Source: Candidatus Altimarinota bacterium (GTDB lineage: Bacteria; Patescibacteriota; Gracilibacteria; UBA4473). From it: 64,000 nucleotides of DNA. The position numbers and the translations under genes are program-made. Under the pieces are notes generated by a model that had not been told where the DNA came from, made no database searches, and saw nothing but the letters and a program-made list of their open reading frames with translations. This document shows, one piece after another, positions 1-64,000 of the stretch. The stretch spans positions 1,152,001 to 1,216,000 of the forward strand of contig OZ246423.1 in assembly GCA_965231215.1 (NCBI GenBank). The letters run 5' to 3'. Every line of letters begins with the position of its first letter. The stretch's first letter is position 1.

Positions 1-2
1 GA

Positions 3-191
3 TTCATGATGTTTATGGGCCTTGGAGTGATTGCGATATTTACCGCGATTATTACCAAGATGTTTATTGATCACTTCTTTGGAAAGAGGAATCATGTTTG
101 CTATTACTGTCATTACCCACGACATGATTTCGATGCCAAATTCTGTAAAAACTGTGGTAATTCGCTGGATGTAAAGCTCGAAGAAAGTTGA
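3..191 (+). CDS. C-terminal end of probable ion transporter / potassium channel with zinc-ribbon tail (5'-truncated by window)
   Basis: Hydrophobic helix MFMGLGVIAIFTAII resembling a channel inner helix, followed by CxxC...HDFDAKFCKNCG zinc ribbon typical of bacterial ion transporter C-termini. Confidence 0.6.
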   Translation, partial: FMMFMGLGVIAIFTAIITKMFIDHFFGKRNHVCYYCHYPRHDFDAKFCKNCGNSLDVKLEES

Positions 192-289
192 ATCTACCAA
201 TATTTCACCTTCAATAAGAAACGCCTAAACAAAACGAGCTTTTTTTATACGCTTTTATGTTTAGAATGGTCATGATTTAGTAATTTTTT

Positions 290-1357
290 ATGGAAACTTT
301 AAAAAAGAAAATTGATTGGTTCAAACTCACAAAGCCCTACCAAGCCCCAGAAAATTTAAAAAGCTGGTGGCAGATAGCCAGCTCCTTTATAGGATTTGTA
401 GGAATATGGATTGTCGCTTTTTTTGCGCTGAAGATTCATTTTATTTTGATGCTGCCTATTGCTTTTTTAGCGGCACTGTTTGCCGTAAAAATTTTTATTA
501 TTCAGCATGATTGCGGTCATGGATCTTTTTTTAAAAATAAGGTACTGAGAGATCATGTAGGCTCTCTCTGCAGTATTGTTACTATGGTGCCTTATGAAGA
601 GTGGCAGTACAAACATGCTCAACACCATACCCATTTAGGAAAAGAAGAAAACCTGTGGAAAGATATAGGGGATATTGATGTACTTACAAGCAAAGAATAT
701 CTACGACGCTCTAAATGGCAGAGAGCGTATTATTTGTTCTATAGAAATCCTATTATCCTGTTTTTGTTGGGGCCAGCGTATGTATTTTTTATTGAGTATC
801 GGCTTCCACATCCAGCCTTGCGAAAAAAAGAAAACCTTAGATGGAGTGTGTGGAATACTAATATTGGCCTCCTCGCTCTATTTTTTTGGGGCAGTAGTTT
901 TACGGGGGTTTATGCCTTTCTGCTAATTCATTTAATCACCCTTTATTTTGCGACAATAATTGCGGCTTGGCTCTTTTATATTCAACATCAGTTTGAAGAT
1001 CGTTATGTTGAAGAAGCTGAAAACTGGGATTATGCAGAAGCCGCTATCTATGGGAGTTCTTATTTTAAACTTCCAAAGCTTTTACAGTGGTTTACTGGAA
1101 ATATTGGCTTTCACCATATTCACCATCTCAGCCCTACAGTGCCAAACTATAAATTAGAGAAATGTCATAAGGATAATCCCGTGTTTGAGCGAGAAGTATA
1201 TACATTAACGCTGCTTAACTGTTGGGAAACCATGCGACTTAAATTTTGGGACAAAGACCTTAAAAGAATGATCACCTATAAAGAACTTTGTGAATTTTAT
1301 GGACATAAAGATAGGATTTTGAGCCGAATACTATCACTCAGATTAAGGCGTGTGTAA
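290..1357 (+). CDS. des: Membrane fatty acid (acyl-lipid) desaturase, Bacillus Des-like
   Basis: Three His boxes (QHDCGH, HAQHH, FHHIHH), WLFYIQHQFE and WFTGNIG motifs, TM segments. Confidence 0.9.
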   Translation: METLKKKIDWFKLTKPYQAPENLKSWWQIASSFIGFVGIWIVAFFALKIHFILMLPIAFLAALFAVKIFIIQHDCGHGSFFKNKVLRDHVGSLCSIVTMVPYEEWQYKHAQHHTHLGKEENLWKDIGDIDVLTSKEYLRRSKWQRAYYLFYRNPIILFLLGPAYVFFIEYRLPHPALRKKENLRWSVWNTNIGLLALFFWGSSFTGVYAFLLIHLITLYFATIIAAWLFYIQHQFEDRYVEEAENWDYAEAAIYGSSYFKLPKLLQWFTGNIGFHHIHHLSPTVPNYKLEKCHKDNPVFEREVYTLTLLNCWETMRLKFWDKDLKRMITYKELCEFYGHKDRILSRILSLRLRRV

Positions 1358-1362
1358 AAAGT

Positions 1363-2223
1363 CTAAAACTGAAAGTTTAGTTTTTCAGCCGCCTCAATTG
1401 TGTTTTCAATTAAACAAAAAACGGTCATAGGGCCTACTCCACCTGGAACAGGGGAGATAGCTTTGGCTTTTTGTGAGGCACTTTCAAATTCTACGTCTCC
1501 ACAGAGTTTACCATCCTCTTTGCGATGAATCCCTACATCAATTACGGTGCAGCCTTCGGGAATTTGACTTCCCGTAATCATTTCAGGTCTACCAACAGCC
1601 ACGATAAGGATGTCGGCTTTAGCGATTTGAGCCTCAAGGTCTTTGGTCCGGCTGTGACAAATAGTAACAGTAGCATTTTTATTAAGGGCCAAAATTGAGA
1701 CGGGTTTCCCTACAATATTAGAACGCCCAATGACTACTACGTGTTTACCAGATAGTTCTTCACCAGATTCTTCAATCATCCGGATAACTCCTTTGGGGGT
1801 ACAACATTGAAGGCACGGTTCTCCCAGGAAAAGTTTCCCCACATTTTCTGGAGTGAACCCATCTACGTCTTTGGCTGGATCTATCGCTCGTAGAATTTTT
1901 TCCACCGAAATATGATCTGGTACAGGCAATTGAACAATCACGCCGTGAATTTCATCATCGTGGTTTATACGTTCAATTTCTTCTAATATTTTGGCTTCAC
2001 TCACGCTGTCTTCATATCGCCAAGTTTCAGCGACGATACCAGCCCTTTCTGCAAATTTTTCTTTTTGTCGTACGTAACTAGCTGAAGCTGGATGTTCTCC
2101 AATAAGGATTACAATTAACTTTGGGTGAACATTTTTTTTGTTCAATAATTCGACTTTTGGTTTAAGTTCATGATCCAATAAACGTTCTGCGATTTCTTTG
2201 CCAGAGATAATTTGAGCCGTCAT
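1363..2223 (-). CDS. folD: Bifunctional methylene-THF dehydrogenase/cyclohydrolase
   Basis: ASASYV, QLP, KDVDG, GRSNIVGKP, PVPGGVGPMTV motifs. Confidence 0.97.
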   Translation of the reverse strand: MTAQIISGKEIAERLLDHELKPKVELLNKKNVHPKLIVILIGEHPASASYVRQKEKFAERAGIVAETWRYEDSVSEAKILEEIERINHDDEIHGVIVQLPVPDHISVEKILRAIDPAKDVDGFTPENVGKLFLGEPCLQCCTPKGVIRMIEESGEELSGKHVVVIGRSNIVGKPVSILALNKNATVTICHSRTKDLEAQIAKADILIVAVGRPEMITGSQIPEGCTVIDVGIHRKEDGKLCGDVEFESASQKAKAISPVPGGVGPMTVFCLIENTIEAAEKLNFQF

Positions 2224-2243
2224 GATTTTTATAAGAGTAAGAG

Positions 2244-2909
2244 TTATTTCTTTTGTAGCTTTTCTAAAACCAAATTCAAAATTTCTTCACCAATTTCTTC
2301 TCGTCGTCGGAGGTCTCCGTCATTGTCTACCGACATCTTGGTCCATTTGAAGTCATTATCACATCGCTCTAGGGCGACTTCGCGTACTTTTTTGAGATAG
2401 GTTTCGTCAGACTCATGTAAGTCAGCGGTTCGTCCCTTTGCGGCGTGGATTTTGGCACGAGCTTCTTGGCTGGCATCCAAAAAGATCACTAAACTTTCCC
2501 GAGGAAATCCAAAGAGTTCATATTCTAACTTTTCCACATATTTTTTCAGGTCTTCAATTTCGTCATTATTTTGTCCTCGAGCTGGAGTGTAGATCAGGTT
2601 AGAGGTAACCCCTCTATCAAAAATTACCACGTCATGGTCATTCCTCATTTTTTCCACATCCTCAATTTGAAACAACCTGTCAGAAGCATAAAGGCTCGCA
2701 ATCATCTTGGGGTCAAGATCATGAAAGTCCCCCAACTCTCCTCGGAGGTAAGCAGCAATTCTTACACCAGCTGGAGTAATTTCATAGCCGGGGAAACGTT
2801 TCCAACCGACAGCAATATTTTTGGCTTTTAGGTTTTCAAGCAGTAATTCGGTTTGAGTGGATTTTCCACACGCATCTAACCCTTCAAGAACAATAATAGG
2901 CGCTTTCAT
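2244..2909 (-). CDS. tmk: Thymidylate kinase
   Basis: P-loop EGLDACGKST, FP, LYASDR, DR motif. Confidence 0.88.
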   Translation of the reverse strand: MKAPIIVLEGLDACGKSTQTELLLENLKAKNIAVGWKRFPGYEITPAGVRIAAYLRGELGDFHDLDPKMIASLYASDRLFQIEDVEKMRNDHDVVIFDRGVTSNLIYTPARGQNNDEIEDLKKYVEKLEYELFGFPRESLVIFLDASQEARAKIHAAKGRTADLHESDETYLKKVREVALERCDNDFKWTKMSVDNDGDLRRREEIGEEILNLVLEKLQKK

Positions 2910-3169
2910 TCGTTTTTTCCGTACTTAATTTTGCAGATAATAATAGCTATGTAAGAGATTAGTAATAGCGCATTTACGAGGGTTATTGGCCAATCAGATT
3001 TTAGGTACCCATAAATGAGCCATAAAACCGCCGCGGTAGTCAGCATAGAATAAGTTTTCAGTGAGATGTCCTCAACAGATTTGGTGCGCCAAACCTGAAT
3101 AGTTTGCGGCACAAAAGCGACTCCAAGTATAGCGGTAGCAACGTATCCGAGAATATCAACATTTTCCAT
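2906..3169 (-). CDS. SemiSWEET (PQ-loop) sugar transporter
   Basis: FVPQ...TKSVEDIS, WLIYG, PITLVN, three TM helices; start moved to ATG 3169; ATGA overlap with tmk. Confidence 0.9.
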   Translation of the reverse strand: MENVDILGYVATAILGVAFVPQTIQVWRTKSVEDISLKTYSMLTTAAVLWLIYGYLKSDWPITLVNALLLISYIAIIICKIKYGKNE

Positions 3170-3205
3170 TTGTGAGAGGGATTGCGTGCATTGTATTATC
3201 TTCAT

Positions 3206-3943
3206 ATGGAAAATAAACCCAAAATATTCGGAATTTTAAATGTGACACCAGATAGTTTTTCTGATGGTGGGCGATTTCAGGATATCGAAAAAGCTTTAGA
3301 TCAGGCTCAGAATTTATTTAATGACGGGGCTGACTTTATAGACATTGGTGGAGAATCTACGCATCCAGGAGCTCAAGAACTAACGCCTAAACAAGAGTGG
3401 GGGAGAATAGAAGCCATTGTCTCAAAGTGCCTTGACCTCTATCCAGGCAGAGTCTCACTTGATACCCGTAAGCCTGAAATAGCCAAAAATTTTTTGGAAT
3501 TAGGCGGCACTATTATCAATGATGTGTCTGGTTTCCAGGATGAGCGCATGATTGATTTGGCGGTAGAATATGATGCAGTGTGTATTGTAAATCACTTCCC
3601 TGGGACAACTATAGCTGAAGTTCATGAACAAAAAATTAGTTCATCTATGAAAGTTGTAGATGACCTTACTACCAGGGCAGAACAGATGATGTATTTAGGC
3701 GTAAAGAAATCCCAGATTATTTTGGATCCAGGGATTGGGTTTGGGAAAACGATGGAGCTTAATTGGGAGCTTTTGAAGTTTGCAGAATACGTGCCTGAAT
3801 TTAAGGTAATGATAGGACATTCAAAAAAGCGCTTCCTCGGACAAAATCGTTTTGAGGAAGAACCCAATAGAGAAGCCGCCAAAGTAGCAATAAATTCTGG
3901 AGCTAGTTTTCTACGTGTCCACCACCCGCAGTGGGTTGAGTAA
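3206..3943 (+). CDS. folP: Dihydropteroate synthase
   Basis: GILNVTPDSFSDGG, IDIGGEST, INDVSG, DPGIGFGK, RVH; start moved to ATG 3206. Confidence 0.95.
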   Translation: MENKPKIFGILNVTPDSFSDGGRFQDIEKALDQAQNLFNDGADFIDIGGESTHPGAQELTPKQEWGRIEAIVSKCLDLYPGRVSLDTRKPEIAKNFLELGGTIINDVSGFQDERMIDLAVEYDAVCIVNHFPGTTIAEVHEQKISSSMKVVDDLTTRAEQMMYLGVKKSQIILDPGIGFGKTMELNWELLKFAEYVPEFKVMIGHSKKRFLGQNRFEEEPNREAAKVAINSGASFLRVHHPQWVE

Positions 3944-4085
3944 CACCTACACTACGAGCTCGTACAAGGCAGGCTTGCACACCAATTTTAGCATCAGCTA
4001 GATTTAAGCCAGAAGGCAGATCAACATTGCCGCCTCCTTCTACTACTTCTTTGGTTCTTTTGAGAGCCAGTCCACTAGAAGCCAT
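3903..4085 (-). CDS. Putative 60-aa microprotein
   Basis: ATG preceded by TTGACG-16nt-TATGTT-6nt on the minus strand; overlaps the folP 3' end; no recognisable motif. Confidence 0.4.
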   Translation of the reverse strand: MASSGLALKRTKEVVEGGGNVDLPSGLNLADAKIGVQACLVRARSVGVTQPTAGGGHVEN

Positions 4086-4130
4086 ACAGCTAACATAACG
4101 GATTTTTAATACCCGTCAAATTTTTGTGAA

Positions 4131-5570
4131 TTAGGCTTCACTGATAGGGAGAGATTTATTATCTTTAATAATAGCTTCCAGTATAAAGTCCCAGGCTTTA
4201 CTACTAGGGAACTTACTTGAGTCAGATAAAAACGCTTCTAACGACCTTTTTTGAGCTCCATTAAGGGTAACTCTTAACTTGTTTTGAACGTAAGTAGTAA
4301 TCCGTGTAGCGTTAGTTAGCTCAAAGGTTTTTCTAATGTTTCCAATAAGGTTTTCTTTTTCTGGGTCTTTAAGTCTCCGCATGATAATTTCCTTGATATC
4401 CAATAGTTCATTTAGGTCGTTTTGGTTAATCAGTTCAGAAACTCCATCGACACTCGCATGCTGAGTGAGTTTGGCTTCTTTAGCCACTCTTTCGGCTTCT
4501 TTAGCGGAAGCACTTTCAGCTTTTTCTGCGGCTTGTTTTGCTTCAGCTTCCTCAGCCGCTCGGGCTTCGGCTTCAATGTCGTCCTGGGTTTTCCGATCCT
4601 CAAGTAATTTATCCATGACATCTTCTAGTACTTCATAAGCACTTTCTTCGTCTAAGTCGGTTGTTATGAATTTTTCTGGGAATATTCTTCCATTCATAAC
4701 TTGTTGGTAGATAAGTCTGAAAGCTTCTCGTTGTTCTTCATCTAGACCATTAAATCTTTGGATCAGAATGTCAGTTTCCACCATATCTTCAGAATTGAGA
4801 TCTTTTATGAGTTCGGCTGGAGCAGATTCAAATACTAAAATCCCAAAAATAAGGTCTTTGGCTTGTTTCCTGGTAATAACGTCTTGATTCCAGATAACTT
4901 TTATAGCTTCCAAACTCATACTTGTTTTAGCCATCATTTTTGGTGGATCGTTTCGTGGATCCATAGTTTCTTTTCCAATAAGGAACTTCAAAAAGTTTCT
5001 TCGGTCTTCTTTAGTAAGCTCACTACGAACTTTGTTTACTAGCCTTTTAAGTTCAGGCGTCTGGTCATCAAGTTCATCAAGGGGTGGAAGTGTGGCGATC
5101 TCTAGCATAACTTGCTCAAACTTTTCGAATCGTTGTTGTCTTTCAATGGCTATAGACTCTTCCTCACTTCTTAGGGCCGTTACAGTTCTTTCACTAAAGT
5201 CATCAATCGCACCCTGAACTTTTTCTTGATCCAAAGTAACATGAAGGCTTTCGCTCTTGTATTTACCTCTGAAGTAGAGCCGAATGTTTTTTTTCAGATA
5301 GTTATAGAGTGCTTCTACTTTTTCCGCGCTAATTTTTTCTGCATAATGTGGCTCACCTCGCAAAATCTTAATGAGTACAGTAATACTAATATTGGTGTCA
5401 TTGTCTTCATTAAAATCTCTTATGTGTTCTTGAATTTCTCTAATAAAACTAAAGTCCTCTTTGTTTTTTAAAGCTTTCTCTAGAAAGTCAGCTACGCTTT
5501 CAGCGTTATACTCTTTCCCTACAAAATCTTCGTAAGGAATATCCACAACCGTTGGTTTTTGTAATCCCAT
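4131..5570 (-). CDS. Hypothetical protein, charged alpha-helical with an E/A/K-rich stretch
   Basis: 479-aa ORF; TGnTATAAT 6 nt before ATG. Confidence 0.75.
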   Translation of the reverse strand: MGLQKPTVVDIPYEDFVGKEYNAESVADFLEKALKNKEDFSFIREIQEHIRDFNEDNDTNISITVLIKILRGEPHYAEKISAEKVEALYNYLKKNIRLYFRGKYKSESLHVTLDQEKVQGAIDDFSERTVTALRSEEESIAIERQQRFEKFEQVMLEIATLPPLDELDDQTPELKRLVNKVRSELTKEDRRNFLKFLIGKETMDPRNDPPKMMAKTSMSLEAIKVIWNQDVITRKQAKDLIFGILVFESAPAELIKDLNSEDMVETDILIQRFNGLDEEQREAFRLIYQQVMNGRIFPEKFITTDLDEESAYEVLEDVMDKLLEDRKTQDDIEAEARAAEEAEAKQAAEKAESASAKEAERVAKEAKLTQHASVDGVSELINQNDLNELLDIKEIIMRRLKDPEKENLIGNIRKTFELTNATRITTYVQNKLRVTLNGAQKRSLEAFLSDSSKFPSSKAWDFILEAIIKDNKSLPISEA

Positions 5571-5673
5571 TAATTTATTATAACATAAAAATTAAAAATA
5601 TCAAAAATCTAGTTATGTGATTTAGACAACGGTCAATTCTTGCTAAAGTCTTTAATACAGATAGATTTGAACC

Positions 5674-6717
5674 ATGTTCGAAGCTTTTTCTAATATCGTT
5701 TTACAATTCGTTTTCTGGATTCAGGGAACCCCACTGCCCGATGGCCAAGCATTCGAGGTGGAAACTAAAATTCAGAAGGTTGAATTTAAAGAAGAACAGA
5801 ATGAATCTGCTTTGGAAGAAAAATTTACTGACCCCGATTTTTCTCGAATAGGGCTTAAAACCAATACCAATATTACCTCAATTCCATTAAGTGAAGTGTT
5901 AGGCGGAGGGCCGCACAAAGATGGTATTCCGGCTATTACCAATCCTCAAAACTGGGATAGTGTAGAGCAGGCCGCTTCATGGCTAAAAGCAGATCACTTG
6001 GGCGTGCTCTATGAATATGAAGGGGAAAAGCGTTTTTATCCCTATGATATTTTGTACTGGCATGAGATTGTAAATGATCAGATAGGGGATCATGCTTATA
6101 GCGTTACTTTCTGTCCACTTTGCGGGAGTGTGCTGATATTTGATCGATATCTAGATGGGAACCTCTACACCTTTGGGGTGAGTGGAAAACTCTGGGAATC
6201 CAACTTGTTGATGTATGACCAAACAACAGAAACTCTCTGGTCTCAAATCCGAGGGGAAGCGATGGTAGGAGATTTGACTGGTAAAAAATTGAATCTTCTC
6301 TCAAGCCAGGTTCTCAGCTTTACTCAACTTCAGTCTCATCATCCAAAAGCTATTGTAATGACTCCAGAAACGGGGCACAGAAGAGCCTATGGTAGTAGTC
6401 CTTATGGCGACTATGAAACTAATTCAGAGATTATGTTTGGGGTAAAAAATGAAGATAAAACCTTTCATCCAAAAGAACTATTTTATATCGTGAATTATCA
6501 AAGCTATTCTGTAGGATTTCATCTCAAAGACCTAAAACAAAAGAAATTGGCCTCACTTGAGGTTGACGGCAAAACGCTCACGGCTGAATTCACCCGAGAC
6601 AAAAAAATAATAATCCGAAGTCCAGAAAGGCACGTAATACCAGGATATTTTGCCATGTGGTTTTCATGGAAAACACATCAAGACTTGAATAAGTCTTACT
6701 GGTCTGACACTAATTAA
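5674..6717 (+). CDS. DUF3179 family protein
   Basis: GGPHKDGIPAI, WHEIVND, TFCPLCGS, FGVSGKLWESNLLMYD, WSQ, WFSW motifs. Confidence 0.88.
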   Translation: MFEAFSNIVLQFVFWIQGTPLPDGQAFEVETKIQKVEFKEEQNESALEEKFTDPDFSRIGLKTNTNITSIPLSEVLGGGPHKDGIPAITNPQNWDSVEQAASWLKADHLGVLYEYEGEKRFYPYDILYWHEIVNDQIGDHAYSVTFCPLCGSVLIFDRYLDGNLYTFGVSGKLWESNLLMYDQTTETLWSQIRGEAMVGDLTGKKLNLLSSQVLSFTQLQSHHPKAIVMTPETGHRRAYGSSPYGDYETNSEIMFGVKNEDKTFHPKELFYIVNYQSYSVGFHLKDLKQKKLASLEVDGKTLTAEFTRDKKIIIRSPERHVIPGYFAMWFSWKTHQDLNKSYWSDTN

Positions 6718-8297
6718 GGCGCCAGCGTGAGGATGAGCTCATCTACAGAGAATCCTGTTTTCTGAAAACTTACTTTTTTGTTGGTGTCTAGTACTACGAG
6801 AGTGTCTTGGGTAGTAACTCCAAATTTAGTTTTGAGTTCGCTTTCAGTATCATAATCAACCTTGAATATGATAGAATTCCCAACTATTTCGTTAAGTCGG
6901 TTTTCTATCTCTTTATTATGAGCTATGCATTTTGGGCACCAATCTGCGTGAAAAAAGAGCGCTACTTTTTGGTTTCCAAAAGCGGCATTCAAAGCCTCAG
7001 CTGTGAGGGGAACATATTCGGCTATTTCTTGTAAAACAAGAGAAGATCCTGCTACATTTTCGAGCGGAAGTTCAGCGCCAAAAAATTCACGACATTCGGG
7101 GAGCTGTTGTTGGAAACAAGCCTTTTGGGTACAGGCCATTAGTCCACCCGCTTCACCGCGGCTACAAGTATTACACCCATCATACCAAATTTTACAATTA
7201 TCTGGAGGTGTCAGAGGTGGGGTTGGAGTGTCAAAAAATTCACGACATTCAGGGAGCTGTTGTTGAAAACAAGCTCGCTTAGTACAGGCCATTGATCCGC
7301 CCGCTTCACCGCGGTTACAAGTATTACATCCATCATACCAGACTTTACAGTTTTCGGGCGGAGTAGCTGTACTCGGTGGGGCGATTTCAAAGAATTCTAA
7401 ACACCCAGTATCTTTAGTCTGACATTGCGTGAGGCTAGGGCAGATGAAAGGGCTATCTACTTCGATTCTTTCACATTTGGCACATCCATCAGCCCAGACT
7501 TTACAGTCAGAGGAAGCAAGATGGATATCTCCAGGGTTCGTTTCCGGAACTTTGGTTTGAGGTTTATTGGCTTTGATCATGAGTTTCCCATTGACAAAAG
7601 TTCGGCTCGATTTTTCAGTTATATTAGCTTTGATACGGTAAATTATTTCCGCCATTTCCCCTCTAGTGATACTTTTATCAAAGGTTTGAATACTCACAGG
7701 AATAGTATTGTTTTGACCTAGGTGAGTTACGTAGTTCTGATACCAGAGGTCACCTCCTTCTGCGATTTTATAGCCAAAGCTTTTGGTAATAATTTTTGAT
7801 GCCTCAACAAAATTTACATTTTGAGCCGGTCGGAAAGTCCCATCTGGATATCCGTTAATAACACCATTCTTTTTAGCCATACAAATATAAGGGGCAAACC
7901 AGGCATTTACTGGTACATCATCAAATCCGTATTGGTTTGGGCTGCACTGGCTAATTTCTTGAGTGCTAAAGTTAGCAGCTATAACAATTTTGGTGAGTTC
8001 GGCTCGGTTAATAGCCCTTTCTGGTTTGAAGGTTCCGTCATCATATCCTTTTACGATAGACTGATGTTTTACATAAGACACAGCATCATGGTTTTCATGT
8101 TCTAAATCTAAATCTGCAAAACCACTGGCAGCTACCGTACAGTACACTTCACCTGCCCATTCAGTAAATTCTCCTCCATTGGCTTCACAATCAGCTTTGT
8201 GATAAGCCTTTAAAAAAACCGTCCCTGGAGCAAATGAGAGAGCGTATACAGTTGAAAACAAAAATAAACCGAGAGCCGAAAATAAAATTTTTTTCAT
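6714..8297 (-). CDS. Secreted S-layer homology protein with Cys-rich repeats and C-terminal thioredoxin domain
   Basis: Signal peptide; SLH motifs GYDDGTFKPERAINRAE, GYPDGTFRP, ITRGEMA; three CxxWxDGCxxC units; FFHADWCPKC. Confidence 0.85.
   Translation of the reverse strand: MKKILFSALGLFLFSTVYALSFAPGTVFLKAYHKADCEANGGEFTEWAGEVYCTVAASGFADLDLEHENHDAVSYVKHQSIVKGYDDGTFKPERAINRAELTKIVIAANFSTQEISQCSPNQYGFDDVPVNAWFAPYICMAKKNGVINGYPDGTFRPAQNVNFVEASKIITKSFGYKIAEGGDLWYQNYVTHLGQNNTIPVSIQTFDKSITRGEMAEIIYRIKANITEKSSRTFVNGKLMIKANKPQTKVPETNPGDIHLASSDCKVWADGCAKCERIEVDSPFICPSLTQCQTKDTGCLEFFEIAPPSTATPPENCKVWYDGCNTCNRGEAGGSMACTKRACFQQQLPECREFFDTPTPPLTPPDNCKIWYDGCNTCSRGEAGGLMACTQKACFQQQLPECREFFGAELPLENVAGSSLVLQEIAEYVPLTAEALNAAFGNQKVALFFHADWCPKCIAHNKEIENRLNEIVGNSIIFKVDYDTESELKTKFGVTTQDTLVVLDTNKKVSFQKTGFSVDELILTLAP
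7081..7362. repeat. Intragenic tandem duplication, 153-bp (51-aa) period
   Basis: AAAAATTCACGACATTC...GAGCTGTTGTTG at 7081 and 7234, encoding near-identical Cys-rich units. Confidence 0.85.
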
Positions 8298-8392
8298 TAA
8301 AATTTAGATACATCACAAATATACCATAGTTAAACAATTTTGTGACATTGAGAGGTGGTTGACTTTTTATTGAAAAAAATTAAAAGACATTT

Positions 8393-9031
8393 ATGGCATT
8401 TAAACCGAGAGTTATTATGGGCGGAATGGATATAGGTCATCTCACTTTAATAAAAGGAGGGAGAGCTGGTGAACCGCCAGATTTTGAGGGAGATATTTTG
8501 GCTTTTGATTACAAAGCTGACAATTTCGCTAATCCAACTCTTAATGCTCGGCTGGATGCAGTTATGAATTTGTGTGAGGCTCGTAGGTTGGTGCATAAAC
8601 AAATTTGGCAAGATAGACGAGGATTATTTAATGCCCATATTTTGTCAGATCAAAGTTTAGTTGGAGCGGCTTTAGAGGGTGATTACAATGTTGTTAATCA
8701 ACACCCTCATAAATACATTTGTTTTGTAGGAGAAGCCGTTGAGAGAGCTTTGGGGAATGTTCCGCGTATCGAAGGCGAACTGGTTTTTCCTGAGGGAAAG
8801 AAAGCTATGGCTCAAGCCGAAGGGTGCTTTTTGTGGGAACCACTTCAAATTCGAGTTCAAGCCATGATGGCACTTGTAGAAGCTGAAGGATTAGAAATTT
8901 CTAATGGTGTAAAAATTGATAGGACTGACCAAAATTTGATTGAAGCTATAATGGATGGCCACATTGATAAAGATAACGTTGGTGGTTATCTTAACCTTGT
9001 TTCAAACCTATTAAAGAAGGTAGATAATTAG
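8393..9031 (+). CDS. Hypothetical protein
   Basis: 212-aa ORF filling the gap between neighbours; no family recognised. Confidence 0.7.
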   Translation: MAFKPRVIMGGMDIGHLTLIKGGRAGEPPDFEGDILAFDYKADNFANPTLNARLDAVMNLCEARRLVHKQIWQDRRGLFNAHILSDQSLVGAALEGDYNVVNQHPHKYICFVGEAVERALGNVPRIEGELVFPEGKKAMAQAEGCFLWEPLQIRVQAMMALVEAEGLEISNGVKIDRTDQNLIEAIMDGHIDKDNVGGYLNLVSNLLKKVDN

Positions 9032-10929
9032 TATTGTTTCAAAACCTCGACAATAGCTTTTTCACCGATGTTAGCGCTATCATACAGTTCAGCTGGTTTT
9101 CCAGAGAGTTGGTATTCTTCAACCGCAATAGATTTAAAACTGTCTAGCGCAATGCCATTTTCTGCGGCATAGAGAGCCACCTGCGAGGCATAACCATTTT
9201 TACGATTGTGGTCTTCTACCACAATGACATTTTTGGTTTTTTCCAGGGAGGCCTTGAGGCCATCATCAAACTGCTTTGGGCTTGAGGCAATAAGGATTTC
9301 AGCGTCTGCTTCGCTTCCTTTAACCGCATTAAGCGCTTCAATCACCATTGGCCCTGAGGCCACAATGGTAACATCGCTTCCTTCTCGGAGGAGGTCAGTT
9401 TTTCCGTAGTAGTACTCGTATTTTTCATCAAAAAGGATTGAGCCATCTGCCTTAGTAAGAACTGGAATTTTGTGCCGCCCCATTCGTACATAGAAGTTTC
9501 CATAATGACTTCCGGCGTATCGGATAATTCGGTCACAGTGGTTTGGGTCAGCCGGTTCACATACATGTGTATTAAACATTCCAAGGAAAGAGCCCATATC
9601 ATCAATGGCTTGATGGGTTGGTCCATCTTCTCCTACAGAAAGTCCACAGTGAGTAGAGACCATTTTTACATTTGTTCCATTAATATCGTTAACTCGAGCC
9701 TGGTCTTTGGCTCTAGAACTCATAAAGGCTCCAAAGGTAGAAACAAAAGGGGTATATCCATTAACAGAAAGCCCTCCTCCAACACTCACCATGTTTTGTT
9801 CACAGATTCCAAATTCTAAATGTTGATCTGGGAGTTCAGCTTTTACAAATTTGGTCATAACCGACCCTCCAAGATCAGCGGTGCCAGCTAGAACCTTTTT
9901 GTTCGCTTGCGCTAGGCTGAGGAGCGCTTTTCCATAGGCAGACCGACAATCGGTCATCTCCTCAGCTGTATAGAGATTTGGAGTGCCTGGATTAACCTCT
10001 GTTTTTTTCAGATTGTCATGCCAGTGGTGAGTGTCTGGGTGGAAGTTTCGGTTCGCTCTAAAGTCATTAAGTACCGCTGCTTCTTCGTCACTGAGAGTGA
10101 GTTCGCTTAGACTTAGTTGCTCGTCAATTTGATCTGGTTTAGGCGCTTTCCCGTGCCAGTCAGCTTTGTCGTTGCGCCCAGCGGCTTCCATCATGGGGAT
10201 GCCTTTTCCCATAATAGTTTGCCCCACAATCATGAGGGGTTTGTCAGACTCAGTGTTGATAGCTTTCCAGATTTGGTTGTGGTCATGTCCGTCAATTTCA
10301 ATGACTTTCCATCCGTGTGCTCGGAACATTTCAGCCACATCAATTGGCATAGTGGCTTTGAGACTATCGGTGAGTTGGACTCGGTTGTAGTCACAGAAAA
10401 CAATAAAATTATCTAAGTTCTTTTTAGCAGCAAAAAGCGCCATTTCATGTACTTGGCCCTCTTGAGCCTCTCCATCTCCAAGTAAGGCAAAAACTTTTTT
10501 GTTAGACCCTTTTAATTTCTCGGCCACAGCAAAACCCGAAGCCGCAGAAACCCCAACCCCTAATGGGCCAGTTCCAAAATGAACTCCGGCTACATGTCGG
10601 GTTACATGCCCTTCATAAACAGATCCAATTTGTCTGAAAGTGTTCTTTACCTCTTGCGTGTCAATGGCTCCCATTTCGGCCAATACGCTGTAGACTCCTG
10701 GAGAAATATGTCCGTTTGAGACAATAACGGGCTCATGAGTTTCACCAATACGGAAGGCATACAGTACTGCCAAAAAATCCAAACAACTCAAACTCCCTCC
10801 AGGATGACCAGACTGAGAGGTTTTGAGCATTTCTAAAATAGAACGTCTGCAAGATTTGGTAAAAGTATTAAGAAAAGCACTTTGTTCTGGGCTCAGATGG
10901 TCTGTACTGGTAGGGGTGATGAAGTTCAT
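9028..10929 (-). CDS. tkt: Transketolase
   Basis: SGHPGGSL, SNGH, TPP-binding GDGEAQEG...N, GEDGPTHQ; start moved to ATG 10929. Confidence 0.93.
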   Translation of the reverse strand: MNFITPTSTDHLSPEQSAFLNTFTKSCRRSILEMLKTSQSGHPGGSLSCLDFLAVLYAFRIGETHEPVIVSNGHISPGVYSVLAEMGAIDTQEVKNTFRQIGSVYEGHVTRHVAGVHFGTGPLGVGVSAASGFAVAEKLKGSNKKVFALLGDGEAQEGQVHEMALFAAKKNLDNFIVFCDYNRVQLTDSLKATMPIDVAEMFRAHGWKVIEIDGHDHNQIWKAINTESDKPLMIVGQTIMGKGIPMMEAAGRNDKADWHGKAPKPDQIDEQLSLSELTLSDEEAAVLNDFRANRNFHPDTHHWHDNLKKTEVNPGTPNLYTAEEMTDCRSAYGKALLSLAQANKKVLAGTADLGGSVMTKFVKAELPDQHLEFGICEQNMVSVGGGLSVNGYTPFVSTFGAFMSSRAKDQARVNDINGTNVKMVSTHCGLSVGEDGPTHQAIDDMGSFLGMFNTHVCEPADPNHCDRIIRYAGSHYGNFYVRMGRHKIPVLTKADGSILFDEKYEYYYGKTDLLREGSDVTIVASGPMVIEALNAVKGSEADAEILIASSPKQFDDGLKASLEKTKNVIVVEDHNRKNGYASQVALYAAENGIALDSFKSIAVEEYQLSGKPAELYDSANIGEKAIVEVLKQY

Positions 10930-10963
10930 AAATATTGAGAGGGTAAAATCGATTCTATTGTAT

Positions 10964-11005
10964 AAAAAAAACACCACTCGCCAAGTACTTCTTGGCAAGT
11001 GGTGT
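10964..11005 (-). terminator. Rho-independent terminator (minus strand)
   Basis: 15-bp stem ACACCACTTGCCAAG/CTTGGCGAGTGGTGT with one G-U on the minus strand, followed by a T run. Confidence 0.75.
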
Positions 11006-11295
11006 AGGGGAAATTAAAAAAACTTTAGGGTCTAAGTTTAGGTTTATAGAGAGGTTGGTAATCATTTTTACTACAAGCAAAAGCGCCTAGGCCTGGCGCT
11101 GATTCTCTCTAAAATTAGGGAGAGAAGGAAAGCCTGAATAAAAGAGCCTCTATGAAAATAAAAAAACACCAGTTTTGATGTTTTTTTATAAATAGTTTTT
11201 TTCGTGGAGCTACTTATGGCGGCTTATTAGAGAATGAAATTTGACAAAAAATAGAATAGTGTGTAATTTTTGCAAAAAATTAGCCCAACCTAACT

Positions 11296-12591
11296 ATGGA
11301 ATCTAAAATCGATGTTTCGGAGATAGCGGAAGAGGATATTTTATATGGCTACGAGGAAAATGGTGAAGATAAAAGTTACTCTCCTGAGGTTAAAGTAGCT
11401 TACTGGAAGAATCAATGTGAGCGAGCTATAAAAAATTTTAGTGCGAATATTCCAGACGTAGGAACCCTTATGGAAGATTTTAGGAGTATTATGTCAGCGG
11501 ATCCTATGACAAAAATTATCCGATTTAATGAATTAGTGGATTTATGTCCTAATGAAGAATTTAAACAGAGGATGGGAGACCTAACGGCTGAAGTAGAGAA
11601 AATTTGCTGGGACAAAGGCTTTAGATATAGCGGAGCTTTACTAACTCCGAACGAACATGACCGTTGTGGTAGCACTAGAGGTAAATATGGAGATATAGCT
11701 CCTAATATTCCTTTCCCAATTATTGAAAGTATGATTCTAGAAGGAAAAATCAACGGTGATCTTTTGGCTGAGGAGCTTGAATATATAGAAGGAAAATCTG
11801 AAGATAGGAAAGGTTTAAGTCTAGAAGAAGTAGATAGAGCTCGTAGACTTAGTGGTAATACTCGCTTAAACCTAGAGACAGGAGAAGCCACTAAAGAGAT
11901 CGATGAGGAGGCGTCTAAAGATTCTTACTATTTTCTTAATGAAGACGAAAAGGCCTCTGTGGTAGCTAGAGAGTCCAAAGTTTTGACAGGTGTTAGCCAA
12001 ATAATGGCAGAAGTTTCAGGGAGCTTAAAGGGCAAACTATCGATCCTATCACAGAAGATTCAAGCCTACTCTAAAGGTGAAGTTTCAACAGCTAATTTAT
12101 TACAAGCTCATGATGATTTTTGTAGTGGGTTAGGTGATCGACAAGAATTTAACCTAAAAAGGTTTATTAAACATTTAAGGGCTCTTAATTTTGAGTTAGG
12201 ATACCGAGATCCTATATTAACCCCCCAAGAAATATTATTACGTTCTGGGGCTGAAGTTGGTGAAAATTTTACAGGTCAGCCTTACACGCCATTAGCCATT
12301 CAAGACAGATCATTAAGCGTAGAAGAAGTCCGAAGACTAAGGGATGGAGAATGTGGAGTTATGATTATAACAACCCAAGTTCAAGGTATGGGTGATTATC
12401 CAGATTCGACCTTCCGCCTAGAAACTTTGGATGATACTGGAAAGACAGTTACCAGTCCTAACCTAGTTGATAGAGATGATCCAGGGGCAGAAATGAGCGA
12501 ACAATACCGAGAAATGATAGCTCCTGAATTTGCTAAAAACTTCCCTTTTCCCAGAGACGACGATTGGTTTATGGTAAAAGAAAAAAGTTGA
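11296..12591 (+). CDS. Hypothetical acidic protein
   Basis: 431-aa ORF; upstream TTGACA-17nt-TAATTT promoter. Confidence 0.75.
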   Translation: MESKIDVSEIAEEDILYGYEENGEDKSYSPEVKVAYWKNQCERAIKNFSANIPDVGTLMEDFRSIMSADPMTKIIRFNELVDLCPNEEFKQRMGDLTAEVEKICWDKGFRYSGALLTPNEHDRCGSTRGKYGDIAPNIPFPIIESMILEGKINGDLLAEELEYIEGKSEDRKGLSLEEVDRARRLSGNTRLNLETGEATKEIDEEASKDSYYFLNEDEKASVVARESKVLTGVSQIMAEVSGSLKGKLSILSQKIQAYSKGEVSTANLLQAHDDFCSGLGDRQEFNLKRFIKHLRALNFELGYRDPILTPQEILLRSGAEVGENFTGQPYTPLAIQDRSLSVEEVRRLRDGECGVMIITTQVQGMGDYPDSTFRLETLDDTGKTVTSPNLVDRDDPGAEMSEQYREMIAPEFAKNFPFPRDDDWFMVKEKS

Positions 12592-12605
12592 TTAATACCA
12601 AATCT

Positions 12606-13011
12606 TTAAGAGAAACTGGCTAAGAACTTAGCAAAGAGCTTGTTACTACTTTTAGGATTGTATACTACTGGCTCAATCCCATTCACCTTGGCAATAAACT
12701 CAGCCGCTTTATCAAACGGTACAGAGCTGAAGTAATAGCCACGTTGGACTTTGTCTCGTTCCATACACCACTTAAAGGCTCGAACATGATCGGTGTTAAT
12801 ATAGTCGAATTTGTTTTGGCCGTGTCATTCTGGGTCATAATGTTTACATTGAGCATACATCAAACTGCCATTGCTAAACTCAATGGTAATATCTACGCCA
12901 TTATCTCCACCGTGTGAACCGCCTTTATGCGTCACCTTAACCTCCTCTGCATTTCTTAAACTTTTTACGCAGAACTTCTGAGCAAGCTTGTTCGTATTCA
13001 TACCAATTCAT
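12606..13011 (-). pseudogene. Mrr-like PD-(D/E)XK restriction endonuclease pseudogene
   Basis: Manual translation: MNWYEYEQACSEVLRKK / 1-nt frameshift / ...GGDNGVDITIEF...AQCKHYDPE*HGQ...VRAF...GYYFSS; in-frame TGA at 12827-12825; absent from the ORF track. Confidence 0.75.
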
Positions 13012-13083
13012 CAAAATGTTATAACAAAAAGGTTATAATGTTCCAATTATTTTAGTTGAAACATTTACTACGCTTTAAATTAA

Positions 13084-13287
13084 ATGAAGCGCGAGTTAAA
13101 CGATCAAAAATTACTAGCCAGCGGCGATGTCCGAAAGCTTTTAGGCGTGTCGTACCAATTTATAGAAAAGTTGGTTAATGCTGGCCGTTTACCCTACTAC
13201 CAAACCTCTAGTGGTCGTATTTTCCGTGAAGCAGACGTACTAAAAATCAAAGATGAGCGTGCTGTACAATCTTGCGGCCAACCATGA
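13084..13287 (+). CDS. Excisionase-like helix-turn-helix DNA-binding protein (HTH_17/MerR-like)
   Basis: LLASGDVRKLLGVSYQFIEKLVNAGRLP...GRIFREADV pattern. Confidence 0.75.
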   Translation: MKRELNDQKLLASGDVRKLLGVSYQFIEKLVNAGRLPYYQTSSGRIFREADVLKIKDERAVQSCGQP

Positions 13288-13360
13288 TGACCAAATGTAC
13301 TGTGACGCTGAGGTTCAGGCTCACTGGACTCCAATTGTTCAATCTGTATTTTATAAATAT

Positions 13361-13762
13361 ATGAAAAAAGTACTAAAGAGGTTAAAGCAGTTCAAAAAAC
13401 CTATCATAAGGGTTTCCGAGATGCTCTATGAAAAAGGCTTAGTAATTAAAGAAACTATAGATTTCACCGTTAAGTCTAGCCTTTATATCTATGCAGGTTT
13501 TTGGATATTAATTCTTATGTGGTTCGTGCACAGCAACCGAATAAAAGAAGAAGAGCTAGTGCTAAATATAAAACTAATACTCAAAGAGTCTGAATATTTG
13601 ATACCGGTAAGTACCTTTGGGGTTTTATTGTTTGTTTTCACTGTCTTAATTCCATTTTTTCCTAATCTTATTAAAAGTAAAACCGGACGTGTTTTTCTAT
13701 TTTCCTGTATATTAATGTTATCTCTCTTTACTCTTGTAAAAGTTGTTATAACTCTCTCTTAA
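13361..13762 (+). CDS. Hypothetical membrane protein
   Basis: About three hydrophobic segments; start uncertain (13253 or 13361). Confidence 0.5.
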   Translation: MKKVLKRLKQFKKPIIRVSEMLYEKGLVIKETIDFTVKSSLYIYAGFWILILMWFVHSNRIKEEELVLNIKLILKESEYLIPVSTFGVLLFVFTVLIPFFPNLIKSKTGRVFLFSCILMLSLFTLVKVVITLS

Positions 13763-13930
13763 GGAAAAAGTGCGTAACGAGAATCTTCTTATCTAAACAA
13801 AGTTTAGAACGAAGCCTTCAGTACCAAATTAAAATTTGGGCTTACCGTCGAACTCTTATCGTTCGATCCTCAGCCCTTTCGGGCTATACAAAAAATTTCT
13901 CAAACCTTATCAGGCTTAAGAAGTTTTTCG

Positions 13931-14006
13931 TGGAGCGCGTGATGGGAATCGAACCCATATCCGCGGCTTGGAAGGCCGAAATAATAAGCCATTATACTAC
14001 ACGCGC
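13931..14006 (-). tRNA. tRNA-Gly (anticodon TCC)
   Basis: 76 nt; acceptor stem GCGCGTG/CACGCGC, anticodon loop CTTCCAA, T-loop TTCGATT, encoded CCA. Confidence 0.97.
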
Positions 14007-14073
14007 GCTTAGCGAAGATCATTCTAGAAATATTGGGTTGTCGGTCAATATTTTTTCCCTATTTTGGTAATGT

Positions 14074-14580
14074 ATGTTTCAGAAAGGTCAGATTTGGGCT
14101 TATCCTACCGATACAAGTTTTGGTCTTGGAGTGCGTGTTGATGACCCCAAAATGCTTTTAGCGCTCAAAACCCTAAAACGAAGATCTCCAGAAAAATATT
14201 TTTCTCTTATGGTAAAGGATTGGGATATGTTACAGGTCTTTGCTGAAATTCCTCACAATCTTTCAGTAGCCTTTTTTGAAGCCGATCCGGTTACCGTTAT
14301 TCTTACTCCTTCCTCCCATCTGCCGAAAACAGAATTTTGGCCTGAAGACAAAGTGGCCTTTAGGATTTGTACTATTCCTCAGATAGCCAAATACATCGAA
14401 TGTCCCATTACCGCTACTTCAGCCAATATTTCGGGACAAGACCCGCTTTATAATGTTAAGGATCTTAAAGCTAAATTTAAGGATGAAATACAGATTTGTG
14501 ATTATACCGAAAGCCTACCATTGATAGCCCCATCCGCTATTTGGGATTTTACTCAGGAGCCACCACAACGGCTTCGCTAA
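14074..14580 (+). CDS. tsaC: Sua5/YrdC threonylcarbamoyl-AMP synthase
   Basis: YPTDTSFGL, KxR, VAFR, PITATSANISG. Confidence 0.9.
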   Translation: MFQKGQIWAYPTDTSFGLGVRVDDPKMLLALKTLKRRSPEKYFSLMVKDWDMLQVFAEIPHNLSVAFFEADPVTVILTPSSHLPKTEFWPEDKVAFRICTIPQIAKYIECPITATSANISGQDPLYNVKDLKAKFKDEIQICDYTESLPLIAPSAIWDFTQEPPQRLR

Positions 14581-15043
14581 GAAATTCCCATAGACTCTGC
14601 CCAGAAATGGTGAGAAGGGCTATGATTAAAGCACTTCCAATCATGCCTAATCCTATAAGTATAAAAGCTTTCCAGAATTTTACCCCGAAGAGATAGGCGA
14701 GTAATGAACCAGAAAAAACACCGCTGCCTGGAATAGGTATAGCCACAAAAATAATGAGAAATAGCTCTCCCACAGTTTGCATTTTTTTGCTGTGTTTTTT
14801 GCGCGTCTTTTCAAATATTTTATGGAGTAGTTTATCTAGTGGAGGGCAATGTTTTCGAGTTAGATTAACCACTATAGGGAGTGCTAAAAGCATGCAAGCC
14901 GTAACCAAAAGCCCCCCTATACTTGAAATTAGTATGACGTCATACAGCGGCAACTTGTAGTGTAAATGCCCGACAGGAATAGAAGCTCTTAACTCTAATA
15001 TGGGAGTAATAGAAAGCCAAAATGTGTAAAAGTATTCTTTCAT
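14549..15043 (-). CDS. COG2426 small multidrug export family membrane protein
   Basis: PILELRASIP and FVAIPIPGSG motifs; start moved to ATG 15043. Confidence 0.85.
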   Translation of the reverse strand: MKEYFYTFWLSITPILELRASIPVGHLHYKLPLYDVILISSIGGLLVTACMLLALPIVVNLTRKHCPPLDKLLHKIFEKTRKKHSKKMQTVGELFLIIFVAIPIPGSGVFSGSLLAYLFGVKFWKAFILIGLGMIGSALIIALLTISGQSLWEFLSEAVVVAPE

Positions 15044-15272
15044 ACTTGGGGCATGATATTGAGGACTTTTTTTTTGCCAAGTATTGAAGCTAAATCTGTA
15101 AAAAATGTGGAGAATAAAAAATTTGTTCCTTCTGAGTAAAAAAATGAAACATAAATCTTTGATTTTCAATTATAAACTACAAAAAAAGCTTGTATAAACA
15201 CATTTTTTGTTCTATATTTTGCTCAAACAAATGATTTCCCCTTTTATAGAGAGCCTTTTGCCTGTTTAGGAG

Positions 15273-15303
15273 TTTTGCACAGCTTGTACACAAGTTTTGC
15301 ACA
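15273..15303 (+). promoter_or_regulatory. Three tandem DnaA-box-like 9-mers upstream of rsmH
   Basis: TTTTGCACA (15273), TTGTACACA (15284), TTTTGCACA (15295); 11-bp period; consensus TTWTNCACA. Confidence 0.55.
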
Positions 15304-15327
15304 TTTACTTAAATTTTGTTCATCTTT

Positions 15328-16263
15328 ATGCCAGTAAAAAAGCCACTTCACGACCCTGTACTTCTCAATGAAATTTTGGATTTACTGGTTTTGGATCAAA
15401 CAAATGTGGTTTTTGATGGGACTTTGGGGTTGGGGGGACATGCCGAAGCTATTTTAACACACTGCCCAAAGTTAGATTTGTATGTTGGCTGTGATTTAGA
15501 TCAACAGCATTTAGATATGGCTAAGGAGCGACTCTCTCCTTGGGCCAAAAAGCTAAAGCTGTTTCAGGCTAATTTTTCTGAAATAGAGATTCTTCTGCCA
15601 GATGAAGTAGGGAATAAAGCGCTTAGTATTTTGTTAGATCTTGGAGTTTGTTCCAATCATCTAGATGATGGGGGGAAAGGGTTTTCATTTCAGTCTAATG
15701 GGCCGTTAGTGATGTCTTTTGATGGGACAGAAGAACCTAATTGCGAAACGATTGTTAATACCGCTTCTGAGGTAGAACTATCACAAATTTTAAAAGACTT
15801 CGGTGAAGAACCGCTCGCCAGAAAAATTGCAAAAAACATTGTGCAACATCGAACTCATAAAGCGATTAAAACGACTCAAGATTTAAGAGCTATTGTTGAA
15901 TCAAGCGTGTATCCCAAAGATAGAAAAAAAAGCCTCATGCGTGTATTTCAGGCGTTTAGAATTGCCACCAATGATGAACTTGGGCATTTAAAGCGAGTTT
16001 TGGAATCAAGTATTAAGTGTATGAAATCAGGGGATAGAATTGGAATTATTGCTTATCACTCATTAGAAGATCGTATCGTGAAAAAATTTTTTAAAGAAGG
16101 TTCAAAGCCTGAAACAATCAGTACCAAATTTGATTTACATCAAGAGGTAGCGCCTGCAAAGTTCAAGCTTATCACCAAGAAAGCCGTAACTCCGACTAAA
16201 ACAGAAATAAGTCAAAACCCTAGAGCTCGGTCAGCTCGATTGCGTATTGCTGAAAAAATCTAA
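15328..16263 (+). CDS. rsmH: 16S rRNA m4C1402 methyltransferase
   Basis: HDPVLL, DGTLGLGGH, DLGV, FQAFRIATNDEL, YHSLEDRIVK, NPRARSARLR. Confidence 0.97.
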   Translation: MPVKKPLHDPVLLNEILDLLVLDQTNVVFDGTLGLGGHAEAILTHCPKLDLYVGCDLDQQHLDMAKERLSPWAKKLKLFQANFSEIEILLPDEVGNKALSILLDLGVCSNHLDDGGKGFSFQSNGPLVMSFDGTEEPNCETIVNTASEVELSQILKDFGEEPLARKIAKNIVQHRTHKAIKTTQDLRAIVESSVYPKDRKKSLMRVFQAFRIATNDELGHLKRVLESSIKCMKSGDRIGIIAYHSLEDRIVKKFFKEGSKPETISTKFDLHQEVAPAKFKLITKKAVTPTKTEISQNPRARSARLRIAEKI

Positions 16264-16268
16264 AAAAT

Positions 16269-16631
16269 ATGAACGTAACTTATATAGACACAACACAAAG
16301 TAATCCATTAGAAAATGGAGGCCTGTCTTTGCAGGGTGCTGATTTTCTCAAATATGGGTTGAAATGTGCCTGGGGGCTCAACGTAATACTGGGGATTGTC
16401 TACTTAATGTTATTAAATTCTTTAGCTACTCAGGGGTTTGATCTCGAGTCTATAAAAGCCGATCAATTAGCCTTACAAAAAACAATTGAAGCTTCAGATA
16501 TTTCCCTGGCTATTCCTTCAAGTATGTATGCTTTGGAAAGTAATGAAATAATTCAGGAAATGCCTTTGGCCGATTACAAGAGTTTCTTCGTGGTAAGAGA
16601 TCATGAGGTCGCTTTTTTAGAGAAATATTAG
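16269..16631 (+). CDS. Probable FtsL-like cell division protein
   Basis: Single TM helix plus short coiled coil, directly after rsmH (canonical ftsL position). Confidence 0.55.
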   Translation: MNVTYIDTTQSNPLENGGLSLQGADFLKYGLKCAWGLNVILGIVYLMLLNSLATQGFDLESIKADQLALQKTIEASDISLAIPSSMYALESNEIIQEMPLADYKSFFVVRDHEVAFLEKY

Positions 16632-16713
16632 GCTCATTTTACATTCGTCGATCTTAGGCTTTTTTAGGCATTTTTTGGTTGAGTTTTAGGCCATTTTTTG
16701 GTATAATGCTCAG

Positions 16714-18915
16714 ATGATTTTGAACCTAAAATCTGCCTGTAGAACTGCGGTAAGCCGCACCAGGACAAGGAAAATGCTGATTTTATCAGTACTCATGCTT
16801 GTGCTTGGAGGTACGAGTTTTGCACAAAGTTTTCAGGTCAGAAATGCCGGAACCCTAAAAATTTTACAAACGAGACCTGATGCAGAGTCTGCGAGTTTTA
16901 TCGTTAGAGCGGATATGCGGATTGATCCGAATCACATGGTGATAATTGATGAACCGGTTACTACTACCCCTACTCCCACACCAACCACGCCTACACCTTC
17001 AGCGCCGGTTATCTCTAATTCAGGAGGAGGTTCTGGAGGTGAAAAATATGACGCTTCAAAGTGGATACTCGGGAGAGTGTATGACCAGCTGGTGAAAGCA
17101 AGAGAGGATGAACCTCTTTTGGCTTCAGCACCAGAAAGACCCGTGTTTCCAAAACATGGACCACCTGAAAATAGTTATATACCTGGAACGCAACTTCAGA
17201 CCAGTATAGTGCGAACAGAAACCATTGATCAATCAGATACTATTGATCAATCGGTTATTACAGAAGCTCCAAAACCTGAAAAAACAGTAGTAATACCGCT
17301 CAAAAAAGTGCTTAAAACGCCTTATGCCCCTGCCAGTAAAAAAGATTTTGTTATTCGGGAATCTTTAGAACTTGATTGGGATCAAGTGGATTTTCCTAGA
17401 GTTATAGAAGAGGATTATAAACTTTCGGCTTCTAAACCACTTAAAGAGGCTTGGAAGCCAGTATGCAAAACACTCTTTTATCATGGGGGTGACGAATTCT
17501 GGAAAATTATTGCTTCACTTCTTTTTTTCACACTTATAGGATTTACTCTTATCATTTTCCTTTTAGGTGTATTAGTACTGCTAATGCTTAAACATGAACG
17601 CGAAAAGAAAAGAGAGAAAAAGTGGAAAACAACGGCTAAAAGATGGCTTAAAAATATAGGGCTATTGAGTGCCATTATGATTAGTTTTTCCCATATTAAT
17701 ACGGTTTCAGCAACAACCACAACACCACAACTATTAATCTATGAAGGAGATCTTTTAAATAGCTCAGGAAGTCCACTGGGTGGTAGTTATGAGTTTAGAT
17801 TTAGTTTTTGGGATAATGCAGATTTTGAACCAACAGATGTGGTAGCCGGAGTACTCAATACGGCCGCTTCTGATTATCGTGGATGGACCGAAAGGCAAAC
17901 CGTAACGCTTGGATTTGATGGAGCTTTTTCTCATCAACTGGGTACCGTAACGGCCTTTACTACAGGGCTCTTTGATCAGGATTTTATTTACCTACAAGTC
18001 GAAGTTAAAGCGGCAGCAAGTCCTGACTCAAGCTTTGAAGTTATTGATGTAGAAACTTCAGATACGGCTATAGATCGTAAAATTATTGCCTCAGTGCCGC
18101 ATGCCTTCAATGCCAATAAATTGGACTACCGTAATGTGGGATATGGAACGGGGGAGATTCCTTATATTGATGAAGTTACCGGCCAACTTCCTGCGGGGAT
18201 TATTCCTGGAAGTGGAATCAGTATAACTGGTACGGATGCAAATACTTTTAGTATTGATCAAGATGGGGATGCTGGAGCGGGCGATACTCTTACATTAGAA
18301 TTTGGAAATACTATTGGTGAAACGCTTTCTTGGAACGGTATTACGGATCAATTTGAGTTGAGCGATGATTTTGACATTGCTGGAAATCTTATTGTTTCAG
18401 GGACGATTAATGGGGTAGTGGTAGGCACTCGAAATATTTCAGTAGTGCTCAGTCCTCGATATCCTAACTCAGCTTTTATCAAAGATGGGTCAGATAATCT
18501 TGGATCTATGTATGAAGAAAGTGATACCGTAAGTGGAAACGAAAAAAACATTCTGCGATGGGAAAGTCAGCAAGTAGGCACGCTGCAAGATTATGATACG
18601 ATTATTCGATTTCCGCTTCCTGGCAACTTTGATTCTTTTCAGGCTTCAGGTATTTCGCTTGACCTTAAAACCGATGGTGGTGGGCCAGTAGATGCAAAAC
18701 TTGATTTAATAGTAGAAAAAGAGGGAACAGCGGGGGACCAGCTTTCGGCTCTTGGGATAGGGCTTAACTCTCCAGGGGTTTGGGCTACACCAAACTACAC
18801 CATTGGTGGAACCTGGGTGGCAGGAGACATTATGGTGATCAAAATCAAAACCTACGCTCAAGGAACGAATTCAGTCCACCTTGGAGATATCAAACTTGAT
18901 ATGGTTACCAACTAA
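16714..18915 (+). CDS. Fibre-like surface protein 1 (signal peptide, P/T linker, TM, second internal signal-like segment, fibre module, C-terminal domain)
   Basis: PQLLIYEGDLLNSSGSPL...FRFSFWD domain, SVPHAFNA, GTDANTFSID...LEFG module, C-terminal YPN...DGSDN.G...QDYD...P.P..F domain. Confidence 0.7.
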   Translation: MILNLKSACRTAVSRTRTRKMLILSVLMLVLGGTSFAQSFQVRNAGTLKILQTRPDAESASFIVRADMRIDPNHMVIIDEPVTTTPTPTPTTPTPSAPVISNSGGGSGGEKYDASKWILGRVYDQLVKAREDEPLLASAPERPVFPKHGPPENSYIPGTQLQTSIVRTETIDQSDTIDQSVITEAPKPEKTVVIPLKKVLKTPYAPASKKDFVIRESLELDWDQVDFPRVIEEDYKLSASKPLKEAWKPVCKTLFYHGGDEFWKIIASLLFFTLIGFTLIIFLLGVLVLLMLKHEREKKREKKWKTTAKRWLKNIGLLSAIMISFSHINTVSATTTTPQLLIYEGDLLNSSGSPLGGSYEFRFSFWDNADFEPTDVVAGVLNTAASDYRGWTERQTVTLGFDGAFSHQLGTVTAFTTGLFDQDFIYLQVEVKAAASPDSSFEVIDVETSDTAIDRKIIASVPHAFNANKLDYRNVGYGTGEIPYIDEVTGQLPAGIIPGSGISITGTDANTFSIDQDGDAGAGDTLTLEFGNTIGETLSWNGITDQFELSDDFDIAGNLIVSGTINGVVVGTRNISVVLSPRYPNSAFIKDGSDNLGSMYEESDTVSGNEKNILRWESQQVGTLQDYDTIIRFPLPGNFDSFQASGISLDLKTDGGGPVDAKLDLIVEKEGTAGDQLSALGIGLNSPGVWATPNYTIGGTWVAGDIMVIKIKTYAQGTNSVHLGDIKLDMVTN

Positions 18916-19013
18916 AACAATCAAAAAAATTTAAGTAAAGTTTTTTTTAGAAAAAAGGGCTTTTTTTTTTGAATAAAATTGTTGTTCTTAGTATAGTCTT
19001 ATAAGTCTTGGTT

Positions 19014-20687
19014 ATGTCCATCAGGATTATAAAAACGCTTACTTTTTTGGGTCTTTCTGTTGTGTTGTCGACGGGGGTTATTTGGCAGTCTCATGCGGCA
19101 TTAGTATTTACGACTGAAGACAATGGAGTTCATGACCAGGTATTTTACATTGATTCTGGAGACACTTCCTCGGACTTTATCGACCTTGAATTTGGGACGG
19201 CCGTAGATGCTAAACTTAGGTATGATGTAATAAATGATAATTTTATCTTTAACCGAGATGTAAATTTTTCAGGCAATGTGGTGGAAGATGTTCGAGTAGA
19301 AAATTTAGCAACGCCTCCCACGTGTGATGCGGGGAGTATTGGGAGAATTTATTTCAATACAACCGATGTACTGTCTTATGTGTGTGATGGAACGACCTTT
19401 AATCCACTCGAAAATGTTTTAGGAGCTACAGTAGAATTTCCAGTGGTACAAGCGCGAAGAACTAGCACCTACACACTCACAACCGCCTTTGCAGATATTG
19501 ACCTGGACACAACCGATTTAGAAAATGATACAGTCAGCCTAGACCATGATGATACCTTACGTGACAGAATTAATATTGGGGAAACCGCTATGTACCAGAT
19601 TATCTATGGATACACGGCCGGAGGAACGGCTACGGGAACCCATGAAGCTCGAGCACGAGTGAGGGTAAACGACACCACTGTATTACCTGGATCAGAATCG
19701 GTAAACCGAAATTATCAAGTAGAATTTTCGACCACTTCAGCGTCTTTCTTGGCTAATCTTACAGCCGGGGATTTTATTTCATTACAGCTCAACAGAGACG
19801 CCACAGCCGATAGCACTCAAGACGATATCTATTTTTCAATTGTGAAACTTGAAGGAATTAAAGGAGACAAAGGAGACAAAGGAGATCCTGGTATCCCAGG
19901 ATCGGCCGGAATAGGGACGGATGAAAATACTTTTATTTTAGACCAAGATGATACAGGGGGAGATGTAAAACTACAGTTTGGAGCCACCTTAGATGAAAGC
20001 CTTACTTGGAATAGTGCTCAGACGCGATTTGATCTTAGTAATACGCTTAGAACTCTGGGGAATTTAGAGCAAGACGGGAATGTGCTAACGCTAGATGCAG
20101 AAAATGCAGGCGCTGGAGCTGACGTGGATATTGTCGCGAATCAGGGCAGTGATAATGATGGAACCTTGCGTTATAATGCGACCCTCAACCAGTGGGAAAT
20201 TAGTAATGATGGAGGCGCCTTTGAGCCTATCTCAGTATTGACTTCAAACATAGCACAAGTCTACCAATCTGGGACGACTACCTTTAATGCTGCTACGCCT
20301 ATAACGTGGGATGGGACAAGTACTACTTTTAGAGTAATAGATTCACAATACGCTCATTCTACTACAGCCAATCCAAGCCGAGTAACGGTCAATGCCGATG
20401 GTATTTATGAAGTGAATTATTCTATTGCTTGGGATACAACAGCTAATGCTCGTCGTACGGCCACTTGTGCCTTCTTTGTAAATGGCTCAGCGGTTACCCC
20501 AACCGTAGGAACAAGTCATGATTATTCCCGTAATAATAATGATGATTTTGGGAGCAATTCGTCTAGTTTTTTCTATGACTTTACGGCCGGGGATTACTAT
20601 GAGATTTACTGTCAAAGTACTGGAACTGCTGGAAGTATTACAACCCTGGCCAATCAAAGCTCTACGAGTATAAAACTGATTAGATAG
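19014..20687 (+). CDS. Fibre-like secreted protein 2 with short collagen-like segment and C1q/BclA-like domains
   Basis: Signal peptide; LVFTTEDNG N-module; GIKGDKGDKGDPGIPG; C-terminal SRVTVNADGIYEVNYSI. Confidence 0.7.
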   Translation: MSIRIIKTLTFLGLSVVLSTGVIWQSHAALVFTTEDNGVHDQVFYIDSGDTSSDFIDLEFGTAVDAKLRYDVINDNFIFNRDVNFSGNVVEDVRVENLATPPTCDAGSIGRIYFNTTDVLSYVCDGTTFNPLENVLGATVEFPVVQARRTSTYTLTTAFADIDLDTTDLENDTVSLDHDDTLRDRINIGETAMYQIIYGYTAGGTATGTHEARARVRVNDTTVLPGSESVNRNYQVEFSTTSASFLANLTAGDFISLQLNRDATADSTQDDIYFSIVKLEGIKGDKGDKGDPGIPGSAGIGTDENTFILDQDDTGGDVKLQFGATLDESLTWNSAQTRFDLSNTLRTLGNLEQDGNVLTLDAENAGAGADVDIVANQGSDNDGTLRYNATLNQWEISNDGGAFEPISVLTSNIAQVYQSGTTTFNAATPITWDGTSTTFRVIDSQYAHSTTANPSRVTVNADGIYEVNYSIAWDTTANARRTATCAFFVNGSAVTPTVGTSHDYSRNNNDDFGSNSSSFFYDFTAGDYYEIYCQSTGTAGSITTLANQSSTSIKLIR

Positions 20688-20773
20688 TAATTTAAAACAA
20701 GTTTAGAATTATGCAACATTATTAGATTCTAAAAAATGTGTTTTTTTGGTATAATCCTTGGATATTTTTATAC

Positions 20774-22573
20774 ATGTGTAGACCTTATCTAAGGCAAATT
20801 TTAATCTTTATCTGGCTCAGCCTAGCGGGGAACCCGCTTGCTGAGGCGGCACTAGTATTTACGACTGAAGATAATGGAACTCATGACCAGGTATTTTATA
20901 TTGATTCTGGAGATACTTCAGCGGACTTTATTGACCTTGAGTTCGGGACGTCTGTAGATGCTAAACTTCGGTATGATGTGATAAATGATAATTTTGAATT
21001 AAATCGAGACACCAATTTTGGAGGCAATGAAGTCACCGATGTTCGAGTAGAAAATGCTGGCTCGGCCCCTACTTGTGATGGGACTCGCATTGGACGTCTT
21101 TATTACGATACAGGTAATAGCTCAATCTATGTGTGTGATGGAAGTAATTGGAATTCGCTCGATAAAAGTACAGTACTAATTGATGAGGATGACAATACCC
21201 AAATTCAAGTAGAAGAAGGCGTGGATGATAATACAATTCGTTTTGATACAGCCGGAGTTGAACGAGGTGTTTTTGGTAGTACTGGAAACTTCACCCTCAA
21301 TAATTCGGCTGGAACGGCTGAAGTTATAACCTTTAACCAGGGGAAAGGAAGTTCATCGAGTGCGCCAGATATCCAATTTGGGACAGATGGATTACTAGTA
21401 GCTGAATCGGATTTAGTTTTGAATATAGATTCAGATAATTCAGAAACGACTGCGAATCTAAGAATTATGCACAATGCGAATAATACCACTACGGCCACAG
21501 AGTTAGCTCGGCTGGATGAAGCTGGAAATTTTGGCCTAGGAGTAGACCCTACCTCTGATTTGCATATTCGAAAAGTTTCTGGAAATACTCAAATTCTTTT
21601 AGAAACCAATGTCGATATAGGATCGGGAAACGATACGTCGTTGTTCTTCACTAGTGATGCTGATGGGACGCCTAACTCAGCAGGGTTAGGGCAGTTTAAT
21701 GATGGAGCTTTACGCTTTACTGGAGCTGGTAACTTAGCCGTTCCCGATGTGATTATTGATGATGCTGGAGAAGTAGGAGTAGGCGGGTTAACTGATCCTC
21801 AAGCGCAACTTCATATTCAGCACAGTGGTAGTGCCCTTAGATTTGAACGTACAGGATATGATACATATGAATTCCAACAATCACTGGGGACTGGATTAGC
21901 CATTCAAAATATAACCGATGCCCAAAATGAACTCTTTTTCACCGGCAATGGAAGTATCGTTGTGAATGGTACAGCTGAAACCATTGATAGTGATGGTGGA
22001 GCCTTTGTATTGGATGGAGGAGATTTATTTGTGGCTGATGAACTAGGGGTCGAAGGAGCTATTTATACAGACGATACCGCTACTAAATACCAATTCGTAG
22101 AAATGCATGGATGTGTAAGAGGTTCGGCCAACGCAGGGACTGTGGCGGGGGGCAATGCTCCGGTGGTGCGATTTGATGGTACTAACAATAGTCAGATGCG
22201 ATGTAGTCTGCCGGTTCCAGATGATTGGGTTGCGGGGACTGATATTAATATTGAAACCTACTGGTCACCTTCAGATAATACGAGTGGAGCGGTAGATTTT
22301 GATTTAGAATACGCTTTATTTGCTGTAGGAGAAACCGTTGCGACAGGAAGCTTTGTTGATACTATTCTAGGAACTACTTACGAGACAGTGAACCTAAATA
22401 CACAGTTAGATATATATGAAATGGTAGCCAATATTCCATCAGCTGATATTGCCCTCGATGATATGATAAGCTTTAACCTTCACAGAACGCCAGCAGATGC
22501 GGGTGATACCTATGGAGGAGATGTGAATATTCATATGATTCGTATGGCTTATACGGGTAAAAAACTAAAATAA
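20774..22573 (+). CDS. Fibre-like secreted protein 3 (tail-fibre-like beta repeats)
   Basis: Signal peptide; same N-module as protein 2; GNFGLGVDPTSDLHI and GEVGVGGLTDPQAQLHI repeats typical of phage-fibre-like proteins. Confidence 0.7.
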   Translation: MCRPYLRQILIFIWLSLAGNPLAEAALVFTTEDNGTHDQVFYIDSGDTSADFIDLEFGTSVDAKLRYDVINDNFELNRDTNFGGNEVTDVRVENAGSAPTCDGTRIGRLYYDTGNSSIYVCDGSNWNSLDKSTVLIDEDDNTQIQVEEGVDDNTIRFDTAGVERGVFGSTGNFTLNNSAGTAEVITFNQGKGSSSSAPDIQFGTDGLLVAESDLVLNIDSDNSETTANLRIMHNANNTTTATELARLDEAGNFGLGVDPTSDLHIRKVSGNTQILLETNVDIGSGNDTSLFFTSDADGTPNSAGLGQFNDGALRFTGAGNLAVPDVIIDDAGEVGVGGLTDPQAQLHIQHSGSALRFERTGYDTYEFQQSLGTGLAIQNITDAQNELFFTGNGSIVVNGTAETIDSDGGAFVLDGGDLFVADELGVEGAIYTDDTATKYQFVEMHGCVRGSANAGTVAGGNAPVVRFDGTNNSQMRCSLPVPDDWVAGTDINIETYWSPSDNTSGAVDFDLEYALFAVGETVATGSFVDTILGTTYETVNLNTQLDIYEMVANIPSADIALDDMISFNLHRTPADAGDTYGGDVNIHMIRMAYTGKKLK

Positions 22574-22574
22574 A

Positions 22575-24158
22575 ATGAAGAACTTCTATCCCCCTTTTTG
22601 GATCTTGATACTCACCTTCACCCCAACGGTGTGGGCGGATGATTTTGTACCTGAAGATCAAGAAAATGAGATTGTAGGAACCAGCTCCACCAATTTTACA
22701 ATTGATAGTGCCAATAGTGGAGGAGACCTTAAATTGCAGTTTGGGACAAACCTAGATGAATATTTGCAGTGGGATGCTACTAATCTTAGATTTAATCTAA
22801 GTGATACTTTAAGAGTAAGTGGTAATCTAGAACAAGATGGGAATATCCTGACTTTAGATACGGATAATACTGGAGCTGGAGCGGATATTGATATCGTGGC
22901 AGAACAGGGAAGTGATAGTAATGGAATACTCCGTTATAGTGCAGCTAATAACCGATGGGAAATTAGTAATGATGGGGGCCTCTTTAGCGGAATTGCTGCT
23001 GGGGGAACGATGTTAGTTTTTGATGAAACCTTAGCCAATAATGCTTCTACAGTCCTAACGCACTCAAGTGACTCAAATAATCAGAGAATCATTCAGGTAA
23101 AAGAGTTTATTACTAGTACTAGTGATACTGATACCTCTGTTGATTTTGATGAAGTAGATGAAGGGAATTATATCCAAGAAAATCCAACTACCGGTACAGA
23201 TTTCCTTGCTTCTTCGGTCAGACTTAGCGCTACTTTTGGAGGGACTGGAACCACTAATATGGCTTTAAATCAACCTAGTTCGGCTAGCAGTGAAAGTCAG
23301 CCATCAGAGGATGCTAACGACGGGGATGATGGAACTTTCTGGTATACCACTAATGGAGACTCAAATGGAGGCTGGTGGCAAGTAGATATAGGCCCCTCTG
23401 CTCCAGCGATAAACCAAGCTCAAATACGCTGGTTTAATGACACTGGAACTTATAATTGTAATCAATTAGATATTCAGGGGACTAACACCGATGGAAGTGG
23501 ATATACTACGGTTTATACAGCAGACACTAGTGGTGATGGGCAGGAAAATACTTATAACTTTACTCCTGCGGCCTATAGATACTGGAGATTTCTTTGTACA
23601 AATGCGGTAAATGCTAATTTCTATGTGATTCGGGAAGTAAGACTCTTTGAGGCTTTAGCTACCTACCCAACAACTCCGTTTTATGTAACCACCAATACCA
23701 ATAGCTTGACAACCAATAGCTGGGACGGGTTGACGACCCTAGACATAACTCAGACAACCCCCACTAGTACTTCAGTGCGGTATCTGGTATCTTTTGATGG
23801 TGGAACCACTTGGAAGTACTGGAATGGATCGGCTTGGACTAATTCAAGTTTGGCCAATCTTCAGACTCAAGGCATGACAGAAACGACTATCGAATCTATT
23901 TCTAGTGCACAGTGGTTTGCCGCTGGAGGCATTAATAGTGATGCTGCTGAGACTTTGGATTTTGCGATAGATTTAGACACAGATGATAATGCAGAAACCC
24001 CTTCAGTGGAGGGCATTTCGGTGACTTTTACGACCCCTAATTATTGGCAAGTGAATACTGAAAATTATGAAATTCAAGAATTTAATGATATAGAAACACA
24101 GGTTACCAATAAAACAGGGGCGAGCCAGACTGTAAAAATATCTATTATGGTTCCGTAG
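22575..24158 (+). CDS. Fibre-like secreted protein 4 with discoidin (F5/8 type C, CBM32-like) domain
   Basis: Signal peptide; GGDLKLQFG...GNLEQDGN...RWEISNDGG module shared with protein 2; NMALNQPSSASS...ANDGD...W...WWQVDIG...AYRYWR. Confidence 0.72.
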   Translation: MKNFYPPFWILILTFTPTVWADDFVPEDQENEIVGTSSTNFTIDSANSGGDLKLQFGTNLDEYLQWDATNLRFNLSDTLRVSGNLEQDGNILTLDTDNTGAGADIDIVAEQGSDSNGILRYSAANNRWEISNDGGLFSGIAAGGTMLVFDETLANNASTVLTHSSDSNNQRIIQVKEFITSTSDTDTSVDFDEVDEGNYIQENPTTGTDFLASSVRLSATFGGTGTTNMALNQPSSASSESQPSEDANDGDDGTFWYTTNGDSNGGWWQVDIGPSAPAINQAQIRWFNDTGTYNCNQLDIQGTNTDGSGYTTVYTADTSGDGQENTYNFTPAAYRYWRFLCTNAVNANFYVIREVRLFEALATYPTTPFYVTTNTNSLTTNSWDGLTTLDITQTTPTSTSVRYLVSFDGGTTWKYWNGSAWTNSSLANLQTQGMTETTIESISSAQWFAAGGINSDAAETLDFAIDLDTDDNAETPSVEGISVTFTTPNYWQVNTENYEIQEFNDIETQVTNKTGASQTVKISIMVP

Positions 24159-24546
24159 TTGAGGTTGAAAAGTTGTGCTGATCTTTTCTGGCACCATTTG
24201 GGGTTTTATAGATGAGGGAATGTAGAGATTTTTGAAGGGCTTTACTCTGTCCCATTTCAGGATGAAATTATATGAAATATAATACATATTTTTAATGCCT
24301 TTAATTTCTGTAAAAGCTTATTTTTAGAGTCTTGTATTGAGTAATTTTTTTATTCATTATTAAATTTAAGTATAATTTTTTTGTTCTTTTCTTTTGACAT
24401 TAATTTTTAATTAAAGTATACCGGTTTTGACCCCCCGCAAAAACAGTCTGGAAATCTTCAGAAAAATGGTTGAAACTTGCCATTTATTATGATACAATTT
24501 CCAGATTTTGTTTTATAAAAATCAAAACAAACCTAAAAAAATTAAT

Positions 24547-27500
24547 ATGAAACAATGGTTGAAACGGCAGTCGACGAGAAAGGGATTAAGTCTCTTAACA
24601 CTTGTAACGCTTAGTTATTCGATCTTTGCTCCTACCGCAGAGGCGCGCCTTATCTTTTCGACAGAAGATGATGGAACGGAATCTGACACTTATACTCTAG
24701 ACGTAGAAGGTGGGAATGCCGATGGAGCGAATGTGGATTTAGGAATTACCTTTGGGGGAGCGCTTAGCACTCCAGGGAGTCTTATCTATAATGATTCAAC
24801 CGGAGAATTTACTTTCAATAAAGCTGTGGATTTCGGAGGCAATGAAATTCAAGACTTTAGAGTAGAAAAACTCCCAACTGCTTCAGCTCCAACTTGTGCT
24901 GCCGCAGGTGATGCTGGACGAATGTATTATGATACAGACACTAATGAAATGATGGTTTGTACGGGAACGGTCTGGAATTCAGTAGAAGATCTTGATGGAG
25001 CGCTTACCGATGGGAACATCTTTGTAGGAAACGCCTCTAATCAAGCGACTGGAGTGACAATGAGTGGAGACGTAACGATTTCAAATACGGGCGTAACCAC
25101 GATTGGAGCGAATGCTATTGGATCAGCAGAAGTATCAAACAACACGCTTACCGCCGATGACCTAGCGACCGACTCAGTAGGAGCTGATGAGATTGCGGCT
25201 AACGCGGTAGGTTCAGCAGAGATTGCTACAAACGCCGTAGGAGACGATGAGATTGATTACACAAATGTAACGCTCTCTGACTTCACCAATGATCTATCAC
25301 TTACCTCTGCCAATATTTTTGTAGGGGATGGGTCAAACCAAGCGGCCGGAGTAGCTCTAAGTGGAGACGCGACCATCTCAAACACGGGAGTACTGACAAT
25401 CGGAGCGAATGCTATTGGATCAGCAGAAGTATCAAACAACACACTTACGGCTGATGACCTAGCTACTGATTCGGTAAACGCCGATGAGATTGCGGCTGGA
25501 GCGGTAGGAACATCAGAATTGAACGCTACAGGAGCGGGGAATGACAAAAGACTTACGACCAATGGAACTGGAGACATGGTATGGATAGATGATAATGCCC
25601 TTGATAATACCCTCACCTCCGCGAACATCTTCGTAGGTAACGGATCAAACCAAGCGGCCGGAGTAGCTCTAAGTGGAGACGCTACCATTGATAACACTGG
25701 TGCTCTAACTATTGCAGATAACGCAGTAGACGGAACCGATATTAGTGTAGCGGGTGAAGGCGCTGGTTCTGTAATGTACCATGATGGAACAGATTGGGTA
25801 AATCTAGGAGTAGGAACGGCCGGACAAGTATTATCGGTAAACGCTGGGGCTACAGCTCCTGAGTGGATTACAACCTCTAGCTCTTTAGAGGGGCTAACAG
25901 ATACAAATATTACAGGCGCTGCTGATGGAAACATCCTCGTATATGACAACACTAACTCTGAATGGGATAATGTAGCCGCTTCAGGAGACGCTACGATCTC
26001 AAATACAGGCGTCATTGATTTAGCCAATGGAGCTGTAGAAGCTTCAGAAATTGCAGACGGAGCGGTATCAGGAGGAACGGGAGGGGTCATTACCGACGAA
26101 TCTATTACCGCCGATGACCTAGCGACCGACTCAGTAGGTGCTGATGAGATTGCGGCTAACGCGGTAGGTTCAGCAGAGATTGCTACAAACGCCGTAGGAG
26201 ACGATGAGATTGATTACACAAATGTAACGCTCTCTGACTTCACCAATGATCTATCACTTACTTCTGCGAACATCTTCGTAGGTAACGGATCAAACCAAGC
26301 GGCCGGAGTAGCTCTAAGTGGAGACGCTACCATTGACAACACTGGTGCTCTAACTATTGCAGATAACGCAGTAGACGGAACCGATATTAGTGTAGCGGGT
26401 GAAGGCGCTGGTTCTGTAATGTACCATGATGGAACAGATTGGGTAAACCTAGGTATTGGAACCGCTGGCCAAAGACTACAAGTAAACGCTGGGGCTACAG
26501 CTCCGGAGTGGGTAACAGATAATGCACTTTCTGATACACTAACAGACGGAGATATCTTCGTCGGGAATGGATCAAACGTAGCGACTGGAGTGACAATGAG
26601 TGGAGACGTAACGATTTCAAATACGGGCGTAACCACGATTGGAGCGAATGCTATTGGATCAGCAGAAGTATCAAACAACACGCTTACCGCTGATGACCTA
26701 GCGACCGACTCAGTAGGAGCTGATGAGATTGCGGCTAACGCGGTAGGTTCAGCAGAGATTGCTACAAACGCCGTAGGGGACGATGAGATTGATTACACAA
26801 ATGTAACGCTCTCTGACTTCACCAATGATCTATCACTTACCTCTGCCAATATTTTTGTAGGGGATGGATCAAACCAAGCGGCCGGAGTAGCTCTAAGTGG
26901 AGACGCGACCATCTCAAACACGGGAGTACTGACAATCGGAGCGAATGCTATTGGATCAGCAGAAGTATCAAACAACACACTTACGGCTGATGACCTAGCG
27001 ACCGACTCAGTAGGAGCTGATGAGATTGCGGCTGGAGCGGTAGGAACATCAGAATTGAACGCTACAGGAGCGGGAAATGACAAAAGACTTACGACCAATG
27101 GAACTGGAGACATGGTATGGGTAGATGATAATGCCCTTGATAATACCCTCACCTCCGCCAACATCTTTGTAGGGAATGCATCAAATGTAGCTGCCGGAGT
27201 AGCGATGAGTGGAGACGCTACGATCAATAATACTGGAGCCTTGGATCTTGCTGATGATGCGGTAGAAGCCTCAGAACTTAACGCTGACACCGCTGGTCTA
27301 GGTATTACTCAAGCTGTTTCAGGAGCTCTAGATGTGAATGTAGACGATTCTACTATTGAAGTAGAGACTGACATTGTTCAGGTTAAAGATGACGGGATTA
27401 CCGCTGCTAAATTAAACGCTGATACAGCTGGAGACGGTCTGGTTCAAAATGGTGGAACAGGAGCTCTAGATGTAAATGTGGATGATACCACTATTGAAAT

Positions 27501-28014
27501 TAATGCAGATGTACTTCAAATTAAAGACCGAAACGTAACGCTGAATATGCCAGTAGAGTATCCTAACTTTACACTTGTAGCCGATGGATCAGCTAACCGA
27601 GGAACCTTTGAATCTGATCACGATGCTACAGCGGTGAGAAACTACTACCAATGGTCTACGCGAAGAGCCACTCAACAAGACTACGATCTAGTGGTTCAAT
27701 GGCCAATCCCAGATGATTTCCAAGAATTCCAAGCGACAAACCCAATTCAGTTCTTGTACCAAACAACTGATGCGACAGCTGGGGATAATGAAATTGATGT
27801 GATTAGTCTAAGTGATACGGCTGGAGCGGCCGTCACCCTGACAGGTTCTAATGTTGATCTTGTAAACACAGCTTGGACTACACACGATCTTAATTACTCT
27901 GGAACTCCAACCTTCACGGCTGGAGAGTACATTACCTTAACGCTACGTCTACACGCAGACAATGGAAATGTTTCACGGCTAGGAGAAATGATCTTCAATT
28001 ACGTAGCTAAATAG
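24547..28014 (+). CDS. Long repeat-shaft fibre-like secreted protein 5
   Basis: Signal peptide ending AEA; related N-module; repeats of IFVG.GSNQAAGVALSGDATISNTG..TIGANAIGSAE; C-terminal domain homologous to protein 1; promoter TTGAAA-17nt-TACAAT at 24470-24498. Confidence 0.75.
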   Translation: MKQWLKRQSTRKGLSLLTLVTLSYSIFAPTAEARLIFSTEDDGTESDTYTLDVEGGNADGANVDLGITFGGALSTPGSLIYNDSTGEFTFNKAVDFGGNEIQDFRVEKLPTASAPTCAAAGDAGRMYYDTDTNEMMVCTGTVWNSVEDLDGALTDGNIFVGNASNQATGVTMSGDVTISNTGVTTIGANAIGSAEVSNNTLTADDLATDSVGADEIAANAVGSAEIATNAVGDDEIDYTNVTLSDFTNDLSLTSANIFVGDGSNQAAGVALSGDATISNTGVLTIGANAIGSAEVSNNTLTADDLATDSVNADEIAAGAVGTSELNATGAGNDKRLTTNGTGDMVWIDDNALDNTLTSANIFVGNGSNQAAGVALSGDATIDNTGALTIADNAVDGTDISVAGEGAGSVMYHDGTDWVNLGVGTAGQVLSVNAGATAPEWITTSSSLEGLTDTNITGAADGNILVYDNTNSEWDNVAASGDATISNTGVIDLANGAVEASEIADGAVSGGTGGVITDESITADDLATDSVGADEIAANAVGSAEIATNAVGDDEIDYTNVTLSDFTNDLSLTSANIFVGNGSNQAAGVALSGDATIDNTGALTIADNAVDGTDISVAGEGAGSVMYHDGTDWVNLGIGTAGQRLQVNAGATAPEWVTDNALSDTLTDGDIFVGNGSNVATGVTMSGDVTISNTGVTTIGANAIGSAEVSNNTLTADDLATDSVGADEIAANAVGSAEIATNAVGDDEIDYTNVTLSDFTNDLSLTSANIFVGDGSNQAAGVALSGDATISNTGVLTIGANAIGSAEVSNNTLTADDLATDSVGADEIAAGAVGTSELNATGAGNDKRLTTNGTGDMVWVDDNALDNTLTSANIFVGNASNVAAGVAMSGDATINNTGALDLADDAVEASELNADTAGLGITQAVSGALDVNVDDSTIEVETDIVQVKDDGITAAKLNADTAGDGLVQNGGTGALDVNVDDTTIEINADVLQIKDRNVTLNMPVEYPNFTLVADGSANRGTFESDHDATAVRNYYQWSTRRATQQDYDLVVQWPIPDDFQEFQATNPIQFLYQTTDATAGDNEIDVISLSDTAGAAVTLTGSNVDLVNTAWTTHDLNYSGTPTFTAGEYITLTLRLHADNGNVSRLGEMIFNYVAK
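25045..27172 (+). repeat. Near-identical intragenic direct repeats
   Basis: ~25045-25636 recurs at offset 1536; sub-blocks recur at offsets 957 and 645; all multiples of 3. Confidence 0.9.
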
Positions 28015-28072
28015 GGGACCTTCCACGAAGAAAAGTAGTTAGTGGAATTATCCTAGATAAAAAAATAAACAC

Positions 28073-28101
28073 AAAAAGGCCTCGCTTAGCGAGGCCTTTT
28101 T
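28073..28101. terminator. Bidirectional Rho-independent terminator
   Basis: Perfect inverted repeat AAAAAGGCCTCGC-TTA-GCGAGGCCTTTTT between convergent genes. Confidence 0.9.
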
Positions 28102-28240
28102 GTTATAGGGGAGTTCTTTAAGCTCATTATAAATATTATAAAAAAACACCCCCCACAGTGATCTGTAGGGGGCGCTTATTATTTTTGTTTTTTTTCCAGA
28201 AAGGATAGGTAAGTATAAAGTTCTTTTGTGAGATCGGTAA

Positions 28241-29230
28241 TTATTGTCCAGATTGCTCACGGGCTTTGGTGGCTATCTGGCTCGCAATGGTTTTAATTTT
28301 ATCTGTAAGGGTTTGGTTTTTATCATTTAAATTAAAGCTCTCATCGGCTAAATTCCAGGCCTGTTTGCTCGTAGCGATAACTTCTTCAATTCGTCCTTCA
28401 CTACCAGCGATATAAGCGCCAGTGATATTTTTAAGAGCTTTTACAACTTTATCGGCAGAAAGGACAATACTATTCTGGGGAAGAAGCTCTAAAGCATAGG
28501 TAGAAAACTTCTCAGCAATAGAAACCAGCACTGCAGCGGTTCCAATCTCTTGTTTTTCAATAAATTCAATACTTTTGATTAGGTGAATTTCGGCCAAATT
28601 AAGCAAGGTTTGAGGGTTAAGCCCTTTGCCTTGTCTCAGCATAGAAAAAATAAGGTCAGCAGCCTCGCCTCGGGTCAGCTCTTTGCCTGGATGTATATTG
28701 TTATCTTGATCTGGGGTGACGATCTTGTATTTAACCGCAAACTTTAGGTAAGGGGCAAACCAAATATCATCTGGTACATCACTGATAGGTACCTCTCCTA
28801 ATTCGTATTGAGTAGGATCAATTTCAAAGCTGAGCATAAGCATTTTTATAAACTCCGCTTTATTAACGGTTCTGCCTGGAGCGAAATTTCCAGTCGTAGA
28901 GTCACCAGAAACAATTCCTAGAGTGGCTGCATGATTTATGAAAGGCGCGAACCAAATGTCCTTTGGGACATCAGCAAATTTTGTTTCAGTAGCTTCCTCG
29001 GCTTCAATTTCCGCCGCAATAAGAATTATTTTAAGTGATTCAGCTCTGTTAATCAGCTTGTCTCGTCCAAAAGAACCATCGTCATAGCCTTTGAAGATAC
29101 TATGTTGTTCAAGATAGGTTGTAGCTGGATAAAATTCATCCTGAATATTAATATCAGTGAAGGCAAAAACACTGGTTGGAGAAACTAAAAAAGTGAAGAT
29201 TATGAGTTGTTTGAAGTAAGGCTTATTCAT
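28241..29230 (-). CDS. S-layer homology domain protein (3 SLH plus helical C-terminus)
   Basis: Signal peptide; GYDDGSF...INRAE, FADVP..WF, VNKAEF, LTRGEAA. Confidence 0.88.
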   Translation of the reverse strand: MNKPYFKQLIIFTFLVSPTSVFAFTDINIQDEFYPATTYLEQHSIFKGYDDGSFGRDKLINRAESLKIILIAAEIEAEEATETKFADVPKDIWFAPFINHAATLGIVSGDSTTGNFAPGRTVNKAEFIKMLMLSFEIDPTQYELGEVPISDVPDDIWFAPYLKFAVKYKIVTPDQDNNIHPGKELTRGEAADLIFSMLRQGKGLNPQTLLNLAEIHLIKSIEFIEKQEIGTAAVLVSIAEKFSTYALELLPQNSIVLSADKVVKALKNITGAYIAGSEGRIEEVIATSKQAWNLADESFNLNDKNQTLTDKIKTIASQIATKAREQSGQ

Positions 29231-29412
29231 CTATTAACCATTTTTTAAATTTGGCTCACAAACGCAAGTTCTTTTGAACACAAAAATTGTTTGCGTTCCA
29301 AAAATTTGTACTACAAAAAAGTCTTTAATACAGTCTTAATCTGTGTTTTAGGCTTGTTTTTATAATAAAAACAATATTGCCGTTTTGCAAGTTGAATTTG
29401 TAAAGTCAAAAA

Positions 29413-30017
29413 ACTCCATAAGTGTTTTATGAAGTCATAAAGCGAAGCAGGAGCGGATGGCTATCTGGTTCTCAGTTTATTTTGAGTGATAAGCTACCGC
29501 CCCCTACTTCTGTAGGTAACTAGCCTACAATAACTCTCGCCTTGCTTTGGTGCCAATAACCGATGCACCTCCGGGGTTCATAATGCTTTCTCCTTATTTT
29601 TGACTAAAAGTCAGAAATAGAGTAGAATGCGAACCAAGAAAATTTGAACCACACAAAACGTTAGTGGTTGGCATAAAAGGCATTTCATTCTGGAATGTCT
29701 TTAGTCTAAGACTAGCGTTTTATTCTCAACCGTTTTGTGAGGGGATCTTGTTCGTAGTTTCAGGCGAACAAAACCTCGTCGCAGAGCGGAGAGAGGGAAG
29801 AAAGCGTTGAAAGATTCTCGAGTAGTCCGATAAAAAATATATGTTTTGGACTTGAGAAGCTTTGTGCCACTTCCTTTCCTCTCTCCGGGGGATTAATCGT
29901 TTCTGTAAAAGATCTACTTCCTGTCTCGTTTTGGGCCGTTCCTTTCTGGTGTGAATCACTGCTTTTTTGTTTTGATTTGTGAAGCGAAGTGTTCAGAGCA
30001 TTTTATCCAGGAAGGGG
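29413..30017 (+). ncRNA. Candidate large structured non-coding RNA of unknown family
   Basis: No credible ORF; about ten helices, e.g. 29787-29800/29874-29887 (14 bp), 29595-29605/29609-29619, 29676-29686/29692-29702, 29941-29949/30007-30015; mismatches are mostly G-U on the + strand. Confidence 0.65.
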
Positions 30018-30309
30018 GTTGTTGTCAAAACTTTTTATCTAGGAAACCCGAAAATGCCTTGTTTAAGCCGAAAACAATAAAAGACATTCTATCTTAAATA
30101 TTTTAAATATATAATTAAAAGCATGCTGGAACGTCGAATTTCAGCGTTAATTAAAAGCATTTTTCGAACGCGTACTAGGTTTGTACGCTTATCTCCACAA
30201 TTTTTTAATTGCCTTGAACTTCTTGTCCCAACTCACTTTTATTCTAGGAGGTCTTGTTATTTATTGTTAGGTTCTTAGAATTTTGCTAATTTTTGATTCA
30301 TAAAAATAT

Positions 30310-31047
30310 ATGGCTGGGCATAGTAAGTGGAAGCAAATTAAGCATAAGAAGGCGGCAAATGATGCGGCTCGAGGGAAAATTTTGACTAAACATGCCAAGA
30401 TTTTAGCAGTTGTAGGACGTAATGATCCTAATCCAGATACCAATCGGTCACTGAGAACCGCTATTACCAATGCTAAAGCTGATGGTGTCCCTAAAGACAA
30501 TATAGAAAGAACGCTTAAAAAACTTAGTGGAGAGGGGCCTGATGCGGTAGTCTATACAGAAAATGTATATGAAGGGTTTGGGCCTGATGGAGTGCCCTTT
30601 ATGGTGATGAGTCTTACCGATAACACCAATAGAGCTTATACCGATATCCGCAACGCCTTTAATAAAAATGGGGGAAATTTAGGATCTACTGGCTCAGTGG
30701 CTTTTATGTTTGATCATGTGGGAGTGATTTCATTCGATCTTTTAGGAAAGAACGAAGATGAGGTTTTTGAAATGGTAGCTTCAGCCGGAGGGGAGGACTT
30801 TGTGATAGAAGATAATATTGTGGAGGTTACGACTAGTTTTGAAGATTTGGGCAAGGTGCGTCAGGCACTAGAAGATCAGAAAATTGAGATTAGAAAATCA
30901 GAACCTATATATAAAGCTAAAGATCCGGTAAAGATTTCGGATACTACCGTACTGAAAAAAATAGAGGATTTTGTTGAGGCTGTAGAAGCGGTGGATGATA
31001 CCGATGAAGTTTTTGGTGGGTTTATTGTAGGGGATAATTTATTATAG
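30310..31047 (+). CDS. yebC: YebC/PmpR family protein
   Basis: MAGHSKWKQIKHKK, YEGFGP, TDN.NR, GGNLG..GSV.FMF. Confidence 0.95.
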   Translation: MAGHSKWKQIKHKKAANDAARGKILTKHAKILAVVGRNDPNPDTNRSLRTAITNAKADGVPKDNIERTLKKLSGEGPDAVVYTENVYEGFGPDGVPFMVMSLTDNTNRAYTDIRNAFNKNGGNLGSTGSVAFMFDHVGVISFDLLGKNEDEVFEMVASAGGEDFVIEDNIVEVTTSFEDLGKVRQALEDQKIEIRKSEPIYKAKDPVKISDTTVLKKIEDFVEAVEAVDDTDEVFGGFIVGDNLL

Positions 31048-31055
31048 AAATACAT

Positions 31056-31994
31056 ATGGAAAACCTATTTTTACAGATTTTTATTTTTATCGCTTGTACC
31101 TTTATTTTGGTGAAGTCTTCAGACTACTTTATTATTAATGCTGAAAAAATTGGACTTTCACTCAAGTGGCCACACTTTTTAACGGGAGTTTTAATTGTGG
31201 CCTTAGGGACGAGTTTGCCAGAACTGGCCACGAGTGTGGCCTCAGTGATGAAAGATAAAACAGATATGGTTGTTGGGAATGTGTTTGGGAGTAATATTGC
31301 TAACATATTTTTAGCGCTTGGGTTTATGTTTTTTATTGTCAATAAGACGGTTAAATTTAAGCATAATGTGTTTGATGTGCACTTTCCAGTGCTGATTATG
31401 GCTATGGCTTTGGCGGTGCTTACCGCTTGGGATAGAGTGATAAGTCCAATAGAAGCTTTCTTTTTTCTTGGCGTTTTAGGATCGTACTTATGGTTCTTGT
31501 TTTCAGAAGATCATGAACATCTGCATATTCCTCACGTAGCGCCAAAGTTTTCCTGGAATTATGTAGTGGGATGTGTTGCTGGATTGGTGGGTCTTATATT
31601 TTCAGCTAAGTTTTTGATTGATGCCATTATTTTGGTGGCGGTCTATTTTAATCTGGCGGAGACCGCTTTATCTGCCACATTAGTAGCGGTAGGGACAAGC
31701 CTGCCGGAGATGATGGTGGTCTACTCAGCACTGAAACGGAATAACTCAGAACTGGTAATAGGGAATATCATTGGGTCTAATATTTTTAACATCTTGATCA
31801 TTTTAGGAATAACCGGAATGATGGCTCCGATAGTGGTGTCAGAGCTTAGTTGGAACATAATTATACCCTTTGCCGTAGCGGCTACCCTCGTTTATTGGAT
31901 GATCTCTATTGACCGTAAAATCACTAAGCAAGAAGGCCTGGCTATGACCTTTCTTTATATACTCTTCCTGGGGAAATTATTTGGATATTTCTAG
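31056..31994 (+). CDS. Calcium/sodium antiporter (YrbG family)
   Basis: Duplicated GTSLPE and GN..GSNI.N motifs; about ten TM helices. Confidence 0.92.
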   Translation: MENLFLQIFIFIACTFILVKSSDYFIINAEKIGLSLKWPHFLTGVLIVALGTSLPELATSVASVMKDKTDMVVGNVFGSNIANIFLALGFMFFIVNKTVKFKHNVFDVHFPVLIMAMALAVLTAWDRVISPIEAFFFLGVLGSYLWFLFSEDHEHLHIPHVAPKFSWNYVVGCVAGLVGLIFSAKFLIDAIILVAVYFNLAETALSATLVAVGTSLPEMMVVYSALKRNNSELVIGNIIGSNIFNILIILGITGMMAPIVVSELSWNIIIPFAVAATLVYWMISIDRKITKQEGLAMTFLYILFLGKLFGYF

Positions 31995-32092
31995 AGACGG
32001 TAAACCTTAGAAAATATTTAAAAGATTTGTATGCAATTAATGCTCAAACACAGTAGACAAGAAAACCTGTAAAATTTTTTAAAAAGAGTCCC

Positions 32093-33169
32093 CTATTGTC
32101 TCAGAAACGCCTGAATAAACGCTTCAATTTCGCCGTCAAAGACTTTGTCTGGATTCGCTTCTTCATAGTCAGTGCGGTGGTCTTTTACCAGTTTATAGGG
32201 TTGTAGAGTGTAGGTGCGGATTTGAGATCCAAAGGCATTTTCCATAAGGTCTCCACGGAGTTTTTGTAGTGCTTCGGCCTTTTGTTCTAGCTTAAGTTGG
32301 GTCAGTCTCGACCGAAGAACCTTGAGAGCAGCTTCTTTGTTTTGGTGTTGGGATTTCTCATTCTGGCACGTTACGACCAAATTTAGGGGAAGATAGGTTA
32401 TGCGTACGGCACTGTCAGTAGTATTAACCGACTGCCCCCCTGCACCACTACTGCGGAATACATCTATGCGTATATCTTTTTCTTCAATCATTAGTTCAGA
32501 TTCATCTTCCACTTCCGGCAAGATTTCGACTCGTGCAAAAGACGTCTGGCGCAGGCTCTTGGCATTAAAAGGGGAGAGTCTAATAAGCCGGTGTACTCCA
32601 TGCTCTGATTTGAGTAATCCATAGGCGAGTGCTCCTTTAATTTCTATCATGGCAGATTTAATACCAGCCTCACTGTTAGATTCTTCTAAGACGCGGGTTT
32701 TCCAGCCCTTAGATTCGGCAAATCGTAGATACATGCGCTGGAGTATTTGGCAAAAATCTTCGGCATCCTGGCCCCCATTTCCAACGTGCAGAGAGAGGAT
32801 TACATTATTTTGATCATAGGCTCCTCCCAAAATAAGGAGGGTTTCGGCCTCATCGAAGGTGGTTTCTAAACTTTTGATTTCCTGTGTGATCTCGGCTATT
32901 TCAGTTTCAGAGGTTATCGAAAGTAAATCAGCAAGGTCTGTAATGTTTTGCGCAATAGATTCCCAGAGGGTTATAAATTTTTCTAAGGTAGAAGCGTTTT
33001 GAGAAATTTTTTGAGCAGTAGTTTGGTCATTCCAAAAGTCAGGAGACTCCATTTGAGACTGAAGTGTTTTGAGTTCAGCTTTTTTAGTTTCCAAATCTAG
33101 GTTTGTTTTTACAGATTCATATCTGTTTTTTAAGGTTTTGAGTGATTGTTCAACTTCGGCTTGAGTCAT
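32093..33169 (-). CDS. prfB: Peptide chain release factor 2
   Basis: GVHRLIRLSPF (SPF motif), SGAGGQSVN, GSQIRTY; continuous ORF; start ATG 33169. Confidence 0.96.
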   Translation of the reverse strand: MTQAEVEQSLKTLKNRYESVKTNLDLETKKAELKTLQSQMESPDFWNDQTTAQKISQNASTLEKFITLWESIAQNITDLADLLSITSETEIAEITQEIKSLETTFDEAETLLILGGAYDQNNVILSLHVGNGGQDAEDFCQILQRMYLRFAESKGWKTRVLEESNSEAGIKSAMIEIKGALAYGLLKSEHGVHRLIRLSPFNAKSLRQTSFARVEILPEVEDESELMIEEKDIRIDVFRSSGAGGQSVNTTDSAVRITYLPLNLVVTCQNEKSQHQNKEAALKVLRSRLTQLKLEQKAEALQKLRGDLMENAFGSQIRTYTLQPYKLVKDHRTDYEEANPDKVFDGEIEAFIQAFLRQ

Positions 33170-33202
33170 AGTAACCAAATGATACTTAAGTTTCACCATA
33201 AA

Positions 33203-33229
33203 AAAAGCACCCCATTACAGGGTGCTTTT
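33203..33229 (-). terminator. Rho-independent terminator after ftsZ
   Basis: AAAAGCACCC-7nt-GGGTGCTTTT. Confidence 0.8.
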
Positions 33230-33251
33230 AATTTCTGGATATTTTCAATAT

Positions 33252-34409
33252 TTATCGAAGTTTGTTTCGCAAGAAAGCTGGAGTTTCTAGATCATCTCCT
33301 TCTTCTATGTCTTCTACCCCGTTCATAGAGAACGCTTTGCGCATTAGTTGTGCGTGGCCTGGTTTCTTTTTGCCTTCGGCAGCAAACCCCGTAGCGATTA
33401 CGGTGATTTTAATTTCTCCGTTGTAATTTTCATTAATTACCGCACCAAAAATAATATTAGCTTCTGGATCGGCTGCATCTGTGATGACTTTGGCGGCTTC
33501 ATCAATTTCATACATTGAAAGATCTTCTCCACCAGTAACGTTGAAAAGAATCCCTTTAGCGCCACTAATAGATTGTTCTAGCAGTGGTGACTCAATAGCG
33601 GCTTTAGCTGCGTCTGTGGCTCGGCTTTCACCAGCGCCGTAACCAATACCCATGAGAGCGGTTCCAGCCTCTCTCATAATAGATTTAACATCAGCAAAAT
33701 CTACATTAATTAACCCGTGTAGGGTAATCAGATCAGCAATACCTTGTACCCCTTGTCTGAGTACTTCGTCCACCACAGAGAAGGCATCAGTGAGAGGTGT
33801 TTTTCTATCAATAATAGACAGGATTCTATCATTTGGAATCGTAATGAGGGTATCAACATTAGCTTTAAGAGCCTCGTATCCTTCATCGGCTTTTTTAGAT
33901 CGGTTCTGGCCTTCAAAGGAGAATGGTCGAGTTACCACCCCAACGGTGAGAGCTCCAAGCTCTTTGGCGACACTGGCTACCACTGGAGCGGCTCCAGTTC
34001 CAGTTCCACCTCCAAGACCACAGGTAACAAATACCATGTCAGACCCTTTAAGGGCGGCTTTAAGTTCTTCAACAGATTCTTCTGCAGCGGTTTTACCCAC
34101 TTCTGGGTTAGCTCCAGCTCCAAGACCTCGAGTGGCCTCTCGTCCAATATGGATTTTACTCTCGGCTTTAGAATGGTAGAGCGCTTGAGCATCTGTATTA
34201 ACCGCAATAAATTCAACATTAGCGAGGTCAGAAGTGGCCATTCGGTTTACGGCATTAGAGCCTCCACCACCAACTCCAACCACTTTAATATTAGCGACTG
34301 GGGCAATATCGGGGATACTGCTACTGGTACTACCAGAGGTGGCAGCATCTTGTGTTTGTCTTTTTTCGGCCTCTGTGCTGGCCATAGCTGATTGTAGTAA
34401 GTCTTTCAT
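33252..34409 (-). CDS. ftsZ: Cell division protein FtsZ
   Basis: [26 protein letters not shown]-terminal ETPAFLR. Confidence 0.99.
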
Positions 34410-34443
34410 TACAAATAGACGTTAAAAAATTTTGTGGGTTATT

Positions 34444-35676
34444 TTATTGAGGGAGTAAACCTTTCACCCATTTAAGGGCTCCATCAAAGGTTTTTCCAAA
34501 ATTAAAATCAAAAAGTGAAGGGGCACTACCATAGCGGTGAGCAAAATGTAGTAGTCCCGTTAAAGCGGCGAAACTTGGATCATCTACACGGTCTACAATA
34601 CCTTCTAGATCGCGTGGGAATCCCATTTGAACTGGAAGTTGCAGAGCTTCTCGTGCAAGATCTACGGTTCCTGGCATTTTTACACCACCACCGCAAACAA
34701 CCGCTCCGGCTGGAAGCATTCCATCTCGTCCAATTTTATGAAGTTCATCCCTTACCATAAGGAATACCTCATGATATCGGGCTTCTATAATTTTGGCTGC
34801 TTGGTGTTTTGATACGGCGTGGCTATCGGTTTTAGAAATTTGAGACAGATCAATCTCTTCTCGTTCGCTTACTTCTTTTGGAAGACAGGTTCCATATTCA
34901 ATTTTTACTTTTTCAGCTGTTTCAATAGAACACCGAAGACCAATGGCTAGGTCATTGGTTACGTGCTCGCCTCCCACGGGGATAACTGCAGAGTAGATCA
35001 CTGATCCTTCTTCAAATACGGCAATGTTAGTACAACTTGATCCTACTTCTATAAGGACTACCCCTAGCTCTTTTTGTTTTCTATTAAGAATCGCTTCACT
35101 AGCCGATAGTACCGTTGGCACAATTTCTGTGGGGTCTACTCCAGTTTGGTAGAGACATTTATCAATATTTTTAATGGCGGAAACCTGTCCCGTAATAATG
35201 TGAGCTTCTACCTCTAACCGGATACCGGTCATACCGACTGGATATTTTACATTTTTTTGAGAGTCTACAGCAAAGCTCTTTGGAATTACGCGTAGAATTT
35301 CACGGTTAGCCGGCAGTGAAACCGCTTGAGCCGCTTCTAGCACTCTATCTACATCGTCTTCTGTGATTTCGGCGTTTTGCCCGTTAATAGCAATAACGCC
35401 TCGGGAGTCATAGGTTTCAATATGGGTTCCTGAAATACCGACAAAGACTCGATGAATAGGTTCGCCAGACATTCGCTCAGCATCATCAAGAGCGGCGGTA
35501 ATATTAGAAGTCGCTTCATCGATATCCGTAATCATTCCTTTCCGAATACCATTAGAAGGGGAAACTCCTACACCAACTACATTAATAACACTTTTCTTCT
35601 CTTCTATAGTGCCAACGATGGTTCGAATTTTTGAGGAACCAATATCTAAACCCACTAAAGTTTTTTGATTTGCCAT
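34444..35676 (-). CDS. ftsA: Cell division protein FtsA
   Basis: GLDIGSSKI, PVGMTGIRLE, GGEHVTNDL, AEKVKIEYG, amphipathic C-terminal helix; start moved to ATG 35676. Confidence 0.97.
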   Translation of the reverse strand: MANQKTLVGLDIGSSKIRTIVGTIEEKKSVINVVGVGVSPSNGIRKGMITDIDEATSNITAALDDAERMSGEPIHRVFVGISGTHIETYDSRGVIAINGQNAEITEDDVDRVLEAAQAVSLPANREILRVIPKSFAVDSQKNVKYPVGMTGIRLEVEAHIITGQVSAIKNIDKCLYQTGVDPTEIVPTVLSASEAILNRKQKELGVVLIEVGSSCTNIAVFEEGSVIYSAVIPVGGEHVTNDLAIGLRCSIETAEKVKIEYGTCLPKEVSEREEIDLSQISKTDSHAVSKHQAAKIIEARYHEVFLMVRDELHKIGRDGMLPAGAVVCGGGVKMPGTVDLAREALQLPVQMGFPRDLEGIVDRVDDPSFAALTGLLHFAHRYGSAPSLFDFNFGKTFDGALKWVKGLLPQ

Positions 35677-36027
35677 TATATTATGGATTGAATCTCTAAA
35701 TAAAATTTTGTCGTTTTGGTTGTTTTTTGGACTGAGTGAGTATTGGTAATAGTCCGCTTCAACCTTAATAAAACGGTAGTTATTTTTGGATCGTTGTGCA
35801 AATCTTTTTTTCTTGTAGACCGCTTGTGAACTGTTTTTTTGAACAATTGAACATAGGCTAGTTCTGGGCTTTGTTTTCTTAATGTAAAAATAAAAAAAGT
35901 CCGGAAAACACATTTTTTACTCAAAGGGTAAAAAAGGCTGTTTTTTGTATATTTTTAACCTGAAAACCTCATTTTTATAACAAAATGGTAATTAAATTTA
36001 TGGATTTATAACTTTCTATAATTTTAA

Positions 36028-36966
36028 CTAAAAGAGTGACATTTGATCCTCTATATCAGCTTTTTTTGTATCTAAATTTGGTTCTTTGGTTATTGTTTGA
36101 TCAATTTTATTGTTCAAATTTTTGGCTCGTGTAACCAAGCTTTTGAAGCCTATTTTCTCCAAAAAGGGGATAAGGGTTTGATAATTGATATCATAGACCT
36201 CTTTGGGGAAATTATACTCGGTGGGGACGGTTAATGAGATGGTGGCTAAGTGTTGACAATGGTAGGCATAGGATTTGTGTTCTTCAAATTTTGCACGTAG
36301 TTTTACTGGTAGCTCTTCAAGATGGGTATAAATACCGTCGAGGGTTTTATATTGTGTTAAAAGCTTTACAGCCCCTTTAGGGCCTACCCCTTGTACGCCT
36401 TTATAATTATCAGAACTATCTCCACAGATGGCTTTGTAGTCTATGATTTGTTCCGGTTCTATCCCCAGTTTTTCAACTGTTTTAGCCCTGTCGTATATAT
36501 CGGGGGTTTTGCCATTAAATTTGGCGAGGTGGATTTTGTCTGATATGAGTTGTAAAAAGTCTAGATCCCCACTGAGAATAGTAGCATCGATGTTTTGATT
36601 TGCAGCTTTGTGAGCTATGGTTCCTATAATGTCATCGGCTTCAAATCCTGGCTTAATAAGGGTCGGAATTCCAAAAGCTTCAATAAGTTCAAATACTAAA
36701 GGAATTTGGGCAATAAACTCATCTGGAGCGGCTTCTCTTTGGGCTTTATAATCACTATCGGCTTCATGCCTGAAGGTTTTTTCTGGAGCATCAAAGGCCA
36801 CAATAACCGCCTCTGGGTTAAAAGTTTCTAAGGCCTGAAAAAGCGTCGTAGTGCAGCCATAGACAGCATTTACTGTTTTCCCTTCAAACATTGGCTGAAA
36901 CTTCACAGCATAAAAACTACGAAACATCATCGCATATCCATCTACCAGCAATATTTTTTGAACCAT
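36028..36966 (-). CDS. Stand-alone 5'-3' exonuclease / flap endonuclease (Pol I N-terminal domain)
   Basis: LLVDG, NAVYG, YKAQR, EADDIIGT, SGDLD, GDSSDNYKGVQGVGPKGA; no polymerase domain; ends QMSLF. Confidence 0.92.
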   Translation of the reverse strand: MVQKILLVDGYAMMFRSFYAVKFQPMFEGKTVNAVYGCTTTLFQALETFNPEAVIVAFDAPEKTFRHEADSDYKAQREAAPDEFIAQIPLVFELIEAFGIPTLIKPGFEADDIIGTIAHKAANQNIDATILSGDLDFLQLISDKIHLAKFNGKTPDIYDRAKTVEKLGIEPEQIIDYKAICGDSSDNYKGVQGVGPKGAVKLLTQYKTLDGIYTHLEELPVKLRAKFEEHKSYAYHCQHLATISLTVPTEYNFPKEVYDINYQTLIPFLEKIGFKSLVTRAKNLNNKIDQTITKEPNLDTKKADIEDQMSLF

Positions 36967-37133
36967 ATCAGTATTATTGTCCTCTTTTTTGTGTGAAATT
37001 TCAAAGATATTGCAGTTTTTTACTGGCTTAACGGTAGTTTTGTATATTTTAATGTTTTTTTCATTTATGCAATGACTCTTTATCGACTTCTCGCTTTTTT
37101 TCAGCTATAATGGCGGGATTTGTTTAAATTTAA

Positions 37134-37676
37134 ATGACTACAAAATCTAGTACCAAAACCGCTTCAACAAAGTTTGCTCAAAAACAGTTTCATATTGGAA
37201 TTATTAACCCTTTAAACGCAAAGAGAAACGTAGATATTCTTTTGAAAGCGGTTGAGCCACTTTGTGAGTTAGGGTTTACACTTTCGGTACTAGCGGTAGG
37301 GGATAAGGAGTCTCAGGCTAAATGTTTTGAGCTTTCTCAAAGCTATCTAGAGAGCTTTGAACTGCTAGAATCTATCCCCAGTAATAAAAAATCTATCTTT
37401 TCCAGGTCTCAGGTAATTTGTTTTACAAGTCAACCTGATGAAAAAACACTCAAAGAGCTAGCGAAGAAGGGGATTGTGCCCATTATGCCAGAGGGAAGTC
37501 ATAAAGATTTCCAAAATTTTAGCGCTCAGACGGAGAGTGGGAATGCCTTTCTATTTGATCCAGAAAACTTTTGGGAATTCCTCGCTACCATTATTCGAGC
37601 CTATGAAAATTACAAGTTCCCCTATGACTGGAATACCCTCAAAAAGAATCTCAAGAAAACAGGGGAAGAGTTGTAA
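37134..37676 (+). CDS. Degenerate glycogen-synthase-like (GT-B) C-terminal domain protein
   Basis: GIVPI...ESGNAFLF...LATIIRAYENY...W resembles the GlgA C-terminus; no N-domain or EPCGL motif. Confidence 0.5.
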   Translation: MTTKSSTKTASTKFAQKQFHIGIINPLNAKRNVDILLKAVEPLCELGFTLSVLAVGDKESQAKCFELSQSYLESFELLESIPSNKKSIFSRSQVICFTSQPDEKTLKELAKKGIVPIMPEGSHKDFQNFSAQTESGNAFLFDPENFWEFLATIIRAYENYKFPYDWNTLKKNLKKTGEEL

Positions 37677-37697
37677 TCAATAAACTTACACCAGAAA

Positions 37698-38159
37698 TTA
37701 GCTACTATTTTCTATAGTGGCTCTTGTGTGATCCCAAATATATCGATGATCACATTTAAGTAAACCTATATCACACCCCATTTTTTTTATTGCGAGACGT
37801 GTTTGTATTCCTGCTTTAGCAATAAGTATTCGAGGACAGTATAGGGGAAGAGCAAGTACCTCAGGAATAGGGTCTGGAACAAAACGGCTATACTGTAGAG
37901 CTGTTTCATCTACGATTATTCCATCTTCAGTAATGGTATACCAATGATCACCACAACAACTACGTAGAGTTTTTGTGCCTGGTACTTTTTCTGTGAAATC
38001 TTTAGAAAACCATCCACAGTATCCTTGAGAATAAATATTGTCTCGTGTTAGTTTTCTATGAGATAGTAAGCCTTTATTTCTCCTATGGAGAGCTCCCAAA
38101 ACTTCTTCTGCAACAGTATGCAGGTGGTTAAAACGATCTTCAGGAATACCAAACTTCAT
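37698..38159 (-). CDS. Hypothetical protein with transglutaminase/YunG-like Cys-His-Asp pattern
   Basis: GYCGWFS...DHWY...DGIIVDETALQY. Confidence 0.55.
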   Translation of the reverse strand: MKFGIPEDRFNHLHTVAEEVLGALHRRNKGLLSHRKLTRDNIYSQGYCGWFSKDFTEKVPGTKTLRSCCGDHWYTITEDGIIVDETALQYSRFVPDPIPEVLALPLYCPRILIAKAGIQTRLAIKKMGCDIGLLKCDHRYIWDHTRATIENSS

Positions 38160-38276
38160 AGCTTTTTTTTGATATTATTTTTTAGTATAAAATCAAGATA
38201 AATAAAGATTAAACGAAATAAAGAAAAAATTTGCTCTACGCTAATTTTTTTTTAAACTCCTCTGGCTCTTATTGAT

Positions 38277-38361
38277 GCGCGAGTGGTGGAATTGGTAGAC
38301 ACGCTGGTCTTAGGAACCAGTGGAGCAATCCGTGAAGGTTCGAGTCCTTTCTCGCGCACCA
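38277..38361 (+). tRNA. tRNA-Leu (anticodon TAG)
   Basis: 85 nt; acceptor stem GCGCGAG/CTCGCGC, anticodon loop CTTAGGA, long variable arm, TTCGAGT, encoded CCA. Confidence 0.97.
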
Positions 38362-38362
38362 T

Positions 38363-38401
38363 AAAAAAGTTTTTGAACCTATGAGGTTTAGAAACTTTTT
38401 T
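38363..38401 (+). terminator. Terminator after tRNA-Leu
   Basis: AAAAAAGTTTTTGAACCT-ATG-AGGTTTAGAAACTTTTTT. Confidence 0.7.
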
Positions 38402-38574
38402 ATTTTACTGTTAGAAGCTTCTATAAAATTTCGACACGAAAAATGATAGAGCGAAGCGATGAGTATTTGAGTGCCGCGAGGAAGGAGCGGTGTGTTTTTT
38501 CGCGCATCATTAAAAAAACCGACCTCAGTTTACTAGGCCGGTTTTTTAAAATTAAATCTTTTGCTCTTAATTAC

Positions 38575-39399
38575 TTAATTATCTAGCAGATCATCTCCAC
38601 TGAGATTCCCCTCCATTCGTTTGCCTCGGTATATTCGAGCTCTAGATCTGAGCCTTTCACGAATGTCTATCGTTTGTCTGTTTTCAGCTCGTTTTTCTCT
38701 TTGAGATTGGTTGTATTTAGACTGAAGATTATATGGATTTCTTCCGTAATTTTTTTGTGTTGTATGCTGTCTTGAGAGTACGGACCACTGGATAGTATTT
38801 TTAAGGTTTCCGCTTCTGTTAGTTCGGTTGGCCCGACTATATACAGGTGCTCGAGATTGTCTTCGTTCAGTTCGCTCTTGTTTAGTGGTGTCGCCTTCCT
38901 GTACATAACCGCCTTTTCTTAGGTAGCGTTTGTACTGATCTAGTTTATGATAATTTTTATCTGTAGTAGCGGTAATTTCATCAGTGTCAGTAGTAGTCTG
39001 AGTTGGGAGTCTTCGGTACCGAGCATTGCCTCGAGTAAGGCTTCCTCTTCCCACTCTGAAGCTTTTGCTATTCATGCGTCTGTCGGAAGGAGTAGAAGCA
39101 GTTTGCGCTTTTAGCTGCCAATAACGTCGCATGCGTTCGCTACGGCTTTGCATTTTTTGTTCTAAGCTAGTCCTCTCTGTCTGGCGTTCAATAATCTCAC
39201 AGCTAGGAATAGATTTCCAGTCATCTGGTACATCACAGGGCGTTGTAAATTCCTGACATACCCCTTCAGGACTTACGGCTGGTTGGATCACTTGAATGCA
39301 GGCATCCCCCTCAACGATATCAGTCTCGGCAAACGAAATGGCAGGGAGTACCAAAATTAAAGCGAATAAGAAATGTTTGCTAATGTGGCTTTGTGTCAT
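38575..39399 (-). CDS. Secreted protein with small Cys-rich domain and long Arg-rich tail
   Basis: Signal peptide; CIQVIQPA...CQEFTTPCDVPDDW...C; remainder very basic and low-complexity. Confidence 0.7.
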   Translation of the reverse strand: MTQSHISKHFLFALILVLPAISFAETDIVEGDACIQVIQPAVSPEGVCQEFTTPCDVPDDWKSIPSCEIIERQTERTSLEQKMQSRSERMRRYWQLKAQTASTPSDRRMNSKSFRVGRGSLTRGNARYRRLPTQTTTDTDEITATTDKNYHKLDQYKRYLRKGGYVQEGDTTKQERTERRQSRAPVYSRANRTNRSGNLKNTIQWSVLSRQHTTQKNYGRNPYNLQSKYNQSQREKRAENRQTIDIRERLRSRARIYRGKRMEGNLSGDDLLDN

Positions 39400-39434
39400 T
39401 TTTTTGTTTTTAAAAGATATTTTGTGGGACTTGA

Positions 39435-40565
39435 TTATGACTGCCTATTCATTTTTTGCAAGAGCCGTTGTCTGAGACGTTCTTTGATGCTCAGACCACT
39501 GTTAGATTTTTTAGTAGTGGTAGTTCGCGTGGTAGTCGTGCTACTTTTTATACCCAGTTTTGATTCCCATCGTCGAAGCTCTGATTGAAGCTTGTTGATC
39601 TGGGCTTTCAGTTCTGAAATCTTTTTACGTATAGCGGTTTTGTCATTGGTATCAATGCCAGCTCCAGTTTCTGTAGTGGTAGTAGTGGTCGTAGAACTAC
39701 TACTAGAACTATCTCCAATATTAAGGGTGTAGACAGATTTTTTCTCAATTCGTTCAAGGTTTCGTGAGGCTCGTGTAGTTCCGTCTCGTGGTACAGCCGC
39801 AATAGTTTTGAAGCTTTTGATACTACTGGTTCCAAATTTTCGATCTTCTCCTCCAGAGGTTTTGTAAAAGTAGCCTTTAGCATAATACTGAGTATTTGGC
39901 TCTAACCCTTTAACTCGCATTACATATTGAGATCGGCTTGTAGTTTTAGCTTCAACAATAGGATCGGCTAGATCTGATTTATTAGAAATTACGACCATAA
40001 AACCATCAAAATCACTACTAGTCATTTTGTTTGGTCGAGACCATGAAAAATCTGCAAAGTTGTCGTAAGAAACGGTTCTTAGTGTTCCAAATTCAAAATC
40101 ATCACCATTGGTGGAACTAGTCCCTCCAGAGCTAAAAGTAATGACAGGGTCCGTTACAGAAATTTCTTCCTTGGTAACTACATTTTGGAAGTTCACTTTC
40201 CATTTGATCATTTTTGACCCATTTCCGAGCAGGCGGTAGTTATTTTCGTTTACAGTATAAGTGTAAACTCTTAGATAGTAGTATCGGTCATGCTCAAAAC
40301 TAGCACGTCTGAGACTTAGTCCCGTAGCGCGTCCTTCATACCGGTTGGCATGTTTCGTAATCTGGACATTAGATTGACGATCACTCCACTGGATAGCGTA
40401 TCCGTCGATTTTATTAAGCGTGTCGTTATCTACAGGACTCCAGTTGACCGTAAGGTAGTCTGCGTCAGCGTTTAGGGTAATGCCGGTGATAGGTTCAGCA
40501 TGAGATATAGCACTAAAAAACAGGCCAACAGTAAATAAAAGCAGGTTCCGGTACAAAGATTTCAT
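39435..40565 (-). CDS. Secreted protein with two fibronectin type III-like domains and C-terminal coiled coil
   Basis: Signal peptide; LTVNWSP...IDGYAIQW, FSWSRP, VKGLEPNTQYY; S/T linkers; ISELKAQINKLQSEL. Confidence 0.7.
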   Translation of the reverse strand: MKSLYRNLLLFTVGLFFSAISHAEPITGITLNADADYLTVNWSPVDNDTLNKIDGYAIQWSDRQSNVQITKHANRYEGRATGLSLRRASFEHDRYYYLRVYTYTVNENNYRLLGNGSKMIKWKVNFQNVVTKEEISVTDPVITFSSGGTSSTNGDDFEFGTLRTVSYDNFADFSWSRPNKMTSSDFDGFMVVISNKSDLADPIVEAKTTSRSQYVMRVKGLEPNTQYYAKGYFYKTSGGEDRKFGTSSIKSFKTIAAVPRDGTTRASRNLERIEKKSVYTLNIGDSSSSSSTTTTTTTETGAGIDTNDKTAIRKKISELKAQINKLQSELRRWESKLGIKSSTTTTRTTTTKKSNSGLSIKERLRQRLLQKMNRQS

Positions 40566-40679
40566 ATTTTTTTGGTTAAGATTTTTCAGTGAGTATGCTA
40601 CTAGCCCCAAAATTGAGCGTCAAGTTTCACTTTCACCAAAAAATATCAACGACCCCAAAATCAAAACGTGACAAAAATT

Positions 40680-41306
40680 TTAAATTTCTGGTTGATTATT
40701 GAGCCATCTAGAAGTCCAGAACGGCCAGATCACAAATTCGGCTCGACCTTTGATATTCTTTTTAGTGACAAAGGCTGTATTGGTTTCATCAGCACACCCA
40801 CCCTGAGCGTCAAAACATTTCCGGGCATCTAAACTTTCGGCTCGGTTATCTCCAAAGAGGAGGTATTCTCCTTCTGGCACCACAAAAACTTTTTTATCTG
40901 TATAGGTTCGACCTTTATTTCTAGAGGAGAGATAAGGTTCTTTGAGCGGATATTCTTCGTATTGGTCATTATTTAAAAAGACCGTTCCTTTTTGGATGGT
41001 GACAGTATCACCTGGAACTCCAATAACCCTTTTTACATAGTGAGTTCGCTTGTTAGGAGGTCTAAATACAACCACTTCTCCACGCATTGGATCTTCTAAG
41101 AAGTTATAGAGAAATTGATTTACAAAAATAAATTCCCCTTTTCCATGTTCACATTCCTCGTTAAGCCAGTTAAGAGTAGGGCACATAGAAGGACCAGATA
41201 CATGAAATATCTGAAATACATAGAACCTGATACACAGTACGATCACTAAAAGAACGGCCATTTCTATCACAAAACTAGTCCAACTCTGATTTTGTTCTTT
41301 TAACAT
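40680..41306 (-). CDS. lepB: Signal peptidase I
   Basis: VSGPSMCPTL, YVKRVIGVPGD, GDNRAESLDAR; ATG 41306 preferred (TTGCGA-16nt-TAATAT upstream). Confidence 0.95.
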   Translation of the reverse strand: MLKEQNQSWTSFVIEMAVLLVIVLCIRFYVFQIFHVSGPSMCPTLNWLNEECEHGKGEFIFVNQFLYNFLEDPMRGEVVVFRPPNKRTHYVKRVIGVPGDTVTIQKGTVFLNNDQYEEYPLKEPYLSSRNKGRTYTDKKVFVVPEGEYLLFGDNRAESLDARKCFDAQGGCADETNTAFVTKKNIKGRAEFVIWPFWTSRWLNNQPEI

Positions 41307-41510
41307 TCTGGCCGATATTAGGGAGTTTTTTGCAATTCGCAAAAATTTATTTTCCAATAAGTTTCGGCTTTCTTTGTTTTAGATATTGGTAATTGGCTTT
41401 AAACCTATTAGGCCAGAGGGTGAACTAAGGCTCTAACAAAGCCTGAAAAACGGATGGTTTTTAGTTAAAAATTTTAGATTTTTAACTCGTTCTAGTATAG
41501 AATTTAGCTA

Positions 41511-42296
41511 ATGAAATTTGGGTACGGAGGCTTTCTAGAAGATGATGAACAAGTGTTAAAAGTCTTTCGAAGACCCTTGGTTTTTTTGGCGAAGCCGTTG
41601 TGTTTAAGAGTTTTATTTTGGGGAACGCTTGTTTTTTTGTGGTGGTTTTTTTATCCGGCTTATTTTTATGAGAAAAAGGTCTGGTTTGATCTTAACTATG
41701 TATGGCAGGCTTTAGCTTTGGTAGGATTTATAAACTGCATGATGCCCACGTTTTTTTGGTATATGAATGCCATAGTGATGACCAATGAAAGTATTATTAT
41801 CATAGACTGGCCGAGGTTTTTTGTACGTCGCTCTAGCCGGATAGATTTTCATAATCTGGATGAAGTAACGGTAGAGAGAGTAGGGGTAAGATCTTTTTTG
41901 TTTAATTATGGAAATATTATTTTTGGCAAAGTGAATGGAGGCGATCAACATTTGGTGCCTCGTATTAGTAGACCCAGTAGAGCGGCCCGGATCATCGAAA
42001 ACTATAGAGAGTGGCACCTAGATCAAAAAAACTTTACTGAAGAATCGGCTCTAAAAGGGCTTTTAAGTGGAATGGTGCAAAGACATGTAGGGGATAAAGG
42101 CCAACCAGAAAGGTCAAAAGATGACAAAAAATATATAACTAATCCGGTAATCCAGGAAGCGGAAGACACCGAAACTATCGTGGTAAGAAAGCCTAAAAGC
42201 CATCACAGTAAACCCGTCAGGACAAATGTGGACGATGTCCAAGTAGAAAAAGAATTAGATGATACTGGAGGGATTGATATTGATTTGGAAGATTAG
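41511..42296 (+). CDS. Membrane protein with bacterial PH-like domain
   Basis: Two TM helices, IVMTNESII, FLFNYGNIIF. Confidence 0.7.
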   Translation: MKFGYGGFLEDDEQVLKVFRRPLVFLAKPLCLRVLFWGTLVFLWWFFYPAYFYEKKVWFDLNYVWQALALVGFINCMMPTFFWYMNAIVMTNESIIIIDWPRFFVRRSSRIDFHNLDEVTVERVGVRSFLFNYGNIIFGKVNGGDQHLVPRISRPSRAARIIENYREWHLDQKNFTEESALKGLLSGMVQRHVGDKGQPERSKDDKKYITNPVIQEAEDTETIVVRKPKSHHSKPVRTNVDDVQVEKELDDTGGIDIDLED

Positions 42297-42399
42297 CCTT
42301 AAATTTTCATTTCAGACGCTGGATAAGGGGGTAAATTCACGTTGTGTTTAAGAGAGCGTATTCCATTACTCTAGTTTTTTTGTGGTATAATTTTTTTTG

Positions 42400-43515
42400 A
42401 TGCATTATGAACACAGAATCCAAAAGGTGAGGGCTAAAATGTTGGAACAAAATATCGAGGTTTTGATCTGTAATAAAACCGAAACCGTAGAGCGTTTTCC
42501 CAATATCCGATACCTCTGTGGATTTAACGGGAGTGAAGCCACCTTATTAATAGATTTAGATTTGGTCTTGTTGATTGTGGATGGACGTTATGGCGAAGTG
42601 GCTCAAACACTGCAAGCTAATTTTTTAGACTTAGAGGTGGTGGTTATAAAATCACAAAAAGAGGTTGAAACATCGGTAAAGAACTTTGTTAAAAGTCGTA
42701 ATAAAGTCCTGCTGCAGCAGGGGACTACCGATAGCCAAAAATCTCGGTTTGAGAAAATCTTAGGCATTAAAAGTATCCCCCTTACCAACATAGTAGCCGA
42801 TGTACGGCTGTTCAAGTCACCTGAAGAGATTAAATTTATAGCCGCAGCTCAAACCTTTGTGAACCAAGTCTTAACTACAGATTTTGAGAGTTTGGTTGAG
42901 CAAGGGATAACGGAAAAAGAACTGGCCTTTAAATTAGAAATAGCGCTTCGAGACGGAGGTAAATACGACCTGAGCTTTCCGTTTCCTTCGCCTATCATTG
43001 TAGCCTTCGGATCAAACTCGGCTAAGCCACACCACGCGCCAGGGGAGACTCGATTAGTGTATAATCAAAATATTTTGATTGATTGTGGCATTATCCATGA
43101 AGGGTATTGCACTGATATTACGCGTAATTACTGGTTTGGAGATACTGTAAATGAGGAATATCAAGCAGTCTTTGATATTTTACTCGAAGCCCAAATAAAA
43201 GCTTTAGAATCTCTTCAAGAGGGAGCAGATGCGGCACAGGTAGATACAGTCTGTAGTGATGATTTAGGCCAATATGCAGCATTCTATAAACACAGTTTAG
43301 GACATGGAGTCGGGATGGAAATTCATGAAGCCCCTGGGCTTTCACGGATGAGACCTGATACTATTTTGAAAGAGGGGATGGTAGTCACCTGTGAACCGGG
43401 AATTTATCTGGAAGGTAGATTTGGAATTCGGATAGAAGATTTGTTAGTGGTTCAAAAAGACTCACCAAGGGTTTTAAGTGAAGGGTGTGATAAACGACTT
43501 CAGATTATAAATTAA
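42400..43515 (+). CDS. Xaa-Pro aminopeptidase (M24B)
   Basis: RYLCGF, DGRY, PHH, DCG...YCTDITR, HSLGHGVGMEIHE, EPGIY, GIRIED. Confidence 0.93.
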   Translation: MHYEHRIQKVRAKMLEQNIEVLICNKTETVERFPNIRYLCGFNGSEATLLIDLDLVLLIVDGRYGEVAQTLQANFLDLEVVVIKSQKEVETSVKNFVKSRNKVLLQQGTTDSQKSRFEKILGIKSIPLTNIVADVRLFKSPEEIKFIAAAQTFVNQVLTTDFESLVEQGITEKELAFKLEIALRDGGKYDLSFPFPSPIIVAFGSNSAKPHHAPGETRLVYNQNILIDCGIIHEGYCTDITRNYWFGDTVNEEYQAVFDILLEAQIKALESLQEGADAAQVDTVCSDDLGQYAAFYKHSLGHGVGMEIHEAPGLSRMRPDTILKEGMVVTCEPGIYLEGRFGIRIEDLLVVQKDSPRVLSEGCDKRLQIIN

Positions 43516-43646
43516 ACCCGTATTAATATTTCGGCTCGTCCAGAATCCGATATTAGTTGAGATTTTGATGGATGAACAAAGGGGCTGGAGTCTATTTTTG
43601 CTAAGACAAATGGAACAGCCTTTGGGCTAACCAGAGTATTATGGTT

Positions 43647-44720
43647 TTACCACTCCAAACTACCGCCTGTTTGATACTCGGTTACCCGAGTCTCAAAGAA
43701 GTTTTTTTCTTTAGAGAGATCCATAATCTCGGCCATCCAAGGGAATGGCGATTCAACATTATATTGTTTTTCAAGGTTGATTCTTTCTAGTCGTCGGTCA
43801 GCAATGTATTTTACATATTCCCCTACGGTATCTGATCTGAGCCCTAAGATCCCTTTTGGGAGGGCATCTTCAGCGTAGTTGCACTCTAGCCGAACCGCTT
43901 CTGTGATGGCATCTGTGATTTTTTGTTTAAATTCGGGGGTCCAGATTTCTGGGTTTTCTGCCACAATAGTATTGATAAGATCAATTCCGAAATTCATGTG
44001 GATAGATTCATCTCGCATGATGTACTGGAACTGTTCGCCAATACCTACCATCCGGTTGTTTCGCAGCATAGACAACATCATGGCAAATCCAGCGTAAAAA
44101 AAGATTCCTTCCATGATCACATAGAAACCGATAAGGTCAAAAACGAATTTTTGAATATTTTCAGTGCTGTCGGTTTTAAAGCCTTCATCAAAGATTGATT
44201 GGGTGAACTGTACCACGTATTCATCTTTTTCATTAATTCGAGGGATGGTCAGGTACATGTTGTAGATTTCTTCTGGATCAAGCCCCAGGGTGTCACAACA
44301 GTAAATAAAGGTATCGGTGTGAATGGCTTCTTCAAAAGCTTGCCGTAGGAGATACTGCCGGCATTCAGGATTAGTCACATGTTTATAAATGGCCAATACG
44401 ATATTGTTGGCCGTTAAACTTTCGGCTGTAGAAAAGAACCCTAAATTCCACAAAATCATTCGCCGTTCATCTTCACTGAGAGCCCCTGGAGTTTTCCAGA
44501 GTTCAATATCTTGTTGCATGGACACTTCTTCTGGAGTCCAGTTATTGGCTACGCCTTGTTTATAATATTCACGAGCCCAAGGATAGGTAAAAGGTAAAAT
44601 CTTATTAGGGTCAGTAGAACTATTATTTAGAATTCCACCTTTTCCACTACCGCTGGTATCAGAAGCGCCAAGGCTTACCGCGGCATTGTTATTTGTAGTT
44701 GTAGAAGTATCGTTGTTCAT
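43647..44720 (-). CDS. nrdB: Ribonucleotide reductase beta subunit, class Ic (R2c, Mn/Fe) signature
   Basis: FFSTAESL, EEAIHTDTF, EGIFFYAGF, RDESIH, NFFETRVTEY. Confidence 0.95.
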   Translation of the reverse strand: MNNDTSTTTNNNAAVSLGASDTSGSGKGGILNNSSTDPNKILPFTYPWAREYYKQGVANNWTPEEVSMQQDIELWKTPGALSEDERRMILWNLGFFSTAESLTANNIVLAIYKHVTNPECRQYLLRQAFEEAIHTDTFIYCCDTLGLDPEEIYNMYLTIPRINEKDEYVVQFTQSIFDEGFKTDSTENIQKFVFDLIGFYVIMEGIFFYAGFAMMLSMLRNNRMVGIGEQFQYIMRDESIHMNFGIDLINTIVAENPEIWTPEFKQKITDAITEAVRLECNYAEDALPKGILGLRSDTVGEYVKYIADRRLERINLEKQYNVESPFPWMAEIMDLSKEKNFFETRVTEYQTGGSLEW

Positions 44721-44880
44721 TGTTTTTATAATGGATTAATTTTATTAGTCAGTGAGGACGCCCGAGAGAGGCTAAAACCTTTGTAGTGTGGTACGAAGCG
44801 CTCTGTTGGTTCAGAGGACGTAGATTACCACGTTGATTTTTTACTTTTTTGCATCATCGCTCGCAATGATATTTTTTTAT

Positions 44881-47748
44881 TTATTGGCAGGCCTCACAAT
44901 CAGGATCTCCCAGGAGGCTAGCCATAGCGGCTGCGGAAGCTACAGGGGCTGCAGGGGTCACCGTTGGAGTTTCTTTTTTGACCGTAGGCGTTGGCGATGG
45001 TGTAGCTGGGGTGGTGCTTACAGCTTCGGTTTTATTTTCGGTTGGTTTGCTAAAGTCTCGTTTATGAGTCCCTTGAGCATTCAGTGTAGATTTTTCTACT
45101 TGAGAGGCGCCCAGAGTTCGGAGATAGTAGGTGGTTTTAAGTCCGTATTTCCAAGCCCCCATATATCCATCGGCGATGTCTTTACCACTGGTTCCTTTAT
45201 AGAAGATGTTGGTAGACTGAGCCTGGTCAAGCCATTTTTGCCTTTTACTGGCCTGTTTAATAATCCAGCTAGAGGGGATTTCAAAGACTTCTTTGTACTT
45301 TTGTCTAATAGTGACAGGAATTTCTTCAATCTGCTGTACTGACCCATCATGCATTTTGAGTTTTTCGTACATCTCCGCATTCCAAAGCTGAGCCTCTTTA
45401 AGATCTTCAACCAAGTATTTGTTGATTACGGTAAATTCTCCGCCCATGTTAGATTTAACATAGAGGTTTTTATAGATGGGTTCTGTACAAGGAATACACC
45501 CAGCAATATTTGAAATGGTAGCCGTTGGTGCAATAGCCATAGTGTTACTGTTTCGCATGCCATTTTTGGCAATAGATTCACGTACTGGAGTCCAGTCTTT
45601 TTTCATTTGTTGATCCATCATGATCTTTTCACCACGATGTTCTTCAAGTAATTTTACCGTATCGATGGGGAGTAAACCGCGATCCCATTTAGAACCTCTG
45701 AAAGACTCATAGCTACCTCTTTCTCCGGCCAGTTCTGAGCTAGAAAGAATAGCGTGATAAGAAATTTCTTCCATTACTTCATCTACGAAATCTACAGCAG
45801 TTTCTGAATCAAAATCTAGATTTTTCATAAAGAAAAGATCGGCTAACCCCATAAGGCCGAGTCCCACTGGACGGTGTTTCATATTTGAGGCTCGAGTTTC
45901 TTTCGTTGGGTAGAAGTTAATATCAATTACGTTATCAAGCATTCGCATAGCGATCTTAACCGTTTTAGCGAGCTTTTCGCGGTCTAGGTCTTTGGTTTGT
46001 TGGTCAAAGTGTTTAGCAAGGTTGAGTGATCCAAGGTTACATACAGCGGTCTCTTCCTTTGAATTATTCAGAGTGATTTCAGTACACAGGTTTGAGTCAT
46101 GAATCACTCCACAGTGATCTTGAGGTGATCGTACATTACAGGGGTCTTTGAAAGTCATCCAAGGATGACCAGTTTCGAAAAGCATCGTTACCATTTTTCT
46201 CCAAAGGTCGGCAGCTGGCATCGTTTTGTGAAGGTTGATTTCACCTTTTTCGGCCTTAGTTTCGTATTCATTATATTTGGCTTCAAAGTCTTTTCCGTAG
46301 AGATCATGTAGTTCGGGAACCTCGTCTGGTGAAAAGAGTGTCCAGTGACCTCCAGATTCTACTCGTTTCATAAATAGGTCTGGAATCCAAGCGGCGGTAT
46401 TCATGTCATGGGTTCTTCGGCGTTCGTCTCCTGTATTTTTACGAAGCTCCAAAAATTCGGGGAAGTCAAAGTGCCAACATTCAAGGTAGGCACATACGGC
46501 GCCTTTTCGTTTCCCTCCTTGGTTTACAGCAACGGCTGTGTCATTCGCAATTTTGAGAAAAGGAATAACCCCCTGAGAAGATCCATTAGTACCCTCAATT
46601 CGGGCCCCCGTGGCTCGTACTCTAGTCCAGTCATTCCCAATGCCTCCGGCCCATTTAGAAAGCTGGGCATTATCACCAATCACTTTAAAAATATGAGTCA
46701 AGGAGTCATCAATGGTAGAAAGGTAACAAGAAGAAAGTTGGGAGTGAGTTGTCCCCGCATTAAAGAGGGTTGGAGTTGAACTTATAAAACTAAGAGTTGA
46801 AAGATTATTATAGAACTCAATGGCATATTTTTCTCGGTCGGCTCCAGCCTCTGCAAGGGCTAATCCCATAGAAACTCTCATCCAAAAATGCTGGGGGGCT
46901 TCAATTCGTTCTTGGTTTACGTGGACAAAATACCGATCATATAAAGTTTGTAGACCTAGGTAGGTAAGATCTCGGTCACGTTCAGTTTTAAGTGCGTCTG
47001 TAATTCGGTCCAGATCAAAAGTGAGGAGTTCTTTGTTTACGCGGTTAGCTTCAACTCCTCGTTTGAGATTTTTGATAAAACTTTTTTGATACATATCTTC
47101 AAACTTTCCATCAGCAAATTTTTCTTGGAATACTTCTTTATAAATGGAATCAAGTAGCAATCTTGAAGCAAGAAAAGAGTATTCAGGATCTCGCTCGATA
47201 AAGGCTTTTGCCGCCATAACGAGCGCTTTAGAAATATTTTTAGTTTCTATTCCATCAAAGACATTCTTTTTTACCTCTTCAGCGATAATATTTTCATCTA
47301 CAAATTTGAGCCCTTTTGCGGCTCGGGCAATAGCTTTTTTTACTTTCTTAATATCAAAGATTTCAGTCCGGCCGTCAGACTTCGTTACTTTAAGAAGATT
47401 TTTCTCAATTTTTTGGAGCTCTTCAAGCCGTTGTTCCGCTCGTATTCGAGCCCGTTCAGCTCGGTATAAGATATAGTGTTTGGCAATATCAAAATTTCCA
47501 GATTCAACTAATTTTTTCTCAACCGTGTCTTGAATTTCTTCCACTGTTGGAAATTTTTCTAACCCATCAAATTGATTATTTAAATCCAACATAACGCTAT
47601 CGGTCATATCGCTTGCAAACGTTTCTCCAACATTTACCGGCCCTTCCGCTTGAGTTGCTTCTAGGGCTTTTTGTATAGCTACGACTATTCGTTGCGGATC
47701 AAAGTCAGCAACAATTCCAGTTCGTTTACGGATTTTAATAATGGACAT
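44881..47748 (-). CDS. nrdA: Ribonucleotide reductase alpha subunit with two ATP cones
   Basis: STPTLFNAG, SSCYL, SNLCTEI, APTATIS, TTYYLR, C-terminal CEACQ. Confidence 0.98.
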   Translation of the reverse strand: MSIIKIRKRTGIVADFDPQRIVVAIQKALEATQAEGPVNVGETFASDMTDSVMLDLNNQFDGLEKFPTVEEIQDTVEKKLVESGNFDIAKHYILYRAERARIRAEQRLEELQKIEKNLLKVTKSDGRTEIFDIKKVKKAIARAAKGLKFVDENIIAEEVKKNVFDGIETKNISKALVMAAKAFIERDPEYSFLASRLLLDSIYKEVFQEKFADGKFEDMYQKSFIKNLKRGVEANRVNKELLTFDLDRITDALKTERDRDLTYLGLQTLYDRYFVHVNQERIEAPQHFWMRVSMGLALAEAGADREKYAIEFYNNLSTLSFISSTPTLFNAGTTHSQLSSCYLSTIDDSLTHIFKVIGDNAQLSKWAGGIGNDWTRVRATGARIEGTNGSSQGVIPFLKIANDTAVAVNQGGKRKGAVCAYLECWHFDFPEFLELRKNTGDERRRTHDMNTAAWIPDLFMKRVESGGHWTLFSPDEVPELHDLYGKDFEAKYNEYETKAEKGEINLHKTMPAADLWRKMVTMLFETGHPWMTFKDPCNVRSPQDHCGVIHDSNLCTEITLNNSKEETAVCNLGSLNLAKHFDQQTKDLDREKLAKTVKIAMRMLDNVIDINFYPTKETRASNMKHRPVGLGLMGLADLFFMKNLDFDSETAVDFVDEVMEEISYHAILSSSELAGERGSYESFRGSKWDRGLLPIDTVKLLEEHRGEKIMMDQQMKKDWTPVRESIAKNGMRNSNTMAIAPTATISNIAGCIPCTEPIYKNLYVKSNMGGEFTVINKYLVEDLKEAQLWNAEMYEKLKMHDGSVQQIEEIPVTIRQKYKEVFEIPSSWIIKQASKRQKWLDQAQSTNIFYKGTSGKDIADGYMGAWKYGLKTTYYLRTLGASQVEKSTLNAQGTHKRDFSKPTENKTEAVSTTPATPSPTPTVKKETPTVTPAAPVASAAAMASLLGDPDCEACQ

Positions 47749-47882
47749 GTTTTTGAGAGAGGTTAATGGGTTAAGTTATGATTAAGTTCGTGTTTTTTGA
47801 GCACAAAATTTATACAAAGAGCGCAGAAATAGCGTTTCTTCCTGGATATTCAGGGGGATAAGTGCTTTTTATTTTGTTTTAT

Positions 47883-47930
47883 CCCCAATATGTTGAGGGC
47901 AAAAAGAATTCTAACTACAACATCTAGGGG
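47883..47930. promoter_or_regulatory. Tandem NrdR boxes
   Basis: cccCAATATGTTGagg (47883) and ctaCAACATCTAGggg (47915), 32 bp apart, upstream of nrdA. Confidence 0.8.
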
Positions 47931-48049
47931 GTGCAAATTAATTTCAAAAAAAAAGTTTGCGGAAATGGAGAAACATTTTTTGTGAAAAGAAGCCCGAAAT
48001 TTTATCGATAATTCTCGACTTTGTGGGGGATTGCTTTACTATCGCTTTG

Positions 48050-48832
48050 ATGGAAATTTGGCAGGCGGCTTTGCTCGGATTGGTTCAAGGCGTGACTGAA
48101 TTTCTCCCCATTTCTTCAAGCGGTCACTTGTTTTTGGGAGAATACTTTTTAGGACTTCAGCCTCATACTGATTTTATGATTGCGTTACATGTAGCGACAT
48201 TGTTAGCGGTTATTTTAGTCTATTTTGATCGTATACTCAGTTTGTTAAAAGCCTGGGGACAATGGTGGCTAGAGCCTAAGGCAAAAAATTTAGAAGCGAT
48301 CCTTGGGTGGCAACTCATTGTAGCCACGCTGGTCACGGTGGTGGTAGCTCTGATAATTGAACCTTATTTTGAAACTATTCTAAATCTCAAAACAGTCGCT
48401 ATCACTTTAATGCTAACGGGTTTATTAATTATGCTGTCAGAGTTTTTAGCCTGTAGATCAAAGAACCAAGTACTCAACTGGAGGCATACTTTGGGATTAG
48501 GCTTGGTACAGGGGCTGGCCGTTATTCCGGGGATTTCTAGATCAGGGATTACTATTGCTTATCTTTTAAGCATAGGCATTGACAGGCGACAGGCGGCTGA
48601 TATTTCCTTTCTTTTATCAATGCCTACTATTTTAGGAGCTGGAGTTTTTATGCTCAAATCCAATGATTGGCAACTGACCTTAGATGTGGCTCAGTGGATT
48701 GGCTGTGGTGTAGCTTTTTTGGCAGCTATAGTGGCCATTTTTTGGATGAAAAGCTGGGTGCAAGATAAATGGCTCTATTTTGCGCCCTATTGTATAGGGC
48801 TCTCTTTAATTTTATTTTTTGTATTGCTATGA
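48050..48832 (+). CDS. uppP: Undecaprenyl-diphosphate phosphatase
   Basis: QGVTEFLPISSSGH, PGISRSG; start moved to ATG 48050. Confidence 0.96.
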   Translation: MEIWQAALLGLVQGVTEFLPISSSGHLFLGEYFLGLQPHTDFMIALHVATLLAVILVYFDRILSLLKAWGQWWLEPKAKNLEAILGWQLIVATLVTVVVALIIEPYFETILNLKTVAITLMLTGLLIMLSEFLACRSKNQVLNWRHTLGLGLVQGLAVIPGISRSGITIAYLLSIGIDRRQAADISFLLSMPTILGAGVFMLKSNDWQLTLDVAQWIGCGVAFLAAIVAIFWMKSWVQDKWLYFAPYCIGLSLILFFVLL

Positions 48833-49434
48833 AACTGATTCTTGCTTCAACTTCGCCCAATCGTAAAGAACTCATGGATCGAATGGGCATACAATATGAA
48901 CTCAGAGTTCCAGACTATGAAGAGGTTATTGAACGTGATAAATCAGCTTTTGATCAAGTTCAACAATTTGCCGAAGGTAAAGCTTTGTCGGTTCAAGGGC
49001 CTCCAGATGAAGACCATTTGGTAATGGGGTTTGATTCAATGATTTATTTTGAAGGTCAGTCTCTGGGGAAAGCTCAGAGCGAAGAAGAAGCAATAGAAGT
49101 TTTAAAAAGCTTTGTTGGAAAACCACAAGAAATTGTAACGGGTTTCTGTTTGCATGGAATCTATAACGGTAAAGCCTTCAAGATTACAGATTATCAGTCA
49201 ACACCTGTAAAATTTCGTGACGATGTGACCGAAGACGAAATTAAGAAATATTTGACCTTTGGAGACTGGGAAGGGAAGTGTGGGGCTTATTCTATACTGG
49301 GGCCTGGTATTTTCTTTTTAGAATCCTTAGAGGGAGATTTCCAAAATATTGTGGGGATCCCCGTCATAAAGATCGGACATCATATAAAAAATCTTACTGG
49401 AAAAAGTTGGGTCAAATTGTTGTCAAAAAAATGA
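48829..49434 (+). CDS. maf: Maf family nucleoside triphosphate pyrophosphatase
   Basis: ILASTSPNRKEL, KA, D, LGK, KCGAY, NIVGIP; ATGA overlap with uppP. Confidence 0.92.
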   Translation: MKLILASTSPNRKELMDRMGIQYELRVPDYEEVIERDKSAFDQVQQFAEGKALSVQGPPDEDHLVMGFDSMIYFEGQSLGKAQSEEEAIEVLKSFVGKPQEIVTGFCLHGIYNGKAFKITDYQSTPVKFRDDVTEDEIKKYLTFGDWEGKCGAYSILGPGIFFLESLEGDFQNIVGIPVIKIGHHIKNLTGKSWVKLLSKK

Positions 49435-49566
49435 GATAAGTTGCCTTTATTATTGATGTTAAAGTTTGGGGAAGTTATTCAACTTCCAGAAGGGAGGAGC
49501 GAAAACTTTGAAACGCAGAGAATGGAGCCTGGAACGGCAGCCAGTTTTTGAGAAAACTAAATACCT

Positions 49567-49905
49567 TTACTGTATTAGTAGTTTTGTAATTTCTCCAAGA
49601 CCGCCCAGAACCTCCTGAGCTTGGTTCGCTGAGTTTAGAATTTGGTTACCTGTAGCTATGGGCTGTTGTACGACAGAAACTTTGTTCCATAAGGATTGAG
49701 TGAATAGCTTTAATTGAGCGAACGAAAACCAAATAAAAACCAAAATAATAATAAATTTTATAGTCTGAGCCGTAAGCTTGTAGCGTTCGGTCCAGAGGCG
49801 TTTTTTTTCAGTCTCTAAAAGAGCTTTTTGGGTATCGAGTATTTGTTCTAATAAAAGTTCTTGTCTTGGAGGGGTGTATGGTTTGGAAGCTTGATTTTGA
49901 GTCAT
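49567..49905 (-). CDS. Hypothetical single-pass membrane protein
   Basis: 112 aa with one TM helix. Confidence 0.6.
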   Translation of the reverse strand: MTQNQASKPYTPPRQELLLEQILDTQKALLETEKKRLWTERYKLTAQTIKFIIILVFIWFSFAQLKLFTQSLWNKVSVVQQPIATGNQILNSANQAQEVLGGLGEITKLLIQ

Positions 49906-50105
49906 GTTTTTAAGTATTATGAGTGATGGTCAAAAGGGGATGCCAACATTATAGAGGAAAAGGAGCGGAAATTCTAGGAACCATTTTACCCACAGAACTG
50001 ATTAAAAAAGGAGGGCGAGGCCCTTAGGCCCCTCTCTGTTTATATAAAATGTGGCTTGAAAAAGTTGAAGTAAATGGTACAAGTGTAGGGCGTTGAACCT
50101 TTATC

Positions 50106-50399
50106 ATGTTTGAACCTGCCAAAAACCTAGTTATTAGTGCCACCTCAAAATATAACCTAACCCGTCAGGCGGTAGGCGCAATGGTGTGTGAACGCGTACG
50201 AAAATTTTTGGCCGAGCACTATGCTGATTATGCGCCGTACTGGGAACCTCAAAAATTTCGTGGAGGAGTTTTGACCATTAAAGTCACTAGTAGTTCAGCG
50301 GCTTCGGTGTTATTTATGAAAACGCATGAAATTATGGAAAAATTAAAACGTTTAGAACTCCCAGAACCGATAAAGGAAATCCAGATAAATAAAGGGTAA
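50106..50399 (+). CDS. DciA/DUF721-like protein
   Basis: FRGGVLTIKVTSSSAASVLFMKTHEIMEKL...IKEIQ pattern. Confidence 0.7.
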   Translation: MFEPAKNLVISATSKYNLTRQAVGAMVCERVRKFLAEHYADYAPYWEPQKFRGGVLTIKVTSSSAASVLFMKTHEIMEKLKRLELPEPIKEIQINKG

Positions 50400-50454
50400 A
50401 AGTTCGGAGTAAAGATTTTGATAAATTTTTAAATTTTTATTAGCATGAGATTGT

Positions 50455-51882
50455 ATGAAATCGTACAAACTCGGCTTAGTTTTTGGAGTGGCTCTTCTGA
50501 TGCTTTGGGGCTGTGAAAAGCGTGACCCAGCAGAAACGGCTCTGGGCGATGAGGCTACTTTGGGGCAGGCGGTTACTATGCAGCTTTGGACGACAGAAGA
50601 GCCAAGATTTTTTGAAGCGCTCACAAAAGAATTCATTGCAGAACTAGCGGTTCCAAACCTTCGGTTTAAGGTTATTAGCTTTGACTCAGAAAAAGAATTG
50701 CAGGCCTATGCTGTAGACAAAATGGCTGAAGGCGAAGGCCCTGATATTATTTTTACTAATGGGGAATGGATCGCACAAAACACAGGGAAATTAGTACCGG
50801 TAGGAGAGGCCGATGAAGGGTTTAATGAGACCAACTTTAGAAATACTTTTGTACAATCAGCCTCTGAGTTGTTGATACAGGAGGAAAAGATTTATGGAAT
50901 ACCGCTCGCGATTGATACACTCGCTTTAATATTTAATGAAGAACATATTGAGGATCGTCTTCCAGAAGCGAATACCCCGAGTCGTAACTGGAGAGATTTT
51001 CGGCAAGATGTAGAGAATATTACGAAAGCAGACAACTCATTTGAAAGATTTTCTGCCTCTGGTGCCGCTCTGGGAAGAATGGACAATACCAATCACGGCG
51101 GGGCGCTTCTGGAAACCATTATGGTGCAAATGGGAATTCAGTTTTTTGATGAAAATGGAACTCAGGCTTTGTTTAATCAGTCTCAAAGCGTAGAAGAAGG
51201 AGGGCGAAGACAAAATCTTGGAGTAGAGGCTTTTAACTTTTACACCAGTTTTGCCGATGATCGATTTAAAAATCATTCATGGAATGATCTTTTAGCCGAT
51301 AGTGGATCTAATCTAAAAGATTTTGAAACCTTTGCTCGAGGGAAAACTTCTATGGTTTTTGCTTATGCTCGAGACCTTAAAAAGATTGATGAAATCATTG
51401 AAAGCCTTGAAGGGCGCCAAGAAAAAGTAATCAATGCGAAAGATTTGAGAGTTTCTTTTTTGCCGCAGATACAGGACCCATCGGTCAGTGCCGATAGACG
51501 CATTGTGGCTAAGGTCTCAGCTTTAGGGGTAAGTCGTACAACGGAGTATCCTAATACGGCTTGGCAGTTCCTTAAATACGCTATTAAAAAAGATAACCTT
51601 CAGAAATTTCATGAAGAAACAAGTCTCCCAACTCCGCGCGTAGATATGTTAGCTCAACAGGAATCTATGCCAGAAGTAGGCGTGTATGTGAGACAGGCAA
51701 AATTTGCCCGAGCTAATAAGCTGCCCCTTCCAAAAGCTGAATTCTATGAAGCTTTAGCTCCAATTATTTTAGATATTAACGATCGTAAGTTGACGTTAGA
51801 GAAGGGGATTAATTTACTGGCCAATCGACTAACTCAAAGACTCAAAACACTCCAGGCCAAAAGGAAAGAAATGGGTGACTAA
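50455..51882 (+). CDS. ABC-type extracellular solute-binding lipoprotein (sugar family)
   Basis: Lipobox LWGC, GEGPDI, YGIPLAIDTLALIFN, F..GK.SM, AWQFL. Confidence 0.85.
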   Translation: MKSYKLGLVFGVALLMLWGCEKRDPAETALGDEATLGQAVTMQLWTTEEPRFFEALTKEFIAELAVPNLRFKVISFDSEKELQAYAVDKMAEGEGPDIIFTNGEWIAQNTGKLVPVGEADEGFNETNFRNTFVQSASELLIQEEKIYGIPLAIDTLALIFNEEHIEDRLPEANTPSRNWRDFRQDVENITKADNSFERFSASGAALGRMDNTNHGGALLETIMVQMGIQFFDENGTQALFNQSQSVEEGGRRQNLGVEAFNFYTSFADDRFKNHSWNDLLADSGSNLKDFETFARGKTSMVFAYARDLKKIDEIIESLEGRQEKVINAKDLRVSFLPQIQDPSVSADRRIVAKVSALGVSRTTEYPNTAWQFLKYAIKKDNLQKFHEETSLPTPRVDMLAQQESMPEVGVYVRQAKFARANKLPLPKAEFYEALAPIILDINDRKLTLEKGINLLANRLTQRLKTLQAKRKEMGD

Positions 51883-51887
51883 AGCTT

Positions 51888-52982
51888 ATGAAGTCATCAT
51901 TCTTGAGGTACCAGAATTTATTACCATGGCCTATTTGGCCAGGGGTGGTGGTGTTTTTGATTTTTGTTTGGGCCTTAGGTTTTTGGGTGCCTCATGGGGT
52001 TTTGCTCTATCAAGGTGAAAATATTCTGGGACAATACGCAGGGAGTTCTAATATTTATTTTCCTTATATAGGGCTTACTATTTTTGGTATTTTTTTAGTA
52101 CAGTATTGCTTAGGTAAAACTAAATATTTACACCCTACACGAAAAATTTATGCTTTATGTTTAGTAGTATTCTTAACGCTTAATGCCATTTTTTCTTTGC
52201 AGCCAGAGATAGGAGTTTTAGGGGTAGGAATTTGGTGTATCGGTTTGCTTTGTTTGAGTCTCTCATTGGAAAGATTTTTGTATAATAATATGTGGTGGGG
52301 TGTTTACAGTTTAGGTTTGGTGTTGGGAACCGTTTTTGCTTTTGAGAATGTTTTACTCTTTGAGACTTTAGCGGTGGCACTACTTTTTTGGCAGTGGTGG
52401 GGGGGCCGGATTACGAAGAATCTTTACCTTAAAGGTATTTATTTGTTTCTGCCTTTAATTTGGAGTTTGATTTGGGGCAATTTTTATTTCTATATTTTAA
52501 TAGGAATCGTTGGTGTAGGACTCAGTTTAAGGTTTGTTACCAGAAATAGGTACACTCAAATTTGGCCGATGGCTTACCTATTGGGTTTCCTGAGTGTAGG
52601 TTTCTGGGCCTGGAAATCAGGAATGTTTTTCTGGCCAGATATATCTTGGTTTGAAGGTCCTCTATTGGAAGGCGTAGGGATAGGGCAAAGCTTTTTGGCG
52701 CAGTACAATACGTTCGAAAACATTGCCAACCCTAAATTAATTTCATTGCCTGAGTTAGGGATAACCCGAATTTGGTATGAGCAGGGAATTTTTGGAATAA
52801 TAAGTCTCTACTTTTTATGGGCCCTGGGATTTAATAAAAATACAAAGGTTGATTGGATTAAACATTTTATCTTTTGGGGGAGTACGCTCGTATTGCCGAT
52901 GAGTTTTATTTTACCCAGTAGTATTTGGATTCTCTGTTTTTGGTATTTAGCGCAGGATACTGCTCACCAAGAAATTTCGTGA
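51888..52982 (+). CDS. Polytopic membrane protein, O-antigen ligase/polymerase-like
   Basis: Many TM segments; PLLEGVGIG and EQGIFG motifs. Confidence 0.55.
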   Translation: MKSSFLRYQNLLPWPIWPGVVVFLIFVWALGFWVPHGVLLYQGENILGQYAGSSNIYFPYIGLTIFGIFLVQYCLGKTKYLHPTRKIYALCLVVFLTLNAIFSLQPEIGVLGVGIWCIGLLCLSLSLERFLYNNMWWGVYSLGLVLGTVFAFENVLLFETLAVALLFWQWWGGRITKNLYLKGIYLFLPLIWSLIWGNFYFYILIGIVGVGLSLRFVTRNRYTQIWPMAYLLGFLSVGFWAWKSGMFFWPDISWFEGPLLEGVGIGQSFLAQYNTFENIANPKLISLPELGITRIWYEQGIFGIISLYFLWALGFNKNTKVDWIKHFIFWGSTLVLPMSFILPSSIWILCFWYLAQDTAHQEIS

Positions 52983-53470
52983 TGTATATTGCCAAGGGAA
53001 TCAATAAATTTTAAAACATCTTGGGGTTTGATCTGGATACTCTTGTCATTTCTATTAGGGTGTAGGTGAAGGTATTCAGCTTCTAATAAGGAATCTTCAA
53101 TATACACCACCGTGTGGCTTTGGGTATCGCATATAAGACTAAAAGGTGAGACAGAGCCTGGGGTTGTGCCAAGGTATTTCATGAGCCTTTCGCTATCTGC
53201 AAATCCACATTTTTGTTCTGAAATTTCTCTGAATCGTGTTTTATTAAAGTCTATAGAATGAGGTAGCACTAATAAAAAGTGCTTCTTGCCATTTTTATTT
53301 CTAAGGAACAAGTTTTTACTCCTTACCCCTGGTAGGTTATTTGAGGCGTGGTATTTACTCGATACTTCACAGCTATCAAAATGTGGGTGTTCATACACGT
53401 TATAGCGAATGTTTAAACTATCAAGGCGTTCGTAGATTTTGGTTTCTACGTCAGGAAAGTTATGATTCAT
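52964..53470 (-). CDS. YbaK/ProX family prolyl-tRNA editing protein (ProXp-ala-like)
   Basis: YEHP, KNLFL, LGTTPGSVSPF, HPN.N. Confidence 0.88.
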   Translation of the reverse strand: MNHNFPDVETKIYERLDSLNIRYNVYEHPHFDSCEVSSKYHASNNLPGVRSKNLFLRNKNGKKHFLLVLPHSIDFNKTRFREISEQKCGFADSERLMKYLGTTPGSVSPFSLICDTQSHTVVYIEDSLLEAEYLHLHPNRNDKSIQIKPQDVLKFIDSLGNIHHEISW

Positions 53471-54629
53471 CGTCTTCGTTTAGTTCAGATTTTTTAGTAG
53501 GTTTTTGAGACTCCTTTTCTGCTTGTTCACGGAAAATTGAATGCGCAATTAACCAGATAAGGAGAATTACCACTAAGGCAAAAATACAAGTCATAATCCA
53601 GCTTTCATTTTCTGTAAATCGATTTTCATGATCATCACATTTATCTCCAATTTCATCGTTGTCAGAATCCTTTTGTGCTGGGTTGTGGGTGAATGGGCAG
53701 TTATCTTGAGCGGTCAACAGATTATCTTGATCTGGGTCTTCACACATATCACCTCGTTTATTTTTATCTAGATCTTTATTGCTTGGGTCCCAGTGTTTTG
53801 GACAGAGATCTTCGGTGTCAGGTAATCCATCTTCATCAAAATCTGAAATAAATAGGGGATTCTCTTTTCCATTTGGTAGCGAAAAAATCAAAGTGTCGTT
53901 TTCTACTTCAAGTGGAAGCACCTGAGCAATTTTTCGTTTGCTTTGTCCAAAATGTGGTTCATACCAAAGTCTATATTCTTTCCCTTCTTCGGCATAAAAG
54001 ATAACAGATTTTTTGTATTCAAATTCTGGGGAAGTCAACGAAATTTCATTTACTCTCAAAAAATGAGGAGTGATAAATTTAAGTTTCAAACGTTTGGGAT
54101 AAATGCCTGAAAATTTCAAAACTGACTGATAGGGGATTTTATCTATAAAGTTTTCAAATTTCCCATTTCCAAAATCAGCCTCAAGTGTCAAATATTTAGG
54201 TCTAAAAGTATCATTATCTAGGGTTATATTAAGGCCATCTACTCGTACATTTTTATTTACATGAAGCGTTATTTCATGATGTGGTACATTCGGATCAAAG
54301 GTAACAGCAGTGTCTAAATTTCTATCTCCCAAAAGGGCGGCTTTTCCCGCCACATGTCGGCTTAACGCCCCAATAAAAAAGAAGGGATCTTGTACTGATT
54401 TGAGTTGCACTCGGCTATCTAGGAAGTTGCCAGTTTTTGTTTCTTGGAGTAATACAAAATTCCCCAGAGTTTCAGTCGTTTCATATTCCACCACCTTAGG
54501 GGTGACAATCCCACTAACGGTAAAATCTATAAACTTGGCAAAACGATGAGTATTAAACTCTTCGCTTTTTGCACTAAGGCCAAAAGGCAGACTTAGGAGA
54601 ACGAAGCCGAGCAAAACATTTTTGATCAT
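53460..54629 (-). CDS. Surface protein with thrombospondin type 3 Ca-binding repeats and C-terminal TM anchor
   Basis: Signal peptide; DFDEDGLPDTEDLCP, DNCP...NPAQKDSDNDEIGDKCD. Confidence 0.85.
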   Translation of the reverse strand: MIKNVLLGFVLLSLPFGLSAKSEEFNTHRFAKFIDFTVSGIVTPKVVEYETTETLGNFVLLQETKTGNFLDSRVQLKSVQDPFFFIGALSRHVAGKAALLGDRNLDTAVTFDPNVPHHEITLHVNKNVRVDGLNITLDNDTFRPKYLTLEADFGNGKFENFIDKIPYQSVLKFSGIYPKRLKLKFITPHFLRVNEISLTSPEFEYKKSVIFYAEEGKEYRLWYEPHFGQSKRKIAQVLPLEVENDTLIFSLPNGKENPLFISDFDEDGLPDTEDLCPKHWDPSNKDLDKNKRGDMCEDPDQDNLLTAQDNCPFTHNPAQKDSDNDEIGDKCDDHENRFTENESWIMTCIFALVVILLIWLIAHSIFREQAEKESQKPTKKSELNEDDES

Positions 54630-56698
54630 TTAGTACGCTTTTGGTAATAAAAAGCAGTAGAGAGCAGGACAATACCCAGGGCAAAGAATGCCAAGAATCT
54701 AACCCAAGCCTCTAGCTGCCAGATATCGACAAGGTAGAGTTTAGCTATCACAAATAAAATAACTCCCAAGCCCATATATCTAAATTTAATCCAGTTTTGA
54801 ACCATCCCAGTAGCCAAAAGAGAAACGCCCCAGAGTAACCATAAAATGGTTCTGGCTGGTTCTTGTGTATTTTCGGCTCCGAATAAGAACACGCTTATAC
54901 TGGCCAGGCCTAAGATTGTATAAATAACCCAATTTTGAGTTTTTGGATTTTGAGGAAGGTCTTTGCCTTCCAAAAAGAAGCTCGCAAGCACAATGAAGTT
55001 TGTAGCCAAAATTAATAGCAGACTAAGAGCCTTAGAGATAGCGTTTCCATCCCCATTTAAGGTGACGCTCCAAACAATAAAATTCATAAAAACCAAAATT
55101 CCAAGTCCCAGCATTCGAGAAATTTCAGATTTAGTTTTGAGTACAGAATAAGCTAATCCCGCAGCCCAAATACATCCTGGAATAAGAGTCACAAATTCTA
55201 AGAGAGGGGAATTTAGTATATCGTTGAGTTCATGGCTCCACTCAATAATCACAATCGTAGAAAGTATAACCGCTGTTATGGCCCAGACTTTATGGGAGAG
55301 TAGTTTTTTCGCCTCTAGAGAAAACCCTAAAGCGCCTATCAAAATAGAGGCTGCAAGCGTTTCCCAAAGGAAGCTGCTCCTGAATTCTTGACTAAATATA
55401 AAAGCCAAAACTAACGCCCCTCGGCCAAAATAAGCAAACACATTTTCATTAGTCCATCGTGCCGCCATAACCATAAGTATTCCTTCCAGCGCTAACACAA
55501 ATATCATCATAAAGTCAGATTCGGCCTTCATTTCCCAGAAGGTAGCAAACAAAATAGAAGTAAGGGTTGCCCCAAGGGTAATTTTGAAGAGGAGCTCCCA
55601 TTTTTGGGATTTAAAGTACTCACTTAAACCATACAGCCCTAGCCCTTGAGCCAGAACAAAGAATCCAAAGTGAGACCAACCTTCATGATCAAAAACCGCA
55701 TAGGCTAATATATTAGCCACCAATAAACTCCCACTAAAGAGGAGCGCCTCTAGACCATCAACACCAGAGAGCTTTGAAATACTTTGGTTTGCTTTAGTTT
55801 TAATAAGTCGAACCAGCCCGCCACTTCCAAGAAGCAAGTGCAGCACATAGATAAATCCAAGTAAAAGGAGCGGGTCAATCAAGTCTTTGTTTTGGGTGAC
55901 TACAATGCCTGTTTCAAAACCAATAATGCCTAAGGCCAGTAGCGCCAAAATTTCAATCCATTGTTTATGGGCCGCTACTACAAATCCACCAGCGGCTAAG
56001 ATGGTTAAAAACCCAAGTAAGCCAACCGCATTTGGCTCCGAGCTATTGGTAAGGAGTGGGGCAATAAGACCGCCTGCAATAGCAAAATTAGCGAGTAATC
56101 GAGAATTATAACGCAGGGCCAAGATCACGCCAGTAGCAACTTCTAAACTGTATAATACCAGGCTTGAGGTGGCACTAATAAATTCATAATGATACCGAGC
56201 TACAAAAGTAACAATAATCAGACTGGTGACTCCACCAGCCGTAATAAAAGGCGCAAACTTTGGATGCTTGCCTCGAATAAATTCCCCAAGGGCTAGTAAT
56301 CCTAAACCAAATATAGCGCCAACTCCTATCTGACCTCTCGGGCCAATGTACCCATTGGCAAAAGCCCACATAGTAAAGAAACCAACAGCTAAAATAATCG
56401 ACAAGGTGCCAAGTATCGCAAAGAACTTTCGTCCCAAAAAATCTTCTAGCTGAAATTCTGATTTTTTAACCACCTTAGAGCTTTTCGTGGTTTTAGCCGT
56501 AACTCTATCGCCTTTTTCCCAGGGAAGATTAATCTCACTTTTGGGTGAGGCTGCTGGAGTTTCAGAAGTTTTAGGAACGGTATTATCTGCTTTTGAGGTA
56601 TGTGTATGAGTTTGATCTTGCAGGGCCTTTACTTTTTTTTGTAAAGACCAAACCCAGATAAATAATGTCACTGTTGCCAAGAAAAGAAGGCCTTCCAT
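54626..56698 (-). CDS. DUF2339 family polytopic membrane protein
   Basis: LEDFLG.K....LG, IGPRGQIGVG, GG..APLL, KLYLVDIWQL...RFLAF..LG..LL..AFYY. Confidence 0.88.
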   Translation of the reverse strand: MEGLLFLATVTLFIWVWSLQKKVKALQDQTHTHTSKADNTVPKTSETPAASPKSEINLPWEKGDRVTAKTTKSSKVVKKSEFQLEDFLGRKFFAILGTLSIILAVGFFTMWAFANGYIGPRGQIGVGAIFGLGLLALGEFIRGKHPKFAPFITAGGVTSLIIVTFVARYHYEFISATSSLVLYSLEVATGVILALRYNSRLLANFAIAGGLIAPLLTNSSEPNAVGLLGFLTILAAGGFVVAAHKQWIEILALLALGIIGFETGIVVTQNKDLIDPLLLLGFIYVLHLLLGSGGLVRLIKTKANQSISKLSGVDGLEALLFSGSLLVANILAYAVFDHEGWSHFGFFVLAQGLGLYGLSEYFKSQKWELLFKITLGATLTSILFATFWEMKAESDFMMIFVLALEGILMVMAARWTNENVFAYFGRGALVLAFIFSQEFRSSFLWETLAASILIGALGFSLEAKKLLSHKVWAITAVILSTIVIIEWSHELNDILNSPLLEFVTLIPGCIWAAGLAYSVLKTKSEISRMLGLGILVFMNFIVWSVTLNGDGNAISKALSLLLILATNFIVLASFFLEGKDLPQNPKTQNWVIYTILGLASISVFLFGAENTQEPARTILWLLWGVSLLATGMVQNWIKFRYMGLGVILFVIAKLYLVDIWQLEAWVRFLAFFALGIVLLSTAFYYQKRTK

Positions 56699-56710
56699 TA
56701 ACCAAGTAAA

Positions 56711-56998
56711 TTAATTATGTTTTTTGAGCCAGTACCAGAGATCTCTTGCTCCAAAATAGCTTTTGAAAGCCCAGTAATTTGCGCCTAAAAAGCCAACACT
56801 CAGCACCAATAGAAGGCACCAAGTAGGAGCGAACCATTTTGGAAATACAAAAAATTGAAGCCCTAATACCAAAACCATTAAAAAAAGAGCCAACACATTC
56901 CCCCCTATAACGAGGGCAACCATATAGGTATCTTCATTGTACTTGGGTTTGGTCATTTTGTTTTTTATCATTCTATAGCTTTTTGGGTGGCAAAACAA
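56711..56998 (-). CDS. Small two-TM membrane protein (start uncertain)
   Basis: Two hydrophobic helices; lies in operon between fmt and the DUF2339 gene. Confidence 0.6.
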   Translation of the reverse strand: MFCHPKSYRMIKNKMTKPKYNEDTYMVALVIGGNVLALFLMVLVLGLQFFVFPKWFAPTWCLLLVLSVGFLGANYWAFKSYFGARDLWYWLKKHN

Positions 56999-57878
56999 AG
57001 ATTTTAGGATGGCCTCTTAATATTTCATTAATAGGCATAGGCGTTTTGCCAGGCAGTTGAGCTTCTTGAATAAAAATATGGCTAGCGTCTTTACACGGAA
57101 GCAAATGATCATTTCCTTGTGTATGCTTTGATATTTTTTTGAGCTTCATGGCTCCAGCAGTTGTCTCCAAAAAAATCCCTGGCCAAGGATCAAACGCTAA
57201 ATATTTTTGATAAATGGTAGTAGCAGATTCCTCATAGGGATGAATTTCCCCATCTGATTTTTTAAACTTTGTACAAAACGTCGCCTCATCTTCATTTTGT
57301 GGTTGAGCCTTCAGTTGTTTCTTGAAGTAGGATTCTAAAAATTCAGGGAAGTAGGTAGCGGTCTCTTGAGCAAAAAATTCCCAAAGGGTGCCCGTGGTTT
57401 TATTTTTAATTTCATATTCTTTCTGAAAGTAGACATCTCCGGCATCTAATTCAGCTACCATTCGCTGCCAGGTAATTCCCGAAATCGTATCACCATTTAG
57501 GAGAGCACTCTGTACTGGTGAAGCTCCACGGTACTGTGGGAGCAGTGAGAAGTGAACATTAATCACTCCCATCTGAGGAATATGCAAAATGCTCTCGGGG
57601 AAAATCATCCCAAAGGCAATCACAATACCCAGGTCAAAATCTTGAGTTTCAAATAATTTCACCAACCTATCTTTATCTTCAATCTCAAAAAGAGGAAGTT
57701 CTAATTCCTCGGCTACAACTTTAACGGGGCAGGGAGTTAGTTTTTGTTTTCTTCCAACGGGCTTGTCAGGCAGTACGCCTACCCCTACTATTTCAACACT
57801 TGTATCTTTGACTAAAGCTTCAAGTGATGGCACGGCAATTTCAGGCGTTCCAAAGAAGAAAATTTTTTTTCGTATCAT
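56973..57878 (-). CDS. fmt: Methionyl-tRNA formyltransferase
   Basis: FFGTPE, PDKPVGR, INVHFSLLPQYRGASP, LDAGD. Confidence 0.96.
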   Translation of the reverse strand: MIRKKIFFFGTPEIAVPSLEALVKDTSVEIVGVGVLPDKPVGRKQKLTPCPVKVVAEELELPLFEIEDKDRLVKLFETQDFDLGIVIAFGMIFPESILHIPQMGVINVHFSLLPQYRGASPVQSALLNGDTISGITWQRMVAELDAGDVYFQKEYEIKNKTTGTLWEFFAQETATYFPEFLESYFKKQLKAQPQNEDEATFCTKFKKSDGEIHPYEESATTIYQKYLAFDPWPGIFLETTAGAMKLKKISKHTQGNDHLLPCKDASHIFIQEAQLPGKTPMPINEILRGHPKIFVLPPKKL

Positions 57879-57898
57879 GCTGGTATTATTATAGAGTC

Positions 57899-58522
57899 AT
57901 GCAGTTGAATTTAAAAGTGATTGAGGAAGTTCGAAAAGCGCAGAAATATTTGGTAGTGGTTACTAAATATTTAGACAAAAACACCACCGACACGATACTG
58001 TCTGAGTTACAAACCTATAGTGAAGTTATTGGAGTAGGGGAGAACCGCACAGAAACCCTAGCCGTAAAAAATCTTCCTAAAAAATGGGTTCACTATATTG
58101 GCCGAATTCAGTCACGCAAAATCCCAGAAATTATAGCACACTGTTCTGTGGTTCATAGTTTGGCGCACATAAAGCATGCCAAAATTTTTTCAGAAAAATT
58201 AGGAACTCAAACCTTAGATTTTTTTATTCAGGTAAACGTTTCGGGTGATCCACACAAAGAGGGGATTGCCCCTCAAGAATTACCGGATTTTTTAGAGGCT
58301 ATCTCCGAATTTAAAAATCTAAACATTAGAGGCCTTAGTGCTATGGGATGGGGTGATTTTTCAACTAATCAAAAACGAAAAGAGTTTCAAGATCTTATAG
58401 ATTTGAAAAATCAATACCTGCCAAATACAAAAACCTCAGCCGGTACTTCGCGGGATTATCCTATAGCCTTAGAAGCCGGAATAGATATAGTGAGGGTAGG
58501 ACAAGCTTGTTTTATGGATTGA
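57899..58522 (+). CDS. yggS: PLP homeostasis protein (YggS family)
   Basis: VVVTK, GENR, HYIGRIQSRK, QVN...K.G, GTSRDY...VRVG. Confidence 0.92.
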   Translation: MQLNLKVIEEVRKAQKYLVVVTKYLDKNTTDTILSELQTYSEVIGVGENRTETLAVKNLPKKWVHYIGRIQSRKIPEIIAHCSVVHSLAHIKHAKIFSEKLGTQTLDFFIQVNVSGDPHKEGIAPQELPDFLEAISEFKNLNIRGLSAMGWGDFSTNQKRKEFQDLIDLKNQYLPNTKTSAGTSRDYPIALEAGIDIVRVGQACFMD

Positions 58523-58559
58523 GACATTCCTTTTTGACCAAATTTGTTTTTTTTACTAT

Positions 58560-59474
58560 ATGTCGAATGTCATGCCAAAAGCTCAAACTCCAAAGTTTAA
58601 ATCAGTAGCTATCTACTGTCACCACAAACCTGAAAAAGAAAAGGCAGAAGCGGCCTTTATGCGTGATATGCTTCGTTTTTTTCATGCACAAGGGATCAAA
58701 CAAATTCATGGAGACGTGCGTACAGTTTCTATGATGCACAATGTTATTGGTATGATTGATGATGAAAAAAAATATGATCTAAAGATTGGCATAGGAGGGG
58801 ATGGAACCCTCCTCAAGATGATGCGGACATTGCAAAAAAAAGATGGTCTTCTTTTGGGGATTAACTTTGGGACACTCGGGTTTTTGTCTGAGCTCAACCC
58901 AGATAACGCGATGAAAGGGTTAGAAAAAATTTTTAAAGGAGACTTTAATATAGACCAAAGAATGCTTATCAAAGGGTTTGTCTTTAGAAAGGATGCTAAA
59001 GGCAAAAAACAAAAAGTTTTTAGAGCTTACGGATTAAATGAGATTGTATTTGGGCACGGGGGACAGGCTCGTCTGACTAATTTTAACGTCAAAATTAATC
59101 GTCGATTTCTTTCTACCTACCGGAGTGATGGTTTGATTTTTTCAACGCCAACAGGCTCTACTGCTTATTCTATGAGTGCTGGAGGCCCCATTATGTCGCC
59201 AAGACTATCAGCGCTTTCCATTACGCCTGTAGCTCCACACAGATTAAGCCATAGGCCGATTGTACTGCCTGGAGAAAGTATTATTCACATGAATTTTGAC
59301 GCTCGAGTAGACGCTATCAGTATGACCATTGATGGTCAGATTCATTTCTCACTGAAATCTACGGATGAAATCACACTCCAAAGAGCCACACGTACAGCCA
59401 AATTTATAAGGCTTCGCGAATCTCACTATTTTCGAACGCTGAGAAATAAACTTGGATGGGGGGAAAAAGGGTAG
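58560..59474 (+). CDS. nadK: NAD kinase
   Basis: GGDGT, GINFGTLGFL, LNE, TPTGSTAYSMSAGGP. Confidence 0.96.
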   Translation: MSNVMPKAQTPKFKSVAIYCHHKPEKEKAEAAFMRDMLRFFHAQGIKQIHGDVRTVSMMHNVIGMIDDEKKYDLKIGIGGDGTLLKMMRTLQKKDGLLLGINFGTLGFLSELNPDNAMKGLEKIFKGDFNIDQRMLIKGFVFRKDAKGKKQKVFRAYGLNEIVFGHGGQARLTNFNVKINRRFLSTYRSDGLIFSTPTGSTAYSMSAGGPIMSPRLSALSITPVAPHRLSHRPIVLPGESIIHMNFDARVDAISMTIDGQIHFSLKSTDEITLQRATRTAKFIRLRESHYFRTLRNKLGWGEKG

Positions 59475-59489
59475 GATTTTTGAAAATAC

Positions 59490-60410
59490 CTAAACTTTCA
59501 AATGGGGGATAATCTGTTTTTTCCGAGAGACAATTCCCGGCAGTATGACCGTGTCCCCTTCAACAGTGCAATTGAAGGATTTTTCGGCCATTTGTTTAGT
59601 CGCTTCATTGGGCACTAATAAAGTGGCTTGTTCATTGAGAATATCTATGATGAAAAGAAAAGCTTGTTCTAGGTTTTCTTTTTCACAGACACTTGCCTGA
59701 GCCGCCATTAAAGCTTCTTTTCGGTCAAGTAAGACTTTAGGGGCAGCGGTTTCTAGCACACCAACTCGGTACAGAGAACCAGAAAATTCCGCCACTTTAC
59801 TGTCCATAGTGACAAGTGCTTCATCAGAGAAGCCTGAAATATCAGATTTAGCTTCAAACATTTTATTAGCATACTCATTGATATCTATACCCAAGCTGTG
59901 GGCTAGTCCCGAAGCTAAGGTTTCATCAAATTGAGTTGTAGTAGGACTTCTAAATTTAAGCGTATCGGATAGAACACATGATAGCATTAACCCTTTAATG
60001 GGCTCAGGAACATCATCCATATGATCAGTCATAAGGTAAGCAAAAACAGAAGCTGTTGAAGCTATAGGTCTAATAGTAACATTTACTACATACGAAGTCT
60101 TTATATTCCCGAGGAGTCTATGGTGGTCAATGATTTGTAAAATTTCACTCTGTGCTAAACCATCAGGGAGTTCTTCAGCATTATTAGTATCCACAATAAC
60201 GACTTGATCTCCTTTCCCCACAGATTCAATAATTTCAGGCGCCTCAACTTTCCAGTAATCTAGAACGAATTTAGTTTCGGGATTAAGTTCTCCCAAAACA
60301 TAAGGAGTGGCTGGTTTTTTTAGAATCTCGGAATAGTACCAAGCCCCGATTATGGCTGAACCTGTTGCATCCGTATCAGGAGATTTGTGACCGAAAATTT
60401 TAATTGTCAT
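59490..60410 (-). CDS. ppaC: Mn-dependent inorganic pyrophosphatase (family II)
   Basis: GHKSPDTD, IDHH, SDTLKFRSPTTT, SRKKQI. Confidence 0.96.
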   Translation of the reverse strand: MTIKIFGHKSPDTDATGSAIIGAWYYSEILKKPATPYVLGELNPETKFVLDYWKVEAPEIIESVGKGDQVVIVDTNNAEELPDGLAQSEILQIIDHHRLLGNIKTSYVVNVTIRPIASTASVFAYLMTDHMDDVPEPIKGLMLSCVLSDTLKFRSPTTTQFDETLASGLAHSLGIDINEYANKMFEAKSDISGFSDEALVTMDSKVAEFSGSLYRVGVLETAAPKVLLDRKEALMAAQASVCEKENLEQAFLFIIDILNEQATLLVPNEATKQMAEKSFNCTVEGDTVILPGIVSRKKQIIPHLKV

Positions 60411-60523
60411 TTGTGTAAATAATTCATTTTAATATGGTGGCTTTCCTCAGGTTGGATCAAACACAACCCACATGATTCTATTTTTTATCAGACTCTGAGC
60501 AAGCCCGAGTGTTGTTTGCAAAT

Positions 60524-61684
60524 TTAACTCTTCAGAACTTCAATCCCTGGTAAATCCTTGCCTTCCAAAAATTCAAGCATGGCCCCACCTCCAGTCGAAA
60601 CATGCGTAAAAGCGGTTTTATCCACTCCAAATTTTTTAAGTGCGTCCAGCGTATCTCCGCCACCTAAAATGGTTTGAGCTGATTTTTGAGCGGCAATGAC
60701 CTTGAGGATATCGCGGGTGCCATCAGCAAAGCTTTGGAATTCAAAACACCCAAGAGGGCCGTTCCAAATGATGGTTTTACTGTGATTCAAAATTTCTTGA
60801 TAACTTTTTACTGTGTGTGGACCGATATCAAAAATTTTCATATTCCCCATAACATCTTCACTCGGGACAATCACACGATCTAAGCTTTCCATAGCCTCAC
60901 CACAAACCACATCAATGGGCAGATGAAAACCCGTTTTGTTTTTTTGGGCTAGTTTTAAAATTTTTCGAGCAATTTCATGCTGTTCTTCTTCCTGAAAGCT
61001 TTCCCCAACATTAAACCCCTGAGCTGCCAAAAAAGTATTAGCTAGAGCTCCCCCAATAAGAATATTGCTAGCGGTTTTAGCAAAATGTTCTAATACTTTT
61101 ACTTTGGTTTCAATTTTGGCGCCGCCAATAACAACCGTAAGGCCTTCAATGCGCTTCTCAGAGAGAAAAGGGGAGAGGTGTTCAATTTCTTTTTGGAGTA
61201 AAAATCCAGGGTAGGCAGGCAGAAAGCTGGCCAGGCCAATTACCGAAGCATGGCCTCTATGAGAAACGGCAAACCCATCATTGATAAATATATCAGCACC
61301 AAGGCCTAGTAGTTGTTGTGTGAAGGCTGGATCGTTCTTTTTTTCACCGGCATAAAATCGCATATTTTCATGAAGCTGAATTTTTTCCTTCCCGGCCTTG
61401 AGGTTTTCTTGAAATTTGACGTTTGCACCTAGTAATTTTTCGAGTTCAGAGATAACTACTTTGAGTGAAAACTTTGGATCTGGTTCTCCTTTTGGTCTAC
61501 CAAGGTGAGAAAGGATATGAATCTGTTTAGCCCCGTTATCTAGGCAATATTTTAGAGTTGGGATGGATGCTTCAATTCGAGTATTTTCAGAAACTTTTCC
61601 ATTATCTACCGGTACGTTGAAATCAACGCGGATGGCAATGACCTTATCTTTAACCACGTCGGGGGTGAGGCGTTTTATGTGCAT
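60524..61684 (-). CDS. pgk: Phosphoglycerate kinase
   Basis: RVDFNVP, SHLGRP, GGAK, WNGP, GGGDT, STGGGA; start moved to ATG 61684. Confidence 0.98.
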   Translation of the reverse strand: MHIKRLTPDVVKDKVIAIRVDFNVPVDNGKVSENTRIEASIPTLKYCLDNGAKQIHILSHLGRPKGEPDPKFSLKVVISELEKLLGANVKFQENLKAGKEKIQLHENMRFYAGEKKNDPAFTQQLLGLGADIFINDGFAVSHRGHASVIGLASFLPAYPGFLLQKEIEHLSPFLSEKRIEGLTVVIGGAKIETKVKVLEHFAKTASNILIGGALANTFLAAQGFNVGESFQEEEQHEIARKILKLAQKNKTGFHLPIDVVCGEAMESLDRVIVPSEDVMGNMKIFDIGPHTVKSYQEILNHSKTIIWNGPLGCFEFQSFADGTRDILKVIAAQKSAQTILGGGDTLDALKKFGVDKTAFTHVSTGGGAMLEFLEGKDLPGIEVLKS

Positions 61685-61746
61685 GAGAGATATAATAATC
61701 AAATCATGCAAATTCTAAGAATTGTTTACTCTAAGGCAAAATAAAA

Positions 61747-61914
61747 CTAAGTTTCGGTAGATTCTATTTCATCGGCTAAATTAGCCAGCTCTTCGTCTAG
61801 CTCTCGCTCGGCATCATATTTGGAGGATTCTTGCTCTTCTTGCGATTGATTATAAAAGCTCATGGTTTTTTGAGCCACTTCTTTTGCAATTTGAGCTTTT
61901 GCTTTAGTATCCAT
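61747..61914 (-). CDS. Small acidic hypothetical protein
   Basis: 55 aa, ATG 4 nt after the upstream stop; helical and acidic. Confidence 0.55.
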   Translation of the reverse strand: MDTKAKAQIAKEVAQKTMSFYNQSQEEQESSKYDAERELDEELANLADEIESTET

Positions 61915-61918
61915 TTTT

Positions 61919-64000
61919 TTATGTACTGAGTGTATTGAAGGCTGACCAGTCAATACTATTCATATCTACTTTGGCGGCGGCCCCTTGAGTTTTTGGACCG
62001 ATAGTTCCATCAACTGGGATTTTTTCTCCATCAGGAAGTCCTTGATTAAGAGCTGTTTGATAAGCTTCATTAATAGCTCTCACTTGGATGGGTGTTCGAG
62101 CTTCGATTCCAAAAATTTTCCCAAGAGCCGTCGCCGTATCGAGGGAGTTAAGTCGCTTCTCGCTAAAATCTGTAGTGAAGGTTGCTAACTCACTTCTAAT
62201 AGCCGGAGTAATGGTTAATGGTGGTTTGTTAATGGTGGCAGTTAGATCAATCTTTTTCCAGTCAACGCTTTTTAGGGTTTCTCGGCTGTTTGGGCCAAGA
62301 ACTCCATCAGCCGGTTCAATACCAGTAGAGAGTTGAATTTGTTTTGCAATTTTTGTTCTAATAGCGTCTCCAACTGGCCCAGCTGGAATATTTTTAATAC
62401 CTAATTGGAGGGCGATTCCCTCAACCATAGCACTAGAAGTAGTGGCTTCAGTGGCTAGTTTGGTTACGGCTTCGGCAAATTCTGGAGAAGAAACATCTGT
62501 CTGCTCTAATCGTGCCAGAGAAAGTTTAGCGACTTGCATAGACTCAAATCCAAATTTTCCATCAGATAAAAGAGCCATTTGTTGTGAAGTCAATTCGATT
62601 CCACTTGCCTCAAGATCGGCTCGGAAAATTTCTTGGATTTTTGTTCCAAATCTCAAAGATTCACTGCCTTCGGCATAAGCGGCTTCACCCATCTCTAATC
62701 CTTCGATACCATAAAGTTTTGCAATTTCGGCATTAATTTTGTGCCATTCTCGGAAAGCACTTTCTCTGTCTGGGTATTTTTCAAAAATTTCAAGAATCTC
62801 AGCTCTTTTCCCTCGGATAATTTCACCTGTGAGGTTTTCTGTCAGAACCGCCAGCTTGGTTTCTGGATCTGGAGCGGCGTCAATTCTCGCCTGAATTTCA
62901 TCTGAAACGACTAAGGCCTCCGCTAGTGGAGGAATATTGGTAGCAATACGTCCAGCTTCAAATGCATGAATTGGATGGATACCAGCTTTAACTACTGGAG
63001 GGACTTCACCACCGTCAGATCTTCTAAGGTCAGGAATTCTAAAGTTGTCATTCGCCGCTTCAAGCCTTTGAGCTTCCTGTGCTCTAGCTGTTTCTATAAG
63101 CCGACTGTCAGAAGCGGTATCTAAATGCCGAGCTTCCTTAGTACCAGCTGTAGAAATAAGAGGATTCTCAATTCTTTGATTGTCATTCGCCGCTTCAAGA
63201 GCTTGCATAGATTTGGCGTCAGCCGTTCTGGAAGCTTTTAGTTGTTCCAGTCTTTTAGCATCAGCGGCTCTTCTAGCGGCCGCTTGTTCTTCGAGTAATT
63301 TTCGATAAGCCATCATAGATTCGGCATCCGCTTTTTGCATCATTCGTAGTTGTTCGACTCTCCGGGCGGCGGCTTCTTGCTCGAGAAGTTTATGGTAATC
63401 GGCCATAGATTCGGCGTTAGCCGTTCTGGAAGCTTTTAGTTGTTCCAGTCTTTTAGCGTCAGCCGCTCTTCTAGCGGCCGCTTTTTCTTCGAGTAGTTTT
63501 CGATAAGCGGTCATAGACTCAGCATTGGCGGTTTTAAAAGCTTGAGACTCGTGAGTTCTTCGCGCAGCCGCTTGTTCTTCAAGCAGCTTATTATAAGCGG
63601 CCATAGACTCAGCGTCGGCTTGACGTACAAGTTTCATTTGCTCAGCTCTTCGAGCCGCGGCTTGTTGTTCAATGAATTCTTCATAACGAGCCATAGATTC
63701 GGCGTCTGCTTCAGTAAAAGCTTTTCTTTCTGCGGCGATCCGGTCTGCATTTTGTTTTTCAAGAAAGCGATTGTAGTCCGCCATAGAGTCTGCCTCTGCG
63801 TTTTGGAAGAGTCGTAATTCGGCTTCTCTTTTAGCTCGTAATTCGGCTTCCTCAATTCTTTGGAGAGAGGCGATTTGATCATCTAAACCATCCGGTTTTC
63901 CAGTATTTATATTTACGACGTTATCTCGAGGCGGAGGAGTTTCCATTCTTGGGGGTGGATCAGCTCGATGAACAGGCGTAATGCCATCACCAACAGCTCG
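61919..64000 (-). CDS. Large repeat-rich helical protein with C-terminal peptidoglycan-binding-like motifs (5'-truncated by window)
   Basis: Frame open to the window edge; ~22-aa ADAESMAxYxxLLEEQAAARR repeats; ADGVLGPNSRETL and VDGTIGPKTQGA. Confidence 0.75.
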   Translation of the reverse strand, partial: RAVGDGITPVHRADPPPRMETPPPRDNVVNINTGKPDGLDDQIASLQRIEEAELRAKREAELRLFQNAEADSMADYNRFLEKQNADRIAAERKAFTEADAESMARYEEFIEQQAAARRAEQMKLVRQADAESMAAYNKLLEEQAAARRTHESQAFKTANAESMTAYRKLLEEKAAARRAADAKRLEQLKASRTANAESMADYHKLLEQEAAARRVEQLRMMQKADAESMMAYRKLLEEQAAARRAADAKRLEQLKASRTADAKSMQALEAANDNQRIENPLISTAGTKEARHLDTASDSRLIETARAQEAQRLEAANDNFRIPDLRRSDGGEVPPVVKAGIHPIHAFEAGRIATNIPPLAEALVVSDEIQARIDAAPDPETKLAVLTENLTGEIIRGKRAEILEIFEKYPDRESAFREWHKINAEIAKLYGIEGLEMGEAAYAEGSESLRFGTKIQEIFRADLEASGIELTSQQMALLSDGKFGFESMQVAKLSLARLEQTDVSSPEFAEAVTKLATEATTSSAMVEGIALQLGIKNIPAGPVGDAIRTKIAKQIQLSTGIEPADGVLGPNSRETLKSVDWKKIDLTATINKPPLTITPAIRSELATFTTDFSEKRLNSLDTATALGKIFGIEARTPIQVRAINEAYQTALNQGLPDGEKIPVDGTIGPKTQGAAAKVDMNSIDWSAFNTLST
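63221..63508. repeat. Intragenic 198-bp-period duplication
   Basis: AGCCGTTCTGGAAGCTTTTAGTTGTTCCAGTCTTTTAGC at 63221 and 63419. Confidence 0.85.

Follow-up and report, generated by a model that had tools for sequence, protein, structure and literature searches.

What are five genes for large, apparently exported proteins doing behind rsmH and the gene of an FtsL-like protein, in the 1.33 Mb single-contig chromosome of a CPR bacterium of the Peribacteria/Gracilibacteria type? An earlier note on this DNA had taken them for a cellular, mix-and-match set of adhesins for host recognition. The results of our analysis of the window (the whole stretch of 64,000 nucleotides) indicate that the five proteins, hereafter P1 to P5, together with a sixth paralogue and a neighbouring SLH gene, probably constitute a cell-surface fibre repertoire of this bacterium, for which we infer display on the cell surface, the way the fibres are anchored, binding to glycans and involvement in attachment to host or prey. 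The genes concerned are the following.

15316-16263, + strand: rsmH, upstream of P1
16269-16631, + strand: FtsL-like bitopic protein, between rsmH and P1; no Pfam match
16714-18915, + strand: P1, 733 aa; conserved base fibre, membrane tether predicted
19008-20687, + strand: P2, 559 aa
20738-22573, + strand: P3, 611 aa
22575-24158, + strand: P4, 527 aa
24508-28014, + strand: P5, 1168 aa; likely start ATG at 24547
28241-29230, - strand: SLH329, small exported protein; three SLH repeats and a C-terminal part of ~130 aa

The five open reading frames (16714-28014) share one orientation on the + strand and encode acidic proteins (pI 4.05-4.86) in which G, T, D and N account for 29-42% of the residues, much as the earlier note had described them. 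All five have a hydrophobic N-terminal leader with an AxA-type end, and in P2, P3 and P5 module A follows this end immediately (leaders and ends were judged by eye and hydropathy, not with a dedicated signal-peptide predictor). The pattern of shared modules originally noticed is also reproduced by all-against-all blastp of P1-P5 (E 1e-46 to 1e-4). Module A of P2 (28-135) aligns with that of P3 (35-142; 71%, 2e-46), and residues 42-160 of P5 with both P3 (39%, 6e-19) and P2 (33%, 1e-16). Module B occurs in P1 (497-565), P2 (296-359; 49% to P1, 5e-9) and P4 (33-91; 39%, 6e-7), and is akin to the first half of module A (P1 506-560 with P3 47-99, 1e-4; P2 46-102 with P4 41-96, 8e-5). Module C follows B in P2 and P4, the combined stretches (302-410 and 34-142) being 61% identical (1e-38), and a single C-terminal domain is common to P1 (573-731) and P5 (1008-1166; 28%, 8e-13). 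Modules A, B and C have no relatives in the Pfam copy searched or in the PDB. PDB sequence searches with each of P1, P2, P3, P4 and P5 gave no significant relatives, the matches returned (synaptotagmin, RANKL, Cyt toxin; E 0.025-1) being taken as noise. The sixth paralogue (507 aa, L003:1501-3024) lies ~0.7 kb upstream of the window start and carries a module A-type N-terminal module directly after its leader, as in P2, P3 and P5. Promoter and terminator scans of the locus found sites no more numerous than in shuffled sequences.

P1 is the conserved member of the set, with full-length homologues in relatives at 34-50% identity, and its layout points to membrane tethering by paired hydrophobic segments: a leader (1-38) and a Pro/Thr-rich region precede a TM segment (261-296), a basic loop and a hydrophobic signal-like segment (313-333), after which the ectodomain (334-733) extends with the following parts.

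17713-18135, + strand: P1 N-domain, residues 334-474; beta-rich, AF2 pLDDT about 90
18202-18417, + strand: module B in P1, residues 497-568
18445-18912, + strand: CBM-like beta-sandwich tip, residues 578-733; common to P5, AF2 pLDDT >90

The N-domain is unique to P1 within the genome and has no match in the Pfam copy searched, from which PF26696, the family named for it by the Atlas, is absent. Its motif, read off the alignment, is FQGxL..G...Y.F.F..Y...W.E...V..G.F...LG...PYAFNAD.LD. Carriers of this domain are found among Saccharibacteria, Parcubacteria, Bacteroidota and other MAGs, and at all 21 of the 21 loci examined in other CPR classes and other phyla it starts just after a leader; the C-terminal ends of eight such signal-peptide proteins include one S74, one CBM_4_9 and one H-lectin domain. 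Foldseek relates the tip of P1 to CBM61/11/29/6, MAM and a Klebsiella phage tailspike with moderate TM(target) values of 0.45-0.61.

The remaining proteins combine shared modules with different tips. P2 consists of a leader (1-30), module A (31-140), a C1q/TNF/BclA-like jelly-roll (145-283), a GXY stretch (283-303), modules B (302-359) and C (360-410) and a second C1q/TNF-like jelly-roll (412-559). Both jelly-rolls match the folds of C1q, TNF ligands, BclA, BxpB/ExsFA and phage knob domains (8d02, 7r5i and 9h38 are among the matches), and the known state of all these fold relatives is the trimer. The C1q/BclA-like tip proposed earlier is upheld by these fold matches, with a sub-threshold sequence score: BclA_C is found internally (162-281) with E 8e-8 and 32.7 bits, under the Pfam cut-off of 38, and is present in 19 of 24 P2-like homologues. 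The collagen-like stretch that had been reported does exist in P2, limited to 7 GXY triplets.

P3 comprises a leader (1-37), module A (38-145), a beta-rich middle (146-439) with 48% identity to the sixth paralogue, and a tip (440-611) without assigned family. The latter had been called phage-like, a label based solely on a language-model look-alike score; the tip has no sequence relatives in two phage collections. In P4, a leader (1-21) and modules B (33-91) and C (92-142) are followed by an F5/8 type C (discoidin) domain (236-354), as the earlier note had seen, which scores 41.6 and 51 bits with PF00754 and PF22633, over the respective cut-offs of 28.2 and 27.8; its C-terminal domain (375-527) matches phrog_16348 at 1.8e-10. 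P5 has a leader to residue 46, module A (47-160), ~850 aa of internal repeats and a CBM-like tip (1008-1168). At the DNA level, these repeats form 300-nt units up to 94% identical.

A first alternative arises from the composition of P2, in which ExsFA/BxpB-like and BclA-like jelly-rolls accompany a short collagen stretch. The proteins might form a structural surface coat, either a hair-like nap or an S-layer-associated layer comparable to the BclA nap, with protection or envelope architecture rather than specific attachment as the main role; the conservation and predicted membrane tether of P1 would suit such a coat, as would the tight association of the fibres with an SLH-domain gene. Yet domains of the discoidin, CBM-like and C1q/TNF-like kinds typically serve in binding, and together with the distribution of the system in relatives considered below they make a coat rather unlikely in our judgement.

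A second alternative concerns anchoring. Neither SLH, LPXTG nor lipobox was seen in P2-P5 with Pfam or by eye, and since these proteins lack a recognisable wall or membrane anchor, and the leaders look cleavable in all, they could be released as lectins or effector-like trimers into the medium or to target cells instead of being displayed on the producer. This we hold to be improbable: long stalk modules would make little sense in soluble lectins, the N-terminal module directly after the leader (P2, P3, P5 and sixth paralogue) resembles an attachment end such as that of the mosaic adhesive trimer (MAT) fibres of Bdellovibrio, and there is a wall-binding SLH protein that co-occurs with them.

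The nature of the stalk was approached by modelling part of P2 in three copies.

19893-20252, + strand: P2 residues 296-415 (modules B and C), the piece modelled as homotrimer

The ipSAE of this piece was 0.93 in each of 3 runs and that of the best of 3 controls 0.00; pLDDT reached 91-92 (partner pLDDT at least 91) and the runs had at least 97% of their contacts in common, with ~500 contacts over the whole piece. Modelled as a monomer, the same stretch gave pLDDT 45-79. Of 30 proteins whose solved structure is a pair of one chain, 20 attain the ipSAE mark, and of 23 with a single-chain structure, 1 does; this calibration is only rough for the P2 piece, which was modelled with an alignment of our own and in three copies. 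Module B has no match among PDB sequences at E<=10, and hence a pass owed to memorised structures is less likely. Modules B and C are thus predicted to form an intertwined homotrimer, the prediction covering one piece of 120 residues. This modelling, of the kind the earlier note had suggested, combines with the C1q/TNF-like folds to support the trimeric fibre build proposed there.

The same note had viewed modules A and B as a common docking unit. This interpretation finds no support, because module B recurs internally (up to 24 copies per protein, among 871 representative proteins) and belongs to the predicted intertwined stalk, as expected of an internal stalk repeat. The modular build itself is supported, with tips that differ inside the cluster and are shuffled across homologues: 79 module-B proteins carry BclA_C (18), C1q (4), discoidin, LamG, MAM, H-lectin or gp53-like_C domains. 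Module B is present in 21 of the 41 relatives searched, in multi-gene clusters, and a search of 115 genomes from other Patescibacteria classes found none; the system is missing in the other 20 relatives, a distribution that speaks against a structural coat.

The order Sua5 - small MDR exporter - RsmH - FtsL-like - P1 is kept in four relatives (L021, L023, L043 and L047), and synteny with housekeeping genes is conserved across genera. Two genomes of the same genus (G004 and G002) keep the flanks and differ in how many genes, and of what build, lie between P1 and the SLH gene; such strong differences in repertoire fit diversifying recognition better than a structural layer. Among the sequencing runs listed for the locus none is of RNA. 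Contigs from three runs of one study carry the locus unchanged and so do not inform on strain-level variation of the tips. One of their contigs joins 25104 to 26938 within the repeats of P5, which may represent an assembly collapse.

The variable region ends at SLH329, recognised by Pfam as SLH at 8.7e-23. Among the related, non-independent genomes counted, 18 have the C-terminal part of SLH329 and 17 of these also have module B; in 13 of the 17, the fibre genes lie within ~10 kb of an SLH329-type gene. On these sequence grounds, SLH329 is a candidate wall adaptor of the fibre system. The SLH gene at 28241-29230, the conservation of P1 and the sharing of its N-domain with other phyla are observations that go beyond the earlier note.

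That note had also remarked on the lack of ftsI behind ftsL. The gene is indeed absent there, the genome's best PF00905 match lying ~24 kb upstream, but a connection with the fibres finds no support: rsmH-ftsL equally lacks a homologue of this genome's ftsI-like gene behind it in all five of the five family relatives that have no module B. The absence of ftsI after ftsL is family-wide and unrelated to the fibres.

A phage origin has to be weighed too, namely that the locus is a remnant or domesticated tail-fibre cassette of a phage or tailocin. Several signals, weak and at domain level, lie in this direction: matches to phrog tail fibres (E 7e-4 to 3e-3) besides that of P4 to phrog_16348; Mtd_N in P5, a weak lead that falls below the cut-off and is found in 0 of 24 P2-like homologues at E<=0.01; similarity of P2 to a hypothetical protein of Rhodobacter phage RcCWillis (40% over 91 residues), which is not among the phage's tail genes, and to 5 IMG/VR loci (32-43% over 60-110 residues); language-model look-alikes among viral proteins; and, in BFVD, tail proteins of similar fold at low TM scores. 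Against these stand the flanks of the cluster (transketolase, Sua5, RsmH, YebC, RF, FtsZ and FtsA), in which no phage structural, integrase or lysis genes were found, the retention of this housekeeping synteny across genera, the lack of sequence relatives for the P3 tip in two phage collections, and the signal peptides of all members and TM segments of P1, features that virion fibres do not have. We consequently deem a phage cassette very improbable; location among housekeeping genes and conserved order in relatives argue for a cellular set rather than a prophage, as first proposed. The locus was also considered as a target of a diversity-generating retroelement (DGR) and rejected as such, RVT_1 genes occurring only at 327-329 kb of the genome, a region whose blastn comparison with the locus was empty.

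The cell-surface repertoire favoured here would work as follows. Each protein would be exported through its Sec-type leader and fold as a homotrimer, in which modules A, B and C and the repeats of P5 would build an intertwined beta-stalk ending in lectin-like C-terminal tips: C1q/TNF-like trimers in P2, discoidin and a further domain in P4, CBM-like domains in P1 and P5. P1 would be held in the membrane by its two hydrophobic segments, the others at the wall via module A and/or the SLH protein. Such a set would equip the cell with several specificities, the likeliest targets being glycans on other cells, and may diversify as modules and genes are shuffled within the island that P1 and the SLH gene delimit. 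The most likely products of this locus are three-stranded surface fibres that adhere to other cells, an episymbiotic lifestyle being presumed by extension from other CPR bacteria. A bolder proposal, which we advance as a tentative possibility, is that Peribacteria and their Gracilibacteria relatives have their own three-part host-recognition apparatus, with P1 as base fibre, the SLH protein as wall adaptor and, between them, a hypervariable cassette of trimeric lectin fibres built on a previously undescribed stalk repeat B/C and a common proximal module A; like the receptor-binding-protein cassettes of phages, it would determine to which hosts or prey the cell can attach.

How CPR/Patescibacteria choose and hold their hosts is largely unknown; in the available portions of papers on their host attachment, type IV pili are discussed. 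If our reading is true, a shuffling fibre cluster provides candidate determinants of host range in one CPR class, and the principle of mosaic adhesive fibres known from Bdellovibrio and phages extends to bacteria with a very different envelope. The stalk modules A, B and C and the widespread N-terminal domain are newly defined, without entry in the Pfam copy searched, and several fibre pieces lend themselves to expression and in vitro tests that do not require the organism in culture.

Among known systems, trimeric autotransporter adhesins are set apart by their YadA-type barrel: as the earlier note had it, neither this barrel nor S74 is found in P1-P5 (Pfam, E<=0.1). SLH is likewise absent from the five proteins under the same threshold, the three SLH repeats belonging to the neighbour at 28241-29230 and not to the fibres as in SLH-anchored proteins. 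Phage tail fibres and tailspikes, trimers of modular build whose proximal end is conserved and whose tips can be exchanged, resemble our proteins in domain-level fold and weakly in sequence; P1-P5, in contrast, are chromosomal among housekeeping genes, exported by signal peptides and without virion genes nearby, tail and baseplate neighbours included. The exosporium nap of the Bacillus cereus group (BclA and ExsFA/BxpB) shares C1q/TNF-like jelly-rolls and a GXY stretch with P2, which differs from BclA in its few triplets, its sub-threshold BclA_C and two jelly-rolls per chain parted by modules B and C; the BclA arrangement of an above-threshold C-terminal BclA_C after a long collagen region is not seen in P2. 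BclA has an exosporium-targeting N-terminus and P2 instead a Sec leader; the CPR organism is not known to form spores. Proteins elsewhere with the P1-type N-domain (Saccharibacteria, Parcubacteria, Bacteroidota and other MAGs) have it, too, directly after a leader and are large, ending in S74, CBM or lectin domains; those examined are single, of 482-2568 aa and without BLAST-visible A, B or C, whereas P1 is short and lies in an A/B-type cluster. No description of the present fibre proteins was found in the literature searched; the available text of the Peribacteria genome paper reports large extracellular, often cysteine-rich proteins and S-layer genes and does not mention these fibres.

The closest architectural parallel is offered by the MAT fibres of Bdellovibrio. 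In the available text of Caulton et al. [quoted passage not shown] The differences are clear: Bdellovibrio belongs to a different phylum, and in a CPR bacterium an outer membrane is not expected; the genes are clustered here, while the term 'gene cluster' does not occur in the available text of the MAT paper (PMC10769870); and our set has one TM-tethered member, an SLH-domain partner gene and no S74 in the cluster. The N-terminal domain of ~130 aa is likened by position to module A (~110 aa in four proteins) and to the 140-aa N-domain of P1. The best PDB match of the latter's profile, an unrelated 'conserved domain protein' at E 0.0013, is unconvincing; the MAT constructs crystallised for the PDB cover C-terminal parts, and a word-based regional search with the N-domain returned close relatives only. 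(The one match to a 'Bdellovibrionales' MAG, L064, is probably to a mislabelled genome, the class in which this MAG falls having genomes of 0.5-1.2 Mb.) Judged against the portions of PMC10769870 available, the comparison made in the earlier note is apt in architecture, for both systems have many paralogues, a leader followed by an N-terminal domain, a trimeric stalk (predicted here, as an intertwined one, for the P2 piece) and swapped tips, those found here being TNF/C1q-like, discoidin and CBM-like. A cellular fibre repertoire resembling the MAT fibres of Bdellovibrio is our best reading of the locus.

The five fibre genes, hereafter P1 to P5, are co-oriented and precede a small gene for an SLH-domain protein on the opposite strand:

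16714-18915, + strand, P1
19008-20687, + strand, P2
20738-22573, + strand, P3
22575-24158, + strand, P4
24508-28014, + strand, P5
28241-29230, - strand, SLH-domain protein

All five fibre proteins carry a hydrophobic leader at their N-terminus, are acidic (pI 4.05-4.86) and contain 29-42% of Gly, Thr, Asp and Asn residues. Their all-against-all comparison by blastp recovered each of the shared modules named in the earlier note, as listed below.

Segments shared among P1-P5 (residues; identity; E value of all-against-all blastp)
Module A: P2 28-135 with P3 35-142; 71%; 2e-46
Module A: P5 42-160 with P3 and P2; 33-39%; 1e-16 to 6e-19
Module B: P1 497-565 with P2 296-359; 49%; 5e-9
Module B: P1 504-565 with P4 33-91; 39%; 6e-7
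Modules B and C: P2 302-410 with P4 34-142; 61%; 1e-38
C-terminal domain: P1 573-731 with P5 1008-1166; 28%; 8e-13

The resemblance of module B to the first half of module A, also proposed there, returned in blastp matches at 1e-4 and 8e-5, and a seven-row alignment defines the two as one common unit of ~65 residues. Module A follows immediately the AxA-type site that closes the leader in P2, P3 and P5. A sixth paralogue of 507 aa (L003:1501-3024, equivalent to G000:C1:1149798-1151321) lies ~0.7 kb ahead of the start of the window, adjoining suf genes (sufC/sufB-like), and is ordered as leader, N-terminal first half of module A, middle part similar to P3 (48% identical across ~290 residues), Cys-containing hairpin that constitutes the second half of module A, and Cys-rich C-terminal domain. 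Because these halves stand ~250 residues apart, module A is itself composite. A solitary P2-like gene is also present in the same-genus genome G004 (L022:8850-11510), outside its fibre cluster.

Within P5 there are DNA repeats of 300 nt with identity up to 94%, and a single contig of one sequencing run (X3) links positions 25104 and 26938 inside them; this join, in which 41 bases fit both sides, omits 1833 bases or 611 codons, in frame, and reflects a P5 variant that differs in repeat number or else a collapse in the assembly. Two promoter-like sites, each with an extended -10 (TG), at 16679-16707 and 24470-24498 directly precede the first ATG of P1 and the ATG of P5 at 24547, respectively. 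Their positions suggest that P5 starts at 24547 and that P1 may start at a downstream Met (16774) or be leaderless, with the proviso that promoter-like sites in the region are no more numerous than in shuffled sequences.

Module B is present in 21 of the 41 relatives searched (13/24 of the same family), chiefly in multi-gene clusters, and the MAGs bearing homologues are labelled Candidatus Gracilibacteria, Peribacteria or Altimarinota. At E ≤ 1e-5, it was found in one of a further 120 genomes sampled throughout the phylum, which belongs to the same class, and in none of 115 genomes from other classes of the phylum. Out of 1.84 billion, a profile of the module retrieved 871 representative proteins, 297 of them at E ≤ 1e-10. 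One protein of 6674 aa holds the maximum of 24 copies, and copies are located both straight after leaders and far inside proteins. The giant forms among the representative proteins comprise, besides P0121 (6674 aa, 24 copies), P0127 (3150 aa, 14 copies) and P0124 (2745 aa, 10 copies). The module has no sequence relative in the PDB and no match in Pfam.

Modelled as a monomer, P2 scores poorly over its modules A, B and C (pLDDT 33-79). Three copies of the B plus C piece (P2 296-415) modelled together reached an ipSAE interface score of 0.93 in all three runs, with pLDDT of 91-92 and ~500 contacts spanning the entire piece, at least 97% of which were common to the runs; the highest score among three controls was 0.00. 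Of 30 proteins solved as one-chain pairs, 20 attained the mark used for this score, and of 23 solved as single chains one did; these counts apply only roughly here because a custom alignment and three copies were used. The predictions thus support, without proving, an intertwined trimeric stalk formed by modules B and C. They also argue, together with the repetition of module B up to 24 times and its internal positions, against the previous view of modules A and B as a common docking unit.

P1 is the conserved member of the set, with 16 homologues at E ≤ 1e-3 (identity 34-61% over 23-99% of the query). It begins with a leader and a variable region rich in Pro and Thr; a TM segment and a second, signal-like hydrophobic segment follow, separated by a basic loop, and after them the conserved ectodomain comprises an N-domain (residues 334-474), module B and a CBM-like tip. 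Distant P1 homologues begin at the second leader, and in one relative (L043) the two halves of P1 are separate ORFs. The N-domain, which occurs once in this genome, begins straight after a leader in all 21 loci examined and is found in Saccharibacteria, Parcubacteria, Moraniibacteriota, Bacteroidota (Terrimonas), Lysobacterales and other MAGs. Among the eight complete N-domain proteins scanned, one has a Peptidase_S74 chaperone end, one CBM_4_9 and one H-lectin, the remaining five showing no Pfam match. (A MAG labelled 'uncultured Bdellovibrionales', L064, CAYTIK010000015.1, also bears the P1-type N-domain; its genome is ~0.9 Mb, 60 genomes sampled from its class measure 0.5-1.2 Mb, and the label is probably wrong).

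Both same-genus genomes preserve the order Sua5, exporter, RsmH, FtsL-like protein, P1 homologue, fibres, P5-like protein, SLH protein, YebC and exchanger. The fibre genes between P1 and the SLH gene differ: the window has four, G004 has an A-type protein of 880 aa, a P4-like one and a P5 that is split, and G002 has five proteins of 622-1084 aa along with a P1 homologue that bears P5-type repeats. Flank proteins are 47-72% identical within the genus, homologues of P1, P4 and P5 only 34-43%. The association with rsmH holds in these genomes and, as the order RsmH-FtsL-P1, in L043 and L047; it is not retained in other genera (L024, L028, L030, L044, L046), where the cluster lies elsewhere, still with a P1 homologue as first gene and usually adjoining an SLH-protein homologue. 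One relative of the same class (L026, G036:C31:48752-55684) has a cluster with modules A and B and the P1/P5 tip, in which many in-frame TGA codons, 12 of them in the P1 homologue, fit a TGA-recoded Gracilibacteria lineage, so that the fibre system would span both genetic codes.

The final 133 residues of the SLH protein are found in 18 of the 41 relatives, 17 with module B and one in which it was not found; among the genomes in which this part was not found, module B is present in 4 and was not found in 19, counts that are not independent because the genomes are related. Where both are present, the distance from the SLH gene to fibre genes is about 10 kb or less in 13 of 17 genomes; the remaining four are fragmented assemblies.

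The tips are diverse. P2 has two confidently modelled jelly-rolls (145-283 and 412-559) matching the fold of C1q, adiponectin, TNF ligands, BclA and BxpB/ExsFA, as well as a domain of a cyanophage short tail fibre and the knob of a phage spike; BclA_C falls below cut-off in P2 itself and is present in 19/24 P2-like homologues. P4 contains a discoidin domain above cut-off and a C-terminal domain matching phrog_16348, a family of unknown function. The domain common to P1 and P5 (predicted with pLDDT >90) shows fold similarity to carbohydrate-binding modules, to MAM and to a domain of a Klebsiella phage tailspike (TM(target) 0.45-0.61). For the P3 tip, the only look-alikes came from a language model and were viral proteins (0.92-0.93), and two phage collections gave no sequence relative. 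Shuffling of tips across homologues, as anticipated, emerged from a survey of 79 of the 150 module-B proteins listed, chosen from about the first 115 and restricted to 338-977 aa: BclA_C in 18, a Bactofilin match in seven, C1q in four, and discoidin, LamG, MAM, H-lectin and gp53-like_C in single proteins; the first protein surveyed matched no Pfam family at E ≤ 0.001.

Kinship with phage receptor-binding proteins is plausible but weak at the level of domains. A prophage origin of the locus itself is unlikely, for the cellular setting first proposed is borne out by housekeeping flanks with nothing phage-like among them: transketolase, Sua5, a small multidrug exporter, RsmH and an FtsL-like bitopic protein on the 5' side, and the SLH-domain protein, YebC, a Na/Ca exchanger, a release factor, FtsZ and FtsA on the 3' side. 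The absence of ftsI from its usual place was also confirmed, the best ftsI-like (transpeptidase) gene of the genome (a single contig of 1,326,059 bases, 99.3% complete) being ~24 kb upstream. Five family relatives lacking module B have BT1 transporter, PLP synthase, glycosyltransferases or unknown proteins after rsmH-ftsL, and none has a homologue of this ftsI-like gene there; the broken dcw order is therefore a family trait and is not caused by the fibre genes. Elsewhere in the window, a 527-aa protein (6714-8297, - strand) has SLH repeats along with a thioredoxin domain and an inhibitor motif of the pacifastin type, an unusual wall-anchored combination. Two adjoining RVT_1 reverse-transcriptase genes (frames of 455 and 674 aa) lie outside the window at G000:C1:327388-329326; the action of a DGR on the locus was rejected, since no repeat connecting them with it was found.

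The locus most likely encodes a repertoire of cellular fibres that are exported, homotrimeric and tipped by lectin-like domains, in which one member would be membrane-tethered, a wall-binding SLH partner would be associated with the fibres, and diversification would proceed via shuffling of modules and genes. We infer that the fibres are displayed on the surface, with P2-P5 anchored, and that they may serve in attaching to other cells. The literature searched contains no description of these proteins or modules; the portions consulted of a Peribacteria genome paper and a Gracilibacteria metaproteomics paper go no further than pili, S-layer genes and extracellular proteins of large size. Judged from its published description, the closest described system would be the mosaic adhesive trimer (MAT) fibre family of Bdellovibrio, for which the parts consulted (PMC10769870) report 21 paralogues with a conserved ~130-aa domain after the signal peptide, forming intertwined trimers with S74, TNF-like, C-type-lectin or beta-sandwich tips. 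As a probable set of mosaic trimeric adhesive fibres, a kind already known, the locus is new in its stalk modules, its clustered and variable layout and its SLH partner, and in that these occur in a CPR lineage.

Follow-up and report, generated by a model that had tools for sequence, protein, structure and literature searches.

We found that a 1079-nt gap between two protein-coding genes of a Candidatus Altimarinota genome (positions 29231 to 30309 of the 64,000-nt stretch of DNA that was analysed, here called the window) holds a conserved, non-coding and densely structured element, which matches no described RNA family and constitutes a new family of large structured RNA. The element covaries among its relatives, carries promoter and terminator signals, lacks coding potential and has no fixed neighbour. 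The reading that we prefer, with a probability of about 0.6, is that it would represent a stand-alone gene for a large structured RNA of an undescribed family, whose main predicted product is a minus-strand RNA of about 590 nt. From a consensus sigma-70 promoter and its A/T-rich upstream tract (30000–30040), transcription would begin near 29993, and the RNA would end after the long H1–H3 hairpin, near a U6 tract at 29408. The predicted fold comprises a conserved core of at least 10 helices, one pseudoknot and two near-invariant motifs able to pair with each other, as well as expansion hairpins whose length varies between relatives. Among the genomes sampled, the element is confined to a single family of tiny, uncultured bacteria.

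The element, its relatives and known RNA families

The host genome consists of one contig of 1.33 Mb and is 99.3% complete. The gap is flanked by an SLH-domain gene (28241–29230, minus strand) and yebC (30310–31047, plus strand), and the G+C content of its core at 29400–29999 is 0.41–0.44 compared with 0.275–0.33 in the flanks, in agreement with the 1.08-kb gap with a GC-richer core described by an earlier annotation of this DNA, hereafter the sequence-only reading. The comparison with dinucleotide shuffles that this reading had proposed placed both strands of 29413–30017 far below their shuffles, with an MFE of −209.1 kcal/mol for the plus strand (z −6.85) and −170.4 kcal/mol for the minus strand (z −5.23), and with 0 of 20 shuffles as good in either case. 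The open reading frames of the core are all short (29664–29810 on the plus strand, 48 aa; 29726–29959 on the minus strand, 77 aa), and relatives differ by indels that do not come in threes and by variable block lengths; given short frames only and indels of arbitrary length, a coding reading of the core was rejected.

A search of the 64-kb window against Rfam 15 (4227 families, including OLE, ROOL, GOLLD, HEARO, raiA, group I/II introns and T-box) at gathering thresholds returned only two tRNAs. ARAGORN likewise reported two tRNAs and no tmRNA in the window, the tRNAs nearest to the element lying at 13931 and 38277. Relaxing the search to E values up to 10 over 29200–30320 yielded nine matches, the best with an E value of 0.65 and all far under their cut-offs, and the best score there was 20.3 bits against a cut-off of 67. 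Ten homologous loci gave no Rfam match, and a short variant searched at E values up to 1 gave a single 18.5-bit match at chance level, so that the Rfam comparison suggested at the outset matched no family in the window or in the homologous loci. An origin from phages, plasmids or viruses was rejected, as blastn against 50,697 phage records and 72,556 plasmid records returned nothing and the motif pattern had 0 matches in viral contigs. In the literature as consulted, there is no account of this RNA for Peribacteria, Peregrinibacteria/Gracilibacteria or the Candidate Phyla Radiation (CPR), where supplements could list ncRNA predictions. In a 2026 preprint (10.64898/2026.10.21.760802), the terms Patescibacteria, Gracilibacteria, Peribacter and ornate have 0 occurrences, and the consulted part of PMC4736985 does not mention non-coding or intergenic RNA.

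That the element is a housekeeping RNA in disguise (SRP RNA, RNase P RNA, tmRNA or 6S RNA) is extremely improbable. The genome has its RNase P RNA (RF00010; C1:725861–726229, 168.6 bits) and tmRNA (RF00023; C1:1136036–1136470, 98 bits) elsewhere, as it does its best 6S-like match (RF00013; C1:402334–402492, 42.3 bits, just below the cut-off of 46.4), and the occurrence of multiple copies in short and long forms is unlike a universal RNA. SRP RNA (RF00169, RF01854) was matched nowhere in the genome, an absence that could have spoken for a disguised form; however, the genome encodes neither an SRP_SPB (Ffh M) domain nor an SRP54-type GTPase domain, so an SRP RNA is not expected, and RF00169 matched 0 of 61 relatives, families without the element included, which together leave a disguised SRP RNA no sensible reading. 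No rRNA model matched either, in line with the sequence-only reading, which had found no hallmarks of RNase P, tmRNA, SRP or rRNA. The absence of SRP components from these same genomes is a separate surprise.

Homologs were collected with a covariance model of the left domain built from 8 sequences (R1) and rebuilt from 28 (R2). With R2, the element was detected in 29 of the 43 genomes of the window's own family, representing 18 of 25 genera, at one to three copies each; eight of these genomes had two matches and one had three, while genome G013 counts as zero with R2 only because contig ends cut both its copies. A sample drawn across the class gave matches in 8 of 15 family members and in none of the 135 genomes that represented 33 other families. 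With blastn, the element was detected in 12 of the 43 genomes, and the 24 other families that were sampled gave no match. A pattern built from the most strongly conserved motif, run across 185,579 species with one genome each, returned 14 loci, 12 of which are this RNA, ten with records labelled Candidatus Peribacteria, Gracilibacteria or Altimarinota and two labelled just 'bacterium'; pattern loci in Halomonas and Planctomycetota were discarded as chance, the covariance model not matching them. The same pattern in metagenomes gave 10 loci, mostly duplicates. Within its own genome, nhmmer found the locus itself and no second copy, and a motif search allowing up to three mismatches found no convincing complementary target. 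The search for homologs in Patescibacteria that the sequence-only reading had called for yielded a family with compensatory changes, and the missing Rfam family, the covarying homologs and the confinement to one CPR lineage support its proposal of a stand-alone large structured RNA that is possibly a new class in CPR.

Measured from the left end to the −10 element, the shortest copies are about 300 nt long and the longest about 730 nt, the short forms lacking the expansion hairpins. In one genome (G028, the source of locus L046) the element forms part of an 856-nt duplicated unit of 94.7% identity, which extends exactly from the minus-strand terminator to the upstream tract of the promoter. 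The neighbouring SLH-domain and yebC genes are retained only in the genus of the window and in two further genera (G018, G015), where the former lies downstream on the minus strand and the latter on the plus strand, an arrangement that would suit a long cis-acting leader (a 5′ UTR or riboswitch-like element) of either gene. Such a leader is nevertheless very unlikely: elsewhere both neighbours and orientations differ, indicating that the element is a gene of its own, some genomes hold two or three copies in unrelated contexts, and terminator-like as well as separate promoter-like sites intervene between the element and each gene. The association with a fibre/SLH locus that had been suggested is not supported by this distribution.

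Architecture and covariation

In a 41-sequence alignment on R2, which is fitted to the R2 structure and therefore leans toward it, 88.9% of the cells can pair, compared with 58.4% when partners are shuffled and 31–51% when one side is slid by 1–3 columns; two-sided changes are seen at 26 of the 28 modelled pairs, and the covariation score of 0.683 versus 0.171 was reached by 0 of 500 shuffles. Covariation on that alignment is strong. RNAalifold on the raw MAFFT alignment recovered three helices only. Support that does not depend on the R2 fit comes from single-sequence folds, in which the left hairpin adopted the same long-hairpin shape in 18 of 18 relatives tested and the P9 hairpin recurred as described below.

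This left domain (29444–29510) is a long hairpin composed of H1 (29444–47/29507–10), H2 (29450–56/29497–503 and 29458–65/29488–96) and H3 (29471–75/29482–86), in which all 18 modelled pairs change on both sides. Instead of the enclosing helix 29439–53/29534–48 that was originally drawn, relatives pair GAAG at 29444–47 with CUUC at 29507–10 around the long hairpin. The domain carries a conserved purine-rich internal loop, which reads AGAA/UGA in H3 on the plus strand and is of a common RNA motif type. It is followed by the hairpin H4 (29512–29528), whose 5-bp stem closes a conserved 7-nt loop (YWACYAG on the plus strand) and where GC, AU, CG and UA occur at four of the five pairs, and by motif 1 (ACTCTCGCCTTGCTTTGG, 29533–29550), which is nearly invariant and, at up to three mismatches, unique in the genome bar one unrelated near-match.

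Motif 1 runs into H5 (29549–53/29565–69), the GGTGC/GCACC pairing recognised from the start and here found to covary. A triplet in the H5 loop (CCG, 29560–62) and a triplet after H5 (CGG, 29572–74) form a predicted H-type pseudoknot, within a unit spanning 29549–29574; the two triplets occur in four covarying forms, namely CCG/CGG, CUG/CAG (L081, L093, L096, L098 and L106), CGG/CCG (L094) and UCG/CGA (L101). The adjoining H6 (29575–29635) has an outer stem, GGUUC at 29575–79 with GAACC at 29631–35, around a variable hairpin, and this stem covaries by eye, reading GGUUC/GAACC, UGCUC/GAGCA, UGCCU/AGGCA or AAUCC/GGAUU.

The central part is organised by the long-range helix P7 (29652–29739), in which CACAAAACG at 29652–60 pairs with CGUUUUGUG at 29731–39, the pairing that relatives support in place of the AACCAC/GTGGTT helix of the sequence-only reading. 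P7 covaries, for example as CCGUAAAAC/GUUUUACGG in L051. In short variants (L093, for instance) it is reduced to a simple hairpin, while long forms hold H8 (29679–84/29694–99) and H9 (29702–06/29710–14) inside it. Relatives also support the helix proposed at 29676–29702 (GGCAUU/AAUGUC), and the proposed TAGTC/GACTA pairing is kept among near relatives and lost beyond them. Downstream, P9 (29741–29777) pairs GGGG at 29741–44 with CCUC at 29774–77 and UUGUUCG at 29748–54 with CGAACAA at 29765–71 below a conserved loop, GURGUUUAGGC. On the MAFFT alignment its pair count was 306 of 472 cells with inconsistent registers, so single-sequence folds were used, and these gave a single hairpin of at least 8 pairs, with differing stem sequences, in 34 of 37 relatives, confirming the helix first placed at 29738–29778.

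Motif 2 (CGTCGCAGAGCGGAGAGA, 29777–29794) is likewise nearly invariant and is largely complementary to motif 1. Between the two motifs 90.1% of the cells can pair, compared with 87.8% for shuffled partners (reached by 0 of 1000 shuffles), and a compensatory change from CG to UA is seen at two positions in five sequences. Motif 2 overlaps the long variable hairpin P10 (GGAGAGAGGGAAG ... CUUCC(UUU)CCUCUCUCC, 29788–29886), the 100-nt hairpin of the original description, which is kept in relatives with differing length and sequence. P10 has the GGAGAG of motif 2 at its base, and the pairing of this hexamer with motif 1 and its pairing with the 3′ strand of P10 are mutually exclusive, which suggests, on the modelled pairings, that the RNA may contain a folding switch. 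The right part further contains AAAGATC with a palindromic GATC core (29908–29914), conserved in relatives, and P12 (29953–29994), in which GAAUCACU at 29953–60 pairs with AGUGUUC at 29988–94 and which would be the first hairpin of the predicted minus-strand transcript. P12 covaries (GAAGAUCUU/AAGACUUC in G003), with long perfect versions in L102 and L107. By contrast, the right part of 29939–30017, which had been read as a helix, is instead the candidate minus-strand promoter.

Transcription signals and the strand of the RNA

This promoter is of the sigma-70 type and consists of TTGACA (30028–30023), a 17-nt spacer and TAAAAT (30005–30000) on the minus strand (30000–30028), with 11 of 12 consensus matches. 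Of the 41 copies, 28 carry the motif, 24 in strict and 4 in loose form, and 5 or 6 of the 13 copies without it are cut by contig ends. Its spacer is fixed at 17 nt in the strict cases and variable in sequence, and this combination of hexamers, invariant spacer length and unconserved spacer sequence points to a promoter and not to an RNA helix. The strict motif has only four sites in the 1.33-Mb genome. Another of them, which precedes the 16S rRNA gene by ~390 nt, shares both TTGACA-17-TAnnAT and the upstream tract AAAAAGTTT, and the remaining two carry what we take to be CIRCE-like inverted repeats. At the element, the A/T-rich tract AAAAAGTTT (30029–30040, minus strand) lies directly upstream of the −35 hexamer as a candidate UP-element-like sequence; it is conserved as TGTCAAAACTTTT in relatives, and the same AAAAAAGTTTTGACA stands ahead of the 16S rRNA gene. 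A promoter scan also reported the minus-strand promoter in L046 and L081.

The predicted main transcript of about 590 nt (29405–29994, minus strand) would begin 6–8 nt below the −10 hexamer and end in the U6 tract, and 29405–29994 folds on this strand at −168 kcal/mol with a z-score of −4.76 (0 of 100 shuffles as good). Its putative terminator (29408–29431, minus strand) is a weak CAUAA-loop-UUAUG hairpin followed by GAG and U6, below the scan thresholds and read from the sequence; for the equivalent terminator of L046, after the far end of the element, the scan reported 6 pairs and U7. A promoter-like TTGCAA-17-TATTAT of the SLH-domain gene (29362–29390, minus strand, 9 of 12 matches) comes next, giving the minus-strand order promoter, RNA, weak hairpin with U6, promoter-like site and SLH gene. 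On the other strand, relatives show no conserved promoter upstream of H1, and several of them have the neighbouring gene's plus-strand terminator directly against H1, which leaves no room for one. The TTGCCG-18-TAAAGT element first proposed as a plus-strand promoter is absent from the promoter scan output and is not conserved.

The minus-strand promoter and the terminators make the plus strand, which the sequence-only reading had favoured, a doubtful choice for the RNA, while the evidence from wobble pairs and composition is mixed. A functional RNA on the plus strand, from about 29440 to 30000, with the minus-strand promoter serving another role or making an antisense RNA, is in our estimate unlikely. 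It would account for the excess of G over C on the plus strand in every copy measured, for the greater stability of the plus-strand fold over the central and right part (27 of 27 copies, with a mean of −127.5 versus −101.4 kcal/mol), for the lower z-score of the plus strand in the window copy noted above, and for the purine-rich sequence of the H3 internal loop on that strand. A strand-symmetric count of stems in the central part likewise gave 157 G-U to 54 A-C on the plus strand, where shuffles gave ~85 to 48. With correction for composition, the z-scores of the central and right part are near equal (−5.33 versus −4.68); the strand-symmetric count was 28 to 27 in the left domain and 74 to 59 in the right part. 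Strand assignment by energy z-scores gave 21 versus 20 for the left domain and 15 versus 12 for the rest, that by P10 hairpin energies gave 20 versus 16 with a noisy choice of segment, GNRA tetraloops numbered 3 of 94 on the plus and 1 of 94 on the minus strand, and UNCG tetraloops 0 and 3 of 94, respectively. A preference for the plus strand is not seen in the left domain, with 44 G-U versus 49 A-C in the modelled helices and z-scores of −3.30 versus −3.22, and with that count the claim that imperfect pairs are mostly G-U on the plus strand fails family-wide. Signals for transcription also argue against a plus-strand RNA: in addition to the lack of a promoter and the abutting terminator upstream of H1, H1/H2 followed by U4–5 would terminate such an RNA at 70 nt, and there is no plus-strand terminator beyond the right end.

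A plus-strand transcript could alternatively accompany the minus-strand RNA instead of replacing it. Inside H6 and facing the minus-strand promoter lies a promoter-like TTGACT-17-TAGAAT (29600–29628, plus strand, 10 of 12 matches), from which a plus RNA starting near 29636 might be made, antisense to the first ~360 nt of a full-length minus RNA, so that the two would form a functional sense/antisense control pair in the manner of ColE1 RNA II/RNA I. Both promoter-like sites are positionally conserved, the internal one as TTGAC[AT]-N16-18-[TG]AnnnT in 21 of 39 copies beside the 28 of 41 for the minus-strand promoter; the scan reported the internal site in L046 and L081 as well, and hence both sites in three genera in all. 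The short variants lack the internal site, and the plus-strand G-U excess is limited to the stretch downstream of it. On the other hand, the loose internal pattern has 32 sites on one strand of the genome and 50 on the other, which is about chance by a rough estimate, a plus-strand terminator was not detected, the element sits on the chromosome and has no match in the plasmid and phage collections that were searched, and the outer stem of H6 covaries across the site, which indicates an RNA that spans it. We therefore regard the convergent pair as quite improbable and retain the single minus-strand RNA of about 590 nt as the preferred reading.

Possible function and comparison with known RNAs

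In descriptive terms the element is a large ornate bacterial ncRNA: it exceeds 300 nt, has covarying helices, is non-coding and stand-alone and occurs across genera, all of which is known here from sequence. The minus-strand RNA is probably abundant and stable, as its predicted promoter matches in grade the site ahead of the 16S rRNA gene. The rRNA-grade promoter, the family-wide retention, the size-variant paralogues with one core, the unpaired near-invariant motifs, the pseudoknot and the lack of a partner gene fit a trans-acting RNA, and purely by analogy with OLE, ROOL and GOLLD we infer that it may be the structural or catalytic core of a particle and not a leader. Going further, we speculate, at low probability, that an RNA machine specific to one CPR family, with an rRNA-type promoter, a conserved ~300-nt core that holds the pseudoknot and the two mutually pairing motifs, lineage-specific expansions, long and short paralogues, an antisense promoter and a GGAGAG switch, might be a new ribozyme or ribonucleoprotein core replacing a function lost by these reduced genomes, which also appear to lack the entire SRP pathway.

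Large intricate bacterial RNAs are rare, and earlier classes (RNase P, OLE, GOLLD, ROOL) led to new biochemistry or RNA architecture; the present one comes from the CPR, where RNA biology is almost unexplored. With its deep covariation, its pseudoknot and naturally occurring versions that are as small as ~300 nt or expanded to ~730 nt, it lends itself readily to structure determination and to a search for partners, and the convergent promoter-like site inside it and the competing pairings offer regulatory features that can be put to the test.

Among known systems, stable RNA genes of the rRNA type share TTGACA-17-TAnnAT and the AAAAAGTTT tract, as found at the site upstream of 16S rRNA, whereas none of the models for rRNA, tRNA, RNase P, tmRNA and 6S RNA has a match at the element. 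ColE1 RNA II is a ~550-nt structured RNA transcribed from a strong promoter, and a convergent internal promoter gives RNA I, antisense to its 5′ part. The element would share the strong promoter, a structured RNA of similar size and the convergent inner promoter, its own antisense transcript being only predicted, but differs in being chromosomal, among housekeeping genes, with no plasmid context and no replication genes nearby.

ROOL and GOLLD are associated with phages and tRNAs. The element, in contrast, has no Rfam match, no match to phages, plasmids or viral contigs and no adjoining tRNA gene; what it has in common with them is being a large ornate bacterial RNA whose biochemical role is not known. 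ROOL and GOLLD are reported to form RNA-only homo-oligomers (PMC12286853), and by analogy the conserved palindromic GAUC of the element could, speculatively, mediate self-association.

OLE RNA ranges over Firmicutes. The element, which has no Rfam match, belongs instead to the CPR, has no conserved adjoining partner gene and occurs in 1–3 copies with short and long forms. The two nevertheless have much in common, each being a stand-alone gene of narrow taxonomic range for an RNA of ~600 nt with many covarying helices and near-invariant unpaired motifs, and for OLE RNA high expression has been reported (PMC3413148).

Signal recognition particle components

The genome that contains the window and 60 relatives seem to lack the SRP pathway. 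Neither the small nor the large SRP RNA had a match in the whole genome, and the Ffh M domain (PF02978) and the SRP54-type GTPase domain (PF00448), a search that covers Ffh and FtsY alike, were not found in the same genome, which is a single contig at 99.3% completeness. RF00169 was detected in 0 of 61 genomes spanning 24 families of the class. The controls were positive in 12–14 of 14 known genomes.

Duplications and conserved flanks of the structured RNA element

In one relative, the locus L057 (G015:C10) carries a partial tandem duplication of the element, with two copies ~430 nt apart. Copy A comprises the left and central domains together with a short version of the variable hairpin P10 and is directly followed by copy B, which holds the sole minus-strand promoter. 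The short variants L093, L091, L108 and L109, from three genera, have in common a conserved block, TTTTATTGTATAACTTTTTGATTCAAAAAA, located ~20–110 nt past the minus-strand promoter and followed by a small hairpin; in the relative G032, this block is part of a 446-nt duplicated unit. Within the window, a separate conserved block at 29245–29318 lies directly upstream of the start of the SLH-domain gene, with 78–94% conservation limited to the same genus, and is probably a leader or regulatory region of that gene.

Promoter-like sites elsewhere in the genome

A 6S-like RNA at C1:402334–402492 (minus strand) scored 42.3 bits, slightly short of the Rfam 6S cut-off of 46.4 bits, and a TTGACC-17-TAAATT site ends 5 nt ahead of its predicted start. 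The 16S rRNA gene (L111 2178–3653, minus strand) has a promoter-like site, AAAAAAGTTTTGACA-17-TAAGAT, ~390 nt upstream on the minus strand, at C1:855240 (~4041 in the rRNA locus L111). The other two strict sites from the genome motif scan, both TTGACA-17-TATAAT on the minus strand, are at C1:144077 and C1:58428, and each is overlapped by an inverted repeat, TTAGCACTC-N9-GACTGCTAA, which resembles a CIRCE/HrcA operator.
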